The position numbers and the translations under genes are program-made. From positions 60,854 through 124,853 of IMG/VR virus record IMGVR_UViG_3300020437_000004: a stretch of 64,000 nt of DNA. One strand, 5' to 3'. The notes under the pieces were generated by a model. The model saw only the letters and a list, made by a program, of their open reading frames with translations, did no database searches and was not told the DNA's origin. Position 1 is the first letter of the stretch, and the number at the start of each line of letters is the position of its first letter. This DNA comes from a virus. Shown one piece after another: positions 1 through 64,000 of this stretch.

Positions 1-2124
1 GTTTTTGTTAGAGTCCTTGGTAGGTGGCTCTTCTATTGTTTGCTTACGAATAGAATAGAAATGATTATCCATTTCTATGTTGCCAGTGCTTGCTTTATCT
101 ACCCGTGAAATTCTAATCGTCCCGTTACAATCGTCTCCATGTCCATCAAGAAGACAGACAGATTCATTGTCATTGTATATCCTATCAGCAAAATTACTAT
201 TAGCAGAGTGTAGATTCTGGAAAGTAATAGGGTAAGTGCCTGCTGACATGTTGGTAAATCTTTCAGTCTGACTACCTCTCGTGCCTCGACGCTCAAATGT
301 CTTGTTGTCAATAGTAAAACTATCACATGTCACACCTGCAATATTTGGAGAGTCTTTCCATGACCACTCGATAGTGAAGTCACAGTTACCAGAGACTGTA
401 ATACTTTGACCAGAGAATTTTACTTCTGCTGTAGAGAATAGTTTGTCATAATACCTATGTAATTCTTGTGCCTTTTCTTTCTTACCTAGGTATGGATTCA
501 TGGCTGCAGCATCTTCATATGCCCATCCTAAAATTTCTACGAAACCATACCCACCTGCGTTTAAGGTTGCTCTCTCACCATTGCCTGGTGTGTCAGGCTC
601 ACCTGGTTTAATTGTAAGTAGAGTATCTTTTCTAGAGTTGGAATAGTATTTGTATACTGCAACTGATCTATCGTCTTTCTTATTCTTATGTAAGTAGAAG
701 ACAGGTTGATTAGATGTCAGTGTATATCCTGTTGGAGGTGTAGAGGATGTGCCATAGTCATGATTAGTGCCTGCCTTGTTACCTTCCAACACCATGAATG
801 TGACATCAAAACTAGCACTGTCACCAGTAAATGATGCTGTGGTTTCTGTGCCTACAGCAGGTAGGTCACCAGTGTATGTGCAATACCATCTACTATCAAA
901 CTCACCATTGTCATTATATACTTCAACGTTAACAGTGATGTTAGCACTACCAAGAGTAGCACTGTATGTCCTGTTACCTGCAGACGTATAGATTTTATTA
1001 CCGCCAGGATTATCGATCTTACTACCATTCCATGACCCATCATAGTTTGTGGTCACACCTAATAGATTATGCAGACCACTACCATAAGGTTTAAATGCTA
1101 GAGCAGCACCTTTCTGTGTCACATACTCATAGATACCAACTCTATCTGGATAGCAGTTAGCAATACAGAATGACTTGATGTTACCGTTATATCCTCTAGG
1201 GTAGAAGGTAACACAATCCTGTGAAGGTGGTTGCCATGCACCATCAATGTATGGTTTAAACAAACACTCTAGTGCTTCCTCTACACACTTACCCCAGTCA
1301 TCATTTTTCTGCTCAGGTGGACAATAGAATTGCTCTCTTGTATCAGTCCTCTCCCAGTATCCATCACCAATATCTTTAACTAAATTATCTCTTTGCAACT
1401 CCCATATTTTATCACAGTCTTTACCTCCTCCACCGATAGTTGGTGGAAGAATACCTGTGCCAGGTGTAGGTATCTTAATAGGAAATTCTACACACGTACT
1501 AGGATCTGTAGCATACTTCTCACACTCTGGACAGAATGGTAAGTATGGAAACATATCACAGATCATATCGATCGGTGGGTCTACCCTGAGATCAGGTATA
1601 TCAAACGGAGGTAGATCAATATCAGGTTGTCTAATCCCACCATCATCAAGTCCTAGAGGAGGATAACATCTTCCAACCAACTGTCTGATAACTTCCCTAG
1701 GATCTATATCCTCATCAGATGGAGGAAGTGGAGGGGGTGTAGGTAGATCAGGTGACGTGCCTCGCTCAGGACTGTTAGGTATAGGAATAGGACCGTAACA
1801 TCTATTCGCAGGGTTGTCAGCAGGATCATCATAAGTTGGCACACCACTACTAGGAGGTGGCGGTGGTGTGGCGAGTGTGATTCTGACGGGATTAGATGCA
1901 TCCAACGGGTTAGGTTGGAGTGACTCCTGTCTAAACGGACCGTAGCATCTTCCATCAGCACCAATGATGGGATCACTAGGCTGCAGAGTCCCAGCCGCTT
2001 GCCTTGGGTCACTAGGAATATACTGTGTAACATCCCTAGGGTTGGCAGCGTCGAGTGCGTTAGGTTGTAATTGAGGTATCTGTGGTGAATAACTTCCACC
2101 ATAACACCTTGGGTCCGCTGTCAT
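1..2124 (-). CDS. Large Pro/Cys-rich protein, probably virion-associated; 3' end lies outside the window
   Basis: Translated by hand; absent from the track because it runs off the edge. ATG at 2124, read as open to position 1 (708 codons, MTADPRCYGG...EEPPTKDSNKN). Four RCY(G/P) motifs in a Pro-rich N-terminus; later segments resemble DUF5648-type repeats (VAVYKYYS..DTLLT..GYGFVEILGWAY, LHRYY..DNHFYS). Confidence 0.75.
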   Translation of the reverse strand, partial: MTADPRCYGGSYSPQIPQLQPNALDAANPRDVTQYIPSDPRQAAGTLQPSDPIIGADGRCYGPFRQESLQPNPLDASNPVRITLATPPPPPSSGVPTYDDPADNPANRCYGPIPIPNSPERGTSPDLPTPPPLPPSDEDIDPREVIRQLVGRCYPPLGLDDGGIRQPDIDLPPFDIPDLRVDPPIDMICDMFPYLPFCPECEKYATDPSTCVEFPIKIPTPGTGILPPTIGGGGKDCDKIWELQRDNLVKDIGDGYWERTDTREQFYCPPEQKNDDWGKCVEEALECLFKPYIDGAWQPPSQDCVTFYPRGYNGNIKSFCIANCYPDRVGIYEYVTQKGAALAFKPYGSGLHNLLGVTTNYDGSWNGSKIDNPGGNKIYTSAGNRTYSATLGSANITVNVEVYNDNGEFDSRWYCTYTGDLPAVGTETTASFTGDSASFDVTFMVLEGNKAGTNHDYGTSSTPPTGYTLTSNQPVFYLHKNKKDDRSVAVYKYYSNSRKDTLLTIKPGEPDTPGNGERATLNAGGYGFVEILGWAYEDAAAMNPYLGKKEKAQELHRYYDKLFSTAEVKFSGQSITVSGNCDFTIEWSWKDSPNIAGVTCDSFTIDNKTFERRGTRGSQTERFTNMSAGTYPITFQNLHSANSNFADRIYNDNESVCLLDGHGDDCNGTIRISRVDKASTGNIEMDNHFYSIRKQTIEEPPTKDSNKN

Positions 2125-2129
2125 TACAA

Positions 2130-2798
2130 CTAGTTATCTTCTTTGTTATTTATTTCCTCTTCCATAGTCTTGTATGCCCACTCATCTGTGTGTCCAACTG
2201 ACCACCATTTAGGTAGAGTTTCTACAGCATAGTTTTGTGTGCAGACTTTGAAGTCAGGTTGTAGTAGAGCATCATTGTTTACCAAACTGTTGTCAAAGAA
2301 TTGACATCTATTGTTAGGTTGTGCAGCAAACTGTCCATTGTCCAGTGCAATAATATTAAATGTCTTATGCTCAGGATCATGCTCTGAAAAGTTTGTATCC
2401 AATACAGAGAAGTCAGGGTGTGCTGTATCAATAGTGAATTCATATTCACCAGGATGCATCTTCCTATCTTTACCAAAGAAAGAGCAGCGACCAAGGATAG
2501 GTTTCTCAACCACTGTAATATTGTAGTCGAAACAATCCCACAACTCTAGGACATCTAGTGGTAGTTGATTATCTTTATCATAATCTTCCTTCCATACGAA
2601 TGCACTGAGTGGTAACTTGTCAAACAGTGCACCGTAATCAGTCAGTAGGGTCTCAAAGTATAATGCTTTCGCTTGTATACTTCTTACTGAGATCCAAATA
2701 CCAGGTGTGATCTCTCCATGACCCTTCTCTAGGTCATAAAGATACTCTTTCTTTACCCATACCTTTCTTGGAGGTAAGGGGTGGACTAGATAACTCAT
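2130..2798 (-). CDS. Conserved cyanomyovirus hypothetical protein
   Basis: 222-aa ORF in the same strand and operon context as its neighbours; overlaps the upstream gene by 4 nt. Confidence 0.75.
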   Translation of the reverse strand: MSYLVHPLPPRKVWVKKEYLYDLEKGHGEITPGIWISVRSIQAKALYFETLLTDYGALFDKLPLSAFVWKEDYDKDNQLPLDVLELWDCFDYNITVVEKPILGRCSFFGKDRKMHPGEYEFTIDTAHPDFSVLDTNFSEHDPEHKTFNIIALDNGQFAAQPNNRCQFFDNSLVNNDALLQPDFKVCTQNYAVETLPKWWSVGHTDEWAYKTMEEEINNKEDN

Positions 2799-3505
2799 TC
2801 TTTAATGTAATTGTTTTCAATAAGCCACTGCTTAGTGAGTGGAGTGGGTGGATATACTTCCCACATAGGAGTGCCAGATGCACAGACTTCAAGTGCTTCC
2901 TGTGTCATGCCCTCTTCATGACCTGCCCAGAATGCCTCCTTCTCCCATGGGATCGCTTTAGGATTCTGGTAGTATGCTTTTGCTGCCATGTCTGCCCACA
3001 GACCAGGCACATCCTCTTCGGGTTTGATAATAGCAAGTAGTGTATTATCTAGCGTCCCTGCCATACAGTCTTGTGCAGCATGCCAACCCTCATGCCTGAG
3101 GACTGCCATCAAAATATGAGGACGACTAACCCATGCCTCATTCAGATACATATGGTTGCTCACCGTGTGGTATACACCTCTGTGAGCAGGAGGAAAGTAT
3201 CTGGGGGATGCAACGTATACATTGATATCTAATTTATCAAATGCATTTACAATGGCATCAAATTCTGCAGACACTACATCCCAATTCTGATTGGGAAACA
3301 TGTCTCTAATATCATCACTACTCTTTACTTGTGTAATATCTTCTTTGCATTCCTTTAATAGCATACACCCCATCGCATCATATGTAAACCATCCCTTCGT
3401 AATACTATCCTCTCCTGTCCAGTCACTTTTTACAGGTGCTGCTGAAGCACAAGTAGCGACACCTAGTGCGATCCCAACGGTCAATGCTGCAATTAATTTT
3501 TTCAT
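2795..3505 (-). CDS. Signal-peptide protein with HEXXH zincin-like motif
   Basis: N-terminus MKKLIAALTVGIALGVATCASA is signal-peptide-like; contains RHEGWHAAQD. Confidence 0.65.
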   Translation of the reverse strand: MKKLIAALTVGIALGVATCASAAPVKSDWTGEDSITKGWFTYDAMGCMLLKECKEDITQVKSSDDIRDMFPNQNWDVVSAEFDAIVNAFDKLDINVYVASPRYFPPAHRGVYHTVSNHMYLNEAWVSRPHILMAVLRHEGWHAAQDCMAGTLDNTLLAIIKPEEDVPGLWADMAAKAYYQNPKAIPWEKEAFWAGHEEGMTQEALEVCASGTPMWEVYPPTPLTKQWLIENNYIKE

Positions 3506-3538
3506 TTCTTACTCCGCCGTACCTACTAATTATAACAT

Positions 3539-3570
3539 TAAAAAAGAGACCTGTGGAAGCAAGTCTCTTA
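3539..3570 (-). terminator. Intrinsic terminator
   Basis: Minus strand AAGAGAC-ttgcttccacag-GTCTCTT followed by a T tract. Confidence 0.6.
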
Positions 3571-3594
3571 AAAGATACGATAGATTTTATTGGT

Positions 3595-3774
3595 CTAGTA
3601 GTCTAACACCTCCTTACAGATTCGTTTGCACGCTGACCTTGTATCTGTACACTCAACCAAGCACTCGTAGTAATCATCCTCGCGATGATTTTGGTTAGGC
3701 TCAAAAGGATGCCATGCCTCTAGTTGATTGTAAGGTAGTACGTTTTTCATAAGCATTTCCGTTGTCGGACTCAT
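3595..3774 (-). CDS. Small 4-Cys protein (CxxxC...CxxxC), picocyanobacterial-type hypothetical
   Basis: Hand-translated: MSPTTEMLMKNVLPYNQLEAWHPFEPNQNHREDDYYECLVECTDTRSACKRICKEVLDY. Alternative start 3750. TATAAATA late promoter at about 3820. Confidence 0.7.
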   Translation of the reverse strand: MSPTTEMLMKNVLPYNQLEAWHPFEPNQNHREDDYYECLVECTDTRSACKRICKEVLDY

Positions 3775-3819
3775 AACAAAGATGAGTTTGATTCATCTTC
3801 CTACCCTCTAATTCTACTA

Positions 3820-3827
3820 TTATTTAT
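3820..3827 (-). promoter_or_regulatory. T4-type late promoter TATAAATA
   Basis: Exact gp55 consensus, directly after the psbA-region terminator. Confidence 0.65.
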
Positions 3828-3828
3828 A

Positions 3829-3852
3829 AAAAAAGGGGGCATTTCTGCCCCC
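3829..3852 (-). terminator. Intrinsic terminator of the psbA transcript
   Basis: GGGGGCA-GAAA-TGCCCCC followed by a T tract. Confidence 0.75.
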
Positions 3853-3877
3853 GACGTAATAAAAAGAAATGCCTAGT

Positions 3878-3976
3878 TTAAGTTAGGACTGGTCCTAAAG
3901 TGATACCTACAGCAACAAAGAATAAGAATTCAAAGATGGGTAGATAACCTGCATTCTTTAGTAGAAATTGAGTCAT
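3878..3976 (-). CDS. 32-aa single-TM peptide downstream of psbA
   Basis: MTQFLLKNAGYLPIFEFLFFVAVGITLGPVLT; GGAG ribosome-binding site upstream; lies before the terminator. Confidence 0.6.
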   Translation of the reverse strand: MTQFLLKNAGYLPIFEFLFFVAVGITLGPVLT

Positions 3977-4002
3977 TTGACCTTGTGCTCCTCAGGTGTA
4001 AC

Positions 4003-5094
4003 TTAACCGATTGCAGGTGCAGTCAGTGCAACAGGCACGGACTCAGCAGCAGCGAGGTCAAGTGGGAAGTTGTGAGCATTACGCTCGTGCATTACTTCCA
4101 TACCAAGGTTTGCTCTGTTAAGAATGTCACCCCAAGTAGGAATAACTTTACCACCTGCATCAACAACTGACTGGTTAAAGTTGAAACCATTCAAGTTGAA
4201 TGCCATAGTAGAGATACCCATAGCAGTAATCCAGATACAAACAACTGGGAATGCTGCAAGGAAGAAGTGAAGACTTCTAGAGTTATTGAAAGAAGCATAC
4301 TGGAAGATAAGACGACCAAAGTAACCATGAGCAGCTACGATGTTGTATGTTTCTTCTTCTTGTCCAAATTTGTAACCGTAGTTTTGAGACTCTTGCTCAG
4401 TAGTTTCTCTAATAAGAGAAGAAGTAACAAGAGATCCGTGCATTGCACTAAACAAAGATCCACCAAACACACCTGCAACACCAATCATATGGAATGGGTG
4501 CATAAGAATGTTGTGCTCTGCTTGGAATACAAACATGAAGTTGAATGTACCTGCGATGCCAAGAGGCATACCATCAGAGAAAGATCCTTGACCGAAAGGA
4601 TATACTAGGAAAACTGACGCTGCTGCTGCAACTGGTGCAGAGTAAGCAACACAGATCCAAGGTCGCATACCTAGTCTGTAACTAAGTTCCCATTGGCGTC
4701 CCATGTAAGCTGAGATACCGATAAGGAAGTGGAAGATAACGAGTTGATAAGGTCCTCCGTTGTAGAGCCATTCGTCAACTGTTCCTGCTTCCCAGATTGG
4801 GTAGAAGTGTAGTCCGATTGCGTTGCTGCTTGGGACGACTGCTCCTGAGATGATGTTGTTTCCATAGAGTAGAGATCCTGCTACAGGTTCGCGAATACCG
4901 TCGATATCGACGGGAGGGGCTGCAATAAATGCAACGATGAAACATGCTGCTGCAGTGAGCAAGCATGGGATCATGAGCACACCAAACCAACCAACATAAA
5001 GTCTGTTGTTAGTAGATGTAACCCACTGACAGAACTCATCCCATCCAGAGAGGAGTCCACCACGTTGGCGAATGCCAGAGTTGATAGTAGTCAT
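4003..5094 (-). CDS. psbA: Photosystem II D1 protein
   Basis: [53 protein letters not shown]. Start set at MTTINSG (5094); no intron. Confidence 0.99.
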
Positions 5095-5111
5095 TAATTG
5101 AGAGTTTAAGT

Positions 5112-5201
5112 AATAGTGCAGGGAACACTGAGTATAATATTCCTGTCTCACCCTCAGAGGCAGGTATTAGAGACTTGCTTTACATCCCCATAGGTCTCGG
5201 T
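5112..5201 (-). ncRNA. psbA 5' leader RNA, PhotoRC-II-like
   Basis: ACCGAGACCUAU...GUCUCUAAUACCUGCCUCUGAGGGUGAGACAGGAAU...GUGUUCCCUGCAC directly upstream of psbA; matches my recollection of the PhotoRC-II motif. Confidence 0.6.
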
Positions 5202-5257
5202 TAATGGGATGTTATGTAACGAAACCGTTACATGGTGTTGGGATCAACACGCTTCTT

Positions 5258-5287
5258 AGTATATAGGCTTTTTGGTTATTCTGTCAA
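5258..5287 (-). promoter_or_regulatory. Sigma70-like psbA promoter
   Basis: TTGACA-N18-TATACT on the minus strand. Confidence 0.7.
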
Positions 5288-5560
5288 GGGGTCAGGCAAA
5301 CCTAAAAATTCTTGCCCATACTTGTGATAGCAGTTGATTATCTCCTTGTGGATTTTCTCTTCATGAAAACCCTCTCCTTTTTTCATCTTCTCCAAGTGCT
5401 CTTGGAATAACCCTTGACTGATGTAGAGTGCACAAAATTCATAGACGTCGCGACTCAAGGGAATCTTAGCATAGATAAATGCGTTCAAACAAAACTGGCG
5501 AGCATGCATGTTTCCATCATTGTATCGCCAGTCGGAGGAGATGTCAGTCATCTTCTGCAA
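5276..5560 (-). CDS. Hypothetical protein
   Basis: 94-aa ORF tiling the operon. Confidence 0.6.
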   Translation of the reverse strand: MQKMTDISSDWRYNDGNMHARQFCLNAFIYAKIPLSRDVYEFCALYISQGLFQEHLEKMKKGEGFHEEKIHKEIINCYHKYGQEFLGLPDPLTE

Positions 5561-5714
5561 TCCTTACTACTTGGTTAATGTCTCTACTCATCTTAGCACA
5601 CATGAGTTGACTTAGGTAGTAGAGAAAGTTTGCTTTTGCTTTTGATAGGTTACGGTAGTGGACAAGTGACATCCACTCCTGACCATTCCATACTTCCAGT
5701 TTAAATTTCTTCAC
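5544..5714 (-). CDS. Hypothetical protein
   Basis: Probable GTG start (VKKFKLEVWNG) overlapping the peroxiredoxin stop; track start is likely too long. Confidence 0.5.
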   Translation of the reverse strand: MKKFKLEVWNGQEWMSLVHYRNLSKAKANFLYYLSQLMCAKMSRDINQVVRIAEDD

Positions 5715-6222
5715 CAGTCCTGATCCAGTTGACGACATTCTCTGGATAGGATACCTCATAGGGATCCTCATCCGTGTCATCTACTTTACCAGGTTCTTCA
5801 AAAAGTTTAGTAATCACACCGTCTTCAATGACACATGCGTATCTCCATGAGCGGAGACCAAAACCCTTATCATTTTTGGTGACAAGTTGATTCATAAGTC
5901 CTGTCCACATAGCATTGCCATCAGGGATCAACTTGACCTTTTCAATACCTAACTCTCTCTGCCATGCATTCATTACGAATCCATCGTTAACAGAAATACA
6001 CCAAACCTCATCTACACCTTCCTCTTTGAAGTTGTTATAACATGCTTCGTAGGAAGGGAGTTGAAATTGGGTGCAGGTGGGAGTGAAAGCACCAGGCAGA
6101 GCAAACACTACATGCTTGCCCTTACCTAGTAGATCCACCGAGTTTATTTTGTCAAAACCAAATGCTTTGTCGTTACAATCTTTTTGACGGACGAAGACAA
6201 ATTCGACACTCGGGATATTCAT
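5701..6222 (-). CDS. Peroxiredoxin, PRX5/type II family
   Basis: FALPGAFTPTC peroxidatic-Cys motif, CISVNDGFVMNAW, GFGLRSWRYA. Confidence 0.92.
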   Translation of the reverse strand: MNIPSVEFVFVRQKDCNDKAFGFDKINSVDLLGKGKHVVFALPGAFTPTCTQFQLPSYEACYNNFKEEGVDEVWCISVNDGFVMNAWQRELGIEKVKLIPDGNAMWTGLMNQLVTKNDKGFGLRSWRYACVIEDGVITKLFEEPGKVDDTDEDPYEVSYPENVVNWIRTGEEI

Positions 6223-6251
6223 AATTATTAGTTACGCTATTTTATATAGTA

Positions 6252-6392
6252 TCATGCAAACACAGGAATTCCAACAGTTGCTGTTAGACCTGTGGCAAAC
6301 ATGAATGTAATAAATGGGATGTATTTAACTGACATTGGTCTTTTGTAAACTTCCATTACCTCATGATATGAATTAGACATGAGATCGGACAT
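6252..6392 (-). CDS. 46-aa membrane peptide
   Basis: MSDLMSNSYHEVMEVYKRPMSVKYIPFITFMFATGLTATVGIPVFA; TAATG coupling to the hli stop. Confidence 0.55.
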   Translation of the reverse strand: MSDLMSNSYHEVMEVYKRPMSVKYIPFITFMFATGLTATVGIPVFA

Positions 6393-6526
6393 TAGAAAAT
6401 ACCGAAAAACATATGTCCAGTTAGAATGTCACTTGTTGCTGCTGCAACTAGACCAAGCATTGCTAGTCTACCATTCCAAGTTTCTGCCACTCTCTTCTGT
6501 GGCTCGATTGATTTAGTATTTGTCAT
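6392..6526 (-). CDS. hli: High-light-inducible protein
   Basis: AETWNGRLAMLG chlorophyll-binding motif; start at MTNTKS (6526). Confidence 0.9.
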   Translation of the reverse strand: MTNTKSIEPQKRVAETWNGRLAMLGLVAAATSDILTGHMFFGIF

Positions 6527-6633
6527 TAAAAGATACCAGGAATGATTTGTCCTGTGAATGTGTAAGCACCAACTGCTGCTACGAAACCAAGCATTGCTGC
6601 CCATCCATTAAATCTTTCTGCTTCTGGGGTCAT
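6526..6633 (-). CDS. hli: High-light-inducible protein (35 aa)
   Basis: Hand-translated MTPEAERFNGWAAMLGFVAAVGAYTFTGQIIPGIF; too short for the track. Confidence 0.92.
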   Translation of the reverse strand: MTPEAERFNGWAAMLGFVAAVGAYTFTGQIIPGIF

Positions 6634-6661
6634 GAGTTTGCTCCTATAAGGTTAGTTGTTG

Positions 6662-6862
6662 TTAGATTCCGAAGGCACCAAAAAAGAAGATGCTTCCAGA
6701 GAATGCGTATGAAATTACTCCTGATACAATCCCTAGCATTGCTAGACGACCGTTAAGTAATTCCGCTCTTTCGTTGTGAGTCACGGATACGTCCATTACT
6801 TGCATAGGTGGTTCCTTTGCAAACATGTTTTGCCTTCCGCCTGATTCAGTAGTAATTGTCAT
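6662..6862 (-). CDS. hli: High-light-inducible protein
   Basis: ERAELLNGRLAMLG and TGxxxxFAKEP-like N-terminus. Confidence 0.93.
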   Translation of the reverse strand: MTITTESGGRQNMFAKEPPMQVMDVSVTHNERAELLNGRLAMLGIVSGVISYAFSGSIFFFGAFGI

Positions 6863-6891
6863 GAATAACGTTTGTTAAGTTATGTTACATA

Positions 6892-6921
6892 ATTATATAG
6901 GAAAGATTAAATTTCTGTCAA
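6892..6921 (-). promoter_or_regulatory. Sigma70-like hli promoter
   Basis: TTGACA-N18-TATAAT. Confidence 0.7.
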
Positions 6922-7172
6922 CCCCCAAATGTGATGACATCCGCACCTGCTGCTCCTTGAATAGGCACTTCCCCTGCAGCAACTGGGTAGTTATCAAAAT
7001 CAATGTGGAAACTTTCCACAGGTTTCTGTGTCTCTGCGATTGTCTTCAAACCAAGATAATGTCGCCACAACTCACCAGTGGTCTGGTCATCGACGTCGTT
7101 ATCTAGTGCCCACTTAAAGGCAGTCTTCGCTGCAGCGACAGCATCGTGAAATTCATTAGCGTAAGCCATCAT
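6918..7172 (-). CDS. Hypothetical protein
   Basis: 84-aa ORF with 4-nt overlap to the upstream gene. Confidence 0.65.
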   Translation of the reverse strand: MMAYANEFHDAVAAAKTAFKWALDNDVDDQTTGELWRHYLGLKTIAETQKPVESFHIDFDNYPVAAGEVPIQGAAGADVITFGG

Positions 7173-7435
7173 GCTCCTTGATAAGGTGATACAACAACAT
7201 CCCTACGTCCACCATAGGCAGCGACCTCAGGATCAGGGTCTAACCACTTAGTGTATTCGGGATCTTCGATACAATAGTCCAACTGGATCGAGTTGTCAAG
7301 CTTATACATGGTGTAATAAGTCTTGGTGATCTCGTTGTATTTGAGAATGCGATAGTCAGGCATACCGTTGATCTCTAGTGTGCCACACTCGGCAAAACGG
7401 TATGGGAATCTGTCGAGAATTACTTTTACCTTCAT
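7169..7435 (-). CDS. Conserved cyanophage hypothetical protein
   Basis: 88-aa ORF downstream of a TAGAAT -10 box. Confidence 0.7.
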   Translation of the reverse strand: MKVKVILDRFPYRFAECGTLEINGMPDYRILKYNEITKTYYTMYKLDNSIQLDYCIEDPEYTKWLDPDPEVAAYGGRRDVVVSPYQGA

Positions 7436-7456
7436 GGTGTGTGTGAATCTATATGT

Positions 7457-7512
7457 ATTCTAACGTTATCACACCAAGACTGTGACCTACTAAGGACAGT
7501 TATATAATTGTC
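7457..7512 (-). promoter_or_regulatory. -10 box (TAGAAT) with upstream 7-4-7 palindrome
   Basis: GACAGTT-ATAT-AATTGTC at 7495-7512, 32 nt from the -10 box. Confidence 0.55.
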
Positions 7513-7717
7513 ACCTACGAAGAGTGTTAGCGTGTGTAATCATATACTCTCTGATCCACATCAACTCGTTAAAACATTTCTGATTGTGAGCACACCCACG
7601 AAGTTTAGGGTCTGGCTCGTGGAGAGACTCAATGAAGAGATCAAGTCCTCTATTCCACTTATCATTTTGCGAATCAAGATGTGCTTGATCTCTAGGTAAT
7701 TCGGATCTGTCTAACAT
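7511..7717 (-). CDS. Conserved cyanophage hypothetical protein
   Basis: 68-aa ORF (...LRGCAHNQKCFNELM...). Confidence 0.7.
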   Translation of the reverse strand: MLDRSELPRDQAHLDSQNDKWNRGLDLFIESLHEPDPKLRGCAHNQKCFNELMWIREYMITHANTLRR

Positions 7718-7721
7718 TTGT

Positions 7722-8333
7722 TTATTGGAATGAAAACCATCCTGTGATAATCATCTTCTCCTTAGTATCAGATACCCTTCCTCTATGGAAGTGTGTCCAA
7801 TCTGCTGGCCAGATGACTGTGTATCCTTTTTGTGCGGGGACATACTTATCTTGATGAAACCACTCGGTGCCACCATCAGGGACATCGTTTAGGTATGTCA
7901 TAAAGACAAGGTGTCTATAAACATTACTTGGTAGGCAGTTTGATCTCTCTGTATGCCAGAGTTTAAAACCACCACCCTTAGGATACCATTGTATAGAGAG
8001 TGGCTCGTTGATACGGAAGTTAGATAACTCACAGAAAGGAAATCTATCCATGTATTTCTCTAGGACTTCTTGCAACTCAACAAGATACTTCTCTAGGTGC
8101 ATGACTGCTGCTTGGAATGGGACATGCAGGTCACGAGAATCTTTAAATTCTTTATTTGTTTTTACTTCTCCTGCTTCCATGAGTTGACCTTCAATATAAG
8201 GCAACCACTGTTGATGCCTATAGAAATTTACAACCTCTTGGACTGCATCATCAGAAATAGTAGCACCCCAAATGAAGTCACTATCTTTGGTGCAGATCTT
8301 ATTCTTATAGGTTGTGATCTCAGGATCTAGCAT
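7722..8333 (-). CDS. 2OG-Fe(II) oxygenase, prolyl-4-hydroxylase-like
   Basis: WHTE...LVFMTYLNDV..GGTEW...WPADWTHFHRG. Confidence 0.88.
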   Translation of the reverse strand: MLDPEITTYKNKICTKDSDFIWGATISDDAVQEVVNFYRHQQWLPYIEGQLMEAGEVKTNKEFKDSRDLHVPFQAAVMHLEKYLVELQEVLEKYMDRFPFCELSNFRINEPLSIQWYPKGGGFKLWHTERSNCLPSNVYRHLVFMTYLNDVPDGGTEWFHQDKYVPAQKGYTVIWPADWTHFHRGRVSDTKEKMIITGWFSFQ

Positions 8334-8817
8334 CTATTCTATAACTAAAAATTGCTCTAGGAGATTTGGGGGATGCCTCATGATACATCCCTTTAGGTAT
8401 GTATAGTGCATCGCCAGGATTGATTGTGACGATATCCGCCATGCATGTTTCACATGCGTTAGTATCAAATCGATAGGATGTCCTACCCTTGACACCAATG
8501 ATAAGGACATTCTCCTGATCATTATGCCTGCCGAATGTATCAGCAGGTGCAAAGTATGAGACATAGACATCCATGTTTTGACACTCGTGTCCTGCCCACT
8601 CTTCAAACTCTCTCCTTGCCATAGTAAAAGAAGGAGGAGCAGCACTCCCCCTTCGCCATTTTGACATATAAGAAGGCGGTCCTCCATCACTAATACAATG
8701 ACAAAAACCTGTAGGGTCGTTAAGAGTTGCATTTACATACATCAACACTGCATCCCAAGGCACTGCAACATGCTTAGGGAAGATGTCTCTGTATACAATG
8801 TATCTCTCGTCATCCAT
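8320..8817 (-). CDS. Cupin/JmjC-type oxygenase
   Basis: FGRHNDQENV (HxD) and PGDALYIPKGMYHEA. Confidence 0.8.
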   Translation of the reverse strand: MDDERYIVYRDIFPKHVAVPWDAVLMYVNATLNDPTGFCHCISDGGPPSYMSKWRRGSAAPPSFTMARREFEEWAGHECQNMDVYVSYFAPADTFGRHNDQENVLIIGVKGRTSYRFDTNACETCMADIVTINPGDALYIPKGMYHEASPKSPRAIFSYRIDARS

Positions 8818-9022
8818 AAACTAAATCATCACTAAGGTGGTCAATTAAAATCGCATAATCTTCTTCAACATCAATACCCCAGAAATGGACGTGGCGTTTG
8901 TCGGCATAAAATCGACATAATGCTTGGAAGAGAGATGGATACTCGGTATCCAATTCCACTTCACCATTGACTGCTGACCTGAGAATGGACAAGCAATCGG
9001 CAAAACGCTTTTCTACAGTCAT
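8810..9022 (-). CDS. Hypothetical protein
   Basis: Start moved to MTVEKRF because the track start lies inside the tRNA. Confidence 0.6.
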   Translation of the reverse strand: MTVEKRFADCLSILRSAVNGEVELDTEYPSLFQALCRFYADKRHVHFWGIDVEEDYAILIDHLSDDLVYG

Positions 9023-9064
9023 AAGTAGACTCCTATTCTGTTGTGGCAATGGGGTTACCCCCAA

Positions 9065-9137
9065 CGACTCAGGTTGGATTCGAACCAACGACCGACTGTT
9101 TAGAAGACAGTTGCTCTATCCACTGAGCTACTGAATC
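9065..9137 (-). tRNA. tRNA-Arg(UCU), CCA not encoded
   Basis: Cloverleaf GATTCAG / GCTC-GAGC / ACTGT-CT TCT AA-ACAGT / GTTGG TTCGAAT CCAAC / CTGAGTC. Confidence 0.95.
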
Positions 9138-9768
9138 AATAGGTGAGGAAATGTACCTCAGTAAACCGTGGTCTGTCTATGAATGTATTACCTACCAGTC
9201 TCATGGAATGATAGATGTCTCCATTGAAAAAGACAGCACAGTTATATCGATCTAGTATACAGTGGGTCTCATCTGCATCATTACACCATGGGTTGAAGTG
9301 CTCACCTCCTCCGTTGTAGTCAAAGGAATTGTAGAAAGATGTGCCTGGTCCATAATCGTTACACTTGTTGAGATAAACTAGTCCGTTGATGCAGTGGGGG
9401 TCAGTATGGGGAAACCAATGACCCTTTGGTAAGGAGTTTAGCATGGTCATATTAAACATGCAACCTCCTTGGAAGTATGTATTCTGGTGGATGCCTAGTA
9501 AGGAGGAGGCTTCCCTGTGTATGTCAAACCATTGTCGATCATATGCTTCTGTAATTGCTTGTCTACCATCAAAAAACTCAACACCATTTGCTGCCTGAGG
9601 ATCTTGTGGTTTGTGTGAAATAATAGGACAGTTTTGTAGATACTCTACCACTCTGTCTGGGTTTTTATATACGTTATCAACGTAGACAATCGGTCTTCCG
9701 TTTACGTCTTCCTTGGTAAATGTTAAGTTTGAATTTAATTGAAAGTCATCGCCTGTAAAAAACTTCAT
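9136..9768 (-). CDS. Putative 2OG-Fe(II) oxygenase (DUF6445-like)
   Basis: FPHTD...GLVYLN..GTSFY...YHS...PRFT. Confidence 0.75.
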   Translation of the reverse strand: MKFFTGDDFQLNSNLTFTKEDVNGRPIVYVDNVYKNPDRVVEYLQNCPIISHKPQDPQAANGVEFFDGRQAITEAYDRQWFDIHREASSLLGIHQNTYFQGGCMFNMTMLNSLPKGHWFPHTDPHCINGLVYLNKCNDYGPGTSFYNSFDYNGGGEHFNPWCNDADETHCILDRYNCAVFFNGDIYHSMRLVGNTFIDRPRFTEVHFLTY

Positions 9769-10337
9769 ATTACTTTTTTGGTTTTGTCTACATGTCCTTT
9801 AATATTAAATGATATGATTGTGCGTTTAACTGGTGATCTATTCGGTGGTGCTTCATGGTGCAGTGCAGCAGGAAAGAACACAATAGACCCTTCCTTGACT
9901 GGTGGCACATAGGACATTAAGTTGCCATCGATGAAGTCGTGGAAGGGTGAATAGAAAGTAGTAGGGTGATGAATGTTTTCATCGAAGTCATAGTATAGCA
10001 CACATGACCATCCATACATGCCATGATTGTGGACACGATGTTTGTGTGATGCAAATTGAGACTCAAACCACATTGATGAGATCTCCATCATGTGATTGCG
10101 ACCAAGGCAACCACTTTTTTTGAATTTATTTATCGGTAATGCTGCTGCATCAAACACTTGGTCAGCATATGGTGGCAAGATACCCTGCTGATCCCACTCA
10201 AAGAAATCAGTATAGACTTCCACACCCTGATCCAGATGTTTATCTGTAGGGTCTGGTAATTTAATGGTATCTTTCTTCTCCGCCCAGTCTTCAATCTCGT
10301 ATGTGCAGATCGGGACTCGGAATGGGAATTCCATCAT
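9765..10337 (-). CDS. Putative 2OG-Fe(II) oxygenase (TIGR02466-like)
   Basis: HRVHNH..WSCVLYY...EGSIVFFPAALHHE...RTIISFN. Confidence 0.82.
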   Translation of the reverse strand: MMEFPFRVPICTYEIEDWAEKKDTIKLPDPTDKHLDQGVEVYTDFFEWDQQGILPPYADQVFDAAALPINKFKKSGCLGRNHMMEISSMWFESQFASHKHRVHNHGMYGWSCVLYYDFDENIHHPTTFYSPFHDFIDGNLMSYVPPVKEGSIVFFPAALHHEAPPNRSPVKRTIISFNIKGHVDKTKKVI

Positions 10338-10462
10338 GCTTCTTCAAGCTCTCGGATCTGCTTTGCTACCGTCTCTGCCTCTTCGGTCTTGCCTTCCTCA
10401 ATAAGGTAGTGCAATTTATCGATAAGATACTCAACTGAGTCTACGAATTCGATGGGAGCCAT
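10334..10462 (-). CDS. Small helical hypothetical protein (42 aa)
   Basis: Hand-translated MAPIEFVDSVEYLIDKLHYLIEEGKTEEAETVAKQIRELEEA; ATGA overlap with the next gene. Confidence 0.55.
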   Translation of the reverse strand: MAPIEFVDSVEYLIDKLHYLIEEGKTEEAETVAKQIRELEEA

Positions 10463-10510
10463 GATTTGGTAGTGTAACTCTCGTAAGTATATATGGTCTC
10501 TGTCCATCTG

Positions 10511-10843
10511 TCAAGGATTGTAATGCTTAATAAACCATTCGGCATCCAACACCACTAGTGCCTTCTTCCGATTTTTCTTCATAAAAAGAGCAGGTGTATG
10601 GTCACCTGCGTTTGCACACGCTTGATCGTATGCATCGTAAACGTTAAGTTTCTCTACATTTTTACATTCAATAGAGAAAGGAAACTTTTCTCTTGCTGCT
10701 CTTGCCATGATAAGATCTTCGCCACCTGCACCCATACTACGAGACTCAATGTCCTCAGGGTGGACGTCACGATGCTCAATGAGCATTTCTCTTACCCATT
10801 TCTGGAAGTTTCTTCCTTTAGCTTTAGCACTTTGCGGTTTCAA
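10511..10843 (-). CDS. PD-(D/E)XK nuclease, Holliday-junction-resolvase-like
   Basis: KAKGRNFQ...GEDL...SIECKN. Confidence 0.75.
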   Translation of the reverse strand: MKPQSAKAKGRNFQKWVREMLIEHRDVHPEDIESRSMGAGGEDLIMARAAREKFPFSIECKNVEKLNVYDAYDQACANAGDHTPALFMKKNRKKALVVLDAEWFIKHYNP

Positions 10844-11013
10844 TCTGCGTAACCATCATCATCTCCATTGTATCTATACGACATACCTTCCTTAACTAGT
10901 GGATCGGAGACTACAGGTCTGTATGCATCCACATCTTCTTTAATAGCATCTTCCAAACTCTCTGCGAGGAGTTTAAGATTGTGTGCAATGAGTTTTACCT
11001 TTTGATAATTCAT
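10840..11013 (-). CDS. Small conserved hypothetical protein (57 aa)
   Basis: Hand-translated MNYQKVKLIAHNLKLLAESLEDAIKED...; 4-nt overlaps at both ends. Confidence 0.65.
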   Translation of the reverse strand: MNYQKVKLIAHNLKLLAESLEDAIKEDVDAYRPVVSDPLVKEGMSYRYNGDDDGYAD

Positions 11014-11672
11014 GGTTTAAGATTTTCTTGTAGGGTTTGCCAGTCCTTGTCAAATTGCTCTAGACCTTTATCGGTCAAGACATGCTTATACATTTTGTTA
11101 AACACGGCAGGAGGGATCGTGCAGATATCTGCACCAACTCCAAAACATCTACCGACCTGATGCACATCCCTAATAGATGCTGCTAGGATTTGTGTCTTTA
11201 CAGAATGCCTAGAGTATACATCAGAGATTGCTCTGATCAACTCAACACCTGAGACAGAATTATCATTCAATCTACCAACGAAAGGTGACACATAAGTAGC
11301 ACCTGCTTTCGCAGCAAGAATTGCTTGTGAGACTGAGAAGCAAAGAGTAACGTTAGTGGAGATACCATCCTCCGACAACTCTTTACATGCTTTAAGACCC
11401 TCTGGTGTGAGGGGCAATTTAATAGTTACACTAGGATGTATATCAATATAATCGTCTGCCATGTCTAGCATTTCTTCTGCTGTAGATCCAACGACCTCTG
11501 CAGAAACAGATGCTGTCCATCCAAACATGTTACAAATCTCAAGGATAACATCCCTAGGATCTTTCCCTTCTTTCATCATCAGGGAAGGGTTGGTAGTTAC
11601 ACCATCAATCAATCCAGTTGCAACTGCATCATAAACTACTTCGGTATTGCTACTGTCCAAAAATAGTTTCAT
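11010..11672 (-). CDS. talC: Transaldolase, TalC/MipB family
   Basis: MKLFLDS, DGVTTNPSL, VTIKLP (Schiff-base Lys), TYVSPFVGR, ILAASIR. Confidence 0.96.
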   Translation of the reverse strand: MKLFLDSSNTEVVYDAVATGLIDGVTTNPSLMMKEGKDPRDVILEICNMFGWTASVSAEVVGSTAEEMLDMADDYIDIHPSVTIKLPLTPEGLKACKELSEDGISTNVTLCFSVSQAILAAKAGATYVSPFVGRLNDNSVSGVELIRAISDVYSRHSVKTQILAASIRDVHQVGRCFGVGADICTIPPAVFNKMYKHVLTDKGLEQFDKDWQTLQENLKP

Positions 11673-11711
11673 GACTCTCCTCATAGTTAAAGTTATTTAT
11701 TTTCGTGAAAA

Positions 11712-11886
11712 AAAGGAGGGAGGTTGGGTTACTGTATACCAACAAAGAACGGGCATTACTACAGAGTAAATACGTCCTTGCCTACGACCTACTTGGTTGA
11801 GTAGTTCTGCTATTCCTAGCAGCGAGCACCACCTCTGTCGTATCACCTTATCCAGCCATATGCCAGAAAGATTATTCAGTCACTCC
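11712..11886 (-). ncRNA. manA-like structured RNA upstream of talC
   Basis: Non-coding 175 nt (GUGACUGAAUAA..CUGGCAUAUGGCUGGAUAAGGUGAUACGACAGAGGUGGUGCUCGCUGC...GGCAAGGACGUAUUUACUCUGUAGUAAUGCCCGUUCUUUGUUGGUAUACAG..CCAACCUCCCUC) resembling the cyanophage manA motif as I recall it. Confidence 0.6.
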
Positions 11887-11911
11887 CAGTGTGCTGATCA
11901 GGCACAGATAT

Positions 11912-11950
11912 ATAATGGCATAAAAAAAGGAGGGTGTCAACCCCTCCTTA
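11912..11950 (-). terminator. Terminator hairpin that also contains a -35 box
   Basis: AAGGAGGGG-TTGACA-CCCTCC-T7; TTGACA-N17-CATTAT. Confidence 0.6.
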
Positions 11951-11970
11951 GAAATGTGTATGAATGATAA

Positions 11971-12156
11971 CTATTTTTCACCCTTTCTTGGATTCTTTAG
12001 ATACCAAGAAGGTGTGCCAAACACGTTTAGTGTAACCCATTTGGCATACGAAACACCTCTATAACACAGTAAAGCAAACACTTTATCTGGGTCATGTTTT
12101 TCTGGATCGTATTCTGGTAGACCGTAGTCCCATTCAATTTTAACTTTTAACCGCAT
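11971..12156 (-). CDS. Hypothetical protein with YRG motif (DUF4278-related)
   Basis: LLCYRGVSYAKW; probable start MRLKVK. Confidence 0.6.
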   Translation of the reverse strand: MRLKVKIEWDYGLPEYDPEKHDPDKVFALLCYRGVSYAKWVTLNVFGTPSWYLKNPRKGEK

Positions 12157-12262
12157 CGCTGCCACCCTTTAAAAAATGGAGGAAGCGAACTTCTTGGTAG
12201 ATGAAGTAGATGAATACAACAGATCCAATAGTTATCCAACTAACAGTCTGTAGTGCTTCCAT
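12140..12262 (-). CDS. 40-aa single-TM peptide
   Basis: Hand-translated MEALQTVSWITIGSVVFIYFIYQEVRFLHFLKGGSDAVKS. Confidence 0.5.
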   Translation of the reverse strand: MEALQTVSWITIGSVVFIYFIYQEVRFLHFLKGGSDAVKS

Positions 12263-12266
12263 CTTT

Positions 12267-12407
12267 CTACACCACTGCTAGTTTCTTTTCGACCTTAATA
12301 CCACGATACATAAGTTCATGGTTTCTTGCCTGTGCGGCTTCTGCTAGTACCTTTGCTTTGTACTGCTCAGCGTCATACTTGACGCCACGATATGTGATAG
12401 TAGTCAT
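12267..12407 (-). CDS. DUF4278 family 'downstream peptide' (IF17/GifB-related family)
   Basis: Hand-translated MTTITYRGVKYDAEQYKAKVLAEAAQARNHELMYRGIKVEKKLAVV; two YRG motifs, AGGAG ribosome-binding site. Confidence 0.85.
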   Translation of the reverse strand: MTTITYRGVKYDAEQYKAKVLAEAAQARNHELMYRGIKVEKKLAVV

Positions 12408-12466
12408 TTGTTTCTCCTAAAGTTGGTGAAGTTTCTCCTTTAACCCTTGCGGGTGATCCGAGTTCC

Positions 12467-12666
12467 CGTTCCTTTAGTCGTTTGCGTCCCAATCGCATGT
12501 GAGACCTACTGCCTCAGTCAGATGTGTCTTGTACAATTCCACGATCTCTGCCCTCTGTTGAGGTGTAAGATCGGGATGTCGGTCTGCACGGTCAAGCTTT
12601 TCAGCAATGTCCACACAAGTAATACCTGCTACAAGTATTCCGACTAGATGTATCATGGGATGAACG
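12467..12666 (-). ncRNA. Second glutamine-II aptamer, split by an ORF in the P2 loop
   Basis: CGUUCA-UCCCA (12666-12656) ... UGGGA-CGCA-AACGACUAAA-GGAACG (12491-12467). Confidence 0.6.
12474..12656 (-). CDS. 60-aa hypothetical protein ending in WDAND
   Basis: Track ORF; GGAG 10 nt upstream of the ATG; two Cys. Confidence 0.7.
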   Translation of the reverse strand: MIHLVGILVAGITCVDIAEKLDRADRHPDLTPQQRAEIVELYKTHLTEAVGLTCDWDAND

Positions 12667-12669
12667 CTC

Positions 12670-12707
12670 CGTTCCGCGACTTACTTGCGTCCCCTAAGGG
12701 ATGAACG
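12670..12707 (-). ncRNA. Glutamine-II (Downstream-peptide) riboswitch aptamer
   Basis: CGUUCA-UCCC UUAG GGGA-CGCA-AGUAAGUCGC-GGAACG; DUF4278 gene downstream; CTAAATA at 12736-12742. Confidence 0.8.
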
Positions 12708-12778
12708 ATACAGATATGTTATCATATCCACAACTATTTAGCAAACTTAGTCATTTAACTTAACGTTAACCTTAAGTT

Positions 12779-13141
12779 TTACGTCTTCTCTTCCCATGGG
12801 TCGGGGTATTCGGTAATATCCGATGCCTTTTCAGATGTGATTTCACCTGTTTCAAAAACTTCAAGTGGTCCTTTATACCAAAGCTCGGGTGGTGGCCATG
12901 AAGAGATGTACATGTCGTTGAGTCCTGCGACTTCTGATGGTTTTTCCACGATGATTGTGTTTTTCTTTTCTTCCTCATTCCATTGATCAACAATGTTTTC
13001 AATTTGTTGATCAACATCATGCATGGTCTTATCGACCTTAAATTCTAACCACCATTTTGCATACCAAGGTAGGCAAAAATTCAGAAGGATGAATCTAAAG
13101 ATACCCTTCTGTTTCTTAGACCAATCCTCAAACTGTTGCAC
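12779..13141 (-). CDS. Hypothetical protein
   Basis: Probable GTG start after the nrdB stop; the track start overlaps nrdB. Confidence 0.55.
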   Translation of the reverse strand: MQQFEDWSKKQKGIFRFILLNFCLPWYAKWWLEFKVDKTMHDVDQQIENIVDQWNEEEKKNTIIVEKPSEVAGLNDMYISSWPPPELWYKGPLEVFETGEITSEKASDITEYPDPWEEKT

Positions 13142-13175
13142 TTCAGTAGGGACACCGCCCCACCTGTGCGTAAAC

Positions 13176-14312
13176 TCAAAGTGAAAATCCTGCGAAGGTG
13201 TCTTTCCCAACATCTTGTTTGATGCCTCCCACAATGTATGATTCAATCTCAGTTTCCTGAGGAGCATTCTGTTGCCCTTTGCTATTTAGCCAGTGGTTTG
13301 TCCATGGGAGTGGGTTAGTGCTCAGTGGTTGATCGAATACTGGTGTCAATCCAATCGCTTTCATGCGACGGTTTGCAGTCCATTCAACATACTGAGTCAG
13401 TAGTCTTTCATTAAGACCAATGATGCTACCTTGTGAGAAGAGATAGGTTGCCCAATCTTTCTCCTCTTCTACAGCATCAACAAACATTTGTGTAATGTTT
13501 TCTCTTTCTTCGCGTGCAATCTCTTGCATCTCTGGATCATCACCTTGATCCCATCGTTTAAGGATCTTCTGTGTGATGTTTAGATGTTGTGATTCATCTC
13601 TTGCAATCAATGCAATGATCTTTGCTGACCCTTCCATGAGTTTCAACTCACCGAAAGCGAAAGAGCATGCAAATGAAACATAGAAACGAATACCTTCTAG
13701 GATGTTGACGTTAGCAACTGCCCTATAAAGTTTTCTCTTGAGGTCGTGCAATGTCCACTGTGAAGTAGGTGAGTCTCTCCAATCCTTCTTCCAGAAGTTG
13801 CTGTCTGCATACTGTCCTACTGCTTCAAGGAATTCATCGTATGCACTTGTGACAGACTTGGCACGAGCTAAAATCTTTTCGTCATCTAAAACTGTATCAA
13901 ATACCTCTGATGGATCTGAGTATACATTCTTGATGATGTGTGTATATGAGCGTGAATGAATTTGCTCCATGAAATTCCATACACCAATACATCCTTCCAA
14001 CTCAGGAAGACTACAGTAAGGTGCAAATGCCATGCCAGGACCTCTGCCCTGCACACTGTCAAGAAGGATTTGATACTTAAGGTTAGAAGTATAAATGTGC
14101 TTCTGTTGATCGTTTAGTGTTTTGTAATCTGAGCGATCCTTCTGTAGAGATACCTCCTCAGGTCTCCAAAAGAATCCTAGTTGTGATTGAGTTAGTCTCT
14201 CAAAGTCTGGATACTTATATTCATCATACCTCTGCATCCCTAGGGGTGCTCCAAAAAACATTGGTTGTTTAGTAGTGTCGGTCTTGTTGCTATTAAAAAC
14301 AGTTACGGACAT
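13176..14312 (-). CDS. nrdB: Ribonucleotide reductase class Ia beta subunit
   Basis: FFWRPEEV, LDSVQGR, EQIHSRSY, LEGIRFYVSF, RDESQH, PQETEIESY. Confidence 0.98.
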   Translation of the reverse strand: MSVTVFNSNKTDTTKQPMFFGAPLGMQRYDEYKYPDFERLTQSQLGFFWRPEEVSLQKDRSDYKTLNDQQKHIYTSNLKYQILLDSVQGRGPGMAFAPYCSLPELEGCIGVWNFMEQIHSRSYTHIIKNVYSDPSEVFDTVLDDEKILARAKSVTSAYDEFLEAVGQYADSNFWKKDWRDSPTSQWTLHDLKRKLYRAVANVNILEGIRFYVSFACSFAFGELKLMEGSAKIIALIARDESQHLNITQKILKRWDQGDDPEMQEIAREERENITQMFVDAVEEEKDWATYLFSQGSIIGLNERLLTQYVEWTANRRMKAIGLTPVFDQPLSTNPLPWTNHWLNSKGQQNAPQETEIESYIVGGIKQDVGKDTFAGFSL

Positions 14313-14331
14313 TCGATTATTAGGGATAGGG

Positions 14332-16620
14332 TTATACATTACAAGCGTCACAATCTGCCTCATCACCAGACAGAATTTCATTTACTAGGTCTTCTACTTT
14401 AGCAGAAGTATCGTCTTCATCTTTCTTATTATCGTATGTGTTTTGATAGTATGATGTTTTCCATCCATATTTGTATGTCGTAAGCAAGTCGTTTGCCATT
14501 ACTGACATAGGGACATCACTATTCGCATAATTTTGTGGATTGTATGACCAGTTACCACTGATCGCTTGGTCAAAGAACTTTTGCATGACCGCAACAACCT
14601 TGATATATCCCTCATTGGATGGCATATCCCACAAGAGAGTGTAGTTATTTTTTAGTGTGTTGTATTGCGGAACAATCTGCTTAAGAGGTCCTTTCTTCGA
14701 TTTCTTAATGGACAGGTAGTCGCGAGGTGGTTCGATTCCATTTGTTGCATTTGACACAACGGAACTGCTCTCCGATGGCATCTGTGCGGACAGAGTGCTG
14801 TGTCTGAGTCCGAACCTGAGGATGTCATCCCGTAAAGAATTCCAATCATGTTGATACTCTGGTGCGACGATGTTATCTACGTCCTTCTTATATGTATCGA
14901 TCGGAAGAATTCCATCATGATACTTTGTGACTGAGAAATTACCACAAGGTCCTCTCTCTTTTGACAGAGTATTTGATGCTCTCAACAGGTAGTATTGGAA
15001 TGACTCTGTAAGTTTATGGACAAGATCATATGCCTCTTGTGAGTCATAACTTGCACCATTCTTAGCAAGGTAATGTGCTAGTCCAATGTAACCAATACCT
15101 AGTGAGCGACGTGCGATAGTAGAATCTTCTGCTGCCTTAACAGGATACTCTTGATAGTCAATCAACTCCTCAAGACCACGGACTGCAAGGTCACATAGAT
15201 TCTCCAACTCCTCTACTCTATTGATCTTACCTACGTTGATAGCAGACAAGATACACAATGCAATCTCACCCTGTCCTTGGATAGATTGAATAGGATCTGT
15301 AGGTAGAGTGATCTCTTGACACAAGTTACTCATATTCACTTTGTCTTTGAAAGATGAATGAGAGTTACAGTGATCGATATTCATAATGTAAATACGACCT
15401 GTCTCTGATCTCTCTTTCAATAGAGAAAGAATTATCTCCTGTGCGGAGACAACAGTCTTAGGGATGGTTTCGTCGGATTCGTATCTGGTGTAAAGATCGT
15501 CAAAGCTATCAGTGCCAAAGGCATCATAAAGACCAGGCACGTCATGAGGACTGAATAGACTGATCGTTGCATCTTGAATAAACCTCTTATAAAATAACTC
15601 AGAAATTTGAATGCTGTAGTCTAGTTTACGGACACGATTATCCTCTGTCCCTTTATTATTTTTTAAGACAAGGATGTCTTCTATTTCTTGGTGCCAAATG
15701 GGGAAGTGGACAGTCGCTGATCCACCACGGATGCCATTTTGAGTGCAACATCTGACAGTGCTTTCAAACTTTTTGAGGAACGGGACAACACCTGTGTGCT
15801 GCACTTCACCCCCACGGATTTTGCTGTTGATGCCACGGATTCTGCCTGCGTTAATCCCGATTCCAGCCCTTTGAGCAACGTAGTAACCAATAGCCATGTC
15901 ACTGCTAAAGATGCTATCGAGGGTGTCATCAATATCAACAAGAACACAGCTAGCAAATTGCCTAAGGGGAGTCCGCACACCTCCCATGATAGGGGTGGGG
16001 ATGTTGATTTTGTGCCTTGAGATTGCGTCGTAGTATTTTTTGACATAGGTTAGTCTGCTATCAAGAGGATAGCGTTGAAAAAGTGTAGCAGCGATCATGA
16101 TATACATCTGCTGTGGTGTTTCATACACCTCACCAGAGGATCGATCTTGTACGAGATATTTATCAACTACTTGTCGAATACCTGCATATGTGAACAAATA
16201 GTCTCGATCATAGTCAACCATGTTGTTGATTTCGCTCCACTCCTCTTCGCTATAAGCGTCTAGAAGGGCAGGGTCATACAGTCCATGATCAATACAGTCT
16301 TTGATGTGCTGATACAAATGTGGATGTGAGTCTGGATGGTTGTCATAGACTGCTTTCCTAAGAGAAAACAGGAGCAAACGTGCTGCGACAAACTGATAGT
16401 TTGGTGCGTCCAGAGAAATCAAATCGTTTGCAGACTTGATAAGAATCTCTTGGATGTCATTAGTTTTGATGCCGTCAAAAAATTGAATGTTAGCATTCAT
16501 TTCGATGGCAGACTCGGAGACTCCTCCGATGCCTTCACATGCCATCTCGACCATCTTATGAATTTTTTCTAAGTTAAGTGACTCAACACTGCCATTACGC
16601 TTGACGACGTTGGTGCTCAT
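14332..16620 (-). CDS. nrdA: Ribonucleotide reductase class Ia alpha subunit
   Basis: ATP cone, QFASCVL, SNLCQEI, ALCILSA, TSYYQNT, C-terminal CDAC. Confidence 0.98.
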   Translation of the reverse strand: MSTNVVKRNGSVESLNLEKIHKMVEMACEGIGGVSESAIEMNANIQFFDGIKTNDIQEILIKSANDLISLDAPNYQFVAARLLLFSLRKAVYDNHPDSHPHLYQHIKDCIDHGLYDPALLDAYSEEEWSEINNMVDYDRDYLFTYAGIRQVVDKYLVQDRSSGEVYETPQQMYIMIAATLFQRYPLDSRLTYVKKYYDAISRHKINIPTPIMGGVRTPLRQFASCVLVDIDDTLDSIFSSDMAIGYYVAQRAGIGINAGRIRGINSKIRGGEVQHTGVVPFLKKFESTVRCCTQNGIRGGSATVHFPIWHQEIEDILVLKNNKGTEDNRVRKLDYSIQISELFYKRFIQDATISLFSPHDVPGLYDAFGTDSFDDLYTRYESDETIPKTVVSAQEIILSLLKERSETGRIYIMNIDHCNSHSSFKDKVNMSNLCQEITLPTDPIQSIQGQGEIALCILSAINVGKINRVEELENLCDLAVRGLEELIDYQEYPVKAAEDSTIARRSLGIGYIGLAHYLAKNGASYDSQEAYDLVHKLTESFQYYLLRASNTLSKERGPCGNFSVTKYHDGILPIDTYKKDVDNIVAPEYQHDWNSLRDDILRFGLRHSTLSAQMPSESSSVVSNATNGIEPPRDYLSIKKSKKGPLKQIVPQYNTLKNNYTLLWDMPSNEGYIKVVAVMQKFFDQAISGNWSYNPQNYANSDVPMSVMANDLLTTYKYGWKTSYYQNTYDNKKDEDDTSAKVEDLVNEILSGDEADCDACNV

Positions 16621-17594
16621 ACCTTTTTCCAGAATGTTAGTTTTACTTTTGCTTCGGCACCCTTAAAGGTGTTACGTTTTACGATCTCTTTAACGTCATG
16701 ACCTGCTAGGTGCATGTCATTGAGATCTTTTTCTTTAATTGTTTTAGGGAATATCACTACAGGATATCCTTTATCAATAGTATTACTTATTTTATCAACG
16801 ATCTCCTTGTTTCGTGGTTCGTTGTCGAAGACGAATACAAATTGATAATCGAAAGTGCTGTAGTCAACATCACTACCACACATAGCAATAGCATTTCCAA
16901 GGAAATAACTGTCGAATGGTCCTTCTGTGACATATACAATCTCATCTTTGTTGATACGATCTAGTCCAAAGAGTTTAGTCTTATCTTTGTTGAAGATACA
17001 TGTGATATATCTTAGCACACTTTTAGGTGCTAGAGACCTACCTTGTATTCCAAACCAGTTACCATCCACATCGATGAGTGGGATGATGATTCTTGGTTGG
17101 TCATTCTTCAAACTCTCAAAGTAGTTTGGACTTTGTTTGTTGACCCATGCTTTAAACTTGTCAACATAATACAGAGAATAGAATGCCTCTGCAGGTAGTT
17201 GCCTCTTTGTTAAATACTCTCTTGCGGGATGCTCATTATTTAGACTAGCAATCGATTCCAGACCTGTTGGCTTACTAGCAAAGTAAGGCTTTGCTGACAG
17301 GTCAGGTAGCACGTCTTTCTTCTTAGGTTTCTTATACTTTTCTAAGAGATATTCTGAGTATAAGTCTGATGCCTGATCCTTTAAGAAGGTAGAAAGAGAC
17401 TTAGAGATACCACAGTTGTGACATTTATAAACGTAATCGTTATTGCGGACAAAAAAATACCCCCTCGCTTTACTCTTATAGCGTTGGGAGTCACCACAAT
17501 AGGGACACCTAAAGTTGTAGGTGCGTCCTTGATGTTTGAATTTTTCTAACCTGACACCAACACGATCAATGTATTGGGTATCAATGTAACTCAT
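16617..17594 (-). CDS. gp61: DNA primase gp61
   Basis: CPYCGDS..CHNCG zinc finger; VTEGPFDS and FDNE..KDLND TOPRIM motifs. Confidence 0.96.
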   Translation of the reverse strand: MSYIDTQYIDRVGVRLEKFKHQGRTYNFRCPYCGDSQRYKSKARGYFFVRNNDYVYKCHNCGISKSLSTFLKDQASDLYSEYLLEKYKKPKKKDVLPDLSAKPYFASKPTGLESIASLNNEHPAREYLTKRQLPAEAFYSLYYVDKFKAWVNKQSPNYFESLKNDQPRIIIPLIDVDGNWFGIQGRSLAPKSVLRYITCIFNKDKTKLFGLDRINKDEIVYVTEGPFDSYFLGNAIAMCGSDVDYSTFDYQFVFVFDNEPRNKEIVDKISNTIDKGYPVVIFPKTIKEKDLNDMHLAGHDVKEIVKRNTFKGAEAKVKLTFWKKV

Positions 17595-17983
17595 TCAAGT
17601 CGGTGCATCTCTCCGACCATCATACTGGATTGTTGCTCAGGTGTCAACACGTTACCTAAAATTTTCTGGCCTGCAGGAGACACTACGAAAGAAATTACTG
17701 TGAGGGCACCTGCGATAGTCCACATTTTCTTCTCCATCATACGGAGTCTGTCGTCTACCAGACGGATGTCTCTCTCACATCCTTTCTTGATAGCATCTGT
17801 CTCTCTAGTAATATCTGCGTGGATTCTGTCAACCTTTTCAAACAAAACCTGATCGATCTTGTCTTGCTTGTCCAGTTTTTCATTGTGTACAGCAAGAAGT
17901 TGACCCATCTTTACAGAATTTTCCTGTAATGTGTCAACTACTCTTTCTAATCTTTCTAATATTGCAGAATTAATGTCAGACAT
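17591..17983 (-). CDS. Coiled-coil protein with C-terminal TM segment
   Basis: Heptad-rich N-terminus, then MWTIAGALTVISFVV. Confidence 0.75.
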   Translation of the reverse strand: MSDINSAILERLERVVDTLQENSVKMGQLLAVHNEKLDKQDKIDQVLFEKVDRIHADITRETDAIKKGCERDIRLVDDRLRMMEKKMWTIAGALTVISFVVSPAGQKILGNVLTPEQQSSMMVGEMHRLE

Positions 17984-18378
17984 TATACGCCTAGTGCTTT
18001 TTGTCTCTTGTCCCAGTAGAATTTGATTACTTGATTAGGGTATAGTCGTGTGATTTTAATCTTGTTATGCACCTCAGGTCTGTAGATCTTTCTGAGTTGT
18101 ATCTTTATTTCTGACGGTGACTTACCGTACAAAACATATGAATCGATTCCATCGAAATGAATAAGGTAAGGGATGATGCTGCTATCTTTTTGATAGTGAC
18201 TTGCTTCTTCTCCTATTCCTACGTTAGTTACAACGTGTCCTTTGGGTTTATACTTTCTCTTCTTGACTTTCTTTCCCCCTAGCATGGGGTCATACCCTGC
18301 AACAGGACCACTAGCAGCAGCAGATCCAGAGAATCCACCGTTGCCTGCACTCATTGTTGGGGCATCTTCATTAATCAT
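17983..18378 (-). CDS. Small protein with a gp23-like N-arm
   Basis: Residues 4-33 are 22/30 identical to gp23 residues 52-81, without gaps. Confidence 0.8.
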   Translation of the reverse strand: MINEDAPTMSAGNGGFSGSAAASGPVAGYDPMLGGKKVKKRKYKPKGHVVTNVGIGEEASHYQKDSSIIPYLIHFDGIDSYVLYGKSPSEIKIQLRKIYRPEVHNKIKITRLYPNQVIKFYWDKRQKALGV

Positions 18379-18748
18379 TGATTGACGTCAAGGTATCGTA
18401 TACATCCATATCAATATCCACATCGTTAAATGAGCCTGCATTGATTTCTGGATACCTATCTAAAAATATTAGAAAGGTTTTAAGTATAGACCAATACTCA
18501 CGCTCAAGCTTATACATTAGCAACGGTATGGTTGCCTCACCAAACACATTGAATAGTATAACCAGATGGTTGATTATTAAGTTTGTACGTAATGTCCCAG
18601 TCTTTAAGTATCTTTTAAGCAGTCGCTTAAGATATTTGAATTTCTTCATGTCTTCCATGAAGTCATCCACGGTAACCGATTGCGGATTACTATAGTGTTT
18701 GATTGCAAACAGCAAGTGATTCTTATCGGTTAAACTTTCAAAACGCAT
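18371..18748 (-). CDS. Conserved T4-like hypothetical protein
   Basis: FAIKHYSNP...DMKKFKYLKRLL...RLIINHL-type pattern; ATAAATA upstream. Confidence 0.8.
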   Translation of the reverse strand: MRFESLTDKNHLLFAIKHYSNPQSVTVDDFMEDMKKFKYLKRLLKRYLKTGTLRTNLIINHLVILFNVFGEATIPLLMYKLEREYWSILKTFLIFLDRYPEINAGSFNDVDIDMDVYDTLTSIND

Positions 18749-18778
18749 TACGAATCAGGATTTTCCTGATTTTATTTA

Positions 18779-19624
18779 TCAGCTTCCGAATGTAAGAGTT
18801 GCGGATCCGTTAGTGATAACTTCTTCAGCACCCTTAGAGGTGTTAACAACACATCTATATTTCTGTCCGTCCAACGCATTGCTTGAAAGTCCACTATATG
18901 CAAGAGTTGCAGTGGTGAAGTTTGCGTATGTAATACCTGTGTCTGTGTTGGCAGCGATGTCAACCCATCTAACAGTAGCACTTGCAGTCTGTCTCTGCCA
19001 CTTGTAAGTGATGGTGCCAGACTGATCAACTGTGGCAGCAACTGCGAATGTCCCTGCTCCACTAGATGAAGTAGAGTTTGCAGGTTGTGTGCCGATAGTG
19101 ATTGTTTCTTGGACGTCTGCTACCACTGTATCGTCTGCGTCATCGCCAGCCGCGGCTGCGGTAGCGTGAGTAAATGCGAGACACTCTGCCTTATGACGTG
19201 TGTCACCATTGTATGTGGTGTATGTGCGATACAACCACCAACCAGGACCAGTGATACCTCTAGACTTGTTTGCTGCTTTAGTTCTCTCAGTCTCGTCAAC
19301 AAATACGAGCTGATAGTCAGAGATGCTATCGCCACCCTTGATAACGTACTCTGCTACTGCCTTAGGAGGAGTCCTTCTAACGGCATTTGCTGCGGTGATT
19401 GTTGCAGTAGATCCTGCATACACCTTATGAAGCTCTAGAGCAGTTGCTGACGTTACTTGTTTTACAATGTAAGCGACACCAGAGATTTCCAACACGTCAC
19501 CTACTTTGACAAGGTTGTCAGAAGCGTCCGTGAAGTCTCCAGAAGTTGTTACGGTGGCATCTCCATTGGTTACACCAATGTTTGTGCCCATTGCTTTCGC
19601 ATCGAGTAGTCCAAATACAGCCAT
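18779..19624 (-). CDS. Virion structural protein with C-terminal Ig-like domain
   Basis: ITIGTQP...TYKWQ...DGQKYRCVV; TATAAATA at about 19659. Confidence 0.75.
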   Translation of the reverse strand: MAVFGLLDAKAMGTNIGVTNGDATVTTSGDFTDASDNLVKVGDVLEISGVAYIVKQVTSATALELHKVYAGSTATITAANAVRRTPPKAVAEYVIKGGDSISDYQLVFVDETERTKAANKSRGITGPGWWLYRTYTTYNGDTRHKAECLAFTHATAAAAGDDADDTVVADVQETITIGTQPANSTSSSGAGTFAVAATVDQSGTITYKWQRQTASATVRWVDIAANTDTGITYANFTTATLAYSGLSSNALDGQKYRCVVNTSKGAEEVITNGSATLTFGS

Positions 19625-19671
19625 TTTTCTCTAGTAGCGGGGTGGTATCATCTATATGTTATTTATATAAC

Positions 19672-19869
19672 TTACTCCTTTGCAGCCAAAGCTTCCTTCA
19701 CTTTCTCAAAGAGAGCGTCATCTGCTGTGGTTTTAGTAAGTTTTACTGCCTTTCCGATGATAAGGAGACAGATATCGATAAGTTTTTCGCCCAATTCTGC
19801 GTCGTCAGGAATCTTAGCGACTGCTGAATCAATTACCTTATAGGCAAGGGGCATTAGAAAGCTCAACAT
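19672..19869 (-). CDS. Small amphipathic helical protein
   Basis: 65-aa ORF with TATAAATA upstream (about 19893). Confidence 0.7.
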   Translation of the reverse strand: MLSFLMPLAYKVIDSAVAKIPDDAELGEKLIDICLLIIGKAVKLTKTTADDALFEKVKEALAAKE

Positions 19870-19895
19870 AATTCTATAAACAAGGGGTACCTTAT

Positions 19896-20318
19896 TTATA
19901 GCTTTTTATATTCAGTAGGCTCAAGTCCAGCTTGTTGTGCATCATGTTGTTGTGTTAAAGAGATCATCTTTTGTCTCATTCTCTCTTTAATAACAGCCTT
20001 TGCTGCTTTATCTTCTTCGTCCTCATGTGGAATCACATTGCCTTCTGCATCAGTCTGATGATGCTCCTTCTTTACTTCATGAGGCTCATAGCCAATGCCA
20101 TCACCATCGTCGTCCCACCAACGTTTGACTTTACCTTTGGTTTTGCCTTTGGCATTTTTCTTAGCAGCTTCTTTAAGACTATCTATAGATGCCTTAACGC
20201 TGTTTCTTAGTGCTTCTTTCATAAGATCTTCCTTCTTTGGATTAACTGTAATACCTTTCTTAGTAACAGTCTTGAGACCACTTTTCCTATCAACAGTTTT
20301 GCTTGTAGGTTGCATCAA
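19896..20318 (-). CDS. Lys/Glu-rich hypothetical protein, possibly head-internal
   Basis: 140-aa ORF; 4-nt overlap with the upstream gene. Confidence 0.7.
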   Translation of the reverse strand: MMQPTSKTVDRKSGLKTVTKKGITVNPKKEDLMKEALRNSVKASIDSLKEAAKKNAKGKTKGKVKRWWDDDGDGIGYEPHEVKKEHHQTDAEGNVIPHEDEEDKAAKAVIKERMRQKMISLTQQHDAQQAGLEPTEYKKL

Positions 20319-21697
20319 ATGTCTCCTTTAATGTTACTTCTCCAATCGTATCTGGACTGTTCTCCCAAACGTTTTGCGAGTTTGCCAGCTCCTTTGGAGA
20401 CTAAACGAGATCCTTTACCAACAACTTTCTTGATACCTTTCTTAAGAGCAGATCCGAATTTCTTCAAATTCTCTTTAGTCTTTGATCCATCACCACCAGA
20501 TCCAGAAGATCCAGAGGTTGTTGTTGATCCACCACCACTAGTAGAAGACGAGGAAGATGATCCTGCATCCTTAGGTGGAGTGTCACTCATTGTGGAAGAG
20601 GTAGATTTGCTAGATCCAGATGAGGATGTCCCAGTCTGGGTCGATTTGTAACCGTCTTTGGCAGCAGAAGCCATTTTGCCTGCTGTATTTTTTGCCATGC
20701 CTGCAGCTTTACCTGCATACTTAGCACCCTTAACGGCACCTTTAGCAACTACTTTAGCAGCAGTCTTAAGACCTGCCTTGATACGATCCTTGAGGGATGG
20801 TTTACCTGCAGGTGCTGCTGATTCCTTCTTCTTCTGAGGTGCCTGCACTGCAATATTAGGATTTGCAGAGTGCTGACTTGGTGCCTCAGTAAGAAGCTCC
20901 ATTGAATCAATAAGATCGATTGCCTCATTGAGCAATGGTTGATCCAACTCAAGAAGAGTCTCTACACAGATGTCATGGATCTCATCAAACGTTAGATCCT
21001 CATACTCTGGTAGACACAATGCTTCTATCATTGCATCAAAACTTTGGTTACTTTCTACGTTAAGTGTCTTGGGGTAATCTTTATCACCAGGTTTTGCAGG
21101 TTTCTCGCCTCTCTTTCTCTTGGCGTGAATGTTATCCCACAATCCTTTCTTACCCTCAGCGACCTCATCTTCTTTAACGCAGTTAGGGACTACCTTTCCT
21201 CCCTTTTTCTTGGTGCCTTTAGCCTTGTATCCGTCCCAACAAGTAGACGCACCAACATTCTTACGAGCCTGTTTCATTGACTCATGCAGGTCATCGAGAT
21301 CAACACCCACTACCTGCTCTTTAGCAACGACACCGATATCAACTGCATCCTTTGCAGTCTTACGACCGTCCTTACCCATAACAACATAGCGTCCGTCTGC
21401 CTTACGACCAGTGACTAGCATCTGATCTCCACCAGAGGTGACGACTCTACCTACATTCTTGTCACGCTTAAACTCCATCTTCTTCTTAGCAACTGCTTCC
21501 TTTTCAATAGGAAACCCGCCATAACCCTCAACGATAGGCTCCCATGAGTCCATTGCGTCGATTGCTTTCTCAGCACCCTCTTGTAGATGCTTAGTCAGTT
21601 TGTCTACAGTGCCAGTCTCTAGTGCATGGAAGATTTTTCTCTGCTCTAGGAAGGAATACTTCATGAGTGCAGCAGACACTTTGATATCTAAAGTCAT
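20315..21697 (-). CDS. Modular low-complexity late protein, possibly head-internal
   Basis: 460 aa; WDGYKAKGTKKKGGKVVPNCV and GLWDNIHAKRKRG modules; Ser/Gly/Lys tract; CTAAATA upstream. Confidence 0.75.
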   Translation of the reverse strand: MTLDIKVSAALMKYSFLEQRKIFHALETGTVDKLTKHLQEGAEKAIDAMDSWEPIVEGYGGFPIEKEAVAKKKMEFKRDKNVGRVVTSGGDQMLVTGRKADGRYVVMGKDGRKTAKDAVDIGVVAKEQVVGVDLDDLHESMKQARKNVGASTCWDGYKAKGTKKKGGKVVPNCVKEDEVAEGKKGLWDNIHAKRKRGEKPAKPGDKDYPKTLNVESNQSFDAMIEALCLPEYEDLTFDEIHDICVETLLELDQPLLNEAIDLIDSMELLTEAPSQHSANPNIAVQAPQKKKESAAPAGKPSLKDRIKAGLKTAAKVVAKGAVKGAKYAGKAAGMAKNTAGKMASAAKDGYKSTQTGTSSSGSSKSTSSTMSDTPPKDAGSSSSSSTSGGGSTTTSGSSGSGGDGSKTKENLKKFGSALKKGIKKVVGKGSRLVSKGAGKLAKRLGEQSRYDWRSNIKGDI

Positions 21698-21730
21698 TGC
21701 TTTACTAAGTTGGTCGTCAAGAATGTATTA

Positions 21731-22807
21731 TTATTTAGTCTTAGACTTCTTTCTAAAGTCACTAAATTTGATTGTCGCTTGTCCAGGTGTCATGTCTTGC
21801 ACTGCTTTACGGTATGCATCTGTGCCTACTTTCCATGTATTACCACTACCATCGTCTGCAGAATAGTTAGATTGATCTTCTCTCTCAGTGATGTGCTGTA
21901 ACCATGCACGGTGCTCATTGCCATCTGGCATTCTGAATATTACATAATTAGTGCCACGATGCACAACATGTCCTGTAAGACCTGTGTCATCATGCTCTAC
22001 TAGTGCACCCACCTTGAAGATGTGGTTAAGCATATAGTAGTCACGAAAGTTTTCGTAGTCTAGTTTAGGTGCATATTCCCATACAGATTCATTCAACCAC
22101 TCATGTAGTCCTTCACCCTTCTTAGGTTTCTTACTCTTAGGTGGTGGGGTCATACCCTTAAGGACATCTGCCATCAGTTGTGCACTGTGTTTCTTGCTGA
22201 TACCCTTTGGCATTCCACCATGGAATGAATCATGATCATTACCTTGTGCATGTGCACGCATCTTAGATGCTGACATGGTTTCGATAGGATCGTCGGACTT
22301 ATCGTCCCTAGCACCTGCTGATTTAATATTGATAGATTTGAAGTCGTAATGGACTCCGTTGTATTTGTTTGCTAGTGTTTCAAATTCTTTTACTCGGTCA
22401 TCACCGACAACCATAGTAACATGAGCATGACCTTCGTCATTCAAGTCTCTAAGGATGTCAAAGATATTACGGTGTGCCTCGTTATTTTGGATCTTGTCCT
22501 TGTGATGTGGAAACATCTTTCTCATGTGACCTACTTTTTGGTCTGCTGAGAGGGGGTTTTTCTTGTGGTCTTGGGATCTTGATGGGTAGATTCTATAGTT
22601 TCCAGAGTCTCCTCCGTAAGATCTAACAGCATCGAGTAACTTACCATGGCCAGCATGAGGAGGGTTAAACCTGCCAAAAGTAATTGCAACGTGGGGGTCA
22701 TCTGGTTGTTGATTCTTCTTTGCACTGGAAGATTGACCCTTTGCGGACGCTGAGGGTTTCTTTGTCTTTGTGTCTTTTGCTTCTCGAATGAAATCTAGAA
22801 AACGCAT
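21731..22807 (-). CDS. HxGH nucleotidyltransferase (cytidylyltransferase/NMNAT-like)
   Basis: TFGRFNPPHAGH, VVGDDR, MSASKMR; begins MRFLDFIREA. Confidence 0.88.
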   Translation of the reverse strand: MRFLDFIREAKDTKTKKPSASAKGQSSSAKKNQQPDDPHVAITFGRFNPPHAGHGKLLDAVRSYGGDSGNYRIYPSRSQDHKKNPLSADQKVGHMRKMFPHHKDKIQNNEAHRNIFDILRDLNDEGHAHVTMVVGDDRVKEFETLANKYNGVHYDFKSINIKSAGARDDKSDDPIETMSASKMRAHAQGNDHDSFHGGMPKGISKKHSAQLMADVLKGMTPPPKSKKPKKGEGLHEWLNESVWEYAPKLDYENFRDYYMLNHIFKVGALVEHDDTGLTGHVVHRGTNYVIFRMPDGNEHRAWLQHITEREDQSNYSADDGSGNTWKVGTDAYRKAVQDMTPGQATIKFSDFRKKSKTK

Positions 22808-23997
22808 TAGCCCCAATCTTTTGCTACGGTGAAGTTGGCACGACTAAATTCAAGTCTGTCAACGAGTTTGAGTGCAGTGCCATCTTTAATAGCAACAAAC
22901 CCTTCTGGACTTGTTACACGATAACCTGTCTCGGTTTCGAGGAAGGTGCCAACACCTTCAATCTTTTTCAGTTTATTTATAACCATATTCTTAGCGTCCA
23001 TTAGATTACGGAAACCTGCTAGAGCAGCGAACATAGTTGTCTTGTTACTATTTAGGAAAGAAATAGAGTCTGCACGACGCTTCTCCCATTCTTTCTGTGA
23101 CTTCTCAGTCTTTTTCTTGATGATTTCCTTCTTATACCTGTCGTTTAGGAAGGTTTCAAACCCCTTTGCCATACCCATAGAGGTAGTAGGGATCTTTCCA
23201 CTACGAATAACTTGGTTGAAGTAGATCTTAAACATAGATGCAGGAGAGAAACTACTCTTATCCTTTACTATGACGTCAAGAAACTTACCACCAGACTTAA
23301 GATTGCTCTTTGCCTGCCTAATAGTATTGTTGATCTGATTTCTCTCACTAATCGTTAGGTTGGCAATACCATTCACGTTTTGGAATGTCGATGAGAATAC
23401 AGCAATGTCTTTGACCTTCTGTAAACCAGATACATCTACACCAAATGATGCAGACAAACTAGTTATATCACTACCAGAATAGCGTGTGTGAAATACGATG
23501 CCAAGTTTAGACTTTGCAACCTTTCCACCCATCTCACTATTCTGATCTACAAGGTAAGTGATTGTATTTGGTTTAAATCTATAGCCTCGCTTACCACCAA
23601 TGGCAACAAGAGGAGGGGTAGAAGTATAGAGGAGATCACCTTGGAGGATACCCTCAATAGGGAGTTTGGATAACTCTCTGTAGCACTGTTTGAGGATGCC
23701 ATTGATAGCACCTTCGTAGTGGAAGTCGATGAATTCTTCATTGTAACCTATTTTTGGTGTCGTCTTATTAAAGACTGACTTTGTGCCAACAAAAAACTGA
23801 CCTGTCTGTGGATCTTTACCGCAGATCACAGCAGGTGCACCATCCCACTTCACAGTCACCTTTGTATTGGCACCACCTTGACCTGCTGTAAGCATGTCAC
23901 GAAGTGACTCTAGAAAATTGACTGCATTGGCAGCACCTGCTGACCCCTGATTAAAGATGTCGTCTTCGAGGTGCTCTAGATGGGTGTTTTTTGCCAT
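22807..23997 (-). CDS. Conserved T4-like hypothetical protein (DUF6267-like)
   Basis: HLEHLED, VKWDGAP, QGDLLY, EGFVA, KLVDRLEFSRANF. The K-x-D-G and EG..KLV pattern loosely resembles ligase-type nucleotidyltransferases. Confidence 0.8.
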   Translation of the reverse strand: MAKNTHLEHLEDDIFNQGSAGAANAVNFLESLRDMLTAGQGGANTKVTVKWDGAPAVICGKDPQTGQFFVGTKSVFNKTTPKIGYNEEFIDFHYEGAINGILKQCYRELSKLPIEGILQGDLLYTSTPPLVAIGGKRGYRFKPNTITYLVDQNSEMGGKVAKSKLGIVFHTRYSGSDITSLSASFGVDVSGLQKVKDIAVFSSTFQNVNGIANLTISERNQINNTIRQAKSNLKSGGKFLDVIVKDKSSFSPASMFKIYFNQVIRSGKIPTTSMGMAKGFETFLNDRYKKEIIKKKTEKSQKEWEKRRADSISFLNSNKTTMFAALAGFRNLMDAKNMVINKLKKIEGVGTFLETETGYRVTSPEGFVAIKDGTALKLVDRLEFSRANFTVAKDWG

Positions 23998-24003
23998 GCC
24001 TTT

Positions 24004-24059
24004 ATTATAATGTATAGGTTACGGTAATGGTGAAGTAGTGTGCCACTTATAAACCTGGC
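24004..24059 (-). promoter_or_regulatory. -10 box (TATAAT) with upstream 7-4-7 palindrome
   Basis: GCCACTT-ATAA-ACCTGGC at 24042-24059, 32 nt from the -10 box. Confidence 0.55.
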
Positions 24060-24835
24060 TTGAGCAGGAAATTCGTGTCGCCATCTAGATCCATACTACT
24101 CTTTCTAAGTCCTGAGATCTTGAGTGCCATCAGAAACGACCATCTTGCATTCGACTTGGAGTTAGTCTTAATACGAATTCTGATACTACTGTTTGCTACA
24201 GAGGTAGAGAATTGTGGGCATCCATATCCCTCAACATCTCTTCCCATATAATATAGTCCCTTTCCTTTCACCTGTATATAATAAGTATTCTTTGAGTTGT
24301 AGTATTTCTCTACCTCTCTTGCTGCTGCTTGACCCTCTGCTAGAAACTTATCTGGAAATCTCTTAAGATCTAGTGAGTGTGCTGACTTACGTTGTGTAAG
24401 GGTTGCATCATTCGACAACGTAAACTTAGCAGGTATATTTCTTTTAGGATTCCAATGAGCGTTTGCTTCTCTTATAATATTATAAGACTCAGCAATACCA
24501 ATCATTGTCTTTGCTGCTTCCTTCTGAGCAGATGCTTTAGTCTTGTCAATGGTAAACTGCATTGACCCAGTATCAAAATCAAAATTCATTTGAGCGAAGT
24601 CGGCAGACAACTTCTCCTTTAACTCAAACTTAATAACCTGTGCTTTATAAGTAGGTGTCAACTCCAAGTCTGCCTTGGCACTGTCCGCTCCTGCAGGATC
24701 AGACACGTTAAAACCTTTCTCTCTCAGTGCCCTGATGAGATCCAACTCATATTGAAACCCCGCATTTACTTTAAGAGGTTTTGCTGATGCCCCCTCTCCA
24801 TCCATCAGGGGCTCTTGATCTGTCTTGCGTGACAT
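24047..24835 (-). CDS. Putative PD-(D/E)XK endonuclease
   Basis: GFQYELDL...AGADSAKADL...FELK motif spacing. Confidence 0.55.
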   Translation of the reverse strand: MSRKTDQEPLMDGEGASAKPLKVNAGFQYELDLIRALREKGFNVSDPAGADSAKADLELTPTYKAQVIKFELKEKLSADFAQMNFDFDTGSMQFTIDKTKASAQKEAAKTMIGIAESYNIIREANAHWNPKRNIPAKFTLSNDATLTQRKSAHSLDLKRFPDKFLAEGQAAAREVEKYYNSKNTYYIQVKGKGLYYMGRDVEGYGCPQFSTSVANSSIRIRIKTNSKSNARWSFLMALKISGLRKSSMDLDGDTNFLLKPGL

Positions 24836-25085
24836 GTGTCGTTACTGGTAACACCTTGTATTTAGGTTCGTCACAATCAGATCTATTATTCCAGTGTCTT
24901 ATGACACCAGAAATGATAAAACAATTAGTAACCAGATAAGAAATGAAAATAACAGAGCGGACGGCAGCAACATAGTTGTCATATGGTTTAGTTTTATCAT
25001 CACTAAAACTTCCTAGACTATACTTCCAGACCTTACCAATATTAGATATCACCTGGTTTCCTATTTTCGGAGTAATACTCATCAA
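24771..25085 (-). CDS. Small membrane hypothetical protein
   Basis: WKYSLGSFSDDKT...hydrophobic segment...IRHW. Confidence 0.6.
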   Translation of the reverse strand: MMSITPKIGNQVISNIGKVWKYSLGSFSDDKTKPYDNYVAAVRSVIFISYLVTNCFIISGVIRHWNNRSDCDEPKYKVLPVTTHVTQDRSRAPDGWRGGISKTS

Positions 25086-25713
25086 ACTTCATTTTAGGGT
25101 AGCGTGCTGCTAGTTTCAGAGTATTGATATAGATAACTTCATCCATACGGACGTCAAGTGCAGCACATGCATTCTGTGCATACCATAGGACGTCACCCAA
25201 CTCTTTGATAAGGTGATCCTTGGTATCCTCATTCCATGGTTTGCCTTGGTATTTAAGTTTCTTTACGATCTCCATAAACTCACCGCCTTCTGCAGACATT
25301 CCTGAGGCAGCAGTGTCAAGACGATTGATATCGCAACCGTTTGCAGTCAACTCATCCATCCGTGCCTTAAAGACTTTGTAGTCTTTACTAGGGTTAGAGC
25401 ATGTTTGATCTACAAATTCAGCATACCTATCAAAGTTAATGTTGATTTTGTTGGCACCTGACTTCTTATTTTTCTCAGCAGTCTTCATCTTCTGCCTTAC
25501 CTTTTGCTTAGTCTTATAAGCACTATTAAAGCGTTGATCAGTTACAACATCTTCTGCATCCTTAGGTGCTTCTTCTGCTGCTTCTTTCGCTGCTCGCTCA
25601 AAGTTTTCTGCAGCGTCCGTTGCAGCATTAGAAAACTTCTCTGCTTGTTGTTGGATGTCATCACCACCACCTGTCTCTGGTGCAGGGGCAAAACCGCCAG
25701 GATTAACCTTCAT
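25042..25713 (-). CDS. mazG: MazG-like NTP pyrophosphohydrolase with N-terminal extension
   Basis: GMSAEGGEFMEIVKK, ELGDVLWY, KLAARYP. Confidence 0.93.
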   Translation of the reverse strand: MKVNPGGFAPAPETGGGDDIQQQAEKFSNAATDAAENFERAAKEAAEEAPKDAEDVVTDQRFNSAYKTKQKVRQKMKTAEKNKKSGANKININFDRYAEFVDQTCSNPSKDYKVFKARMDELTANGCDINRLDTAASGMSAEGGEFMEIVKKLKYQGKPWNEDTKDHLIKELGDVLWYAQNACAALDVRMDEVIYINTLKLAARYPKMKFDEYYSENRKPGDI

Positions 25714-27077
25714 ATTTTAAAACCTTGAAATTTGGATTTGGTATCGGTTGTAAATTCTTCTTGATTAGCATCAAGAATATTGTCTTGAGCAGACTGCTCA
25801 CAATCATACAGCCTCATCTTCGCTCTGTCAATACCTAACACAAAACGTTTGTTGACTGTAGGATCATTATATCTATTTTTTAACTGTTTGACCATGATTT
25901 GATTCATGTTTTCTAGATCTTCAGTTGCAATAAGTGCAAACATAAGATCAGCAGTTGCAGGCAGACCGAAAGACTCGCTAGTATCAGTAAGCTCCACGTC
26001 ACTATTGCCGTAGCCTGAGCGAGTGGTTTGCGTAGCGGACACGATCGGGACTCTAAATTCGCCTGCGAGTCCTCGTAACTCTTCGGCAACTGATTTGACA
26101 TAAGTATAGGAATTCACAATGTTGTTTTTATATCGTGACGATGCACAGATATTAAGATAGTCTACAAAGATAATGTCAGGATGAAAACCTTTCTTCAGTG
26201 ACAACTCATTGAGTAGAGACTTGAAGTGATTAACATGTGCAGATGCAGTGGGATACTCCTTGATAACAAGGCGACCCTGTGTCTTCTCTGACAACTTGTC
26301 TATCTTAGATTGATACTTACTCTTACTGAATAAGGGATCACTTAGTTGTTGGATTGGGACGTCGAGGAGGTTGGCATCAATTCGCTCAGCAATCTTCTCC
26401 TCTGCCATTTCAAGTGTAATGTAGAGAACGTTTCTGCCCTGCAAGAGGCAGGCACTAGCGACGTGGCACATGAATAGACTTTTCCCGACACCTGTACCAG
26501 CAAGTGCGATATTGAGAGTCTTATTAGGTAACCCACCTTTTGTAATTTTGTTGAAGAAGTCGAGATCAAATGGGATCTTTTCTTCTTTTCTGTGATAGAA
26601 GTCATATCTTGACTCTGAATCCTCAATGTAATCGTGTCCTACATGGTCATCAAAGCACACACTAAGTGCGTCCGACATAATTGACGGAATTGCATCCTGA
26701 TTACGAGTCTTATCCTGACCATCAGCAATTTGGACAGACTCCATGAGAGCATTATAAATCGCTCGCTCTTTACACCACTTCTCAGTAGTGTCAAGCAACC
26801 AATCTTCATTATACTCCGTCCTATCTAGTCCTTTAAGGATTTGTAGGACTTGATTAACAGCATCCTCTGTCAAATCTTTACGCTTCTCAACCTCTAGAGC
26901 AATAGCATTAGGCTCTGGGAGGTTGTCATACTCATTAACAAATTCAGATATCTCTTTGAAGACTACCTTCTGTGATAGATCATCAAAGTATTCTTCTTTC
27001 ACGAAAGGTAAAACCTTTCTCATGTAATCTGGATTACAAATCAGATTACTAATAACAATTTCTTCTATACCTGGCAT
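25710..27077 (-). CDS. gp41: Replicative DNA helicase gp41
   Basis: AGTGVGKS, IFVDYLNI, TQTTRSG, QLKNRY. Confidence 0.97.
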   Translation of the reverse strand: MPGIEEIVISNLICNPDYMRKVLPFVKEEYFDDLSQKVVFKEISEFVNEYDNLPEPNAIALEVEKRKDLTEDAVNQVLQILKGLDRTEYNEDWLLDTTEKWCKERAIYNALMESVQIADGQDKTRNQDAIPSIMSDALSVCFDDHVGHDYIEDSESRYDFYHRKEEKIPFDLDFFNKITKGGLPNKTLNIALAGTGVGKSLFMCHVASACLLQGRNVLYITLEMAEEKIAERIDANLLDVPIQQLSDPLFSKSKYQSKIDKLSEKTQGRLVIKEYPTASAHVNHFKSLLNELSLKKGFHPDIIFVDYLNICASSRYKNNIVNSYTYVKSVAEELRGLAGEFRVPIVSATQTTRSGYGNSDVELTDTSESFGLPATADLMFALIATEDLENMNQIMVKQLKNRYNDPTVNKRFVLGIDRAKMRLYDCEQSAQDNILDANQEEFTTDTKSKFQGFKI

Positions 27078-27652
27078 TATTGATAGTGTAGATATGTGCC
27101 TACAATGTATTTGTCATTGCTAATAGGTTGCTCTCCGAGATGAGGATACATCCATACAGGAGGGAAGCATAGCACACTACCTTGCTTTGGTTTTACCTTA
27201 AGATCTAGAGCAGGAAAGGTAGTCTCTCCTCCCTCATTGACATCATTAAGATAGAAAAACATAACAAGGAAGCGACGTGCCGTAGCATAGTCACCTACAT
27301 CAATGTGAATATCAAATCGATCCTCAGTATCAACTGAATACTTCTTCATACGGATCTGCTCAATACTATTCTTAGGTGGCCAAAAGGGTGAGCACCCTGT
27401 ATCACGCATATAAAATTCGGATACGTTTTGAATAGCAGTAATAATTTGATTCTGGATCGCTGTCCATTTCTGATTCTTATCTCTCTCAGCAAGGAGAGTG
27501 ATATTCATCTGGGTAAACTGCGGTTTGTGAGAATTCTCCCAACGATCCTGTGCATCAGGTGTCTCGTTGAAGAGTTTAATCGCATTGTTGCAGCAGTTTG
27601 GGTCGAGTGCATTATCATACACTCGGATAAAATCTTTTAAATCACTCGCCAT
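27077..27652 (-). CDS. 2OG-Fe(II) oxygenase
   Basis: [32 protein letters not shown]. Confidence 0.88.
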
Positions 27653-28661
27653 AACAGAATTCTTTTTTAGCGGCTTCGTCCAATTCATGCATTACTTCTT
27701 CTGTGAAGTACTTCTCGGGATCAGCGAGAATAGACTTAGGATAAACAGAAGATTCACCAACACGGTAGCGATTACCGATCCGTTGGAAGATTCCATACTT
27801 CTCACCCAATTCCAGTAACCCATAATACTTGTCCAGTCCGCGTTCGTCATAGAATAACCTCGTCTCTACTTGTGAATTTTCTTTTGTAAGTCGAGACTTT
27901 GCTGCCTTGACCTTGATAATATTCCCAACCACATCCGTACCATCTTTCTCCTTCTTTTTGGAAAGATATACGATAGTGGAAGCAGCATACTTAAGACCAC
28001 TACCGCCACCCATTTCCTTCGTGGGCACATAACTACCGACAACATCATAGGTGTGATTAGTAACGATCATAGGTACATTAGCAAGACCTAGTTTCAGTGT
28101 CAAGACCCTAAAGGCACCCTTAAGGACTTGTGCTCTAGTCATATCTCGTGTGTCTTTGCCTGCCTCTGTGTCTCCAATCTCTTTTGTAGTGGATAGCATG
28201 CCCAATGAATCCAACACAAACATCAATGGTTTGCGATCAGATTCCTTCTGAGTTAAGTATTTATCAACAATCTTAACTGCCTGAGTGCGGAATTCCTGCA
28301 CAGTAGTGACAGGCACAATGATCATGCGTTTAGAATCGATGCCTCTCTCCTCAATCATACTGCGAGAGATAGCAGACTCTGACTCAAAATAAATGACACC
28401 TGCATCAGGGTCAGTCTCTAGGAAGTGACGGACAACAGAGAGTGCATAGAATGTTTTACCTGTGCTACTCTCACCTGCTAGTGCTGTGATCTTATTAGAA
28501 GGTAGACCACCATAGATACTGCCACTCAATAGAGCGTTAAGAATATAAGATCCAGTATCTACATATTGAGTAATGTCACCTGCAGTGATACCTTCAGAGG
28601 CAACTGCTGCGTATTCATTATCAATCTCCTTTACAATTTCAGTGAAAAAACTACTTGTCAT
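27642..28661 (-). CDS. uvsX: RecA-like recombinase UvsX
   Basis: [25 protein letters not shown]. Confidence 0.96.
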
Positions 28662-28663
28662 AA

Positions 28664-31183
28664 TTAACCAAACATGGCTTCTAGTGTGGCACGCTTCTTG
28701 GCAGACCAACCGATCTGGTCAAGAATAACGGAAAGTGGATCAAGAAATGCTTTAGAAAATTGCATATCATAATCAATGTAATCCTCAAGTTTAAACTCCG
28801 AGGGGAGTGTCCTAAAGAAAGAGATGACATTTTGGAAGTCACCCTTCTCCCCATGGCGACCAAGTTTGTTAGGTGTCTTGAGGAAGACATACTTGATCTT
28901 TTCACCCTCTTGAATGAGGGGATACTTATGGGTAAGTTTATTCTTTTTAATAGAGTTATTATATAGTAGCACACCTCGGACGTGAATGGGGCAATGTGCT
29001 CCATACAATTTCTTTGGATCGTGATACTTCTTTAGGTTATTGCATGATCGAGGGAATGCAATCTCGTCTGTGGGCAGTTGTTTAAACTGCTTCTCGAAGT
29101 CTTTGACAAACTTCTGCACCTGACGCTCGTCTGTATTCATCATGAGTTTTAGGACATCACGGAGTGCTCCACGACATGATGATGGAGTAGAGGATTTGAC
29201 TGCCTCAATACCCATGATCTTTAGGGAAGGCTCTTGATACCTGACACCCTCACTGTCCCATACGTTTAGAATATATCTTTTCTTAGCAGTCCAGACACCA
29301 CGATTAGCGATGTTTTCTCGCTTCATAAACATCTTCTGCTCGTAGGCATTTACATAGGTTGCCAATTCTTCATAAGAATTCTGAATATACTTTTCAAATT
29401 CCACATCACACACCTTCGTAAGGAACCGCAATACGCTTTGATCGCTCTCCTCTCGCTCTTTGAATATCTTTTTAACCAGAGGATCCATATGCAAATAAAT
29501 GGAATCGGTATCAGAAGCAATAACATAATCTTTATCTTCTGTCTCTAATAGTTTATTAAGAAATTTGTTTATCTTATTTTCAATCCATCGGATAGAGACC
29601 TGACCAGATAGAGTGATTGCCTCAGCGTTTGCCAAGTTATAGTAACGGAAGTATTGATTACCAATAGCACCATAGGCACTATTAAGTTGAATCTTCCTTG
29701 CCATTTGGATGTTGTTGAAGGTGGAGATATCATTCTTTAGTTTGGGATCACCAGTCTTCTCAAACTCCTGCTTGGCAGCGAGCATTTTCTTCTTATAGAT
29801 CTTCCTTTCATCGTAGATGCGTTGCATCATCTCAGGAAGAAATCCATGTATATCCTTACGATACTGAGCACCATTAGCACAGACAGCGTAATCAGGATGG
29901 GCAGTAAACTCTTCGTCAAGGATCCTATCTACTGATACTCGTGGGTGTCTCTCATCGATAAGTGTCTCGGGAGAGATGTTATACTGCATTATAAGGTGAG
30001 GATACAGAGAATTCAAGTCGAAACTACACACCCAGTCATAAACACCAGGCACAGGCTCTTTGACGTATGCCCCTGCATACTTATCATCCTTGTCGGATGT
30101 TTGCTTAGGGGGCACAACAATATTCTTTTGATACAAATCATTATAGATGAGAGTATCCCACATCTTTACTTGTGAGAATACATCATCAATGTTTACCTTG
30201 GCATCGTATGCCATGGTGACTGCCAACTCAACAAGTTTCATCTTGCCTTCCAGACGGTCAACCAATTCAACGTCATGGATGTTGTAGTCTACAAACTTTT
30301 GCCAGTCAGATGTATAGAAGTCCTTGAAGTTTTCATACATGCTGTGATCAAGTTTGTGCTCACCCAATTCAACAGTAGAGATATGCTCTAGACTGTAGGA
30401 TTCCTGTGCAGAATAGGTAAACTTTTTGTATAGATCAAGGTAGTCAAGGATAGTAACACCAAGAATATCGTAGACAAGATTTGCTCGGCCTTGCACATTT
30501 ACTGTGCGGTCTTTTACAACATTCCAAGGTGAGAGACTCTTCATCCACTTCTCTCCTAGGATCTTCTCAATTCTACGACAGATATAAGGCATGTCATAGA
30601 AGTTATTATTCCACCCTGTGATGATGTCAGGGGTGTCATGCACCCAATGCTTATGGAAGTCCTGCAGCATTTCATGCTCAGTGTTGAAGACACGATACTC
30701 CACACCTTCGGGAGGATCATACTCTCGTGTGCCCCATGAAATGATCTTCTTACTGATCATATTCTTCATGGTGATACACAACATGTCTTCTTGACATGCA
30801 TCTACATCAGGGAATCCATTCTCACATGCAACCTCGATATCGATTGTCCATATACTCATCTTAGACATGTCATAGTTGACACGAGTAGGGTATTTCTGGG
30901 CGATATGTTGGAATACAAACCGCTCATACCCATGGACTTCCATTCCTTCTACGTCGGAATACTTCTGCAGGAAGTCTCGTGCCTCACGGACACCATCAAA
31001 CTTTTTCTTATGTGCATACCTACCATCCAGAGTCTTATACTTGGATGGTTTTGATTGATTTGCAGGCACCAAGTAGAGTGAAGGGGAGGTCTTCTCACGG
31101 TATTGCACACGCTCACCGTTACGGTATCCCCTTACCAACGCAGTGTCACCAAAGATGATTACGTTAGTGTAAAAATCACTCAT
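28664..31183 (-). CDS. gp43: Family B DNA polymerase gp43
   Basis: DIEV and GWNNNFYD exonuclease motifs, [21 protein letters not shown]. Confidence 0.98.
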
Positions 31184-31448
31184 TCTTGTCTGTCTTCTTC
31201 TCTTTGGATTCTAGCATTACTAGGTATTGTTTTGCAACCTTTGCCGAGGGATCTACTACCGTTAATACATCAGTACTGTCGATGAATAGGTCGTCTTGAT
31301 CGCTATAATATGGAAACTTCTTGAGTCCATCCTCTGTTACCTCGTGGCAGTTTTGGATCAGGAAACTAGGCTCCTCATCCATCTCCACTAGGTCACCCAA
31401 TAACGAGACCTTCGGGTGGTACTTCAGAATAATCAACTTTAACATCAT
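31176..31448 (-). CDS. Conserved hypothetical protein
   Basis: 90-aa ORF tiling the operon. Confidence 0.7.
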   Translation of the reverse strand: MMLKLIILKYHPKVSLLGDLVEMDEEPSFLIQNCHEVTEDGLKKFPYYSDQDDLFIDSTDVLTVVDPSAKVAKQYLVMLESKEKKTDKNE

Positions 31449-31788
31449 CTTTTCGTGATTTTTTAATGGTTTTCAATGCGTCTTCATATCGCTTGAGGAC
31501 TTCCCAATGTGGATCAGCAATACTCACAACGTGTTGTAGAGAAATAAAATTAGATCCTACAGTCAATGGGAAGAATGGATAAAATCTCATACGAATATTA
31601 CCAAGAGGGTTAGATTTACCCGCCTCCTCGACAAGATACTCTTGGTCATTCATTTCTAATTGAATAGAGAAAGAGTCTTTAAATTCATATGCAAGGACAC
31701 GAGCTTCATCACCTTCGGAGTCTCTAACTTCCTTGATGTCAGCGATTACGTCCTCGCCGTTTGCCATTCTTGCTACCTTTACGCTCAT
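31393..31788 (-). CDS. Conserved hypothetical protein (Sm-like fold pattern)
   Basis: VKVARMANGEDVIA..V. Confidence 0.7.
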   Translation of the reverse strand: MSVKVARMANGEDVIADIKEVRDSEGDEARVLAYEFKDSFSIQLEMNDQEYLVEEAGKSNPLGNIRMRFYPFFPLTVGSNFISLQHVVSIADPHWEVLKRYEDALKTIKKSRKDDVKVDYSEVPPEGLVIG

Positions 31789-31900
31789 AGTTTTCTTCTA
31801 GTAGGGTTAGCACCTCATCTAGTTTATCAGATGGCACGTCCAAAGTCAACATAGTTAGATCTTTGCAATGAGGTGGTGCCAGATTTACATACATGTTCAT
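31739..31900 (-). CDS. Small hypothetical protein
   Basis: MNMYVNLAPPHC...TLDVP; start moved to 31900. Confidence 0.55.
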   Translation of the reverse strand: MNMYVNLAPPHCKDLTMLTLDVPSDKLDEVLTLLEENYERKGSKNGKRRGRNR

Positions 31901-31916
31901 AGTCAGTGTCTCCAAA

Positions 31917-31951
31917 CAAAAAGAGACCCCTGTGTTAAGAGTCTCTTTTCT
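31917..31951. terminator. Bidirectional-looking terminator
   Basis: AAAAAGAGAC...GTCTCTTTT. Confidence 0.5.
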
Positions 31952-32147
31952 TGTGTAGTATATAGTATACCACAGTATAGGTCTATGAAATTGTTGTCGG
32001 TGTTGAAGCACCCAGTGACCCAATTCAATCTACTTATCCTAGGAATGCTAGGGGTCATTCAAATCATACACACCCATGCACACTATAAAATGGAGATGGA
32101 TGTGCACGCATACTGTAGACAGAATGCAGAGTGGGTAGAGTCCCAGT

Positions 32148-32594
32148 CTACTGAATATTGAAGACCTTTCTCTTCTGGTGATCTGGGATAATTTTATTGA
32201 GAGTGATAGATAACATACCGTTGTTGAAGGTAACTTCACTAACCTCTACGTCATCAGATAGATTGAATCCTCGTGTGAAGGATCTACCTGCTACACCTTT
32301 GTATACAAAGTCCTCTTTGTCTGGTTTCTCTTCTTGATCTACTGACTTGACAATTAGGATATTACTCTCTGTGCTTACCTCAATGTCTTCTGGTCTCCAT
32401 CCTGCTAGTGCTAGATCGATTCTCCATTTGACGTTGGATTCCTTAATGATATTGTATGGAGGATACTGACCACCTGGTGATCCTGCTCCATATGAATGCA
32501 GTCTGTAGAATAGATCGTCTAGTCCTACGCTGTAGCGATTGGCTGCATCAAAAATTGCATCGACATCCTTAGATGTCCACTTAGTTAGTTTCAT
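32148..32594 (-). CDS. hsp20: Small heat-shock protein Hsp20
   Basis: YPPYNI, LALAG, RSFTRGFNL, FNNGMLSITL. Confidence 0.95.
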   Translation of the reverse strand: MKLTKWTSKDVDAIFDAANRYSVGLDDLFYRLHSYGAGSPGGQYPPYNIIKESNVKWRIDLALAGWRPEDIEVSTESNILIVKSVDQEEKPDKEDFVYKGVAGRSFTRGFNLSDDVEVSEVTFNNGMLSITLNKIIPDHQKRKVFNIQ

Positions 32595-32623
32595 AATTCT
32601 CCTTAAAAAGCGAGTTTGATTGT

Positions 32624-32654
32624 GTGGTCCCCGAAGGCAACCACCTATATTTAG
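32624..32654 (-). promoter_or_regulatory. CTAAATA late-type promoter with 5' UUCG hairpin in the hsp20 leader
   Basis: CTAAATA at 32654-32648; GUGGUUGCC-UUCG-GGGACCAC. Confidence 0.5.
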
Positions 32655-32727
32655 CGTGTATGACTAGGTTTTGTATAGGGTAATACCCGAAGAAATATTT
32701 GGTAACAACCGTCTAATAATTATTTCG

Positions 32728-32734
32728 CTAAATA
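32728..32734 (+). promoter_or_regulatory. CTAAATA late-type promoter for the plus-strand operon
   Basis: 28 nt upstream of ATG 32763. Confidence 0.5.
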
Positions 32735-32762
32735 GAGCTAGCACATCCCTCGCGAGGATAAA

Positions 32763-33266
32763 ATGAAAAAGATTTCAGCAGTGCTCTTCGGAATGTTTAT
32801 GTTGACCGCACCCGCACAGGCGGATATCACGCATCGCTTGTCCAGTAGTGTACAACTCACTGTGGATGCAGCTGCAACAAATGTACAGAGAGTTGGTAGC
32901 TCATATGCTGTCACAGGTAACAACGTTACCACACAATATACACCTTCTGGTGGTAGTGCAACAAGCTCTATTGGTAGTCTGACTGTCTCCTCAGGCGTTG
33001 GAGCGATTCCTACGTTGTCAGCGACCCAAGCAACTGCAGGGGAAAGTTTCAGCTTCTCTCAAACTTTCTATCAAGGTGATGCTCTAGGTTCTAGTGCACC
33101 GACAGTTGGTGAAGTACATAACTTCAGTAACCAGACAAGTACTGCTGCAGGTACTGCAGGCAATCTAGCTGGTACTATTGATTCATCATCAACGATGGGT
33201 CTAACAGCTGGAGGAGCAGGCACATCAGCTACTGGACAATTCACTAGCGAAATCCTAATCAAGTAG
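32763..33266 (+). CDS. Secreted Ser/Thr/Gly-rich beta protein
   Basis: Signal peptide MKKISAVLFGMFMLTAPAQA; GAGG ribosome-binding site. Confidence 0.8.
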   Translation: MKKISAVLFGMFMLTAPAQADITHRLSSSVQLTVDAAATNVQRVGSSYAVTGNNVTTQYTPSGGSATSSIGSLTVSSGVGAIPTLSATQATAGESFSFSQTFYQGDALGSSAPTVGEVHNFSNQTSTAAGTAGNLAGTIDSSSTMGLTAGGAGTSATGQFTSEILIK

Positions 33267-33267
33267 G

Positions 33268-33732
33268 ATGATAAAGAGGTTTACTATAGGCATGTTGTTA
33301 CTGTGTAGCAGTGCTGCACAGGCAGTGCCTGTAGTACCTAATTTTCAGCAAGGCCAAATGACTAGCCATACAGAAACTACTTCTGAAGTGACTGAGGTCA
33401 TAAATTCGATGGATTACTCCACAGGATATACATACAGTATATCAGGTCATGGGGTGAAACCACAGGACAATGGGACAATCACACCTGGTGCAACAAGCAG
33501 CATTGGAGTGACCGCACCACAAACGTCTACAACTAGTAATGGAATTAATTCGACATGGACAGGATTAAACCTAGACCCAAGCAACAAACCAACGTGGGTC
33601 CAAAGCACACCTGGTGGAAACTTCAGTTTCATGGAAACGTATCACGGACCAGGTCTGCAAAATCACACGATCATCGAGAGAACAACAAAAATTCAAAGCG
33701 TAACAGATACCACAAGTATCTTTACCCAGTAA
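33268..33732 (+). CDS. Secreted Thr-rich protein
   Basis: Signal peptide MIKRFTIGMLLLCSSAAQA, then VPVVPNF. Confidence 0.8.
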   Translation: MIKRFTIGMLLLCSSAAQAVPVVPNFQQGQMTSHTETTSEVTEVINSMDYSTGYTYSISGHGVKPQDNGTITPGATSSIGVTAPQTSTTSNGINSTWTGLNLDPSNKPTWVQSTPGGNFSFMETYHGPGLQNHTIIERTTKIQSVTDTTSIFTQ

Positions 33733-34478
33733 TTGCACTAGCATTTGCAGCACCAGTTAACGCTGAGACTGTAGGTGGTGTGTCTGCGACAGCAAACCCA
33801 GTCGCGAATAGCTCAGGCTCAGTGACCAACCAGGCAATTCAAGTTTTACAAGGACCGTATATCCAGAATGGATATGGTGATGGTATTGTGTGTCAGGGAC
33901 CTACCGCTAATTTTACTCCATATGTCACTAGGTCAACTTCATGGAATTTTCCTTACGAACCGACCTATCAAGATCCTGTATACAACATGCTTGACCTTGT
34001 TGGAGACTTTGATGACAATGGCAACGCAATTCCAGACGGGATTCCCGATCATCCAGGTCAGATTTTGTATCATAGAGAAATAAGAACGGGACAAAAAGAT
34101 AACTATAACTGGAATGCAGGTTTCTCTGCCACTATTTCATGGCCATTGGACGGAGAAGCACAGGAATTGTGTAAGGAAGCAGCAAGAAATCACAACATGT
34201 TGCGTGAGCAAATGACTGCTAATCGTAGATTAGAATTTGAGCTTACAAGATTATCCAGATGTGGTGAGCTTGCCCAGAATGGTATTACATTCGCAACTTG
34301 GAGTCCTTATTTTGACCTATGTAAGGATGTGGTAGTGAATCCTAAGATGATTCAAGGTGTGCCACATACACATAGTATCAATCCAGTTTCCTCTTCAAAG
34401 GTGGTAACCCCCTCTTCGAACGGTAACGGTCAGTCCTCCTCTCTGAAAGAGATAAGTGTCGGGGATGTGACCCCTTAG
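33555..34478 (+). CDS. Putative exported or outer-membrane protein
   Basis: Hydrophobic AxA segment (YPVIALAFAAPVNA), amphipathic strand YNWNAGFSATISWPLD, helical Cys-containing C-terminus; start uncertain. Confidence 0.7.
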   Translation: MDRIKPRPKQQTNVGPKHTWWKLQFHGNVSRTRSAKSHDHRENNKNSKRNRYHKYLYPVIALAFAAPVNAETVGGVSATANPVANSSGSVTNQAIQVLQGPYIQNGYGDGIVCQGPTANFTPYVTRSTSWNFPYEPTYQDPVYNMLDLVGDFDDNGNAIPDGIPDHPGQILYHREIRTGQKDNYNWNAGFSATISWPLDGEAQELCKEAARNHNMLREQMTANRRLEFELTRLSRCGELAQNGITFATWSPYFDLCKDVVVNPKMIQGVPHTHSINPVSSSKVVTPSSNGNGQSSSLKEISVGDVTP

Positions 34479-35181
34479 AACTAATCTTAGACATTACCTT
34501 CTTCACAGCAGGTTTTACAACCTTTAATAGTAATTCTGCTAAAGGTTTTGCTAATAGAGCAGAGGTTGTTGCAACTACAGCAATAGATGTAGTAGCCATT
34601 ATTGCCCCTGCAGTGGGTATATTTCCAACAACTTGGTCAGGTATTGACACCTTGACCTTTATAGGCACACATTCTATCTGTGTGCCATTTTTTATGAGTT
34701 TATACTCGACAATCTTTTGATCACCAGTTACTGTGCCTACTGGCTCCTTCGCTTCTTGGATCTCAGTAGGGCATTGCTGCTCCTCTTCTTTAGTTACACC
34801 ACTTGTATCAGGCACTGGTGGAGGACCTGGCAATTCTGCCTCTGGGGGTGGTTGATATACAGGGACAGGTGGCTCATACTTATATTGTATTCTACTTGCG
34901 TCGTAATCTATAGGTGAAAATGATGGTACACCACTATCACATAAGACCATATTACCGTCTTTATCATTCTTCCTCAACTCATCCTGCATCTTACCAGTGG
35001 TTGATTGCTCCTTATGATAGGTAACACAACCAGGTATATTAATAATAGGAGATCCTATCTGTTGGGTAATAGGATGAAGATTTGGAAGGGTCGTAGGCAT
35101 ATTGCGTAACCACTCAGGTGTATAAACCTGAGGGATTTCTCTTACACCTACCTCATTTATCTTGATCGAAGGTATCGTCAT
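34378..35181 (-). CDS. Pro-rich protein with C-terminal membrane segment
   Basis: Start MTIPSIK; four Cys; AIMATTSIAVVATTSALLA followed by a basic tail. Confidence 0.75.
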   Translation of the reverse strand: MTIPSIKINEVGVREIPQVYTPEWLRNMPTTLPNLHPITQQIGSPIINIPGCVTYHKEQSTTGKMQDELRKNDKDGNMVLCDSGVPSFSPIDYDASRIQYKYEPPVPVYQPPPEAELPGPPPVPDTSGVTKEEEQQCPTEIQEAKEPVGTVTGDQKIVEYKLIKNGTQIECVPIKVKVSIPDQVVGNIPTAGAIMATTSIAVVATTSALLAKPLAELLLKVVKPAVKKVMSKISSKGSHPRHLSLSERRTDRYRSKRGLPPLKRKLD

Positions 35182-35758
35182 CACAATGCTCACTAAAATC
35201 AGTTGCCATCTGACCACCTATCTTGGCACCTTGATCAGCACCACCTAGTGCGACAAGACCCGCCAATACAGGTCCCACAAATGGTATACCAGAAACAGCA
35301 GGGGCTGCTGCAGCACCCATACTAGCTCCCACCACACGTCCTGTTTGCTCTCCACCGCCCGCCGACTTGATACATGCGACTGCACGGTCGTCGAGCTTTC
35401 CCACCGAGGGGGATCCACTCCCATCCTGCCATGATCGAGGATTTGACACTTGTCCGCCTTGGTTGGTCTTACCATCCATGACGTATTCTTCTACTACTTG
35501 AGTCCTCTTTTTACCTAGACCAAGCAGTCCAGCTGGTTTTTCAATATCTCTAGTGATATGCATAGTCTTTGGATCGTTTGCTCTATAAGCAATCGAATAA
35601 CCATCCTCATCAACTCTTGCTGAGTATGTTGAATAAGGTCCTACAGGAGGTTGGATAAGTGGCAAAGTATTATTCTTGGAAATCATTCCAATCATACCAA
35701 TATGTCCTATACCTAGGACAATACCAAGTCCACCTGCAAACCAATTAATAGGTTTCAT
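35153..35758 (-). CDS. Membrane protein with N-terminal anchor and glycine-zipper hairpin
   Basis: FAGGLGIVLGIGHIGMIG; C..GRVVGASMGAAAA...GAKIGG...C. Confidence 0.75.
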   Translation of the reverse strand: MKPINWFAGGLGIVLGIGHIGMIGMISKNNTLPLIQPPVGPYSTYSARVDEDGYSIAYRANDPKTMHITRDIEKPAGLLGLGKKRTQVVEEYVMDGKTNQGGQVSNPRSWQDGSGSPSVGKLDDRAVACIKSAGGGEQTGRVVGASMGAAAAPAVSGIPFVGPVLAGLVALGGADQGAKIGGQMATDFSEHCDDDTFDQDK

Positions 35759-35991
35759 TTTCCTGGTAGCGTTGGGATAGCGGGTCCTGTCGCTTTAGGA
35801 ATCTTTGGCACCTCTGCATCAATAGCAACAGGAAGTGCATCAGACAATGCAGCAGTAATAGCCTTCGTAACACGAGACTTTACATTCTCTTTAATCTCTT
35901 CTCTCTGTAGATAAACATATCCACCTGTGCCTACAATGGCAAGAGAAACAACACCTGCAAAGATCGCAAGTCCGTCAATAATCTTTCGCAT
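35755..35991 (-). CDS. Single-TM protein with Pro-rich tail
   Basis: GLAIFAGVVSLAIVGTGGYVY. Confidence 0.7.
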   Translation of the reverse strand: MRKIIDGLAIFAGVVSLAIVGTGGYVYLQREEIKENVKSRVTKAITAALSDALPVAIDAEVPKIPKATGPAIPTLPGK

Positions 35992-35994
35992 AAT

Positions 35995-36297
35995 TTACTC
36001 CTTTTCTTTCTTAGCGACATATTCCACAGTGTATGTGGTCTTAGCACCTGCACTTGGCTTCTTCTCATCACCATTCTTCTTGGTCGTAGCGACGCCAAAA
36101 GTAGCTAACGTTCCTGTGAAGACCGAGGCTATGAAAGTTGGATCAATATTGGTCTTTGCTAGACCTGGCACCTGCAAATAATTAATAGTCAGGATAGCCG
36201 CAGACCACCCAAGGATAGTAAGACGCACCAAAGTGGCGACACCTTCATCCAATAAGTCAAACTTTTTTTCTTGCTTAACTTTAGGAGTTTCAGCCAT
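35995..36297 (-). CDS. Two-TM membrane protein
   Basis: LVRLTILGWSAAILT / IDPTFIASVFTGTLATFGV; CTAAATA at 36318-36324. Confidence 0.75.
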   Translation of the reverse strand: MAETPKVKQEKKFDLLDEGVATLVRLTILGWSAAILTINYLQVPGLAKTNIDPTFIASVFTGTLATFGVATTKKNGDEKKPSAGAKTTYTVEYVAKKEKE

Positions 36298-36320
36298 GAT
36301 TCTAGTGTAAGTACCTCTAT

Positions 36321-36752
36321 TTAGCTACTTACAGATTCCACTGGTTGTTTCTTCTTTCCGATATTATATTTACTCTCTAACGTCCACTCTCCCTTGTCCT
36401 TATATGACAGGACTTTGATCTGATTAAGGGGTGCCAACTCATCGTCACCTACTGGTGCTACAACTACGATAAGTCCCCAGTCAGATAGGAGTCTAGCAAT
36501 ACGATTGCGTCTTTGTACATCATTCGTAGTCATGTTTGATGGTTTCCCATCTAGTGCAAACAATTCTTTGAAGTGTACTATGTAATACTTGCCCTTCTTA
36601 TGAAGGATATGGCACGATTGATATAGTTTTTTCTCTTTACGAGAAGCTACACCGATCCTAGTAAGGGTTTCTCTAACTTTTAGGAAGTCATCTGGTTCTT
36701 TTAATGTAACCTCAACCATCATGCTAGGAGACCAAGAGATCTCATCACTCAT
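36321..36752 (-). CDS. regA: Translational repressor RegA
   Basis: DDFLKVRETLTRIG, CHILHKKGKYYIVHFKELF. Confidence 0.97.
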   Translation of the reverse strand: MSDEISWSPSMMVEVTLKEPDDFLKVRETLTRIGVASRKEKKLYQSCHILHKKGKYYIVHFKELFALDGKPSNMTTNDVQRRNRIARLLSDWGLIVVVAPVGDDELAPLNQIKVLSYKDKGEWTLESKYNIGKKKQPVESVSS

Positions 36753-37141
36753 TTCATTCCTCCGCTATTCAATTTAGACCTAATAACTTGGATTTCTTCC
36801 TTGTTTAGCAGTTTCAGTGCTTGCTCTGCCTTCTCTGTAGAATAGTTATAATACTTTTTAACTAGGTCAAGATCTGGATGAGTGGACTTCTTTGCCCAAG
36901 GGGAAAACCTTTTAGATTTCCTAACACTATGTATAAAAAAATTATATTGCATGTCCTTATCAAGCGTGCTACCAAGGCGATTCATCTCGTTGGAATGCAT
37001 GATGGTATCAATAAAATATGACAGTGCCTTGTTGACCATGAATGCAGGATAATGTCTCATATACCCCTCATCTTGGGTATAATCTGCATTCTTTAGGTTG
37101 ATTGAGTTAACGTAGTCAAAGGGATTGTAGTCTGCGGACAT
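36749..37141 (-). CDS. gp62: Clamp loader small subunit gp62
   Basis: NPFDYVNSIN, YPAFMVNKALS, VKKYYNYS.EKA; start MSADY. Confidence 0.9.
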   Translation of the reverse strand: MSADYNPFDYVNSINLKNADYTQDEGYMRHYPAFMVNKALSYFIDTIMHSNEMNRLGSTLDKDMQYNFFIHSVRKSKRFSPWAKKSTHPDLDLVKKYYNYSTEKAEQALKLLNKEEIQVIRSKLNSGGMK

Positions 37142-37823
37142 TTGGTTTATCAAATAAAATTTCATTAATGTAGTTTTCTGCCCATGCCTCATCAAACCAC
37201 TGTGATAAGACCGCTTTCGTCTTCTTATTCTTTCTTTGTGAGAGCACATAGTGACACTGGTCGTCTATCCTATGCATCACAGGCACCCAGTCTCCTAGTT
37301 TACCATTGTCATCATCATACTCTGCATTCTTGATGCAATCAGTCATTACTCTCAGGTATTCACTAGTCACATCCAGATAACTTTGTCTTGACTCAGGATC
37401 TTTTAACCTAGCAAACTTACAGAAGGGAGAAAAGACACCCTCTGTCCATAGTGGTAGCACTCTCCAATCTTTAAAGAAATATCTTGATGAAATTGGTGCT
37501 AATTTATCGCTTAAATCGACCCCAAATACAGGTGATATATCAACGACGGCAGCAGTAACTTGATCAGGTGTTTCAATTATATCACATCCAAAGATAGGGA
37601 TGCGATACTTAGGAATAGGGTAAAAAACACAGTGCACAATCTTTAATTTCTCACCTAGAGATGCTCTTTCGATGTGCAACTTTCTCATGCCCCTACACTT
37701 CCACATCTCATTGCGGATAGTGATATCACCCTTCCGAATTAACTTATGATTCGTCTCTAGGATCTCTATAGCAGGCAGTGAAACCAGACTTTGACGTATG
37801 AGATCGGCTAACTCATCCTGCAT
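37116..37823 (-). CDS. pcyA: Phycocyanobilin:ferredoxin oxidoreductase
   Basis: RKLHIE, IVHCVFYP, PIFGCDI, AAVVDISP, LP.W..VFS.FC; H74, E76, H88 and D105 equivalents are present. Confidence 0.85.
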   Translation of the reverse strand: MQDELADLIRQSLVSLPAIEILETNHKLIRKGDITIRNEMWKCRGMRKLHIERASLGEKLKIVHCVFYPIPKYRIPIFGCDIIETPDQVTAAVVDISPVFGVDLSDKLAPISSRYFFKDWRVLPLWTEGVFSPFCKFARLKDPESRQSYLDVTSEYLRVMTDCIKNAEYDDDNGKLGDWVPVMHRIDDQCHYVLSQRKNKKTKAVLSQWFDEAWAENYINEILFDKPNVRRLQSL

Positions 37824-38664
37824 ACATGACCTCTAGAGGAGATGCAACTTTTGCTTCGTAATTTCTAATCAATAACTCTTGTTGATTACGATTTCTACTT
37901 CCTCTATGCTTCATGCCGTATGTTAACTGAAAATACTCTTGCTTATATCTATCATACCACTCCTCGATCTCCTCATCAATATTATATGTAATCATCCAGT
38001 CATGAGGACACACTTCACAGTTGTCAAAGAAGATTTTATGGTCAAAATCCTTGTGCAATTCAGCGTTTGTGCCATACAAATATGACTTGATTTTGTATGG
38101 AGGATCTAGAAATACAAATACATTACCACGATGATCATGATCGTCATTCATGACCTCTGCATAGTCCTTATTAGTGATATTCCAGTGACCTATGAGTGCA
38201 CCTACTGACTTGAGATTCTCTGCTCCACGGACAGTAAAATTTTGCTTTGATGCAGTCTTAGAAAACGATGAATTCTCCGTCAAACCACTGTAACTACACT
38301 TGTTTAAGATCCAAAAGTAGCATGCTCTATCGAATGATTCAGCATCAGCAATAGACTCCTTGGCAGTGTTAAACAACTCTCTTGCCAAGACCTCATCATT
38401 GTGTGAATTCTTGTATTCAATAAGAGAATCAGACAAATTCTTATAGTCTGTCTGCAATACACTCCAAAAATTATAGAGGTGACCATACAAGTCATTGACC
38501 CACACATCTGCAGTAGGATTATCTTGTGTGAATCGTAGTGCAACGCTACCACCACCTAGAAATGGCTCTCTAAACTCCTTACACTTAGGTGCTAGTTTGA
38601 GTAGTCTTTCTGCTGCTCTAGATTTACCGCCAGGATATCTGAGCGGTGTCTTAATGTATCTCAT
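37813..38664 (-). CDS. dam: DNA adenine methyltransferase, D12/Dam class
   Basis: LRYPGGKS, EPFLGGGS, FLDPPY. Confidence 0.93.
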   Translation of the reverse strand: MRYIKTPLRYPGGKSRAAERLLKLAPKCKEFREPFLGGGSVALRFTQDNPTADVWVNDLYGHLYNFWSVLQTDYKNLSDSLIEYKNSHNDEVLARELFNTAKESIADAESFDRACYFWILNKCSYSGLTENSSFSKTASKQNFTVRGAENLKSVGALIGHWNITNKDYAEVMNDDHDHRGNVFVFLDPPYKIKSYLYGTNAELHKDFDHKIFFDNCEVCPHDWMITYNIDEEIEEWYDRYKQEYFQLTYGMKHRGSRNRNQQELLIRNYEAKVASPLEVMYAG

Positions 38665-39278
38665 AATACTTCAATGTTTGCCATTGGGTAACCAAAAGGA
38701 CCAGGATTTATATTTCCTGCAGGAAAAGCATTAAAACTAATGGTCATCCTGTCATAATCAAAAAAATGGCGATCAGATTCATGGACTAACCATGAAGGAA
38801 ACAGAATAAGTTTACCTTCTTCTGCTGCCAACTTTTCTATAGGACCTCCACGATCTGCAAGGTTGTCAGATATGACCTCCATACAGTCCATAACACGAGG
38901 ATATACAGGATCATGAAAAACTGTCGCTACACCTTGTGTAAGATAGAAAACTCCTGACACAAGTGACATATTATGTCTGTGTCGTGGGTGTCCTACCCCT
39001 GATCCTGCAGGTGCAACGTTGCCCCACATGAGAGAGATGTCTAGTCTATCACATTGCAGGGCATTTGCTACTTTATATTCTTCAAGGCACTCTTCAAACC
39101 ACTCTACGAGCGTATAGAATCTCTCATTTTTGTGAAGGTTTCCACACGTCGTTTCAACTCCCTCTGGAAAATTAAACTGTTCTCGTTTTTCGGATCTAAG
39201 AGCGTCCTTAATTTCTTGAAGATCTCCTTCATAAGAAAATTCGGGGACAATAATAGGAAACAGTTGATTTATTTTCAT
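38661..39278 (-). CDS. Putative 2OG-Fe(II) oxygenase (TIGR02466-like)
   Basis: HPRHRH..VSGVFY..EGKLILFPSWLVH..RMTISFN. Confidence 0.85.
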   Translation of the reverse strand: MKINQLFPIIVPEFSYEGDLQEIKDALRSEKREQFNFPEGVETTCGNLHKNERFYTLVEWFEECLEEYKVANALQCDRLDISLMWGNVAPAGSGVGHPRHRHNMSLVSGVFYLTQGVATVFHDPVYPRVMDCMEVISDNLADRGGPIEKLAAEEGKLILFPSWLVHESDRHFFDYDRMTISFNAFPAGNINPGPFGYPMANIEVL

Positions 39279-39910
39279 CTTACAATCTTTCTTTCAAGAT
39301 TCATCATAGGGACATCCCATGCACCTAAGTTTTGATTACCAAATGGAAAGAGATTTGCTGAAACAGTAAACCTATCCTCTGATCTATCATTAGGTTGTGA
39401 CCCATGCATCAAATAACTGGGGAAAATCAACAAAGTACCAGGAAATGGACGGTAATTATATCTTGTCTCCGAGTAAGGACCTCCATCTAAGTGTAATTGT
39501 GCCCACTCTCGCTGTGCTAGAGGGTCAATAAACGTGGTGGGACTACCACCAGTCAGATAATATACACAACTCCAATAGGACATGGGATGCCTGTGTGGAG
39601 TATGATGGTGACCTGTATTTGCATTCGCTCTGTTACACCACATAGAGGTGATTTCCATCCTTTCAGCAAGGAATTTGTTATCCTTTAGGACATCATTAGC
39701 ACATTGCTCGATCCACATCTTCAACTCAGTCCACTCGGGACGTTGCTCAAGGTGTGGGTAAGATGTGCCAACACCACCATCTAGATTATACGCTCTATAT
39801 TCCTCTTTTTCTGCAGAAAAAAGGGCATTACTGAGTAGATGTTGACTACTTTTAAACTCCCATACCCTTACAGGAAACCAGAGTTTTTCTTTGTAAGTCT
39901 TCTCATTCAT
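39275..39910 (-). CDS. Putative 2OG-Fe(II) oxygenase (TIGR02466-like)
   Basis: HTPHRH..WSCVYY..PGTLLIFPSYLMHG..RFTVSAN. Confidence 0.85.
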   Translation of the reverse strand: MNEKTYKEKLWFPVRVWEFKSSQHLLSNALFSAEKEEYRAYNLDGGVGTSYPHLEQRPEWTELKMWIEQCANDVLKDNKFLAERMEITSMWCNRANANTGHHHTPHRHPMSYWSCVYYLTGGSPTTFIDPLAQREWAQLHLDGGPYSETRYNYRPFPGTLLIFPSYLMHGSQPNDRSEDRFTVSANLFPFGNQNLGAWDVPMMNLERKIVR

Positions 39911-40043
39911 TACGCACCTCTTCTGTTTGAGTTACACCTAACCATACACCGATTACTGGGACTGCGAAGATAAGCACCCTTGCAAGACCAGTAACTGCTA
40001 AAAAGATTAGCACTCTTTTAGAGGATTTCCATCGTCTATTCAT
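39903..40043 (-). CDS. 46-aa membrane peptide
   Basis: Hand-translated MNRRWKSSKRVLIFLAVTGLARVLIFAVPVIGVWLGVTQTEEVRNE. Confidence 0.55.
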   Translation of the reverse strand: MNRRWKSSKRVLIFLAVTGLARVLIFAVPVIGVWLGVTQTEEVRNE

Positions 40044-40984
40044 TTGAATTCACAACGCATCATGATTTCAGTCAAGAAAGCAACAGAATTGATCTCCAAG
40101 TCAGCAACAAACGCTGCCTTATACTGATACTCACCAATGATGAGCACCGCCTCAGGGATTGATTGAGGCTGAAGATATTCATATAGCTTATCATATATAG
40201 CACGAAATAGTAACTTGTAATCGTTATCCATATTCGTGACAATCCACTTACGCATGTTGGTAAACTCTTTGTTTTTAAGGTAACCAACAAGTTTGTCGAT
40301 GTTTGTGTTGCCAGATCTACCTAGAATACCAACATCGATCTTTCCTGTAGCAGAGTATGCTTGCAACTCATTAAGAGTGCGACGGAAGTCAGGGAAATAC
40401 TTACCAACAACCTCTGCTGCAACTTTTGCATCGTAGTCAATACCTTCTTTAGTAAGGATATCCATAACTCTTTTATGGAAACTTGCTGCAAGCACAGCAC
40501 GATCCTTACCTTTTGTAGACATATCAACAACAGAGCATCGAGACTTGATAGGATCGATGATTTTGTTGATGTAGTTACAAGTGAAGATAAACCGACAGTT
40601 ATTCTGAAATTCCTCGATGACAGCACGCAATAGCAACTGCACATCGGGTGTAGAATTGTCTGCCTCATCAATAATTACAACCTTATGCTTGCCACCGACA
40701 AGCGAGGAAGAAGATGCAAAGGACTTACATTTTGTGCGGACAGTATCCAAGTAACGTCCTTCATCAGATCCGTTGATTAGATAGTAGTCAGCACCAATTT
40801 CTTCACACAGTGCCTTGGCAAGAGTAGTCTTACCAATACCTGCGGTGCCAGGCAACAGAAGATTAGGGATCTCTCCCTTATCAACGTAACCTTGGAAGAC
40901 CGCACGATTGACATCTGTTAGGATACAATCAGAAACTGTCCTCGGACGATACTTTTCAACCCAGAGAAACAGTTTATTTGTCAT
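40040..40984 (-). CDS. gp44: Clamp loader ATPase gp44
   Basis: WVEKYRP, GTAGIGKT, IIDEAD, SRC, DFRRTLN. Confidence 0.97.
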   Translation of the reverse strand: MTNKLFLWVEKYRPRTVSDCILTDVNRAVFQGYVDKGEIPNLLLPGTAGIGKTTLAKALCEEIGADYYLINGSDEGRYLDTVRTKCKSFASSSSLVGGKHKVVIIDEADNSTPDVQLLLRAVIEEFQNNCRFIFTCNYINKIIDPIKSRCSVVDMSTKGKDRAVLAASFHKRVMDILTKEGIDYDAKVAAEVVGKYFPDFRRTLNELQAYSATGKIDVGILGRSGNTNIDKLVGYLKNKEFTNMRKWIVTNMDNDYKLLFRAIYDKLYEYLQPQSIPEAVLIIGEYQYKAAFVADLEINSVAFLTEIMMRCEFK

Positions 40985-41715
40985 TAGTCAGCGTCAGGCT
41001 CGAGTGCGATGAAATAGTTGAGAGATGATTCAGAAAGAGAGTTGAAGTTAATCACATTCTTGTCTGAGATGCACACATGATATGTGCCGTCGAGGATCTT
41101 AAGATTCTCAATCTTCAAGCAGTAACAGAAGTTACGCTCATGAGTAGGAGTCGTGCCCCAATAGTCTGCTTCCCATACAACCTTTTCAACTGGGACAGAG
41201 AATACATGACTGTTGTCAGTCTTCTTATCTCTAACAGAAATAGACAACTCACCTTGGAAAGAATTGACACAGAAGTCAGTCACACCAAAATTGTATGCTG
41301 CTTCCTTAAGGAGTTTAAGATTCCTCATGGTCAACTCAAAGTTTACGACCTTCTCAGGAAGATTAGGATCGTAAGTCTTAGGAGGTTGGACAATAATATC
41401 AGGGTCAGACTTGACATAAGTTGCCTTACCCTTGGTTGCTTTATCTACGATATAAACTTTATTCTTGCCAAGAAAAACTAGGTGTGGTTGCTCAAACATA
41501 GAGCAAGTTTTCACAAACAAAGGCAGGTCATAGATAGGAAGATCCTCTGGAATGTCTTCTGCACAGGATGAGAAGGCAAGGATATTCTTATTGACTGCCA
41601 TTGTTGCTAGTGTTTTTTGAGAAGCTTTAATAACAATAGATTTATTAATCTCACTAAAGTTTTTCAGAAAACTGAGGGTCTTTTTAGAGAGACGAATTTC
41701 AAGTGCTTCATTCAT
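40984..41715 (-). CDS. gp45: Sliding clamp gp45
   Basis: LSKKTLSFLKNFSEIN, IYDLPLF, NYFIALEPD; position before g44. Confidence 0.9.
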   Translation of the reverse strand: MNEALEIRLSKKTLSFLKNFSEINKSIVIKASQKTLATMAVNKNILAFSSCAEDIPEDLPIYDLPLFVKTCSMFEQPHLVFLGKNKVYIVDKATKGKATYVKSDPDIIVQPPKTYDPNLPEKVVNFELTMRNLKLLKEAAYNFGVTDFCVNSFQGELSISVRDKKTDNSHVFSVPVEKVVWEADYWGTTPTHERNFCYCLKIENLKILDGTYHVCISDKNVINFNSLSESSLNYFIALEPDAD

Positions 41716-42013
41716 GGAGTGTTGATTCAATAAGGTTTTCTTGTCGGACGCGATTGCGGTCGTTAAAACACATTAGAAGTATACAATAATGCATTGCCTT
41801 CATAATGTCAACCCTTGCGGTGCCTTTCTTGTCATAACGAGACAAGTATTTGATTGCGTTGGATCGGCAAAATGCTTCAGCATCACCGACTGCTTCAATG
41901 AGATCCAGTGTTTGCACACCGTCGCTACCAGAAGAGTAGTGTTGCTGATATGTGCCACTAATATAGGATGAGACCTCCTTCAAGATCCCATCCTCATTGT
42001 ATTTGTATGCCAT
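41708..42013 (-). CDS. DUF3310-like protein
   Basis: HYS...FCRSNAIKYLSRYDKKG...KAMHY. Confidence 0.75.
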   Translation of the reverse strand: MAYKYNEDGILKEVSSYISGTYQQHYSSGSDGVQTLDLIEAVGDAEAFCRSNAIKYLSRYDKKGTARVDIMKAMHYCILLMCFNDRNRVRQENLIESTLHE

Positions 42014-43107
42014 TACGAATTAAACAGATTTTCTACTTGAGACATGTCTACCTCACCATCAATCTTATCATAAAGATCGAGGAATGACTGCTTTGTTTCA
42101 TCGTCGAAACGGTTAAGGCAGACCTTGATTGCTTTTGCACGGTCACTGAAGATAGCATATGCACGGATGATGTGCACAAGACGACGTGTAGAGATCACTT
42201 CGTCAACACCACCTTCCTTAAATGTCCTACGGATCATGTCTGCCCATGTGACAAGGTTAGCGATATACTTATCGTCGCATGCATCCAACTCTTTGCAGTA
42301 GTTGTTAAGCATCTTTGTCTCGATAGCAGGAGTAGGATACTCTTGCTCAAATGTGAGGGGGAATCTCTCAAGGAATGCTTCGTTGAGCACGTTAGTGCCG
42401 ATAAAACGACCATCGTCGCTACCTTTACCCTTCGTGTTTGCAGTAGCAATCACTGTGAAACCTTTTGCAGGTTGCACATACCTACCGATCTTCTTGAGGA
42501 AGACTCCTTTACCTTCAAGGATAGACTGAAGACAAAGGATTTTGTTAGACGCAAGGTCAATCTCGTCTAGAAGGAGGACAGCTCCCCTCTCCAAAGCTTC
42601 GATGACAGGACCGTTGTGCCAAACTGTATTGCCATCCACAAGACGAAACCCACCAATAAGATCATCTTCGTCTGTTTCAATGGTAATGTTTACACGAATC
42701 AACTCTCTATTTAGAGCAGCACATGCTTGCTCTACACCAAGAGTCTTACCATTTCCTGACAGACCTGTGATGAATGCAGGGTAGAATACCTTGGACTTGA
42801 TGATCTTTTTGATATCAGTGAAGTTACCAAAAGGAACGAAATTGCTATCTTTAGTTGGAATCAACCTCTCTTGGACGGTGGGTGCTTGGAATGCCTTCTC
42901 AAGATTCTCTTTCTTCTCTGTCAAAGTAAGATCCCACTTGCCAATACCTTTCTTGTATTGCTTCAAGCGTTTCTTGACAGTAGCAACTGAGCAGTTAAAA
43001 TGATCTGCTGCTTCAACAAGGTTTTGGAAGGTAACATCGTTACCATGCTTTGCATGGAGGAATGTCTTTAGGTCGTCGGTGGTCACAGGGACAGGAGCGA
43101 ATGGCAT
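42013..43107 (-). CDS. MoxR/CobS-like AAA+ ATPase
   Basis: GLSGNGKT, LLLDEID, ATAN, AFLERF, ISTR. Confidence 0.93.
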   Translation of the reverse strand: MPFAPVPVTTDDLKTFLHAKHGNDVTFQNLVEAADHFNCSVATVKKRLKQYKKGIGKWDLTLTEKKENLEKAFQAPTVQERLIPTKDSNFVPFGNFTDIKKIIKSKVFYPAFITGLSGNGKTLGVEQACAALNRELIRVNITIETDEDDLIGGFRLVDGNTVWHNGPVIEALERGAVLLLDEIDLASNKILCLQSILEGKGVFLKKIGRYVQPAKGFTVIATANTKGKGSDDGRFIGTNVLNEAFLERFPLTFEQEYPTPAIETKMLNNYCKELDACDDKYIANLVTWADMIRRTFKEGGVDEVISTRRLVHIIRAYAIFSDRAKAIKVCLNRFDDETKQSFLDLYDKIDGEVDMSQVENLFNS

Positions 43108-43132
43108 GTTTTGTATTTGTGTCTATACAGAT

Positions 43133-43188
43133 ATTATACAAGTAAAAAGTCTGCAATGCCACTACTAGTGGACACTATCCAATCTGGT
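43133..43188 (-). promoter_or_regulatory. -10 box (TATAAT) with upstream 7-4-7 palindrome
   Basis: GACACTA-TCCA-ATCTGGT at 43171-43188, 32 nt from the -10 box. Confidence 0.55.
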
Positions 43189-43682
43189 CTACGCTCTGGT
43201 TTACGAAGGTAATTATCAGGTGCCCATGGTTTACTGGCAACATAGCGTTTGTATGCAGTCACTGTGGATATAGACATGTCATATTTGAAGTGGTCTGGCA
43301 TGGCACGAGCGAATGGTGTGTGTCTAGCACTACAACCATTAGGTGCAATCATCATAGCGAGTCTTATGCTATCTTCACAACCGTGCTTCTTATCATATCT
43401 ATAAGTGTATTCCTCACAAAGTGCAATGCCATGCTCTAACAACCACGCAACATTGTCGAATGACTCCGCTACCCACTTAGTGCAGGGGTGATTACGGAAG
43501 GCACCCTTCTCTGTTTTGTATGGTGTGCCATCAGACTTGAAAACCTGACCGATATTGTGATACCAGTCAGAGTAAACAATGGATAGCATTTGGCAGGTTT
43601 CTAGTGGCATCTTTACAACGTGCTTATCTGGCAACTGATACGCTGACAGATAAGGATCGTTGTTGACGCAGAATATATTCAT
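43134..43682 (-). CDS. denV: Pyrimidine-dimer glycosylase/DenV-family protein
   Basis: MNIF..DKHVVKM.LETCQML, HPCTKW, PFARAMPD. Confidence 0.75.
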   Translation of the reverse strand: MNIFCVNNDPYLSAYQLPDKHVVKMPLETCQMLSIVYSDWYHNIGQVFKSDGTPYKTEKGAFRNHPCTKWVAESFDNVAWLLEHGIALCEEYTYRYDKKHGCEDSIRLAMMIAPNGCSARHTPFARAMPDHFKYDMSISTVTAYKRYVASKPWAPDNYLRKPERRPDWIVSTSSGIADFLLV

Positions 43683-45877
43683 GCAATTTGAGCGATAAAG
43701 GAAGAGAGAATCTTCTTGTTGTTTGACTTGGCACCTAGAGACTTCTTGAATGCAGTCCTGATCTGAGCATTAGTAGCATCTTGCTTGACCTCAAACTCTG
43801 AATCCTGATTAAGGTTAGTCTTGTTGATTAGATACAACTCTTGGTAACCATTTGTGTTAGGTAGGCAGATAGACTTCTGCTTTTTCCATGTCTTGAGGAT
43901 AGGATCTTCTTGCTGATACTCACGACCACAACCCCATCTTAGAAAATGACCTGCATCCTGACCACTGATGATGCGGAAACCAACAAAATTAGTGGTAGGG
44001 AATGCATACTTGAGATACTCAAGGATACCTTTAGTCAATGCACCGTGGCAGTTGTCAGTCATCTTTCCATGGTAACCTATCTTTTTGTCTCTGACAACAC
44101 AGCGACCACGAAGTCCACCACGAAACAACTCTGCCTGCTGTCCTTCAAAGCGTGGACGTTGTAGGACACCGATGCTGTTAGACTCACCGTCAGTCAAAGT
44201 AACAACGTGTAGTTTCTCAACGTTATACTTCTTCTTGAAGTCAGGAATCATAGTCCTTACTGCAACCAGTGTGTCATTCAGAGGTGTGCCACCAAGACCT
44301 AGACATGGAGCAATAGGGAAGTTGTAACCCCAGTAGTTATAACGATTCTGGAAGTGAGCACCGAGACGATATAGGTAGTGCATGCACTTGTCAAACTCTT
44401 GATTGTTAGAATCGCTTGTCAAGAATTGAATGAGACGTAGGTGTGGGTAGATAGCAAACTCACCTTCATTTCCTTTGCCATTTTTGTATGCACTGAAGTC
44501 TTGCTCTGAAGATTTGAATTCATAGTCTCCATGATAAGACCAGTATTGATCGCTGAATGCATGTGCTACGAATGGAATCTTTGCTTTACGGCAGAAGAGT
44601 GCAAGAGAAAGAAGTTGCTTTACAGTCTGGTGCATTTCACCACTCATAGATCCTGACCAGTCAAGGAGAAAGATCAGACCGTGATTCTTACCATCAGGTG
44701 TGATTGTGATCTTCTTGAAGATATCGTCGTTGTATTTGTATGTGAATAGTTTTGTAGTATCAAGGACACCAGTTTTAGAAACAGATGCACGAGCGTATGC
44801 TGCAGCAGACTTCTTACACTCAAACTCTTTCACCATGTAGTTGACTTCTTGATTGACTTGCTTACGAAACTTAGCGTAGTCTTTATCAACTTCACTGAAA
44901 TCAATACCAACATAGTGCTCAACATTAGGATCTGTGTAGCATGGACTATTCCAGAAGTCCTCAAGATCTTTGATCCAAACGTCATGATGGATAGTGATAT
45001 TCTTGAGATTCAACTCAGGCACATCAGCGTATGATGGATGGTGATACTCAGGCATATCCTCTGCCAATTCTTGTAGATTCTCAGCGAAGTTTTTGTCAGT
45101 TACACCTTCGTTGTAGTCGAAACCACCTTGGCGATCAAAGTTACCTTCGTCAAGATCTTCCAATTCTTCATCTGCATCACCCTTCTCTTGTGAATTCTGA
45201 GGTTGTGGCATGTTGCCATCCTGCTTGTCATCAGGTTTAGCATCAGATTCAGTTTGGATAGTATCGAAAGACTCAGAGTCATTACCTTCTGCCTCAGACT
45301 TAGCAGGCATATCTTCCATCTCTTCTTGCATATCCTTCTCACCTTGCCACTCATAGATTCTTTGAGCAAGTGCAATTACATCTTCAAAAGAATTACATGT
45401 GTCTGCCTCAGCAACCCAGTCTTGCTCATCCTCAGAGAAAGGAATAGGTTTAGTATGATCAACAACACCTACCTTGTAATGTAGATTGATACGGTCGATT
45501 AGTTTTAGTCTAGGTAGATCTAGAGACTCAACACCGAAGAAGTCCTTATCATTCAACTCACGGTATCCTGCAAAGAAGTCTTTACGAAGACCTGGAAACT
45601 TCTCTTTCATTGCTTTCTCGATACGCACATCCTCAAGAATATTGACGTAAGACTTAGGCACATCAGTCATGCCTTCCCAACCTTCTGCAGGTGTATATAG
45701 AGCATGACCTACTTCATGACCCACTAGCATGTCGTAAACGCTCTCAGAAGCGATCCAGAGGGGCAGAGAGAGGACACGATTTTTCACATCAAAGGATGCG
45801 GTCTCGCACTTGATGTGCTCAACAGTCAGATTCTCTGTAGCGAGGAGTTTTGCAAGGGTGCCTTTGATGTCGTGCAT
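43679..45877 (-). CDS. HEXXH peptidase-like plus VWA domain protein (CobT-like AAA partner)
   Basis: GHEVGHALYT, NILEDVRIE, acidic linker, LDWSGSM MIDAS, GGTP, LTDGE. Confidence 0.88.
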   Translation of the reverse strand: MHDIKGTLAKLLATENLTVEHIKCETASFDVKNRVLSLPLWIASESVYDMLVGHEVGHALYTPAEGWEGMTDVPKSYVNILEDVRIEKAMKEKFPGLRKDFFAGYRELNDKDFFGVESLDLPRLKLIDRINLHYKVGVVDHTKPIPFSEDEQDWVAEADTCNSFEDVIALAQRIYEWQGEKDMQEEMEDMPAKSEAEGNDSESFDTIQTESDAKPDDKQDGNMPQPQNSQEKGDADEELEDLDEGNFDRQGGFDYNEGVTDKNFAENLQELAEDMPEYHHPSYADVPELNLKNITIHHDVWIKDLEDFWNSPCYTDPNVEHYVGIDFSEVDKDYAKFRKQVNQEVNYMVKEFECKKSAAAYARASVSKTGVLDTTKLFTYKYNDDIFKKITITPDGKNHGLIFLLDWSGSMSGEMHQTVKQLLSLALFCRKAKIPFVAHAFSDQYWSYHGDYEFKSSEQDFSAYKNGKGNEGEFAIYPHLRLIQFLTSDSNNQEFDKCMHYLYRLGAHFQNRYNYWGYNFPIAPCLGLGGTPLNDTLVAVRTMIPDFKKKYNVEKLHVVTLTDGESNSIGVLQRPRFEGQQAELFRGGLRGRCVVRDKKIGYHGKMTDNCHGALTKGILEYLKYAFPTTNFVGFRIISGQDAGHFLRWGCGREYQQEDPILKTWKKQKSICLPNTNGYQELYLINKTNLNQDSEFEVKQDATNAQIRTAFKKSLGAKSNNKKILSSFIAQIA

Positions 45878-45881
45878 GTGA

Positions 45882-46046
45882 TTATCGTTTGTATATACAC
45901 ATTATAATAGAAAACCGCCTCTTGGGGCGGTGCTGCAGACACTTTATCAACTGTCCACGACGTTTCCTTGCTTGACGCAATGCTTGTGGCTTCAAGTGTC
46001 GTTTCTTTTCTTTCTTAGAATGGTGTTGCCAGTTAGGGGTTGTCAC
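45882..46046 (-). CDS. Small basic protein
   Basis: Hand-translated from GTG: MTTPNWQHHSKKEKKRHLKPQALRQARKRR... Confidence 0.55.
   Translation of the reverse strand: MTTPNWQHHSKKEKKRHLKPQALRQARKRRGQLIKCLQHRPKRRFSIIMCIYKR
45901..45955 (-). promoter_or_regulatory. -10 box (TATAAT) with upstream 7-4-7 palindrome
   Basis: GACACTT-TATC-AACTGTC at 45938-45955, 31 nt from the -10 box. Confidence 0.55.
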
Positions 46047-47757
46047 GGTCTGAATACCTTACGGATGAGAATTCGTTTTCTTTAACAAACTCAAGACTAG
46101 ATTCAAATGCGTCTAACAATGTGTCAATCATCTTGTGTGAAATCACATAGATGTTGGATTTGTCAGTCATTTTACGCAGGATCTTAAGTAGATCTCCTGT
46201 TGCATTAGTGTCTAGACTGGAATCAAATACTTCATCAAGTAGAAGAAGGTTAGTTGCTGCAGAATTTTTCATCCTAGCAATGTCTCTCCATGTAAACAGG
46301 AGTGCTAGGTCAATCTTTTGCTTTTCTCCCTCAGAGAATGAGGCATAGGAAAAAATATCTCTATGTCTACTCTTAATCACCTCGTTAAATTCTTCGTCAA
46401 GGGTAAAATTGACGTAGAAATCCATATCTTGTAGATATTTATTGATGTGAGTGTTGATAATAGGGATAAACTTCTTAATAATCTTACTCTTGATTCCATT
46501 ATCACGCAACAGAGTGCTGACCACTTTGTGATGTGACTGCTGAGTATTCACATCTGCACATTCTGCTACCTTTTTCTCTAATTCTTCCTTATAAATTGCT
46601 AATTGTTTCTTCTCACACTCCAAATCCTTGTTTGTAGTCTTCTTTCCCTTGACAGCATTCAGTCTAGCAGTGATAGTTTTCTTCTCTTTGTTATATCCTT
46701 TGACTTCTCCCTTCAATCTTTGGTATTCCTCTGCCATTTTGCTGTCTTCCTTGACCTTTTTGTCAAGTTTATCCAAGACACTCTCCATCTCTTTGAGTTT
46801 TGCCTGATAATCCTCATCTTTTTTGGTAAACTCTTCTACTCTGGACACCTTTGTGTCTTCATTAATAGACTGTGTGCAGGTAGGACAGGTATCATTCTTC
46901 ATAAAGAAGTCAAGATCAGACAAATTTCTGCTGACCTTAGTCTTTACTGACGTAATATACTCTCTCATCTTACCATACTGTGCCTGTGAGGACGCAGAGC
47001 TAGCAAGTTTGTCAGTCAGATCACGCAATTCTGTCTCTGCTTTCGCCAGATTTGCTTCTACAGTAAAGTTTTCTTCTTTCAGTTGTAGTAGTTGTGTTGT
47101 AAGATCATCCTGTTGATCCTTGACCATGCCTTCCATGCGTTTCACAGTGGCAGTTTGCATGTCAAAAGTCTTTTGATGTAGTGTGACTGTGTGCTCACAC
47201 TCTTTTACCTCATTATTAAGGTCTCTCAAGCGATCCTTGAGCAACAAATTCATGCGTGAGAATACTTTGATGTCAAGGAGGTCTTCGATAACTTCTCTTC
47301 TATTTGGAGCATTAAGTTGCATGAATGGAACGAAAGTGCTAGACCCAAGAATAGAAATCTGAGTGAAAGATTTGTAATTAAATTTGAGTATCTTTTGCTC
47401 AAGATACTTTTGGTAGTCATTGTTTGCTGCAGACTGGTCAATAAGTGTGCCGTTACGATATATCTCAAAGACATTAGGTTTAATTCCCCTTACTACTTTG
47501 TAACTTGACTGCCCTACTCTAAACTCACACTCAACTACAGTATCCCTTTCATTGATCGTGTTAACCAACTGCGATCTACTAATCTTTCTGAAGGGTTTAT
47601 TAAACAATACAAAGCACAAGGCATCAAGCATTGTTGATTTCCCTGCACCATTCTCTCCAAATACAACAGTGGATTTGTATCTCTCAAGATCTAAATATGT
47701 GAATCCATTTCCTGTCGATAGGAAATTTTTCCACTTCACTTTTTCAAAAATAATCAT
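46033..47757 (-). CDS. gp46: Recombination endonuclease subunit gp46 (Rad50-like)
   Basis: GENGAGKS, CPTC hook, FSEGEK, LLDEVFD. Confidence 0.97.
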   Translation of the reverse strand: MIIFEKVKWKNFLSTGNGFTYLDLERYKSTVVFGENGAGKSTMLDALCFVLFNKPFRKISRSQLVNTINERDTVVECEFRVGQSSYKVVRGIKPNVFEIYRNGTLIDQSAANNDYQKYLEQKILKFNYKSFTQISILGSSTFVPFMQLNAPNRREVIEDLLDIKVFSRMNLLLKDRLRDLNNEVKECEHTVTLHQKTFDMQTATVKRMEGMVKDQQDDLTTQLLQLKEENFTVEANLAKAETELRDLTDKLASSASSQAQYGKMREYITSVKTKVSRNLSDLDFFMKNDTCPTCTQSINEDTKVSRVEEFTKKDEDYQAKLKEMESVLDKLDKKVKEDSKMAEEYQRLKGEVKGYNKEKKTITARLNAVKGKKTTNKDLECEKKQLAIYKEELEKKVAECADVNTQQSHHKVVSTLLRDNGIKSKIIKKFIPIINTHINKYLQDMDFYVNFTLDEEFNEVIKSRHRDIFSYASFSEGEKQKIDLALLFTWRDIARMKNSAATNLLLLDEVFDSSLDTNATGDLLKILRKMTDKSNIYVISHKMIDTLLDAFESSLEFVKENEFSSVRYSDRDNP

Positions 47758-48023
47758 TCTACAACAGAAGGAGGAGGCACAACAAAATCATTCTCGGTAA
47801 TAATACTATACCGATATCCATGATGTCTACAATTAGAGATGACATCCTTACGCTCTACTTGTGCTATTTCAAGGTCTTTAGGAAAATCAACAGACAAAAG
47901 CATTTCATGATACCTTTCAGCATCATCCTCTAGAGCAAATATTTGGACGATACGCTCATGGGTTTTGTCATCCTTTACAGCGTATACACCACCAGTTGTT
48001 TTTTCTACGAGGACATACATCAT
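47754..48023 (-). CDS. Conserved hypothetical protein (DUF3110-like)
   Basis: F..EDDAERY pattern; position between g47 and g46. Confidence 0.7.
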   Translation of the reverse strand: MMYVLVEKTTGGVYAVKDDKTHERIVQIFALEDDAERYHEMLLSVDFPKDLEIAQVERKDVISNCRHHGYRYSIITENDFVVPPPSVVE

Positions 48024-49045
48024 ACTTCTACCGATTCTACATACAGATTCTTTAAGATAGCAAAGATTTCTTCCTTATGTGGAAGCTCTTGGACACACGT
48101 CTCTAGGATAGTTAGCGTGTCTTCTACTTCTACATCAGTCACATCCTCAAGGATGTAAGTATTGTCTTCAATAATTTTCAAGTCTGCTACACCTGCACAT
48201 TGGATGTAGCGAATGGTCTGATCAAATTTTGCTTGATCGGTCTTGTCGTCAACAATCAGTTTAACATAGGTATTAGTAAAGTCAAGACCTTTGATATCAT
48301 CTACAGTTGTTTCAGAATAATAGATCTTATGAAAAACATCATATGGATTGTGCGTAAATGTCAGTTTAAGATCATCTGTATTTAGGATGTGAAATCCTTT
48401 TTTCTGACCGTAATCATTCCAGTAGAGTTGATTCGGATTACCGAGGTATTGAATATTCTTTTTCTTACTCTTCAGATGATAGTGTCCTGATAAGACCATA
48501 TCGAATTTATCGTAGGCTGATGGGTCATCCCCATGAGACATAGTAATTCCAGGTATAGCTTCAAAACCGCTAAGCTCGAGATGCCCCACACAGATATCCG
48601 CAGCACTAGTCTCGATTGCTGCTCTTGTGGTATCTCTGCTCTCATCACATACCCAAGGAATACAGCACACAGTCCTGCCACCAATATTATAGTCTCCAGG
48701 TACGTCAATAATATTAATGTTGCCATAGTCCTTAAGCAATAACTCTGGTGCATTTACCTTAAGAGTATTCTTAAAGTAGATATCGTGATTACCAATCAAC
48801 ATATTCATAGTGACACCACGATCACGGAGTGGGTCAAACCACATCTCCTTCGCACTATCTAAACTATTGAAGTTGATAGTCTTCCTCTTGTCAAATGTAT
48901 CACCTAGGCATAGCACTTCAGTGATACCCAATTTATCAATGGTGGGTATAACAATTTGAGAATAGAATTGTCTGTATCTTTCTAGGAAAATAAGACTGTC
49001 ATTACGAACTCCAAAGTGTTGATCTGTTATGACCAATACATTCAT
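48020..49045 (-). CDS. gp47: Recombination endonuclease subunit gp47 (Mre11-like)
   Basis: TDQHFG, LGDTFD, GNHD, GHLE, SGHYH. Confidence 0.97.
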   Translation of the reverse strand: MNVLVITDQHFGVRNDSLIFLERYRQFYSQIVIPTIDKLGITEVLCLGDTFDKRKTINFNSLDSAKEMWFDPLRDRGVTMNMLIGNHDIYFKNTLKVNAPELLLKDYGNINIIDVPGDYNIGGRTVCCIPWVCDESRDTTRAAIETSAADICVGHLELSGFEAIPGITMSHGDDPSAYDKFDMVLSGHYHLKSKKKNIQYLGNPNQLYWNDYGQKKGFHILNTDDLKLTFTHNPYDVFHKIYYSETTVDDIKGLDFTNTYVKLIVDDKTDQAKFDQTIRYIQCAGVADLKIIEDNTYILEDVTDVEVEDTLTILETCVQELPHKEEIFAILKNLYVESVEV

Positions 49046-49048
49046 GAA

Positions 49049-49519
49049 TTATCCTCTCATAGTTGTTTCAATTCTGCTCTTGATAGAATTCATCTGAGCA
49101 TGATCATCCTTATTGTCTGTTGAGAATACCTCGTCGTATCCACTCTTCTCAATCAGTTTGTCTTTAATATCCATCTGTCGCTTCTCTTTCGCAATACGAC
49201 GTAGAAATGCATAATACACTATTTGTGTGAAGTATGCAAATGGGTTTGTAGATTTAGCAGGATCGAAGTTATCAATATACTGTACACAATTCTCTATCCC
49301 ATCGCAGATCATGTCATCCTTATACATGTAATTAATAAAGTTAGGACGATAAGAGAGGTGTGTTGCAATCTTTAGAAAACACTCTCCGATATAGTTTGGG
49401 ATTCTTGGTTTGGGTAGATCAAATTCTGCAGCATGCTTGACGTCCTTGCGGTATACCACGAGCTCGTCGAGAAACTTTTTATTGTCTACATAGTGTTGTT
49501 TTTTCGCTTTCCGTGGCAT
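49049..49519 (-). CDS. gp55: Late sigma factor gp55
   Basis: HYVDNK, IATHLSYRPNF, NPFAYFTQI. Confidence 0.96.
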   Translation of the reverse strand: MPRKAKKQHYVDNKKFLDELVVYRKDVKHAAEFDLPKPRIPNYIGECFLKIATHLSYRPNFINYMYKDDMICDGIENCVQYIDNFDPAKSTNPFAYFTQIVYYAFLRRIAKEKRQMDIKDKLIEKSGYDEVFSTDNKDDHAQMNSIKSRIETTMRG

Positions 49520-49534
49520 TTATTGCTTCCGAAT

Positions 49535-49569
49535 AACTTAAGTATACAACAGTTATATCTTTACGTCAA
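49535..49569 (-). promoter_or_regulatory. Sigma70-like promoter for g55
   Basis: TTGACG-N17-TATACT. Confidence 0.6.
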
Positions 49570-49991
49570 CCAGTGTTACGCCACTGCTTCTCTAATTTTT
49601 TACGGAAATCATCAACTCTACCAATGAGTCCCATGGATTCATTCACTGGTGCCTTGTAACCTTCTTCAGGACCTCCATATTCTCTCCGCAACCACATGCG
49701 ATACATTGCAATAGATTCATCACTCATAGGAGCAACACAGATTACATCAGGCTCTCTGATGAGATAGAAATCTTCTTCACTAAACATCATCCATTTGGTG
49801 AATCCAATAGCAAGACCTTGATTGCCCTTGTTATCATTCACTGGTGTGGGGTGTGGTTTAGCAGGATTAGATACAAAGATCAATGTATCTCCATGATCAT
49901 CCGTTGCGATCATAGGACCGAGCAACTCTTCCCCAGAGGTCAACTTAACGACTCCGTAGAATTCTTGATCGTGTTGGATGTAGTTAATCAT
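49566..49991 (-). CDS. Conserved hypothetical protein
   Basis: VVKLTSGEEL, Sm-like pattern. Confidence 0.72.
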   Translation of the reverse strand: MINYIQHDQEFYGVVKLTSGEELLGPMIATDDHGDTLIFVSNPAKPHPTPVNDNKGNQGLAIGFTKWMMFSEEDFYLIREPDVICVAPMSDESIAMYRMWLRREYGGPEEGYKAPVNESMGLIGRVDDFRKKLEKQWRNTG

Positions 49992-51444
49992 TTTTGAATC
50001 TTACTTTGGTAACTTCATAATCAAACTCCTCAGACTCGTATATCTTCATCCTTTCTATAAGATGTCTGAAAGTGTAGTTGTGATATGACCCCTTAGTGCA
50101 ATCGTCAGCAATGTCGTATAAGGTTGCTTGTGATTTGTTTTCTCCCTTCCTCAAAACCCTACCAATAGATTGGAGGTTTCGGACTCTAGACTTAGAAGGA
50201 CTGGCAAAAATCACGTTGTGCAAATTGCGAATATTGATACCAGTAGAGAAGGTGCCATAACTTGCTACAATTATAGCATCTTTTTCTAATTCGGTAATCC
50301 GTCTCGCTTCTTCACGCTCTTCTGTGTCAATACCGCCATGTATAAAGAATACACGACGTTTAGTATTGTAACTATTTATCAATTCGTAAAGAGGCTCACC
50401 ATGTTTCTCGACGTAATTAAAGAGGATTAAGGTGTTGCCAACCGTATCTAATGCTAGTTTACTGATAAATTTGTTACGTCTCTCATGCATACACAGGTAT
50501 TCTATCTCCTGTTGATAGTAATCAAACGGCACCCATCCATGTTTAAGTAATATTACATTTACTTTAAGTGGTGTTAGGTGACCTTTCTTCTGTAGATCCT
50601 TAGTCTTTGTGACTTGATTGACACTACCAAAGAGACCTTCTAATACTAGTTGGTGGGTTTGCAACCCATCAAGTGTCCCTGTTAGACCGACACGATACTT
50701 AGTATCAAGCATCTTGGTGAGGATACCCGACAATGATTTTGCTTTATACAGGTGTGCTTCGTCTCCAATGACGGCATCAAACCTTGCAAAAAATGACTTA
50801 GGCTCCTTGTATATACTCTGCCAAGTAGATATTACTACTGGGTTATCAACATATTTCTCTTTCCCTGCTCTAATCTTATGACAGTAGGCACTTGCCTTCC
50901 ATCCATAAGTCTCAAAATCTTTATACATCTGCTCTACCAATGATGTGGTAGGCACGATAATCAATACCTCTAGTCCTTTCTGCAGATACCAACGGACAAG
51001 AGCATAGATGATCAGGGATTTTCCTGATCCTGTGGGGGATAATAGAAGCTTCCTACGCGACTTAAGTGCTTGATATATGCCTCGTAGTTGGTAGTCCCTT
51101 GCTGCGAAAGGGAGACCCAGAGACCTAACAAAAGACGCTGTGCTTTCAGGTGTGACATAATCTTCTTCCTCCTCGGGGATACCGTAATTGTCATCTAGTT
51201 TGACAGTATACTTATATCCCTTGTTAATAAAAAATTGTTGTAAGTAATCGTATAGTCCAACGTATATTTCACCTGTGCCTGGCGAGTATAGACGGATCTT
51301 GCCATCCCATACACGCTTCTTATAGTGTGGCATAAACTTTGCGTTGGGCACATCAAAACAGAAATACTCTGATAACTCTTTATGGATATGCTGCTCAGTC
51401 TCTACCTTTAAATATACCTCATTCTTCTTGCTAACGTATGTCAT
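49984..51444 (-). CDS. uvsW: DNA helicase UvsW
   Basis: PTGSGKS, GDEAH, GLTGT, QSIGRVLR; start MTYVSKK. Confidence 0.97.
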   Translation of the reverse strand: MTYVSKKNEVYLKVETEQHIHKELSEYFCFDVPNAKFMPHYKKRVWDGKIRLYSPGTGEIYVGLYDYLQQFFINKGYKYTVKLDDNYGIPEEEEDYVTPESTASFVRSLGLPFAARDYQLRGIYQALKSRRKLLLSPTGSGKSLIIYALVRWYLQKGLEVLIIVPTTSLVEQMYKDFETYGWKASAYCHKIRAGKEKYVDNPVVISTWQSIYKEPKSFFARFDAVIGDEAHLYKAKSLSGILTKMLDTKYRVGLTGTLDGLQTHQLVLEGLFGSVNQVTKTKDLQKKGHLTPLKVNVILLKHGWVPFDYYQQEIEYLCMHERRNKFISKLALDTVGNTLILFNYVEKHGEPLYELINSYNTKRRVFFIHGGIDTEEREEARRITELEKDAIIVASYGTFSTGINIRNLHNVIFASPSKSRVRNLQSIGRVLRKGENKSQATLYDIADDCTKGSYHNYTFRHLIERMKIYESEEFDYEVTKVRFKND

Positions 51445-51859
51445 AGTATTTGATGATGTCAAACGCATTCTTAATAGAGAAACCTCTAGAGTCAATCTGC
51501 TTAAGAATCCTTTCACAACAATTTATACACGTTTCTAAGTAGTGTATCTTTGCTGTTGCTCTACACAATTCATCATCACCGTCCATGTATACAGACAGAT
51601 CTCCTTTCATAACTTTGTAAGGAAATGCTCTGCCATCCTCGTCGGTTTTTTTACCAGAATAATATTGCCACTTCTCTAATCGCATTACTTTAATATCTCT
51701 TTCTGCCTCAGATAGCATGAGACGAAATTGATTCAACCACTTGAGATACTTGGAGTGTAACTTTGCAGTCTCTAATGAGTCATTTGCAAGCAACTCAGGC
51801 AACTCCCTATGGAGTTGTGAGTCCTTCTCCCACATCTCTTCAATTTTGTTAAGATTCAC
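51431..51859 (-). CDS. uvsY: Recombination mediator UvsY
   Basis: KLHSKYL, EKWQYYSGK, RGFSIKNA; position before uvsW. Confidence 0.9.
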   Translation of the reverse strand: MNLNKIEEMWEKDSQLHRELPELLANDSLETAKLHSKYLKWLNQFRLMLSEAERDIKVMRLEKWQYYSGKKTDEDGRAFPYKVMKGDLSVYMDGDDELCRATAKIHYLETCINCCERILKQIDSRGFSIKNAFDIIKYYDIR

Positions 51860-52431
51860 TATTCGTAACTAGCAGAGCGTACGTTAGTTTCACCACTCTG
51901 AATCTCATACAAGATATATTTAAAGGTGGCGGTCGCTGTTGCGTACTGTGTGCCATCTATTGTAGCATTAAAATCAAGTCCTTGCAAGGCAACAGGGAAT
52001 AGACCCTTGAATACTACGTTGAAATTTGTATTAAAGTTTGAATTCAATACAGTAATAGATGCATCTGCTGAGAGTAGATCCCAATCCTTTGCATCATACT
52101 GAAATCTTGCCTTCATGAATTCAATAAACTCTGTCCTCTCTTTTGCCTTCTCGGGGACACCAAGTGCACGCAACCAGTTATGTAGGAGAAGATAATTCTC
52201 CATGTCCTCATCTACAATGAAAGACATTTCAAAGTCTTCATACTGGAAGGTGCCTTCTAAGGGCAACTGACGTCCATACCTTGTGGACTGCATTGGTTGT
52301 GTAAGACTGATAGCAGGAATAGCAGCAGACTGAGAAAAGTACACTACCTTAGGAAACTTCGGCATCACCATCTTAAATCCTAAGGGTGATAAGAAATTTC
52401 TATTCTCTATCTGTTTATTCCAAGTCGTCAT
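51859..52431 (-). CDS. gp3: Tail tube terminator/tail completion gp3
   Basis: NFLSPLGFK, FIVDEDMENY..HNWL, LFPVAL..F; TATAAATA at 52493-52500. Confidence 0.88.
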   Translation of the reverse strand: MTTWNKQIENRNFLSPLGFKMVMPKFPKVVYFSQSAAIPAISLTQPMQSTRYGRQLPLEGTFQYEDFEMSFIVDEDMENYLLLHNWLRALGVPEKAKERTEFIEFMKARFQYDAKDWDLLSADASITVLNSNFNTNFNVVFKGLFPVALQGLDFNATIDGTQYATATATFKYILYEIQSGETNVRSASYE

Positions 52432-52601
52432 TACATCGGTGCATATGCAGGGATCATGATACCGCCTTCGGGATCATCATCGTCGTCATCATTATTTATA
52501 TCTGTAAGGTCAAAGACTACCTTTAACACAAAGTGTGCAAATAATCCTATTGTTAGACCTCGAATTAAATTAATCAGCGTAATGCTGCTATCGTAATCCA
52601 T
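52431..52601 (-). CDS. 56-aa TM peptide with poly-Asp tail
   Basis: Hand-translated MDYDSSITLINLIRGLTIGLFAHFVLKVVFDLTDINNDDDDDDPEGGIMIPAYAPM. Confidence 0.6.
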   Translation of the reverse strand: MDYDSSITLINLIRGLTIGLFAHFVLKVVFDLTDINNDDDDDDPEGGIMIPAYAPM

Positions 52602-52941
52602 ATCTTTGTATTGGTGCTAAGTCGTGTTTGACTGCTTCCACAACTTTGTCCAAGATATCAATATCAATCCCCATGAATGGTGGAATGATACCAAGCAATC
52701 TTAGAGTGCCGTCTAGGAATAGTGCTAGGCATGTGAAACCTAGAATCATACTGATTACAGTAGCGTCACGATTATGCTTTTTCATTGACTCTTCGTCAAT
52801 TCTGCGTGCCTCTTCCACGGCAGCAGCAATCATGGCATCTACTTCACCTTTTGTGTAAGCATACTTACGGATTTTGTCTTCGGTCATAGTCCACTCAACA
52901 ATTTCAGTAGTAGGGAATGCTTCAATCAGTTTTTTGATCAT
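52588..52941 (-). CDS. Conserved cyanophage membrane protein
   Basis: IDEESMKKHNRDATVISMILGF...LLGIIPPF. Confidence 0.75.
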   Translation of the reverse strand: MIKKLIEAFPTTEIVEWTMTEDKIRKYAYTKGEVDAMIAAAVEEARRIDEESMKKHNRDATVISMILGFTCLALFLDGTLRLLGIIPPFMGIDIDILDKVVEAVKHDLAPIQRYGLR

Positions 52942-53077
52942 GAATGTCCTCTGGATGATTCCAAAAATCTTTCCAGTCTTTCGGAGAGTCAGTGACGTCC
53001 TCAATTCTGGTGATTTTGTTTTTCATGGTTTCGATGTCATCAAGAAGATCATCGATGTTGTCTAAATCTTTTCGCAT
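52922..53077 (-). CDS. Small acidic hypothetical protein (51 aa)
   Basis: Hand-translated MRKDLDNIDDLLDDIETMKNK... Confidence 0.5.
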   Translation of the reverse strand: MRKDLDNIDDLLDDIETMKNKITRIEDVTDSPKDWKDFWNHPEDIHDQKTD

Positions 53078-53078
53078 G

Positions 53079-53246
53079 TTATGCAATGTATTCTTGGAGC
53101 ATGTCTAGGACATCATTGAATGCCTTATGTGCTGCATCCTTCTGCTCTTCAGTATACTCCCCATGATACGATCCGTCAAATAAGCCTTTCTTATACTTGT
53201 AGACACGAGATAGCATGTCTACTTTCGTGATAACTCCTCTGCTCAT
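53079..53246 (-). CDS. Small conserved hypothetical protein (55 aa)
   Basis: Hand-translated MSRGVITKVDMLSRVYKYKKGLFDG...AHKAFNDVLDMLQEYIA. Confidence 0.65.
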   Translation of the reverse strand: MSRGVITKVDMLSRVYKYKKGLFDGSYHGEYTEEQKDAAHKAFNDVLDMLQEYIA

Positions 53247-53247
53247 G

Positions 53248-53334
53248 TTACGATCCCAACCTCAATAGATAAATGAAAAATAATCCAATGATCAATGTTA
53301 GCATAATTCCGTAAACAAAATCGTATACGACCAT
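53248..53334 (-). CDS. 28-aa TM peptide
   Basis: MVVYDFVYGIMLTLIIGLFFIYLLRLGS; CTAAATA upstream. Confidence 0.45.
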   Translation of the reverse strand: MVVYDFVYGIMLTLIIGLFFIYLLRLGS

Positions 53335-53370
53335 GGTGCTAATGCGTTTCGAGTATTTAGGACCATCCTA

Positions 53371-53398
53371 ATAAAAAAGGGTGGCATTCGCCACCCCC
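53371..53398 (-). terminator. Terminator after g23
   Basis: GGGTGGC-GAAT-GCCACCC followed by a T tract. Confidence 0.8.
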
Positions 53399-53423
53399 TG
53401 TCTTTGTATCGTGACAATACGAT

Positions 53424-54770
53424 TTACATGAGATTGTCAACAAGCACACGTCTGTAGTAACGGTTCTTGTTAGGATCAAGATCGCCATTACCTTGAGTGG
53501 TGCCTTCAGCGAATGGGTTAGCAACCATGCCGTAACGAGTCTTAAACCCGATTTTTGGCTGGAAGGTGTCCTGACCCACAGCTCTGACCATTTGTAGAGG
53601 CACATATGGACAGTAGAAGAGTCCTGCATCGTATGCAGAGGATCCTTTGTAACCTGCAACATAGAAGTGTCTGTCACTTACGTTTGCAGAGTAAGGATCA
53701 ACATAGACCTTGATTCTACCATTCAAAGTACCAGCAAGAGTGCTGCTGTTATCGTCTGGAAGAAGGTTGCTGTTGCCAGAAAGAGCAGGAGTGTAATCAA
53801 GCACACCAGCCATTGAGAGAGCACTAGCCACGTCTGCAGAGCAGATGAGGATGTTACCCTTTCCACGACGAGTTTCATGCCCGATAGCATTCATATCTCT
53901 TTCGATCTGGAAAAGAAGACCTTTGAATTTCTCAACAGACCAACGACCATTAGAGTCAACGTCTAGGTCGAAGATACCTGCAGTTGCAGTGTTGTTTTGT
54001 GCACCAGGTCTTGCGACTCTGTATACAGATCTAACAACTTCACGGTTGATTTCAGCCAAAACTTCAGTTGACAGAATGTTTGCCAACTCAGACTCAGCAT
54101 CAAGTCCGTGGACTGCCTTAAGGTCTTGAGCCAATTCAAGAGAATACTCTGCTTTGAGTGCTCTGGACTTCGCAGTCACAGTAACTTTCTCAATGCTGAA
54201 GTTCATCTCAGCGAATTGGTTGCCAGCTGCGTCACCAAGTGCTTCAGCCTCAGCAGTAGGCATACCATCAGAAACGGTATAAGTGCCACTGTCATTGAGA
54301 AGACCTGGGTTGCTTCCTGACTGAGCAGTTCTTCCAAGGTCAGACGCTGCGTTTTCTGCTGAAAACTCGGAGTCTGCTTCGTTGAAGAATGCTTCTGAAC
54401 CTGCGGTTCTGTTAGTGCCGTAGCGAGATCTCATCGCGAAGATAAGTCCAGTAGGACCAGTCATAGGTTGTACACCTGCGATGTCGTAAGCGATCAGCTT
54501 AGGCATGGATCTCCTGATTAGGGAGATGAGTACTGGGTCGAAACCTGCGACAGGACCTGTAGCTGTGCTGCTACCACTGAAACCTGCAGTACCTGCAGAC
54601 ATGGTAGGAGCGGCTTCAGTCAATACGCCAGCTTCTTCCTTGATAAATCTTTCTTGGTTCTCGAGAAGAACTGCGGTTACCGCTTTTCTATAGTTATCAC
54701 CGATCTCAGGGAGATCGCCGTGTGTAAGAATGGGTGACCACTTCTCCTGCAAGTGCTCAGAATTAAACAT
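53424..54770 (-). CDS. gp23: Major capsid protein gp23
   Basis: FDPVLISLIRR, GVQPMTGPTG, KSRALKAEY, FQPKIGFKTRY. Confidence 0.99.
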   Translation of the reverse strand: MFNSEHLQEKWSPILTHGDLPEIGDNYRKAVTAVLLENQERFIKEEAGVLTEAAPTMSAGTAGFSGSSTATGPVAGFDPVLISLIRRSMPKLIAYDIAGVQPMTGPTGLIFAMRSRYGTNRTAGSEAFFNEADSEFSAENAASDLGRTAQSGSNPGLLNDSGTYTVSDGMPTAEAEALGDAAGNQFAEMNFSIEKVTVTAKSRALKAEYSLELAQDLKAVHGLDAESELANILSTEVLAEINREVVRSVYRVARPGAQNNTATAGIFDLDVDSNGRWSVEKFKGLLFQIERDMNAIGHETRRGKGNILICSADVASALSMAGVLDYTPALSGNSNLLPDDNSSTLAGTLNGRIKVYVDPYSANVSDRHFYVAGYKGSSAYDAGLFYCPYVPLQMVRAVGQDTFQPKIGFKTRYGMVANPFAEGTTQGNGDLDPNKNRYYRRVLVDNLM

Positions 54771-54803
54771 TTTCTGTTTTACCTCTAGGAATTGTGGGGT
54801 TAA

Positions 54804-55853
54804 TTACTTTGACCAACGGGATAGAGCCTTAACATAGGCATCCATTCCTTCATTGATTGGCTCAGGATTCGCTACTTCGTTGTCCTCGGAAGGTGCAGAT
54901 GCAGCTTCAGCAGACTTAGTAGAGAAATAAGACTCTCTTAGGGTATGGATCTTTTCCTTGTATGACTCAACATCATCAAACTCAACAGCCTCTGCGAGAG
55001 CAGACAGTTTTTCGCGTTGCGAAAGGGTCAGACCCTCGGACGCTTCATTCACAATCCCATTCTTAATATAGCCGCCAATCTCTTTGGTCAGAGAAACATT
55101 CTCTTCGATTGACTGGTTGAGTTTATCTTCCATTTGATCGAGTTGTGAGGTCATCTCATCAACAAGATCAAGTTTTTCCTCGGGAATCTCAATGTGATTC
55201 TCGACGAAAACTTTTTTGATTCCGTCTAGGACGTTTTCTGCCATCTCATTCTTGATACCATGCTCAATAGCAAGGGAATTGGTATCCATCCAGTTTTTAA
55301 CTGAGTATGAGAGGTAGTCGTCAACCTTTTCTGCAAGGTCTTTTTTGACAGATTCAATTTCTTCTTCAAGGACTTTAGCGTATTCCTCGTGCATGCGATC
55401 CAACTCTTCGTTGAGTCTAGAAACAACCGCAGCTTCAAAGATAGTCTTTGCTTTCTCTTTGAATTCTTCACTTAGGTTTTCGCCTTCAGTCAAAGCTTGC
55501 ACGTCAGCACTGAGGTCAACCTCAATGACGTTTTGCTCTGCGTCCTCTTCAGCAATTACTTCGCCTTCAGGTTCATGTCCCGCCTTGACATCACCTTTAG
55601 TGCTAAACTCTGCCTTCTGTCCACTAGCATCAGATGGTTTAGTGCTAGGAGGAGTAGCAGTAGGTCCGCCACCAGTCTTGTACTTATTAGACTCGTCGTC
55701 AGGTTTTGAATTCTGAGGAGTAGGTCCACCAAGATCCTGATAACCAGGTTGACCAGGTGTGCCAGATTCAGCTTTCGGCATTGGATCCGCAGGTTTGGCG
55801 TTTTTAGTTACTGCGTTTTCATCCAGTGTTTTTTCTTCAATTTTAGACATCAT
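54804..55853 (-). CDS. gp22: Prohead core scaffold gp22
   Basis: FKEKAKTIFEAAV, VDDYLSY, LRESYF; position before g23. Confidence 0.93.
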   Translation of the reverse strand: MMSKIEEKTLDENAVTKNAKPADPMPKAESGTPGQPGYQDLGGPTPQNSKPDDESNKYKTGGGPTATPPSTKPSDASGQKAEFSTKGDVKAGHEPEGEVIAEEDAEQNVIEVDLSADVQALTEGENLSEEFKEKAKTIFEAAVVSRLNEELDRMHEEYAKVLEEEIESVKKDLAEKVDDYLSYSVKNWMDTNSLAIEHGIKNEMAENVLDGIKKVFVENHIEIPEEKLDLVDEMTSQLDQMEDKLNQSIEENVSLTKEIGGYIKNGIVNEASEGLTLSQREKLSALAEAVEFDDVESYKEKIHTLRESYFSTKSAEAASAPSEDNEVANPEPINEGMDAYVKALSRWSK

Positions 55854-55901
55854 TGTCTCCTAAGTGTACAAAGGGCGGTAATTGCTATAGTTATTTATAT
55901 A

Positions 55902-56549
55902 TTAGAAACTTTGAAGATACTCAGCAAACGCGGAAAGTTTCCTTTCTTCCATTTGTGAGCGTGCAGCGTTGTCGATTCTACGCTTAATTGTCTCGATGGT
56001 TTGCTCGTGAATTGCTCCACCTGCATAAACCCATTCCTTTCCTTCCATGATGCCATCTACAAAGGCATCGGGTGCGGAAGGATCGGCAACAATATCTGCT
56101 GCAGTTGCAAGCATAAAGTCATCCATGACGACTTTCATGCCATTTTCTTCCTTGATTGTCCCCAATCCTCTAGAGGAAACGCCAAGTTTTACACCTTCAT
56201 CAAGAAGATTCTTGGCAATGTTACCCATAGGAGTGTCGAGGATTCTCGCTTTTCCAATAAAGTTGTTTCCCTCATTAGTAAGGGATGTGATTAGATGTGA
56301 CACGCGGTCGAGATTAATCGTAGGACCATCAGGATGACCCAACTCTCCGAGTGCACGTCCTTTCTTAATGTATGATTCGTTATATTTATCAACCTCTCTT
56401 GCAAGAGTCTGCACAGGATACATCCTACCATTACGGTTTTTGATGGCACCTTGAAGGAACACGCCCTCAATGAAGTGACGTTTCTTTCCATCCTTGCCTT
56501 CGGTAATAGTTACCTTAGCGGATTCAATTTCCTCCCTGATCAGTTTCAT
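55902..56549 (-). CDS. gp21: Prohead protease gp21
   Basis: KNRNGRMY, GELGHP, GVSSRG, DPSAPDA. Confidence 0.97.
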   Translation of the reverse strand: MKLIREEIESAKVTITEGKDGKKRHFIEGVFLQGAIKNRNGRMYPVQTLAREVDKYNESYIKKGRALGELGHPDGPTINLDRVSHLITSLTNEGNNFIGKARILDTPMGNIAKNLLDEGVKLGVSSRGLGTIKEENGMKVVMDDFMLATAADIVADPSAPDAFVDGIMEGKEWVYAGGAIHEQTIETIKRRIDNAARSQMEERKLSAFAEYLQSF

Positions 56550-56775
56550 CGGGTGTCTCCTCTGGTTGTTCTTCTGTTTCAGTTGATGCTTCTGGTTGCT
56601 CTACCTCTTCCTCCTCGGGAGGCTCAGGTGCAAGAATGGTCTTGCCAACCTCTGCTTTTCTCGCATCGATTGCATCGACGGCAGCATCTTTCATTCCAGT
56701 AGCAACGTAATCACTTACGTCCTTCTTTCCTGCAAAAAGTGCATTAACGATATCTAAGGCTGCTTGAGTAGGCAT
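56524..56775 (-). CDS. Small acidic prohead core protein (gp67/68 position)
   Basis: Lies between g20 and g21; Glu-rich tail; TATAAATA upstream. Confidence 0.7.
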   Translation of the reverse strand: MPTQAALDIVNALFAGKKDVSDYVATGMKDAAVDAIDARKAEVGKTILAPEPPEEEEVEQPEASTETEEQPEETPDETDQGGN

Positions 56776-56799
56776 AATTTAATAAATCAATAATATTAT

Positions 56800-58428
56800 T
56801 TATATATTTCCCTGCTCATAGTCTGCGGGATCAATACCTTGCTCCGCAGGATCAGGCTCAGGAGGTTGTAAAGACATCTCCATTTGTGCCAATTCCAGTT
56901 GTTGCATCGCCATTGGGTCGATCAACTGTCCGCTATCGATTTCTTTCTTCATTTGCTTATCAATTTCGTTAAATTCTGCCTCAGTTTGACGTAGAATTTG
57001 ACGTCTTAGATACTCTAATGAGAAATATTTACCCGCATATGGATCCATTTGCTGCAGCAAAGCAAGTCTTTCGTTAAGAATTTCTTGTTGCTTAAGCTCA
57101 GAGAAGTAGTTATCTGCAACGTAATCGTATTGGATATGCTCCTTCATGTTATCCCAGTCTTCAAGTGTGATAACACCTTTGAGGACTAATTGGGTCTTCA
57201 GTAGATCATTAAAAAGATCACTGAAACGTTTGCGGAGTCTGACTATAAACTTTTGGAATTTAACTTCGTCTCTGGTGATCTCTGCAGACCTACCAATGTT
57301 GAAGCTGTTATCTGATTCCAGTCTGGACTCAGGGACGTTGAGTGCACGATATAATTTCTTTTGGAAATACTTGACATCCTCCAACTCACCTAGGTTTTGA
57401 CCACCTGGCAATGTAGAGATCTCTGTGCCTCTTCCTCCTTCACGTCTTGGTAGCCAGAAATCTTCTAGCATAGACATGAATTTCTTGTCGTCTCGAATCT
57501 CACCAGTATCCGCATTGTATACCAGTTTGTTTCTATATCGACTCATTACCTCGCGGAGGTATTGCTCTGCCTTTTGCTTAGGCAAGTTTCCTACATCGAT
57601 GTAGAAGATTCTTCTTTCGGGTGCTCTGGATAGACGATAGATAACCAGAGAATCCTCAATCATTCTTAGTTGATTGAGTGCTTTGATTGCCTTATGTAGG
57701 TGAGATAAGACAATATTTCTATTCATGTCCCTCTTACCAGAGTGGACATAACAGATAGCGTCGGGTGCAATCTTTACACCTTTATTCTCAAAACCACGGA
57801 GTCCTTTAGGAGCATAGATGTAATACTCTAAACTCTTTGGCACCAGTGATTCTGTAGTGGGATCGCCAGGTCCGTTTGCAAGACCAGATCCTCCTTTACC
57901 TCTGTCGTATTCGACAACCTTTTTGATTTTGCGGGGGTCGATATATCTTAATTCTGTGATTCCTTCCTGAGGTCTCTCAGGATTAATCATCTTATGGTAG
58001 AAAAGTCTACCATCGATATACCATCTGCGGAAAATATCGTACGCTCTTCTATCAAAATCCAACAAAGAAAGGACGTTTTCAAACTCCTCTCTGATTCTTT
58101 TCTTCATAGAATCGGAGACTTGGAGGTTAGAAAGCTCGATATCAATAGGATGATCGTCTAACTCACCTGCGATTGCCTCATTAACAACATCGTTGATAGC
58201 AGCATCCGCTTCTGGATGCAAACTCATCTCACGATATCTACCAATGAGATCCATCTCCGTGCCTTTGGATGACTCTTTGTCACCAAAGTCAACATACTGA
58301 CCGAAATAACCACCCGCTACAATAGGTTCGGCTGCGTCCTCACTATCTTTACGCACGAAAGAAGGACCCTTCGGTTGCGAGGAGCCCTTCTTCTTGCGAT
58401 CAAGAGAATAACCAAATAATTGAGCCAT
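56800..58428 (-). CDS. gp20: Portal protein gp20
   Basis: WYIDGR, YRLSRAPERRIFYIDVG, EDFWLPRR. Confidence 0.98.
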   Translation of the reverse strand: MAQLFGYSLDRKKKGSSQPKGPSFVRKDSEDAAEPIVAGGYFGQYVDFGDKESSKGTEMDLIGRYREMSLHPEADAAINDVVNEAIAGELDDHPIDIELSNLQVSDSMKKRIREEFENVLSLLDFDRRAYDIFRRWYIDGRLFYHKMINPERPQEGITELRYIDPRKIKKVVEYDRGKGGSGLANGPGDPTTESLVPKSLEYYIYAPKGLRGFENKGVKIAPDAICYVHSGKRDMNRNIVLSHLHKAIKALNQLRMIEDSLVIYRLSRAPERRIFYIDVGNLPKQKAEQYLREVMSRYRNKLVYNADTGEIRDDKKFMSMLEDFWLPRREGGRGTEISTLPGGQNLGELEDVKYFQKKLYRALNVPESRLESDNSFNIGRSAEITRDEVKFQKFIVRLRKRFSDLFNDLLKTQLVLKGVITLEDWDNMKEHIQYDYVADNYFSELKQQEILNERLALLQQMDPYAGKYFSLEYLRRQILRQTEAEFNEIDKQMKKEIDSGQLIDPMAMQQLELAQMEMSLQPPEPDPAEQGIDPADYEQGNI

Positions 58429-58472
58429 TCAAATAAGTAACTAGGTTGTAGTTATTTAGCGACTTCCAAAAA

Positions 58473-59120
58473 CTAGTTTTTTGGTTGGTGGTGTGCTGCG
58501 TTAACGTCTGACGCATAAGTCCAGTACTGAACCTGGAACTCAACAGTATACTCTTCGGGAGTATCGTTGCTATCCCATGCAAGATCGATTGCACTGATGT
58601 TGCTTGGCCAGATACCTTCAAACTTGTATGCACGAGTCTGCTCAGATTGTCTGTCATACTGACGGACGATTGCCTGAGTCTGGTAGTTAGCAGGTGAATC
58701 GAATGATTGGAAGTTCTGTTGAAGTGCTTGGATCTGTGTAGACCAGTTTTCCAACTGATTTCTAATCACGAAGTTAGCGTCGTTAAGAACGGTAACTGTC
58801 CATGGTTCGTAAGTCCTGTCTCCTGCAATCTTAATGGTGCGTCCTCTATAAGGGACTTCGATAACACCAACAGTGGATGCGGGAATGTTTGCTGCTTTAA
58901 CAAGAAGAGTAGCAAGGTTACCACCGAAAGGTTGACTTGCTGCTTCTGCTTCTGCTGCGTCGGATGCACCACCGCTTCCGCCGATGTTTGCAGATTGAGA
59001 AAGTTGAGGGAAAGTTAACTCTACTTGGAACAGATTAGGGCGAGCAAGATCCCCAATCTTATTTCTGAAGTCGAAAATAGGAGAGTTAATCTGCCCTCCT
59101 TCGACGTTATTGACTGCCAT
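58473..59120 (-). CDS. gp19: Tail tube protein gp19
   Basis: ARPNLFQV, PYRGRTIKIAGDRTY, WPSNIS.IDL.WD. Confidence 0.96.
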   Translation of the reverse strand: MAVNNVEGGQINSPIFDFRNKIGDLARPNLFQVELTFPQLSQSANIGGSGGASDAAEAEAASQPFGGNLATLLVKAANIPASTVGVIEVPYRGRTIKIAGDRTYEPWTVTVLNDANFVIRNQLENWSTQIQALQQNFQSFDSPANYQTQAIVRQYDRQSEQTRAYKFEGIWPSNISAIDLAWDSNDTPEEYTVEFQVQYWTYASDVNAAHHQPKN

Positions 59121-59173
59121 GTGAAAAATCTCCTATTTAATCGAATTGACTACGAAGTCGTAGCACGGTTTAC

Positions 59174-61945
59174 TTAGGTTGCAACCTCGGAGAAGCTAGC
59201 TCCAGTCCTTGTTGCAGTGAAGGTTAGTGTGATGAAGTTAATAGATCTAGTAGGTTTGATGAAGATCTCAGCATAAAACTCGCCTCTGTCAATAGACTCA
59301 GGTGGGTTGTTAGTGCTGTCGCAGACAACCAAGAAGTCAGTAACGCCACGACGTGACTGTACGGATCTCATGAAAGGTTCTACGATATTCTTGAAACCTT
59401 GGCGAGTAAACTCGTCATTCAATTCAAAGAGTTGTGTCTTAGCAGCTTGTGCGATCGCACCTTCCAAGACAAGGAAGAGACGTCTTACGTTGATTCTATC
59501 GAATGCAGACTGATAAGCGAGAGCGGTCTTGTCTCCGAAGAGGACGATACCTTCGCCAGGGAATGCAACGATTGGGTTAACTCTAGCAGCGTAAAGTCTA
59601 TCTCTGTGATCTTTAAGAGGAGAGTAAGCAAGTTTAACTGCGTTACGAAGTTGTCCTCTATTGAAACCTGCAGGTGAGAACCAAGGCTCCTGATTCAGAG
59701 TTGTGCTAAGTGTAAGACCTGCAACGTCTGCGTTACATGGGATGTAACGGTAAACATCGTTGTAGCGGTCATAGATGTATTTGTAGTTATTGTCAAATAC
59801 TGCGTAAGAAGAAGATGAAAGTTGATCAAAGAAACTTACAGTCTTGTCAACAATGTCTCCAACTGCAGAAACACCAACAACGTCACCTCTGTAAGGTGAG
59901 ATGAATGCCATGCAGTCTTTACGAGTGCTTGCGATATCGATAACCTTCTGTGCCTTAGCGATTGTGTCGCTGAGGTTACTCATTGAAGGTCCCATGAGGA
60001 CGTAATCTACTTCCTCAGTCTCAGCATCACTAAAGAGATCGTAACCTGCAAGTAGTGAAGGACGGTCAACAGTGAAACCATCTACACCACCTTGAAGGTG
60101 ATACTTAACGGTGCCGTTATTCTTAGTGCCGATAACAGGGATGCTGTTAGGATCAAGACCACTGATGTCGTCTCCACCATAAAGAGCATTATCCGCTTTG
60201 ATCAAGTCAAAGTCTCTGTTAGTTACGCTACCACCCCATGATCCGTCTGCTGTGCCAGAGCGGTCAAAGATGTTATTGGTCTCGTGAGATCCCCAGTAAA
60301 CATAGGAGGATTTATTCATCAAGACATCGACGTAGTAAAGTGACTCGCCTTGTGGAGACTTAGCGTCGGATGCCTTAGAAAGGTTAGTAAACTTCTCAAG
60401 CAATGAGCCAGGTGTGCCTGTCAAACCTCCGTCACCATCAAGGATGAGGACGTGCACGAGGTCTCTGTATCCACCACGGTCATCTGCCCATGCAGAAGTG
60501 CCAGGACGAGGAGCGATGTTGATCCACTTCTCGTTGTAACCATACTGTCTGCTCTCGTAGTCACTACCGATTGCAATAGCAGATACAGTAGCAGCGTTTC
60601 CGTCAGAAACAGTTTGGTTTGCTTGGAAGAGAGGAGAAGTCTTGTTAAGAGAAACTCTCAATTCTCTAGAGATAGACAAGATCTTACCAGATGTGCCAGT
60701 AGCAGATCCAGGTGATCCTGCATTGTTTGCCAACTCAGTAATAGTATCTCCAACTTCCCAGAAGTCAGATGCAGTGCTATCAATGCTTACTTCAAGTTTC
60801 TGTGTTTCCTTGTCGAAAGCAACAACGCCACCAGTGATGTTACCAGAAAGACCGTTGTAGAAGTTACCTGCTTTGAAGTTACCCACTAGAGTGCTATTCT
60901 CTTCAAGAGTAATAACAACAGTGTAGGAGTAAACCTTACCGAAGATGTTAGCAGCAGAGTAAGAGATTTCAGCACCAGATGCGAATTCCCACTCAGCAGA
61001 AGATGGTTGTGCAAGATAAAGTACTTGATCAGCACCTGCATCAGTCATTACGACTCTAATGCTGTTGCCGAATTGACCAGGAGTCTTAGATGCCCACTTC
61101 CAGTTATTAGAAGCATCCTTAACAGTTGACTCATATGCATCAAGATTCTTAATCAAAGGAGCAGTAATACCAGTAGAGGTTTGCTCGTTGATTTGAGTCT
61201 TGTTAGAAGAAACCGTTAGGAGAGTAACAGTAGATCCATCAGTGTGTGCTGCTGCAGTAGAGCTCAATGCTGAGCGAGTAACAGTAAGGTCGTTACCTGC
61301 AACACCAGTTACTTGGAGAATCTCATCGTCAATTCTAATATAGGAGTTAGTACCTGCTCCAAGAGTTGCTACAGAAGCAACAGTAAGAGTGGTATCAGCA
61401 TCAGTAAATGTAGATCCTTCGTTGATGGTAGAAGTGCTACCTGCAGTCTCGATCAAAGTGACTTGTGATCCTGCTGCGTGAGAAACCCCAGATGTCTGAA
61501 GTTGTCCACGAGTAACAACAACGTCGTTACCAGACACAGACCCAATGGTCATGATCTCTGCGTCAATCAAAAGAAGATCAGCGACATCAAAGTCAGTGGT
61601 AGACAATACTGTGAGTGTAGTGTCGTTAGCACTAAAAGTAGTATTAGTAAACTGTGCAGTGTCAATAGCATTCTTAAGTGAATTGCTCATTGCACGGACA
61701 ATCTTCATGGTGCCACCATAAAGAAGGTATTGTGCTGCACTAAACCAATACTCAAAGTTTGAATTACTTGGTCTACCGAAAATTGCGAGAAGCTCCTTCT
61801 CACTAGTTACCGAGACGATTTGCTCTACTGGTCCTTTCTCAAAACTTCCAACCATTGCTGCTACGTTATCTACGGTAGCGTTAACAACGTTAGTGAGATC
61901 TCTTTCCAGTACAACAACACCTGGTGAAAGTTGCGTTGATGCCAT
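59174..61945 (-). CDS. gp18: Tail sheath protein gp18 with duplicated inserted domain
   Basis: SPGVVVLERD, GSFEKGP, PWFSPAG, RINVRRLF, KPTRSINFI. Confidence 0.97.
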   Translation of the reverse strand: MASTQLSPGVVVLERDLTNVVNATVDNVAAMVGSFEKGPVEQIVSVTSEKELLAIFGRPSNSNFEYWFSAAQYLLYGGTMKIVRAMSNSLKNAIDTAQFTNTTFSANDTTLTVLSTTDFDVADLLLIDAEIMTIGSVSGNDVVVTRGQLQTSGVSHAAGSQVTLIETAGSTSTINEGSTFTDADTTLTVASVATLGAGTNSYIRIDDEILQVTGVAGNDLTVTRSALSSTAAAHTDGSTVTLLTVSSNKTQINEQTSTGITAPLIKNLDAYESTVKDASNNWKWASKTPGQFGNSIRVVMTDAGADQVLYLAQPSSAEWEFASGAEISYSAANIFGKVYSYTVVITLEENSTLVGNFKAGNFYNGLSGNITGGVVAFDKETQKLEVSIDSTASDFWEVGDTITELANNAGSPGSATGTSGKILSISRELRVSLNKTSPLFQANQTVSDGNAATVSAIAIGSDYESRQYGYNEKWINIAPRPGTSAWADDRGGYRDLVHVLILDGDGGLTGTPGSLLEKFTNLSKASDAKSPQGESLYYVDVLMNKSSYVYWGSHETNNIFDRSGTADGSWGGSVTNRDFDLIKADNALYGGDDISGLDPNSIPVIGTKNNGTVKYHLQGGVDGFTVDRPSLLAGYDLFSDAETEEVDYVLMGPSMSNLSDTIAKAQKVIDIASTRKDCMAFISPYRGDVVGVSAVGDIVDKTVSFFDQLSSSSYAVFDNNYKYIYDRYNDVYRYIPCNADVAGLTLSTTLNQEPWFSPAGFNRGQLRNAVKLAYSPLKDHRDRLYAARVNPIVAFPGEGIVLFGDKTALAYQSAFDRINVRRLFLVLEGAIAQAAKTQLFELNDEFTRQGFKNIVEPFMRSVQSRRGVTDFLVVCDSTNNPPESIDRGEFYAEIFIKPTRSINFITLTFTATRTGASFSEVAT
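61217..61645 (-). repeat. Two tandem ~70-aa beta repeats inside gp18
   Basis: TF..DTTLTV...IDxEI..I/V..V.GND..VTR......H..GS.VTL occurs twice. Confidence 0.75.
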
Positions 61946-62034
61946 GTTTGTATACTCCTAAAACGGGTCAATACGGATGCTATGAATATTTATTGTTTTA
62001 GGTTTTTCAAAGGGGTGATCATGACGTGAGCATA

Positions 62035-62259
62035 TTACCAGTCAGGATAGTCAGACCATTTTACTTTTCTTTTTCGGGATTTATTTACTCTTCTTACTGT
62101 GCATTCCTTACATGTATATGCGTAGGCAGATGGGACGTTGCCTCGGTCTTTCTTTGTCATATAAAAACCATCTATCAAGTCAAACGTCCTCAGGCATTTC
62201 CTACATTGCCTTTCTACGAATAAAAGATTCTCTAAACCAAACTGCTCTTCAATACTCAT
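62035..62259 (-). CDS. Small CxxC...CxxC zinc-binding protein
   Basis: CRKC...CKEC; start MSIEEQ. Confidence 0.72.
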   Translation of the reverse strand: MSIEEQFGLENLLFVERQCRKCLRTFDLIDGFYMTKKDRGNVPSAYAYTCKECTVRRVNKSRKRKVKWSDYPDW

Positions 62260-62362
62260 CTTCTTCGGACTTCCTCGCCCAGTATCCAAACACCACACCT
62301 GCAGTGAATATCATTAAGACAAACAATATGTTGCCCATAGAAACTAAGTTTGCTTCTATCAT
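62249..62362 (-). CDS. 37-aa TM peptide
   Basis: Hand-translated MIEANLVSMGNILFVLMIFTAGVVFGYWARKSEEDEY. Confidence 0.5.
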   Translation of the reverse strand: MIEANLVSMGNILFVLMIFTAGVVFGYWARKSEEDEY

Positions 62363-62550
62363 TTGATAAAGTTATGTTTAGATGTGCTGCTCTTTGTCCT
62401 GTTATGGATAACGATAAATCTATCTGCTGCAAACGTGCCTGCAAGACAGACATCAATCTCGTCACCATCTTCCCAGTTGATATCACCATTCTTCTTGGTG
62501 TGATTCATTGCTTCTTGAATCTTATCAATAATCGCAGTCGTTAATTCCAT
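62359..62550 (-). CDS. Conserved cyanophage hypothetical protein
   Basis: 63-aa ORF (DVCLAGTFAADRFIVI). Confidence 0.65.
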   Translation of the reverse strand: MELTTAIIDKIQEAMNHTKKNGDINWEDGDEIDVCLAGTFAADRFIVIHNRTKSSTSKHNFIK

Positions 62551-62740
62551 AGGGTGTTAGATCATATTTAACTTGGGCAATGCCCTCATGTTCTATTTTA
62601 ACAGGTTGTCCGATAATCGCGAGGATATCGGCAGGGATTTTTTTCTTAGTGATATCATAAGGGATGGGTGCATTTGACACACATACCCTTATGCATTCCC
62701 ATTGCTCCTCCGTGAGGGAGTAACTAGTCGTCATGGTCAT
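62525..62740 (-). CDS. Conserved cyanophage hypothetical protein
   Basis: 71-aa ORF (APIPYDITKKKIP). Confidence 0.6.
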   Translation of the reverse strand: MTMTTSYSLTEEQWECIRVCVSNAPIPYDITKKKIPADILAIIGQPVKIEHEGIAQVKYDLTPYGINDCDY

Positions 62741-62945
62741 CCCATGGATCTGCTAGTCCTTTATTATCAAAGAATGCTTTGTATACACCAAAACCTGCAA
62801 GCAACACAGTAATGACTACGAATGAGATAGCAAACGTAATGTTTGGGTTAGCGTTGTAATGCGGAATAATTGCATTACACTTTGTCCAAGTGCCAGGCAG
62901 TGTGTAGACTGGCGGACAAGAAATAAAAATCATCGAAATTCCCAC
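62724..62945 (-). CDS. psbN: PsbN-like membrane protein
   Basis: Single TM followed by LADPWDDHDD, compared with the PsbN C-terminus L.DPF..HED. Confidence 0.7.
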   Translation of the reverse strand: MGISMIFISCPPVYTLPGTWTKCNAIIPHYNANPNITFAISFVVITVLLAGFGVYKAFFDNKGLADPWDDHDD

Positions 62946-64000
62946 ATGTAAGATCGGTCACCGTATTCGTCAGTATGCCATCTATCACCATCTTTGTCAA
63001 CAAATGTTTCCTCATCCATTCCATCGTCGATGAAACCAAAGGGTGCCATGTCTGCTTCAATCTGCTCTTTCTGCTCTTGATACAGACGTGCTCGGACATC
63101 ATTGTCATGCAACTCTCTGAAGTAATCAGATGTTGCCAACCAACTAAAGATAACAATACACATGGCAAGGTCGTCGTTACAACCTTCTTCTGCTTCCCAC
63201 GCTTGACCTTTCTGTATGAAAGTAGTTAACTCTGCAATTATATCATAATCTAGGAAGGTTAGTTTATCTGTTTCAATCAATGTTTTCATATTAGAACATC
63301 CAGTCTTCTTGACTGTGGTGCTCATCTTGACACCTAATTGTGTCTTACTCCCTGAGAATCCTTGTCCCACAACCTGTCCTGCACGTCCCCGCATAGCACA
63401 CATCAATAGATTGTCATACTCAAGATCATACTGCAGGATGTCCGCAACCTGACCGCCGATATCATTTACCTCTGCCATGATATACGCATGGTTATAACTG
63501 CATGCAACCTGATGAATTACATTAGGGAATAGCATAGGTTTAATTACATTATTCCTATACTTTGCTACGATGCGATATGGGATAGTAGTGGTGTCAAATA
63601 CAATAAATGCTGAGTAATCCTTTGTAATACCTCTTGCTACGTCAACTGTCATCACATATGTATTGTCCGCAACAGGTTCTTCGTATATGTCTAGTCCCGC
63701 ATTCCTAGTCAAAGGATCTTCATATGTGAGAATCTTTAGTTTACTTGATGTGATCAGTGTGTTGACAGATCCTAGAAACTCACACTCAAACTCTTGGTTA
63801 AACTGCTCTTCAGATGTGTTAGCAATAGTTTGCTCTCGCCAATTCTCATCTCTACCTGGCACCTCAGACCAGTGCACTTCTGTTGTTACATACTCATTCC
63901 TATTCAACTCTGCGTCATGCCAGAGTTTATAAAACATATTCATACCCTTAGGGGTAGAAATGATAATCACCTTAGTTGACTTACCTGAGGATATAGTAGG
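62930..64000 (-). CDS. gp17: Terminase large subunit gp17, C-terminal part
   Basis: IIISTPKG, FNQEFECEF, VDVARG, DDLAM; 5' end lies outside the window. Confidence 0.97.
   Translation of the reverse strand, partial: PTISSGKSTKVIIISTPKGMNMFYKLWHDAELNRNEYVTTEVHWSEVPGRDENWREQTIANTSEEQFNQEFECEFLGSVNTLITSSKLKILTYEDPLTRNAGLDIYEEPVADNTYVMTVDVARGITKDYSAFIVFDTTTIPYRIVAKYRNNVIKPMLFPNVIHQVACSYNHAYIMAEVNDIGGQVADILQYDLEYDNLLMCAMRGRAGQVVGQGFSGSKTQLGVKMSTTVKKTGCSNMKTLIETDKLTFLDYDIIAELTTFIQKGQAWEAEEGCNDDLAMCIVIFSWLATSDYFRELHDNDVRARLYQEQKEQIEADMAPFGFIDDGMDEETFVDKDGDRWHTDEYGDRSYMWEFR

Follow-up and report, generated by a model that had tools for sequence, protein, structure and literature searches.

The window analyzed here is a 64,000-nt stretch of a T4-like cyanomyovirus (positions 60,854 to 124,853 of IMG/VR record IMGVR_UViG_3300020437_000004, which holds 124,853 bases and has an estimated completeness of 66%). 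A riboswitch-like element on its minus strand is embedded in the following gene neighborhood:

14381-13176, minus strand: nrdB, the upstream neighbor
13267-12779, minus strand: a 162-aa open reading frame (ORF) between nrdB and the riboswitch-like element
12707-12467, minus strand: the riboswitch-like element, which consists of two units and an enclosed ORF
12407-12267, minus strand: the DUF4278 (IF17/GifB-like) gene of 46 aa (PF14105, phrog_5049), presumed to be the regulated gene, followed by two small ORFs
11949-11927: a terminator-like hairpin after the two small ORFs
11906-11713: a manA RNA (Rfam, 182.6 bits), followed by talC

Isolates such as S-SSM5 and P-RSM4 are annotated with the gene order nrdB–GC659–GC430–GC660 (DUF4278)–talC, P-TIM40 and MbCM1 have a layout in common with these two, and the locus is matched by 375 isolate phage records. 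The original prediction, made from the letters of the window alone, had described the element as two glutamine-II aptamers in tandem, the second of which closes around a complete ORF, upstream of a DUF4278 gene. Every sequence element that it listed lies on the minus strand where it had been placed, and the downstream gene is what it was said to be: its product matches Pfam PF14105 at 26.6 bits (cut-off, 25.3) and contains both a TYRG and an MYRG motif. An Rfam match to mir-6128 at 12207-12265 (25 bits, against a gathering threshold of 92) was set aside as noise.

Two units and their recurrence in cyanophages

The element can be divided into unit A (12707-12670) and unit B (12666-12467). Their parts are given below in 5′-to-3′ order, all on the minus strand; the terms "outer" and "inner" refer to the nested fold that we favor:

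12702-12707: CGUUCA (5′A), 5′ strand of the outer P1 (nested partner, 12471-12467), invariant in 53/53 sequences
12690-12701: UCCC-UUAG-GGGA, hairpin P2A, which covaries (94% of cells canonical in 77 compact examples, with several pair types)
12682-12689: the junction CGCAAGUA, with the AGUA half of a loop E (12685-12682), in agreement with the RF01739 consensus CGGAAGUA
12677-12681: AGUCG (H5), 5′ strand of the shared helix, which would be P3 of the outer core (partner, 12480-12476)
12661-12675: GGAACG-GAG-CGUUCA, the putative inner P1 hairpin (3′A, loop, and 5′B), with invariant strands
12675-12670: GGAACG (3′A)
12669-12667: GAG, the loop of the inner P1, which holds the GGAG of the ORF
12666-12661: the second CGUUCA (5′B)
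12656-12660: UCCCA, 5′ strand of P2B, whose final A starts the AUG (partner, 12491-12487)
12474-12656: the enclosed ORF of 60 aa (T4-like cyanophage gene cluster 430, phrog_504)
12487-12491: UGGGA, 3′ strand of P2B, formed by the Trp codon and the GA of the Asp codon, with covariation
12482-12486: CGCAA, the inner-core junction, which takes its C from the Asp codon, its GCA from the whole Ala codon, and its last A from the start of the Asn codon
12476-12480: CGACU (H3), 3′ strand of the shared helix, whose U starts the UAA stop codon
12473-12475: AAA, the GAA-type half of loop E, whose first two A's finish the stop codon
12467-12472: GGAACG (3′B), 3′ strand of the outer P1, invariant

Read in frame, UGGGA-CGCAA-A-CGACU-AAA-GGAACG (12491-12467) supplies the W-D-A-N-D codons and the UAA stop. 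The ribosome-binding site (RBS), the start codon, the last five codons, and the stop codon of the enclosed gene are all aptamer nucleotides.

The same split arrangement recurs in all six of the isolate relatives (P-TIM40, MbCM1, S-SSM5, P-RSM4, P-RSM6, and P-RSM1). As a guard against ORF-directed bias, viral contigs were scanned for the junction of 3′A and 5′B rather than for the ORF (GGAACGG, 1 to 4 nt, CGTTCAT), and CG[CG]AAGUA served as the criterion for true loci; the loop length and the AGUA of unit A are, as such, partly built into the sample. There were 119 matches among viral contigs, about 17 of which were due to chance and were filtered out. Parsing yielded 107 true elements from IMG/VR and isolates, 99 of them nonredundant, and in 66 of these 99 the second hairpin contains an ORF. 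Four architectures are represented:

53/99 elements: first hairpin compact, second with an ORF (the type of the window)
24/99 elements: first compact, second compact
13/99 elements: first with an ORF, second with an ORF
9/99 elements: first with an ORF, second compact

One of the isolates, P-RSM4, has an ORF in each hairpin, with UCCAA/UUGGA as its first stem. The set of motifs and Rfam matches in the window goes far beyond what chance would produce. In genome contigs, the 14-base junction pattern matched at least 120 loci; those listed were all chance occurrences in unrelated bacteria, and the full motif was present in none of them. This list carries no information on cyanobacterial genomes.

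An ORF enclosed by a covarying stem

That the second hairpin is a genuine stem closed around a genuine gene was part of the original prediction, and both claims hold across relatives. Of 66 elements, 65 have an intact frame, 49 to 66 codons long. It begins 9 to 11 nt past the beginning of the second CGUUCA, and in 62 of 65 cases exactly 1 nt separates its end from the last GGAACG; the stop codon in all 62 is UGA or UAA. Entropies at the three codon positions of its interior (1.49, 1.00, and 1.66) form a coding signature in which position 2 is the most conserved, two cysteines are invariant with variable third codon positions, and indels within the ORF occur in multiples of three. Homologues are present in at least nine isolate cyanophages, at 36 to 73% identity, and PHROGs places the product in phrog_504, a family of unknown function.

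These features bear on whether the insert is translated at all. Were it instead an extended RNA structure that enlarges the hairpin, with an open frame that is merely incidental, it would be less surprising that 10 nt separate the GGAG from the AUG, a distance near the upper limit of Shine-Dalgarno spacing, and that other loops read GGAU or GGAAU. Such an untranslated insert is, however, highly improbable in view of a frame that stays open across divergent elements, the strong conservation of codon position 2, the wobble variation at two invariant cysteines, the three-base periodicity of the indels, and the membership of the product in a recognized phage protein family. On this comparative evidence, the enclosed ORF is a real gene under protein-level selection.

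A single-sequence AlphaFold model of the protein is a two-helix hairpin (pLDDT, 70), and in the protein atlas the protein lies near viral hypothetical clusters only, at values below 0.9. Pfam helix-turn-helix matches to the protein (E values of 0.04 to 0.12) were rejected as noise, and the reading of its L-T-C motif as a lipoprotein lipobox was dropped because its position −1 would be occupied by an atypical Thr. Like the ORFs in the second hairpin, those in the first have a hydrophobic N terminus and two cysteines, and several of the latter match the hidden Markov model (HMM) of the second-hairpin ORFs (E values of 1e-11 to 1e-6), such that the two sets look like one paralogous family.

Pairs 1 to 5 of the closing stem P2B (UCCCA/UGGGA) are canonical in 66, 66, 66, 66, and 62 of the 66 elements (326 of 330 cells) and comprise C-G, U-A, A-U, and U-G pairs; beyond pair 5, canonical pairing drops to only about 50% (pairs 6 to 8). 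The loop measured from the paired A to the paired U of this stem is 164 nt long in the window, and the A of the AUG is itself base-paired, as had been proposed, being the last A of UCCCA (12660-12656). For a formal covariation count, 53 window-type sequences were aligned with MAFFT: here, 96.3% of cells are paired, and partners slid out of register pair in at most 50% of cases. The covariation score of 0.129 exceeds the shuffled value of 0.058 and is reached by 0 of 500 shuffles, with the qualification that related sequences in the sample inflate all of the shuffle controls reported here. In the same count, four of the five pairs of P2B have changes on both sides, with 97.7% canonical, and the compensatory changes span distances of 140 to 190 nt.

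In one subclass, the stem reads UCUAU...AUAGA, the Trp codon has become an Ile codon, and the AUG has moved by one base, which shows that conservation acts on the pairing rather than on the peptide. Across the sample, the Trp codon is exchanged for Ile, Glu, or Arg codons in step with changes in the 5′ strand. Farther downstream, the synonymous variation that a purely coding WDAND terminus would allow is missing: in 62/62 elements, neither the codon for the terminal Ala (GCA) nor the third position of the Asp codon varies, Asp being encoded by GAC in 61/62, and the upstream motif CGUUCAUC(C/U)(C/U) is always present. This fixation of synonymous sites is a constraint at the RNA level and the opposite of the free synonymous variation that the original prediction had named as a refutation, and the claim that the last codons of the ORF double as aptamer nucleotides is borne out. 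The stem around the ORF is, by the standard of covariation, real and conserved, as are the helices P2A and P3.

The same observations speak to the reading of the insert as a relic or recombination scar, according to which a once-functional second aptamer received an ORF cassette in its loop, the flanks are retained as coding sequence or as boundaries of cassette exchange, and the long-range stem does not form. Cassette exchange could explain why all four architectures occur and why metatranscriptome contigs combine the same flanks with different inserts, and the direct repeats CGUUCAUCC, GGGACGCAA, and GGAACGG could promote recombination. Yet a stem that does not form would not be expected to accumulate compensatory changes in four of five pairs over such distances, nor to have its Trp codon replaced whenever the 5′ strand changes; the noncoding 5′ half is also conserved, the geometry of start and stop is fixed to the nucleotide in 62/65 elements, and the arrangement is kept even where the enclosed proteins have diverged to 36% identity. 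As such, a relic is already disfavored, and we regard it as very unlikely.

A helix shared by both units and loop-E halves split between them

In unit A, AGUCG lies between AGUA and C-GGAACG, and it is complementary to CGACU, which lies in unit B between CGCAA and AAA-GGAACG. The two strands covary (AUUCG/CGAAU, AGUCA/UGACU, and GGUCG/CGACU), and in a class with a longer helix of eight pairs, AGCCGACN is matched by N′G(C/U)(C/U)GACU, in which N-N′ is G-C, A-U, or U-A. In this helix, H, six of the eight positions reach 96% canonical cells or more, with compensatory changes, and the helix scores 0.842 against 0.744 ± 0.007 in its (likewise inflated) shuffle control.

Type-I glutamine aptamers are three-way junctions with a loop E and a P3 (PMC6698751, PMC6212724), and the two halves of such a loop E are divided between the units of this element. 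AGUA never follows the CGCA of unit B (0/99 elements), and GAA (69/99) or AAA (30/99) occurs solely before the last GGAACG; therefore, a complete loop E can be assembled only from the 5′ part of unit A and the 3′ part of unit B. Combined in this manner, the order of motifs matches the type-I order CGGAAGUA-P3-GAAGGAACG. In the window, AGUA (12685-12682) and AAA (12475-12473) flank AGUCG/CGACU, a placement from which a loop E is predicted. H5 of unit A is followed by a linker of a single C in 99/99 elements, and the inner core would have no loop E and a linker of 1 nt.

An Rfam scan of the whole window detected no glutamine riboswitch at the gathering thresholds. In a permissive scan of 600 nt (E values of about 2e-4), unit A scored 30 bits with the Glutamine model (RF01739; gathering, 35) and 26.2 bits with Glutamine-II (RF01704; gathering, 33), the latter match aligning the 3′ hairpin around GGAACGG with noncanonical pairs and large deletions. 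The 164-nt ORF prevents scoring of the full nested core of the window with RF01739, and natural relatives that are ORF-less stand in for it. Two of these, L035 and L019, pass the RF01739 gathering threshold, at 43.6 and 41 bits. The first CGUUCA and the last GGAACG are the ends of the L035 alignment, which has a 38-nt insert in P3 (AGU...ACU), and the 86-nt match of L019 has the same two ends: that is, the curated model accepts the nested outer core in these relatives. Both agree with the window at the fixed motifs CGUUCA, CGCAAGUA, AGUCG-C, and GGAACG, and the AACGACUAAA segment, with the same AAA variant, is common to L019 and the window (L035 has GAA there). The assignment to glutamine-II is not supported as proposed: with its AGUA and GAA halves, the RF01739 scores of its ORF-less relatives, and only 26.2 bits for RF01704, the element is closer to type I.

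The remaining question is whether the two units, whose presence the original prediction had recognized correctly, form a true tandem. In such a tandem, unit A would be self-contained and of type-II-like topology, unit B would be a second aptamer with an ORF-enclosing hairpin, AGUCG/CGACU would be a kissing or pseudoknot contact, and the GAACG-GAG-CGUUC hairpin would be an alternative structure of the ligand-free RNA. Unit A does obtain scores of its own with both models (30 bits for RF01739 and 26.2 bits for RF01704), and in elements of the long-helix class (L022, L008, and L052) unit B passes gathering by itself, at 35 to 37 bits. Furthermore, a local helix between 5′A and 3′A would form first in cotranscriptional folding, published work views glutamine doublets as independent pseudo-cooperative tandems (PMC9481103), and in type II, GGAACG follows the 5′ strand of the 3′ hairpin, likewise here. 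What weighs against a tandem is that neither unit has a complete loop E when taken alone (AGUA without GAA in unit A, GAA or AAA without AGUA in unit B), that a helix of 5 to 8 bp would have to be bridged by linkers of 1 nt (C) in A and 3 nt in B, and that the curated model scores the nested alignment 11 to 14 bits above unit A alone. We consider a true tandem unlikely. The covarying joint helix, the presence of one loop-E half in each unit, and the nested RF01739 alignment argue that the two units are probably not independent, contrary to what a tandem implies.

With CGUUC and GAACG each present twice and all four P1 strands invariant, covariation cannot tell nested from tandem partners; of the P1 and P2 covariation that had been put forward as a check, P2A and P2B deliver the signal and P1 does not. 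Folding energies give a further indication. Applied without constraints to 245 nt of the window, ViennaRNA assigns a pair probability of 0.95 to the outer P1, as opposed to 0.03 and 0.00 for the P1 helices of a tandem, and 0.25 to 0.29 to the inner P1 hairpin; the nested fold has an energy of −71.8 kcal/mol versus −69.3 kcal/mol for the tandem fold. In the same ensemble, P2B and H attain probabilities of only about 0.18, and the minimum free energy (MFE) structure pairs somewhat differently around the ORF. Nested partners for P1 are the best reading of the loop-E argument, the linker lengths, the curated model, and these modeled energies together. The GAACG-GAG-CGUUC hairpin, first proposed as a competitor of the P1 of unit A, can indeed form, but in the nested arrangement it would rather be the P1 of an inner, permuted core.

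We therefore favor, as a fairly probable explanation, a glutamine riboswitch of the type-I (glnA RNA) kind that heads a small phage operon at its 5′ end and surrounds a gene with its interlocked double core. Its outer core would have the canonical order CGUUCA, P2A, CGCA-AGUA, P3 (AGUCG/CGACU), AAA, and GGAACG, with a P3 that encloses about 200 nt. Within this P3 would lie a circularly permuted second core, with the GAACG-GAG-CGUUC hairpin as its P1′, UCCCA/UGGGA around the 60-codon gene as its P2′, CGCAA as its junction, and a P3 that is common to both cores.

Predicted regulation and relation to known riboswitches

Four additional features, all on the minus strand, concern the ends of the leader:

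12739-12744: TTGCTA, −35-like hexamer of a putative promoter (relatives conserve TTGACT)
12716-12721: TAACAT, −10-like hexamer, proposed from its conservation
12443-12454: ACCC-GCAA-GGGU, an optional hairpin in the DUF4278 leader, present in the window and in S-SSM5 and absent in P-TIM40
12414-12422: CUUUAG over the AGGAG RBS of the DUF4278 gene, a candidate partner of CUAAAG at 12477-12472

Relatives share TTGACT, a 17-nt spacer, and TAnnnT, which ends about 8 nt before the first CGUUCA. The promoter-like sequence of the window, TTGCTA-17-TAACAT, falls under the cut-off of a generic promoter scan, which flagged no promoter here, and a canonical NtcA site was looked for within the window and not found. 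Because the promoter-like hexamers end just upstream of the first CGUUCA, the transcript would start a few nucleotides before the element, which would place the element essentially at the 5′ end of the mRNA. Marine metatranscriptome contigs identical to the window cover approximately 12249-12692, and one of them (12378-12629) bridges the 3′ part of the ORF, the last GGAACG, and the start of the DUF4278 gene. This is consistent with, but not proof of, cotranscription of the enclosed ORF and the DUF4278 gene; given that the RNA data are contigs, transcript ends cannot be deduced from the lack of cover beyond about 12720 (upstream) and 12249 (downstream).

A possible expression platform is provided by CUAAAG (12477-12472), which consists of the end of H3, the purines of loop E, and the first G of 3′B and is complementary to CUUUAG (12422-12417), overlapping the AGGAG RBS of the DUF4278 gene. 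The pairing of CUAAAG with CUUUAG is the MFE structure of the isolated 3′ segment (−17.7 kcal/mol, with a z-score of just −1.45), and it resembles the anti-RBS model for the gifB leader of Synechocystis (PMC6212724). CUUUAG or CUUUGG occupies the site in 22/22 CUAAAG elements versus 16/41 CUGAAG elements, and this anti-Shine-Dalgarno pairing is absent in 25/41 GAA-type elements.

In the solved type-I and type-II aptamers, P1 (CGUUC/GAACG) is the helix that is stabilized by glutamine, and either type acts as an ON switch for IF17-like genes (PMC6698751, PMC6212724). By analogy, glutamine would stabilize the P1 helices of the interlocked core. The ligand-bound fold would then bury the GGAG and the AUG in P1′ and P2′, switching the enclosed gene off, and would retain CUAAAG in P3, loop E, and P1, leaving the DUF4278 RBS free and the IF17-like gene on. 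A ribosome on the enclosed gene would have to unwind P2B, P3, and the outer P1, so that translation and sensing would be mutually exclusive on any one mRNA. When terminating at the UAA, however, such a ribosome would also open the anti-RBS pairing, which makes positive translational coupling an alternative to reciprocal ON/OFF control. The entire scheme, in which glutamine-induced folding turns the enclosed gene off and the IF17-like gene on, ribosomes erase the sensor, and hairpin loops act as landing pads for two-cysteine genes, is put forward tentatively, as one possibility.

Among known systems, Glutamine-I is the closest (RF01739; the gifB/IF17 leader of Synechocystis, PMC6212724; and the Synechococcus aptamer, PMC6698751). 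It shares with the present element the order CGUUCA, P2, CG(C/G)A-AGUA, P3, and (G/A)AA-GGAACG, a loop E that flanks P3, and the position in the 5′ leader of a DUF4278/IF17-like gene. It differs in that its P3 is a short hairpin, whereas P3 here spans about 200 nt and would hold a circularly permuted second core, and in that the hairpin here encloses an ORF whose start and stop codons are aptamer nucleotides. Glutamine-II (RF01704, PMC6698751) resembles the element in its CGUUCA-hairpin-CGCA and GGAACGG motifs, in the lack of loop E (as in the inner core), and in its ties to YRG/DUF4278 peptides and marine picocyanobacteria; in contrast to type II, the element has AGUA and GAA halves, leaves the 3′ hairpin unmatched, and scores 26.2 bits against a gathering threshold of 33.

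Glutamine aptamers are known to "occur in tandem" (PMC2864571), and 157 glutamine doublets have been counted as pseudo-cooperative systems (PMC9481103). Like these doublets, the element has two units head to tail in one leader (PMC9481103, PMC2864571). Unlike them, it has a covarying joint helix, one common loop E, a spacing of 3 to 5 nt, and units that lack individual expression platforms, and an ORF can occupy either of its hairpins. There is also a likeness to the ORFs (homing endonuclease genes) that group I introns carry in peripheral loops (PMC3984707), where a gene likewise lies in a terminal loop closed by a long-range stem. The host RNA here, however, is a predicted ligand-sensing riboswitch rather than a ribozyme, the start and stop of the ORF fall in its core, and the product is a two-cysteine protein of roughly 50 to 65 aa with no nuclease signature. 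The accessible literature makes no mention of a helix common to both units, a loop E divided between them, or ORFs enclosed in glutamine riboswitches, and we found no paper in it that describes a gene-in-aptamer-stem layout.

Riboswitch aptamers are usually viewed as compact noncoding domains upstream of the genes that they control. At this locus, the gene lies within the sensor, with its start codon, its stop codon, and five further codons serving as aptamer nucleotides, so that ligand sensing and translation would be in physical competition for one RNA. Marine T4-like cyanophages commonly have this arrangement, which standard Rfam scans miss. If the model of the interlocked core is right, it represents a new regulatory architecture, in which an aptamer helix tolerates a translated insert of 160 to 200 nt. 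If the regulatory scheme is true as well, two phage proteins would be in reciprocal, nitrogen-dependent expression from one leader, and cyanophages would gain and lose genes for small two-cysteine proteins at the hairpin loops of an aptamer. An IF17-like putative regulator of glutamine synthetase and a small protein would both be tied to the nitrogen status of the host, which would bear on how cyanophages handle infection in a nitrogen-limited ocean.

Open reading frames in the first hairpin

Enclosure of a coding sequence is not confined to the second hairpin of the riboswitch (P2B, in unit B): the first hairpin (P2A, in unit A) is also able to close around an ORF, at L004:396-624 (cyanophage P-RSM4) and at 21 other related phage loci (e.g., L007, L020, and L060). 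The P2A-enclosed ORFs encode proteins of 59 to 68 aa belonging to T4-like gene cluster 429, and most have their stop codon inside or just 5′ of the CGCAAGUAA junction. The 5-bp stem that closes P2A around the ORF shows covariation (e.g., UCCAA/UUGGA). A hydrophobic N terminus and two cysteines are common to the proteins from both hairpins, and some P2A-enclosed proteins match an HMM of the second-hairpin ORFs.

The helix joining the two units

Where the inter-unit helix is of the long, 8-pair kind (e.g., L005, L022, and L026), positions 3 and 6 are recurrently noncanonical (C.A or A.C), and the pairs flanking these positions covary. Within this long-helix class, unit B by itself also scores above the threshold of RF01739, the Rfam type-I glutamine riboswitch model, by means of a local mini-hairpin, AG-CCGA-CU; there may thus be competition between two alternative arrangements of P3.

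Sequences flanking the riboswitch

Directly upstream of the riboswitch, a DNA palindrome with arms of 6 to 9 bp spans the −10 hexamer (window 12709-12732, minus strand), and it recurs at the equivalent position in most related loci. Its arms (TGTGGATAT...ATATCTGTA in the window; GGTCTA...TAGACC or TGTGTTA...TAACACA in other loci) vary among phages with complementarity kept. Possible explanations for the palindrome are an operator, a hairpin formed in read-through RNA, and a side effect of the −10 being nearly palindromic itself. A second palindrome, GTA-N8-TAC, which is the motif of NtcA-type nitrogen regulators, occurs in many relatives (e.g., L035, L040, and L041) ~8 nt 5′ of the −35 box (TTGACT) of the riboswitch promoter; neither the window nor cyanophage P-TIM40 has a canonical copy at that site.

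Downstream, two more small ORFs, overlapping by 26 nt, lie between the DUF4278 gene and the terminator; the hydrophobic peptide had no family match. Upstream of the manA RNA, which is directly followed by talC, are a promoter-like site and, at 11949-11927, a terminator-like hairpin.

Small ORFs and other RNA elements in the window
12140-12262, minus strand, hydrophobic peptide, 40 aa
11971-12165, minus strand, phrog_6192 protein, 64 aa
11713-11906, minus strand, manA RNA, 182.6 bits
9065-9137, minus strand, tRNA
5129-5224, minus strand, PhotoRC-II RNA, 64 bits

Alternative inserts in RNA libraries

In two studies, metatranscriptome contigs include sequence matching the aptamer flanks on either side (window 12465-12491 and 12654-12691, joined), with another insert between them (e.g., 144 other letters) that replaces the ORF of the window. 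These contigs come from phages that co-occur and carry different members of the family of enclosed genes.

Follow-up and report, generated by a model that had tools for sequence, protein, structure and literature searches.

A small cyanophage protein that carries a copy of the N-fist of its own major capsid protein

INTRODUCTION

Why should a phage encode, in addition to its major capsid protein gp23, a small protein that begins with a copy of the mature gp23 N-terminus? The question is raised by a 131-residue ORF in a 64,000-nt stretch of viral DNA (IMG/VR record IMGVR_UViG_3300020437_000004, positions 60,854 to 124,853; hereafter, the window), whose product we refer to as the mimic. Assembly of the T4 head is textbook material, yet the localization of proteins to its core or shell is still described as 'mysterious' (PMC9958956). 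The N-fist of T4 gp23* comprises T4 residues 66-91 (PMC9958956, PMC7136217); it touches four subunits and, as the head expands, shifts from an interior to a surface location (PMC9958956, PMC9546572). Here, we describe a conserved small protein, found in phages ranging from T4 to the abundant cyanophages of the ocean, that copies the mature capsid N-terminus in register with the cut by which gp23 matures, and we offer the hypothesis that it represents a novel docking tag or minor component of the head.

RESULTS

The mimic carries a copy of the gp23 N-fist

The ORF noticed in a preliminary description of this DNA is present (Table 1), and the gp23-like N-terminus attributed to it is readily recovered: in a BLASTP comparison, residues 1-33 align without gaps to residues 49-81 of the window's own gp23 with 22/33 identities (E 2e-13 for the pair), equivalent to the 22/30 given previously for residues 4-33. 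The similarity ends where the N-arm of gp23 (ISLIRR...) starts; the copied piece is the equivalent of the N-fist and not of the N-arm proper, such that the earlier recognition of a copy holds, and only its designation as an N-arm has to be given up. In isolation, the mimic fist is predicted to be disordered, as would be expected of a docking peptide.

Table 1. Positions of the mimic gene, its neighbours and the head-assembly genes in the window
Feature	Position	Strand	Remarks
gp61 DNA primase gene	16617..17594	(-)	conserved syntenic landmark common to T4 gene 61.1
DUF7201 gene (coiled coil; T4-GC201)	17591..17983	(-)	downstream of mimic gene, between mimic and primase genes
N-fist-mimic protein gene	17983..18378	(-)	131 aa; phrog_696 family
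C-terminal alpha/beta domain, residues 66-131	17986..18183	(-)	predicted beta-beta-alpha-alpha-beta-alpha; pI 9.9
Variable linker, residues 48-65	18184..18237	(-)	
Second candidate protease site, I55-G56-E57/E58	18208-18216	(-)	in linker; predicted
Basic tract, residues 34-47	18238..18279	(-)	8 K/R; pI 10.8
N-fist mimic, residues 5-33 (DAPTMSAGNGGFSGSAAASGPVAGYDPML)	18280..18366	(-)	copy of gp23 residues 53-81
Pro-piece MINE, four residues	18367..18378	(-)	ends in predicted prohead-protease site I-N-E/D
DUF7207 gene (T4-GC198)	18371..18748	(-)	upstream of mimic gene
Late-promoter-like GATAAATA	18773..18780	(-)	25 nt upstream of DUF7207 gene
'Head protein' gene (phrog_613 / T4-GC537)	18779..19624	(-)	near mimic gene
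T4-type late-promoter motif TATAAATA	19660..19667	(-)	36 nt upstream of phrog_613 head-protein gene, which opens the co-directional cluster
gp23 major capsid protein gene	53424..54770	(-)	phrog_138, Pfam Gp23
Original segment, gp23 residues 53-81	54528..54614	(-)	first residues of mature gp23*; N-fist equivalent
gp23 maturation site, L50-T51-E52	54615-54623	(-)	directly before gp23 residue 53
gp22-type acidic scaffold protein gene (T4_CASP)	54804..55853	(-)	pI 4.4
gp21-type prohead protease gene (Peptidase_S77)	55902..56549	(-)	presumed cutter of hydrophobic-x-Glu sites

At the DNA level, the copy and the original share 61% identity over the 29 fist codons (53/87 bases); where the residues are identical, the same codon is used in only 8 of 21 cases, and the third positions agree in 10. 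The many synonymous differences and the selection on the peptide that had been claimed for this segment are thus both substantiated: no other region of the family is as conserved as the fist, which has a column entropy of 0.31 bits versus 1.88 in the linker and is under strong purifying selection as a peptide. Moreover, the synonymous sites are randomized in all 21 phage genomes compared (third-position identity between fist and own gp23, 0.17-0.65), which rules out recent gene conversion as the source of the similarity. The exception is a patch in S-RIM8, where the first 7 fist codons are identical to gp23 at 19/21 nt, including 5 identical synonymous codons.

The copy is in register with the maturation cut

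Across 99 cluster-representative mimics, the copy either begins directly after a [LIVMF]-x-E motif (73/99) or coincides with the start of the protein itself (20/99), with near-variants accounting for 6/99. Similarly, in the 21 phage genomes, a hydrophobic-x-Glu motif aligns with the gp23 cut in 17, and the remaining 4 start directly at the fist, as illustrated by S-RIM8 (M-TIATAGTGGF in the mimic; TLATAGTGGF in gp23*). The P3 residue is Met, rather than Leu or Ile, in many of these N-terminal sites. Together with the Peptidase_S77 gene in the window, these motifs make the gp21-type cut at INE/D, as originally envisaged, plausible. The gp23 gene is the only Gp23-family gene that was found, and no gp24 paralogue was detected, the same search giving two matches in the T4 positive control.

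Domain architecture of the mimic

The fist is followed by the Lys-rich tract and then by a separate domain, much as the preliminary description had it: 8 of residues 34-47 are Lys or Arg, every relative has a K/R-rich tail after its fist, and the whole window protein is basic (pI 9.7). The acidic gp22-type scaffold protein is a possible partner of the basic tract. The linker holds a second candidate cleavage site, and [LIVM]xE motifs occur in 50 of 77 unique linkers, versus 18.4 +/- 3.5 in shuffled sequences. The AF2 model comprises a disordered N-terminus and a 66-residue alpha/beta domain, the latter predicted with a pLDDT of about 90 over residues 66-130. As modelled, this domain is without a recognizable relative of known fold: Foldseek searches gave no match in the PDB at E <= 0.001 and only family members in BFVD, whereas the best hits in a wide VIA-align search (Z 5.2; RNA polymerase epsilon and ribosomal LX-type small alpha/beta proteins) lie at background level. 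A GIY-YIG nuclease fold was considered for the domain: I-TevI and UvrC appear only at background level (Foldseek E 0.7-2.9; VIA Z 3.8, rank 31); candidate positions for the Tyr/Tyr/Arg/His/Glu/Asn catalytic set are not conserved across the phrog_696 family, and there is no Pfam match.

The C-terminal domain is not a constant companion of the fist, as 61 of the 99 representatives consist of the fist and basic tail without any further domain; coiled-coil extensions are present in most of the S-SSM6b-to-Syn9 clade. These observations bear on the suggestion that the copied peptide is a functionless by-product of recombination or gene conversion, function residing solely in the C-terminal domain. 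T4-like phages do recombine actively, and the S-RIM8 patch may be a micro-conversion; however, the fist is the best conserved part of the protein while its synonymous sites are randomized in 21 genomes, it persists in the 61 representatives that have no C-terminal domain, and its register with a cleavage site or N-terminus is held throughout. We, therefore, give this reading almost no credence and regard it as largely refuted by the pattern of conservation.

Start codon, neighbourhood and expression

[quoted passage not shown] The 8-nt overlap between the end of the DUF7207 gene and the start of the mimic gene suggests that the two are translationally coupled. Orthologues of the 131-residue protein are PTIM40_191 of P-TIM40, gp190 of Syn9 and SSM1_197 of S-SM1 (T4-GC426), and the gene order DUF7207 - mimic - DUF7201 - gp61 primase is conserved across phrog_696 / T4-GC426 loci, the window included. 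The neighbours of the mimic gene encode more than one virion protein; the phrog_613 / T4-GC537 product, for instance, was detected in S-PM2 virions by published virion proteomics. The motif of the TATAAATA type is kept upstream of the same cluster in 14 other phage loci, and most of the S-SSM6b-to-Syn9 clade has, instead of GATAAATA, the motif AATAAATA located 70-77 nt upstream of the mimic gene. Judged by these promoter motifs, the mimic gene is probably expressed late.

Family membership and annotation

In profile searches, the window protein matches phrog_696 with E 8.9e-51 over residues 2-129, and Syn9 gp190, P-SSM7_198 and the S-RIM8 and ACG-2014d proteins match with E 1e-83 to 1e-133. 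Pairwise, the window protein is identical to SSM1_197, the record of which is annotated T4-LIKE GC: 426, at 43/121 positions (36%; gapless BLASTP alignment, E 6e-24). RefSeq and PHROG label phrog_696 'major head protein'. The match of gp23 to phrog_696 is restricted to gp23 residues 52-81, and a Pfam search with the mimic returned no family, Gp23 included, at E <= 0.1; with no HK97 fold and a likeness confined to 33 residues, the mimic can be rejected as a Gp23 major capsid protein (PF07068), and the label is an annotation artefact. It is a widespread one, and inflates the counts of capsid genes in cyanophage genomes and metagenomes. The family is also dispensable: it is missing from S-PM2 and reduced in P-SSM2 to a short, degenerate form, and the fist of the S-WAM1 copy is degenerate.

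The mimic tracks the cognate gp23

The identity between mimic and gp23 is greater within a genome (0.647) than between genomes (0.544; permutation p 5e-5), and is 46-55% within families versus 20-21% across them (cyanophages versus T4-type phages). The APTMS-type start has been lost in the mimic and in gp23 on the same branch, and in the type-b mimic, four of five positions have changed to the residues of type-B gp23. In the 12-genome clade, the gp23/mimic pairings are B/b in six genomes, B/c in four and C/c in two; treated as categories, the types of mimic and gp23 are too weakly associated within this clade for this to count alone. No own-genome excess was found within the five Straboviridae. 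Overall, each mimic follows the gp23 of its own phage, both from one cyanophage clade to another and from the cyanophages to the T4-type phages. Co-variation with the cognate gp23, put forward in the preliminary description as a check, thus holds at the level of clades and families, and is imperfect within the youngest clades, where four genomes combine a type-c mimic with a type-B gp23.

Presence in virions

According to Table S8 of PMC3037559 (Sullivan 2010), 17 peptide fragments of the S-SM1 T4-GC426 protein (SSM1_197) were present in purified virions, whereas the Syn9 orthologue gp190 is annotated and was not detected in Syn9 virions; published data cover these two phages. The resemblance of T4-GC426 to gp23 is not mentioned in the searchable text of that paper, and literature searches on gp190/Syn9, and on gp61.1 in connection with a capsid-targeting sequence, returned nothing relevant. 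The S-SM1 orthologue indicates that the window protein, too, is likely to be a virion component, as had been supposed. The spectral counts for T4-GC426 give no copy number.

DISCUSSION

A possible role in the head

Taken together, the position of the predicted cut, the copied fist and the S-SM1 orthologue lead us to favour, with some reserve, the reading that the mimic is a minor head or internal protein that is processed by the prohead protease and docks by mimicry of the N-fist. Its cleavage, docking site, location inside or outside the shell and consequence for the capsid are what we infer here, as follows. The late-expressed protein would enter the assembling prohead, where the gp21-type protease would remove the 4-residue pro-piece at INE/D, much as gp23 is cut at LTE/A, leaving an N-terminus in the same register as that of gp23*. 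The fist copy would then take a site normally reserved for the gp23 N-fist or N-terminal region, either on adjacent gp23 subunits or on the core formed by the acidic gp22, and the basic tract may touch DNA or the acidic scaffold; the 66-residue C-terminal domain would be carried along, or freed inside by a second cut at GIGE/E. A difficulty for the docking reading is that, if gp23 fills all of the N-fist sockets, it is unclear where the mimic would bind. Other points against it are that gp190 was not detected in Syn9 virions, that phages can do without the family, that many N-terminal sites have Met at P3, that the fine-scale tracking is imperfect and that T4 61.1 lies among anti-defence genes.

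Alternatively, the processed fist might compete only transiently with the gp23 N-terminal region for the gp22 core or inner shell, or for N-fist sockets, and so set the timing of shell-core release or expansion, most of the protein then leaving or being degraded. In T4 heads that have not yet expanded, gp23 residues 66-105 lie inside in a disordered state and are thought to contact the core; A66D, A94V and G97S in gp23 alter T4 head length (PMC9546572). Moreover, the minimal conserved module is the fist with its basic tail (61/99), gp22 is strongly acidic and the tract of the mimic basic, and a transient role would agree with the failure to detect gp190 in Syn9 virions. The 17 peptide fragments, however, argue for stable incorporation at least in S-SM1, and a conserved folded C-terminal domain and coiled-coil extensions exceed the needs of a competitor peptide; we consider a modulator of assembly or maturation unlikely.

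The genomic setting of T4 gene 61.1 fits another alternative, namely, that a free copy of the capsid terminus saturates or misleads a host sensor of new or processed capsid protein, perhaps being carried in the head and injected with the DNA. T4 61.1 lies within a run of counter-defence genes: 61.2, which is the anti-DarT gene AdfA (Pfam PF23813), dmd and sp. Among abortive-infection systems, several respond to major capsid proteins; the trigger of T4 Lit is the Gol peptide of gp23. Anti-restriction factors occur among the packaged T4 proteins, IPI* being an example. The Gol peptide, which we take to lie at gp23 residues 93-122, is just downstream of the fist; the copy, however, ends short of the equivalent region. 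Furthermore, across hosts as unrelated as those of coliphages and marine cyanophages, the module keeps its place by the primase gene, whereas typical anti-defence genes turn over fast, the copy is in register with the protease cut site and accompanied by head-targeting features, and the late-promoter context suits a structural role. A decoy is, accordingly, quite improbable.

Returning to docking by N-fist mimicry, we would tentatively go further, although the idea may well prove wrong: a free N-terminus, an N-fist copy and a basic tail might constitute an ancient docking tag across the T4-type phages, matched throughout to the phage's own capsid protein, which after trimming plugs N-fist sockets that gp23 cannot fill (e.g. 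around the portal) or holds DNA or cargo to the shell. If true, this would amount to patching of the capsid lattice, or tethering of cargo, by self-mimicry, a principle of which we found no description; and were the tag to function in this manner, it could be used to load or display proteins on T4-type capsids.

Comparison with known systems

S-SM1 SSM1_197, Syn9 gp190 and P-SSM7_198, which make up the T4-GC426 'structural protein' of Sullivan 2010, share the phrog_696 family and the genomic position of the window protein. These members differ in their start, which is a direct MTMMSAG-type or an MKEE/MNEE-type one, and in a Q/K-rich coiled coil that extends their C-terminus and is missing from the window protein. 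With gp23 itself (phrog_138, PF07068), the window protein has only ~29 residues of N-fist sequence in common.

Encapsulin cargo-loading peptides and scaffold or delta-domain tails dock on HK97-fold shells. The mimic, as proposed here, would be analogous, in that a short disordered peptide ties a passenger to such a shell; to our knowledge, none of these tags reproduces the terminus of the shell protein itself, and they have no sequence relation to the mimic.

The T4 internal proteins IPI, IPII and IPIII and Alt are prohead core proteins that bear a capsid-targeting sequence (CTS) and are processed by gp21; they are small and mostly basic, lose a pro-piece ending in hydrophobic-x-Glu, and are present in virions and injected (PMC9026906, PMC9958956). 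The window protein resembles them in its basicity, its hydrophobic-x-Glu site and the presence of an orthologue in virions, but starts with MINED and lacks their MKT(Y/F)xEFIxE CTS. Its candidate docking or targeting element would, moreover, survive the predicted cut and reproduces part of the capsid protein itself, a situation for which the T4 internal proteins offer no known parallel.

T4 gene 61.1 encodes a 54-residue 'hypothetical' protein (phrog_1823; the longer relatives in Straboviridae are phrog_2086) starting MKTFKEFIKE/DMVAGD...: a 10-residue leader of the IPII/IPIII CTS type runs up to a cut site, after which come the N-fist copied from T4's own gp23 and a basic tail. The motif MKT(Y/F)xEFIxE occurs in the T4 genome only in ipII, ipIII and 61.1. 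Positions 4 and 7 of the CTS serve targeting, and positions 8 and 10 processing (PMC9026906); at positions 4, 7, 8 and 10, gp61.1 has Phe, Phe, Ile and Glu, and IPIII has Tyr, Phe, Ile and Glu. A copy of the own-gp23 N-fist is found in T4 and four other Straboviridae with genome-wise E values of 1e-4 to 3e-6. In T4, RB49, Acinetobacter phage Tonic and Aeromonas phage 65.2, the gp61.1-type gene is followed immediately by the primase gene; KP27 has one 91-residue ORF between the two, whereas in cyanophages, the DUF7201 gene stands between the mimic and primase genes.

Both gp61.1 and the window protein are thus encoded near primase gene 61, and combine a hydrophobic-x-Glu site, a copy of their own N-fist (~30 residues in gp61.1) and a K-rich tail, each copy being far nearer to the gp23 of its own family than to that of the other. 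They differ in that gp61.1 has the 10-residue CTS leader and no further domain, whereas the window protein has a 4-residue pro-piece and the additional 66-residue folded domain. The gp61.1 and cyanophage family profiles do not match significantly (hhalign E 0.059 over 7 columns), and a profile search with the window protein gave no match to phrog_1823 or phrog_2086; we infer common descent of the two from architecture and synteny, and do not count the window protein as a member by sequence. New with respect to gp61.1 are the cyanophage branch with its additional domain and the connection to virion proteomics already in print, by which the idea derived from the T4 protein is now tied to existing experimental virion data.

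The mimic and its copied segment

[quoted passage not shown] The synonymous divergence that it reported is also seen: across the 29 codons of the copy (the 'fist'), the DNA is only 61% identical, and just 8 of the 21 positions with identical residues use the same codon. Judging from these codons, a recent duplication cannot account for the gp23-like segment. Cyanophage P-TIM40 (Kyanoviridae) is nearly identical (~97% protein-level identity to the window); there, the mimic is PTIM40_191 (KP211958, 162932-163324), with Met9 as its annotated start. The true start is taken to be Met1, eight codons earlier, because (M)INEDAPT is kept ahead of Met9 in more than 100 homologues, with GTG starts in some, and the ATG overlaps the stop codon of the upstream gene (ATGATTAA).

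Features of the window and subdivisions of the mimic (a slash in residue strings marks a predicted prohead-protease cut)
Feature	Position	Strand	Remarks
Mimic gene	17983..18378	-	131 aa; ORF and translation
Pro-piece MINE	mimic residues 1-4		short
Copy of gp23 residues 53-81	mimic residues 5-33		
Basic tract	mimic residues 34-47		8 K/R; pI 10.8
Variable linker	mimic residues 48-65		contains I-G-E/E
Beta-beta-alpha-alpha-beta-alpha domain	mimic residues 66-131		pLDDT about 90; pI 9.9
gp23 major capsid protein gene	53424..54770	-	target of BLASTP with mimic
'Head protein' gene, phrog_613 / T4-GC537	18779..19624	-	281 aa; family match
DUF7201 coiled-coil protein	17591-17983	-	
TATAAATA motifs, whole window	3821, 19660, 19893, 22974, 52493, 55892, 56797	-	motif scan
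Perfect TATAAATA ahead of phrog_613 gene	19660-19667	-	
Inverted repeat AATCAGG-AAAA-TCCTGATT	~18755-18773	-	

The first 60 residues are predicted to be disordered, and the Lys-rich tract described after the copied segment is indeed present. Among 44 diverse homologues, the copy varies least, with a column entropy of 0.31 bits; the values for the C-terminal domain, the basic tract and the linker are 0.74, 1.00 and 1.88. A Pfam search with the mimic gave no match, and fold searches with its model found no relative above background.

In T4, the prohead protease gp21 cleaves gp23 after residue 65, and residues 66-91 of the matured form, gp23*, make up the 25-residue 'N-fist', which touches four subunits, two in its own capsomer and two in a neighbouring one; before head expansion, residues 66-105 are internal and disordered, probably contacting the scaffold, and on expansion they shift to the outer surface and contribute to the Soc site, while the fists of the five portal-facing subunits remain disordered (PMC9958956, PMC9546572, PMC7136217). 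The segment common to the mimic and the window's gp23 begins at the predicted gp23 cut, LTE/AAPTMSAG..., and ends at the start of the N-arm, ISLIRR...; the copied piece, which had been labelled the N-arm, is, therefore, the N-fist.

Co-variation with the cognate gp23

In the co-variation test that had been suggested, the mimic tracks its own gp23, albeit imperfectly. Among 21 mimic/gp23 pairs, fist identity is 0.647 to the cognate and 0.544 to non-cognate gp23 (permutation p = 5e-5, relatedness being ignored); states were, therefore, mapped on a gp23-core tree. Ancestrally, both proteins have the long form (APTMSAG...), and both lost these first residues on the branch to a well-supported 12-genome clade. 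Within this clade, five positions separate type-b mimics (MMTTGFTGGD) from type c (MMTAGTGGFSGSA), and at four of these the type-b mimic has changed to what type-B gp23 (TLQTTGYTGGD) has there. Mimic and gp23 also have QTTGYTG in common in P-SSM3/4, and T(I/L)ATAGTGGF...ADA..PNAG in S-RIM8; against this, the gp23 is type B but the mimic type c in four genomes. Where residues are shared, the third codon position is identical in a fraction of 0.17-0.65, so recent gene conversion did not take place, the sole exception being a 7-codon patch in S-RIM8. That the likeness is a by-product of recombination, devoid of function, strikes us as extremely improbable.

Cleavage register and domain forms

In 21 phage genomes, the mimic starts either after a hydrophobic-x-Glu site in line with the gp23 cut (MINE/D, MNE/D, MIKE/D, VNE/S, MKE/E or MNE/E), or with the fist as its own N-terminus, as in S-RIM8 (M-TIATAGTGGFSGS versus TLATAGTGGFGAG in gp23*). 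A profile search over 1.84 billion cluster representatives yielded 99 mimic proteins: [LIVMF]-x-E precedes the fist core by no more than 14 residues in 73, the fist is the start in 20, and there are near-variants in six. The pro-piece can be as short as four residues or comprise entire domains, several hundred residues long; 61 of the 99 are short forms consisting only of fist and basic tail, and the 25 residues after the fist contain 8.2 K/R on average. A second [LIVM]-x-E is present in 50 of 77 unique linkers (18.4 ± 3.5 in shuffles), an enrichment that is suggestive rather than proof because the linkers are akin to one another; its residues differ while the pattern is kept (GIGE, LGE, LQE, LKE, VKE, VAE).

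A syntenic 215-aa ORF of P-SSM2 (NC_006883), upstream of the DUF7201 and primase genes, starts like a capsid-targeting sequence (CTS; MKTFKQFQE) and ends in a degenerate fist and K-rich tract (phrog_3286), without the C-terminal domain. The fused metagenome mimics P0154, P0188, P0198 and P0257 start MK[TS][YF]..F. The S-WAM1 copy keeps INEDAPT, the remaining fist being degenerate (…NSVGTGAETALPPSHEPPGITRL); in this one lineage, the mimic may be decaying.

Family and virion proteomics

The mimic belongs to phrog_696, which it matches over its full length (E = 9e-51); by tblastn, 203 cyanophage records contain this family, and a metagenome protein search gave 225 relatives. Its contact with gp23 is limited to gp23 residues 52-81, and genuine gp23 is phrog_138; the name 'major head protein' in PHROG and RefSeq is, therefore, a mis-transfer through a shared peptide of ~30 residues. 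RefSeq members so named include NC_008296 (gp190), NC_015282 (SSM1_197), NC_020855, NC_031944, NC_047733, NC_019444 and others, and S-MbCM6_178 is even set equal to T4-GC131 (gp23).

Sullivan et al. 2010 (PMC3037559) number the cluster of this family T4-GC426, to which we confirmed that SSM1_197 belongs; the window's mimic is 36% identical to SSM1_197 over 121 gapless residues (E = 6e-24). Table S8 of that study lists T4-GC426 as detected in purified S-SM1 virions (17 peptide fragments), as annotated in Syn9 yet undetected, and as absent from S-PM2, in whose genome our own search found no member. The neighbouring T4-GC537 (found in S-PM2 virions according to Table S8) and the nearby cytidylyltransferase family T4-GC190 are likewise virion proteins by proteomics. 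By eye, the C-terminal half of the window's T4-GC537 protein looks Ig-like, which may point to a decoration protein.

Expression context and proposed role

All seven TATAAATA motifs of the window lie on the coding (minus) strand (2.9 expected; seven reached in 0 of 100 shuffles), as do all 17 ATAAATA motifs, and together their positions provide a candidate late-promoter map. Those checked, at 19660, 19893, 55892 and 56797, are 24-39 nt ahead of gene starts, including one 39 nt before that of the scaffold protein gp22. The perfect TATAAATA is 36 nt upstream of the phrog_613 gene, the first of the mimic cluster, and GATAAATA is 25 nt upstream of the DUF7207 gene, which overlaps the mimic gene. 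In other phages, TATAAATA precedes the mimic cluster in 14 loci; the S-SSM6b-to-Syn9 clade has AATAAATA 70-77 nt before the mimic gene in 12 of its 14 genomes. Among the window's other products are a gp21-type protease (Peptidase_S77), a portal protein and a gp22-type scaffold (pI 4.4). The inverted repeat, which follows the stop codon of the head-protein gene and precedes the start of DUF7207, overlaps the GATAAATA motif region and might act as a terminator or form an RNA hairpin. In cyanophages, the DUF7201 gene is conserved between the mimic and primase genes; its product in the window has a hydrophobic end (…MWTIAGALTVISFVVSPAGQKILGNVL), a possible membrane anchor.

On the most economical reading, the mimic is a late minor head or internal protein, predicted trimming of which by the prohead protease would expose an N-terminus imitating gp23*. 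The fist may occupy free gp23 sockets close to the portal or to vertices, or it may bind the inner surface or the acidic gp22 core; the C-terminal domain may or may not remain attached after processing. A protein acting only transiently, as a modulator of assembly, seems to us rather unlikely. As the family is dispensable in S-PM2, P-SSM2 and S-WAM1, an accessory role is expected.

Counterparts in T4 and other Straboviridae

When the T4 gp23 fist was compared with five Straboviridae genomes, each yielded, in addition to gp23 itself, one further match (genome-wise E 1e-4 to 3e-6). In T4, this is gene 61.1, encoding a 54-aa 'hypothetical protein' immediately upstream of the primase gene 61. The module also occurs in RB49, KP27, Acinetobacter phage Tonic and Aeromonas phage 65.2, sometimes C-terminally in a ~150-aa protein (phrog_2086), and in all four it is just upstream of the phrog_47 primase gene (with one short ORF between in KP27). 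Mimics are 46% (Straboviridae) and 55% (Kyanoviridae) identical to the gp23 fist of their own family, 20-21% to that of the other, and 23% to each other across families. Direct profile comparison of the cyanophage and Straboviridae mimic families gave no significant similarity; it is, therefore, architecture and synteny that link them. Gp23-family genes number two in T4 (gp23 and gp24) and one each in P-TIM40, Syn9, S-RIM8 and S-PM2; the window's own (incomplete) record has one.

T4 61.1 (NC_000866, region 17000-21000) adjoins 61.2, a match to Pfam AdfA (anti-DarT factor A), sp and dmd, which form an anti-defence neighbourhood directly upstream of the primase gene. These neighbours speak for the mimic being an anti-defence decoy, a proposal that we nonetheless hold to be distinctly improbable. 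As regards a head or internal protein, gp61.1 itself reads MKTFKEFIKE/DMVAGDSGGNPENISIGTTSGAVVNKGPEQ-IPKKKKEESKEKEE, and its leader matches the CTS that IPII and IPIII carry, MKTYQEFIAE; no ORF of the T4 genome other than these three has the CTS pattern. Positions 4 and 7 of the CTS serve targeting, and positions 8 and 10 processing (PMC9026906): the residues at these four positions are Phe, Phe, Ile and Glu in gp61.1, and Tyr, Phe, Ile and Glu in IPIII.
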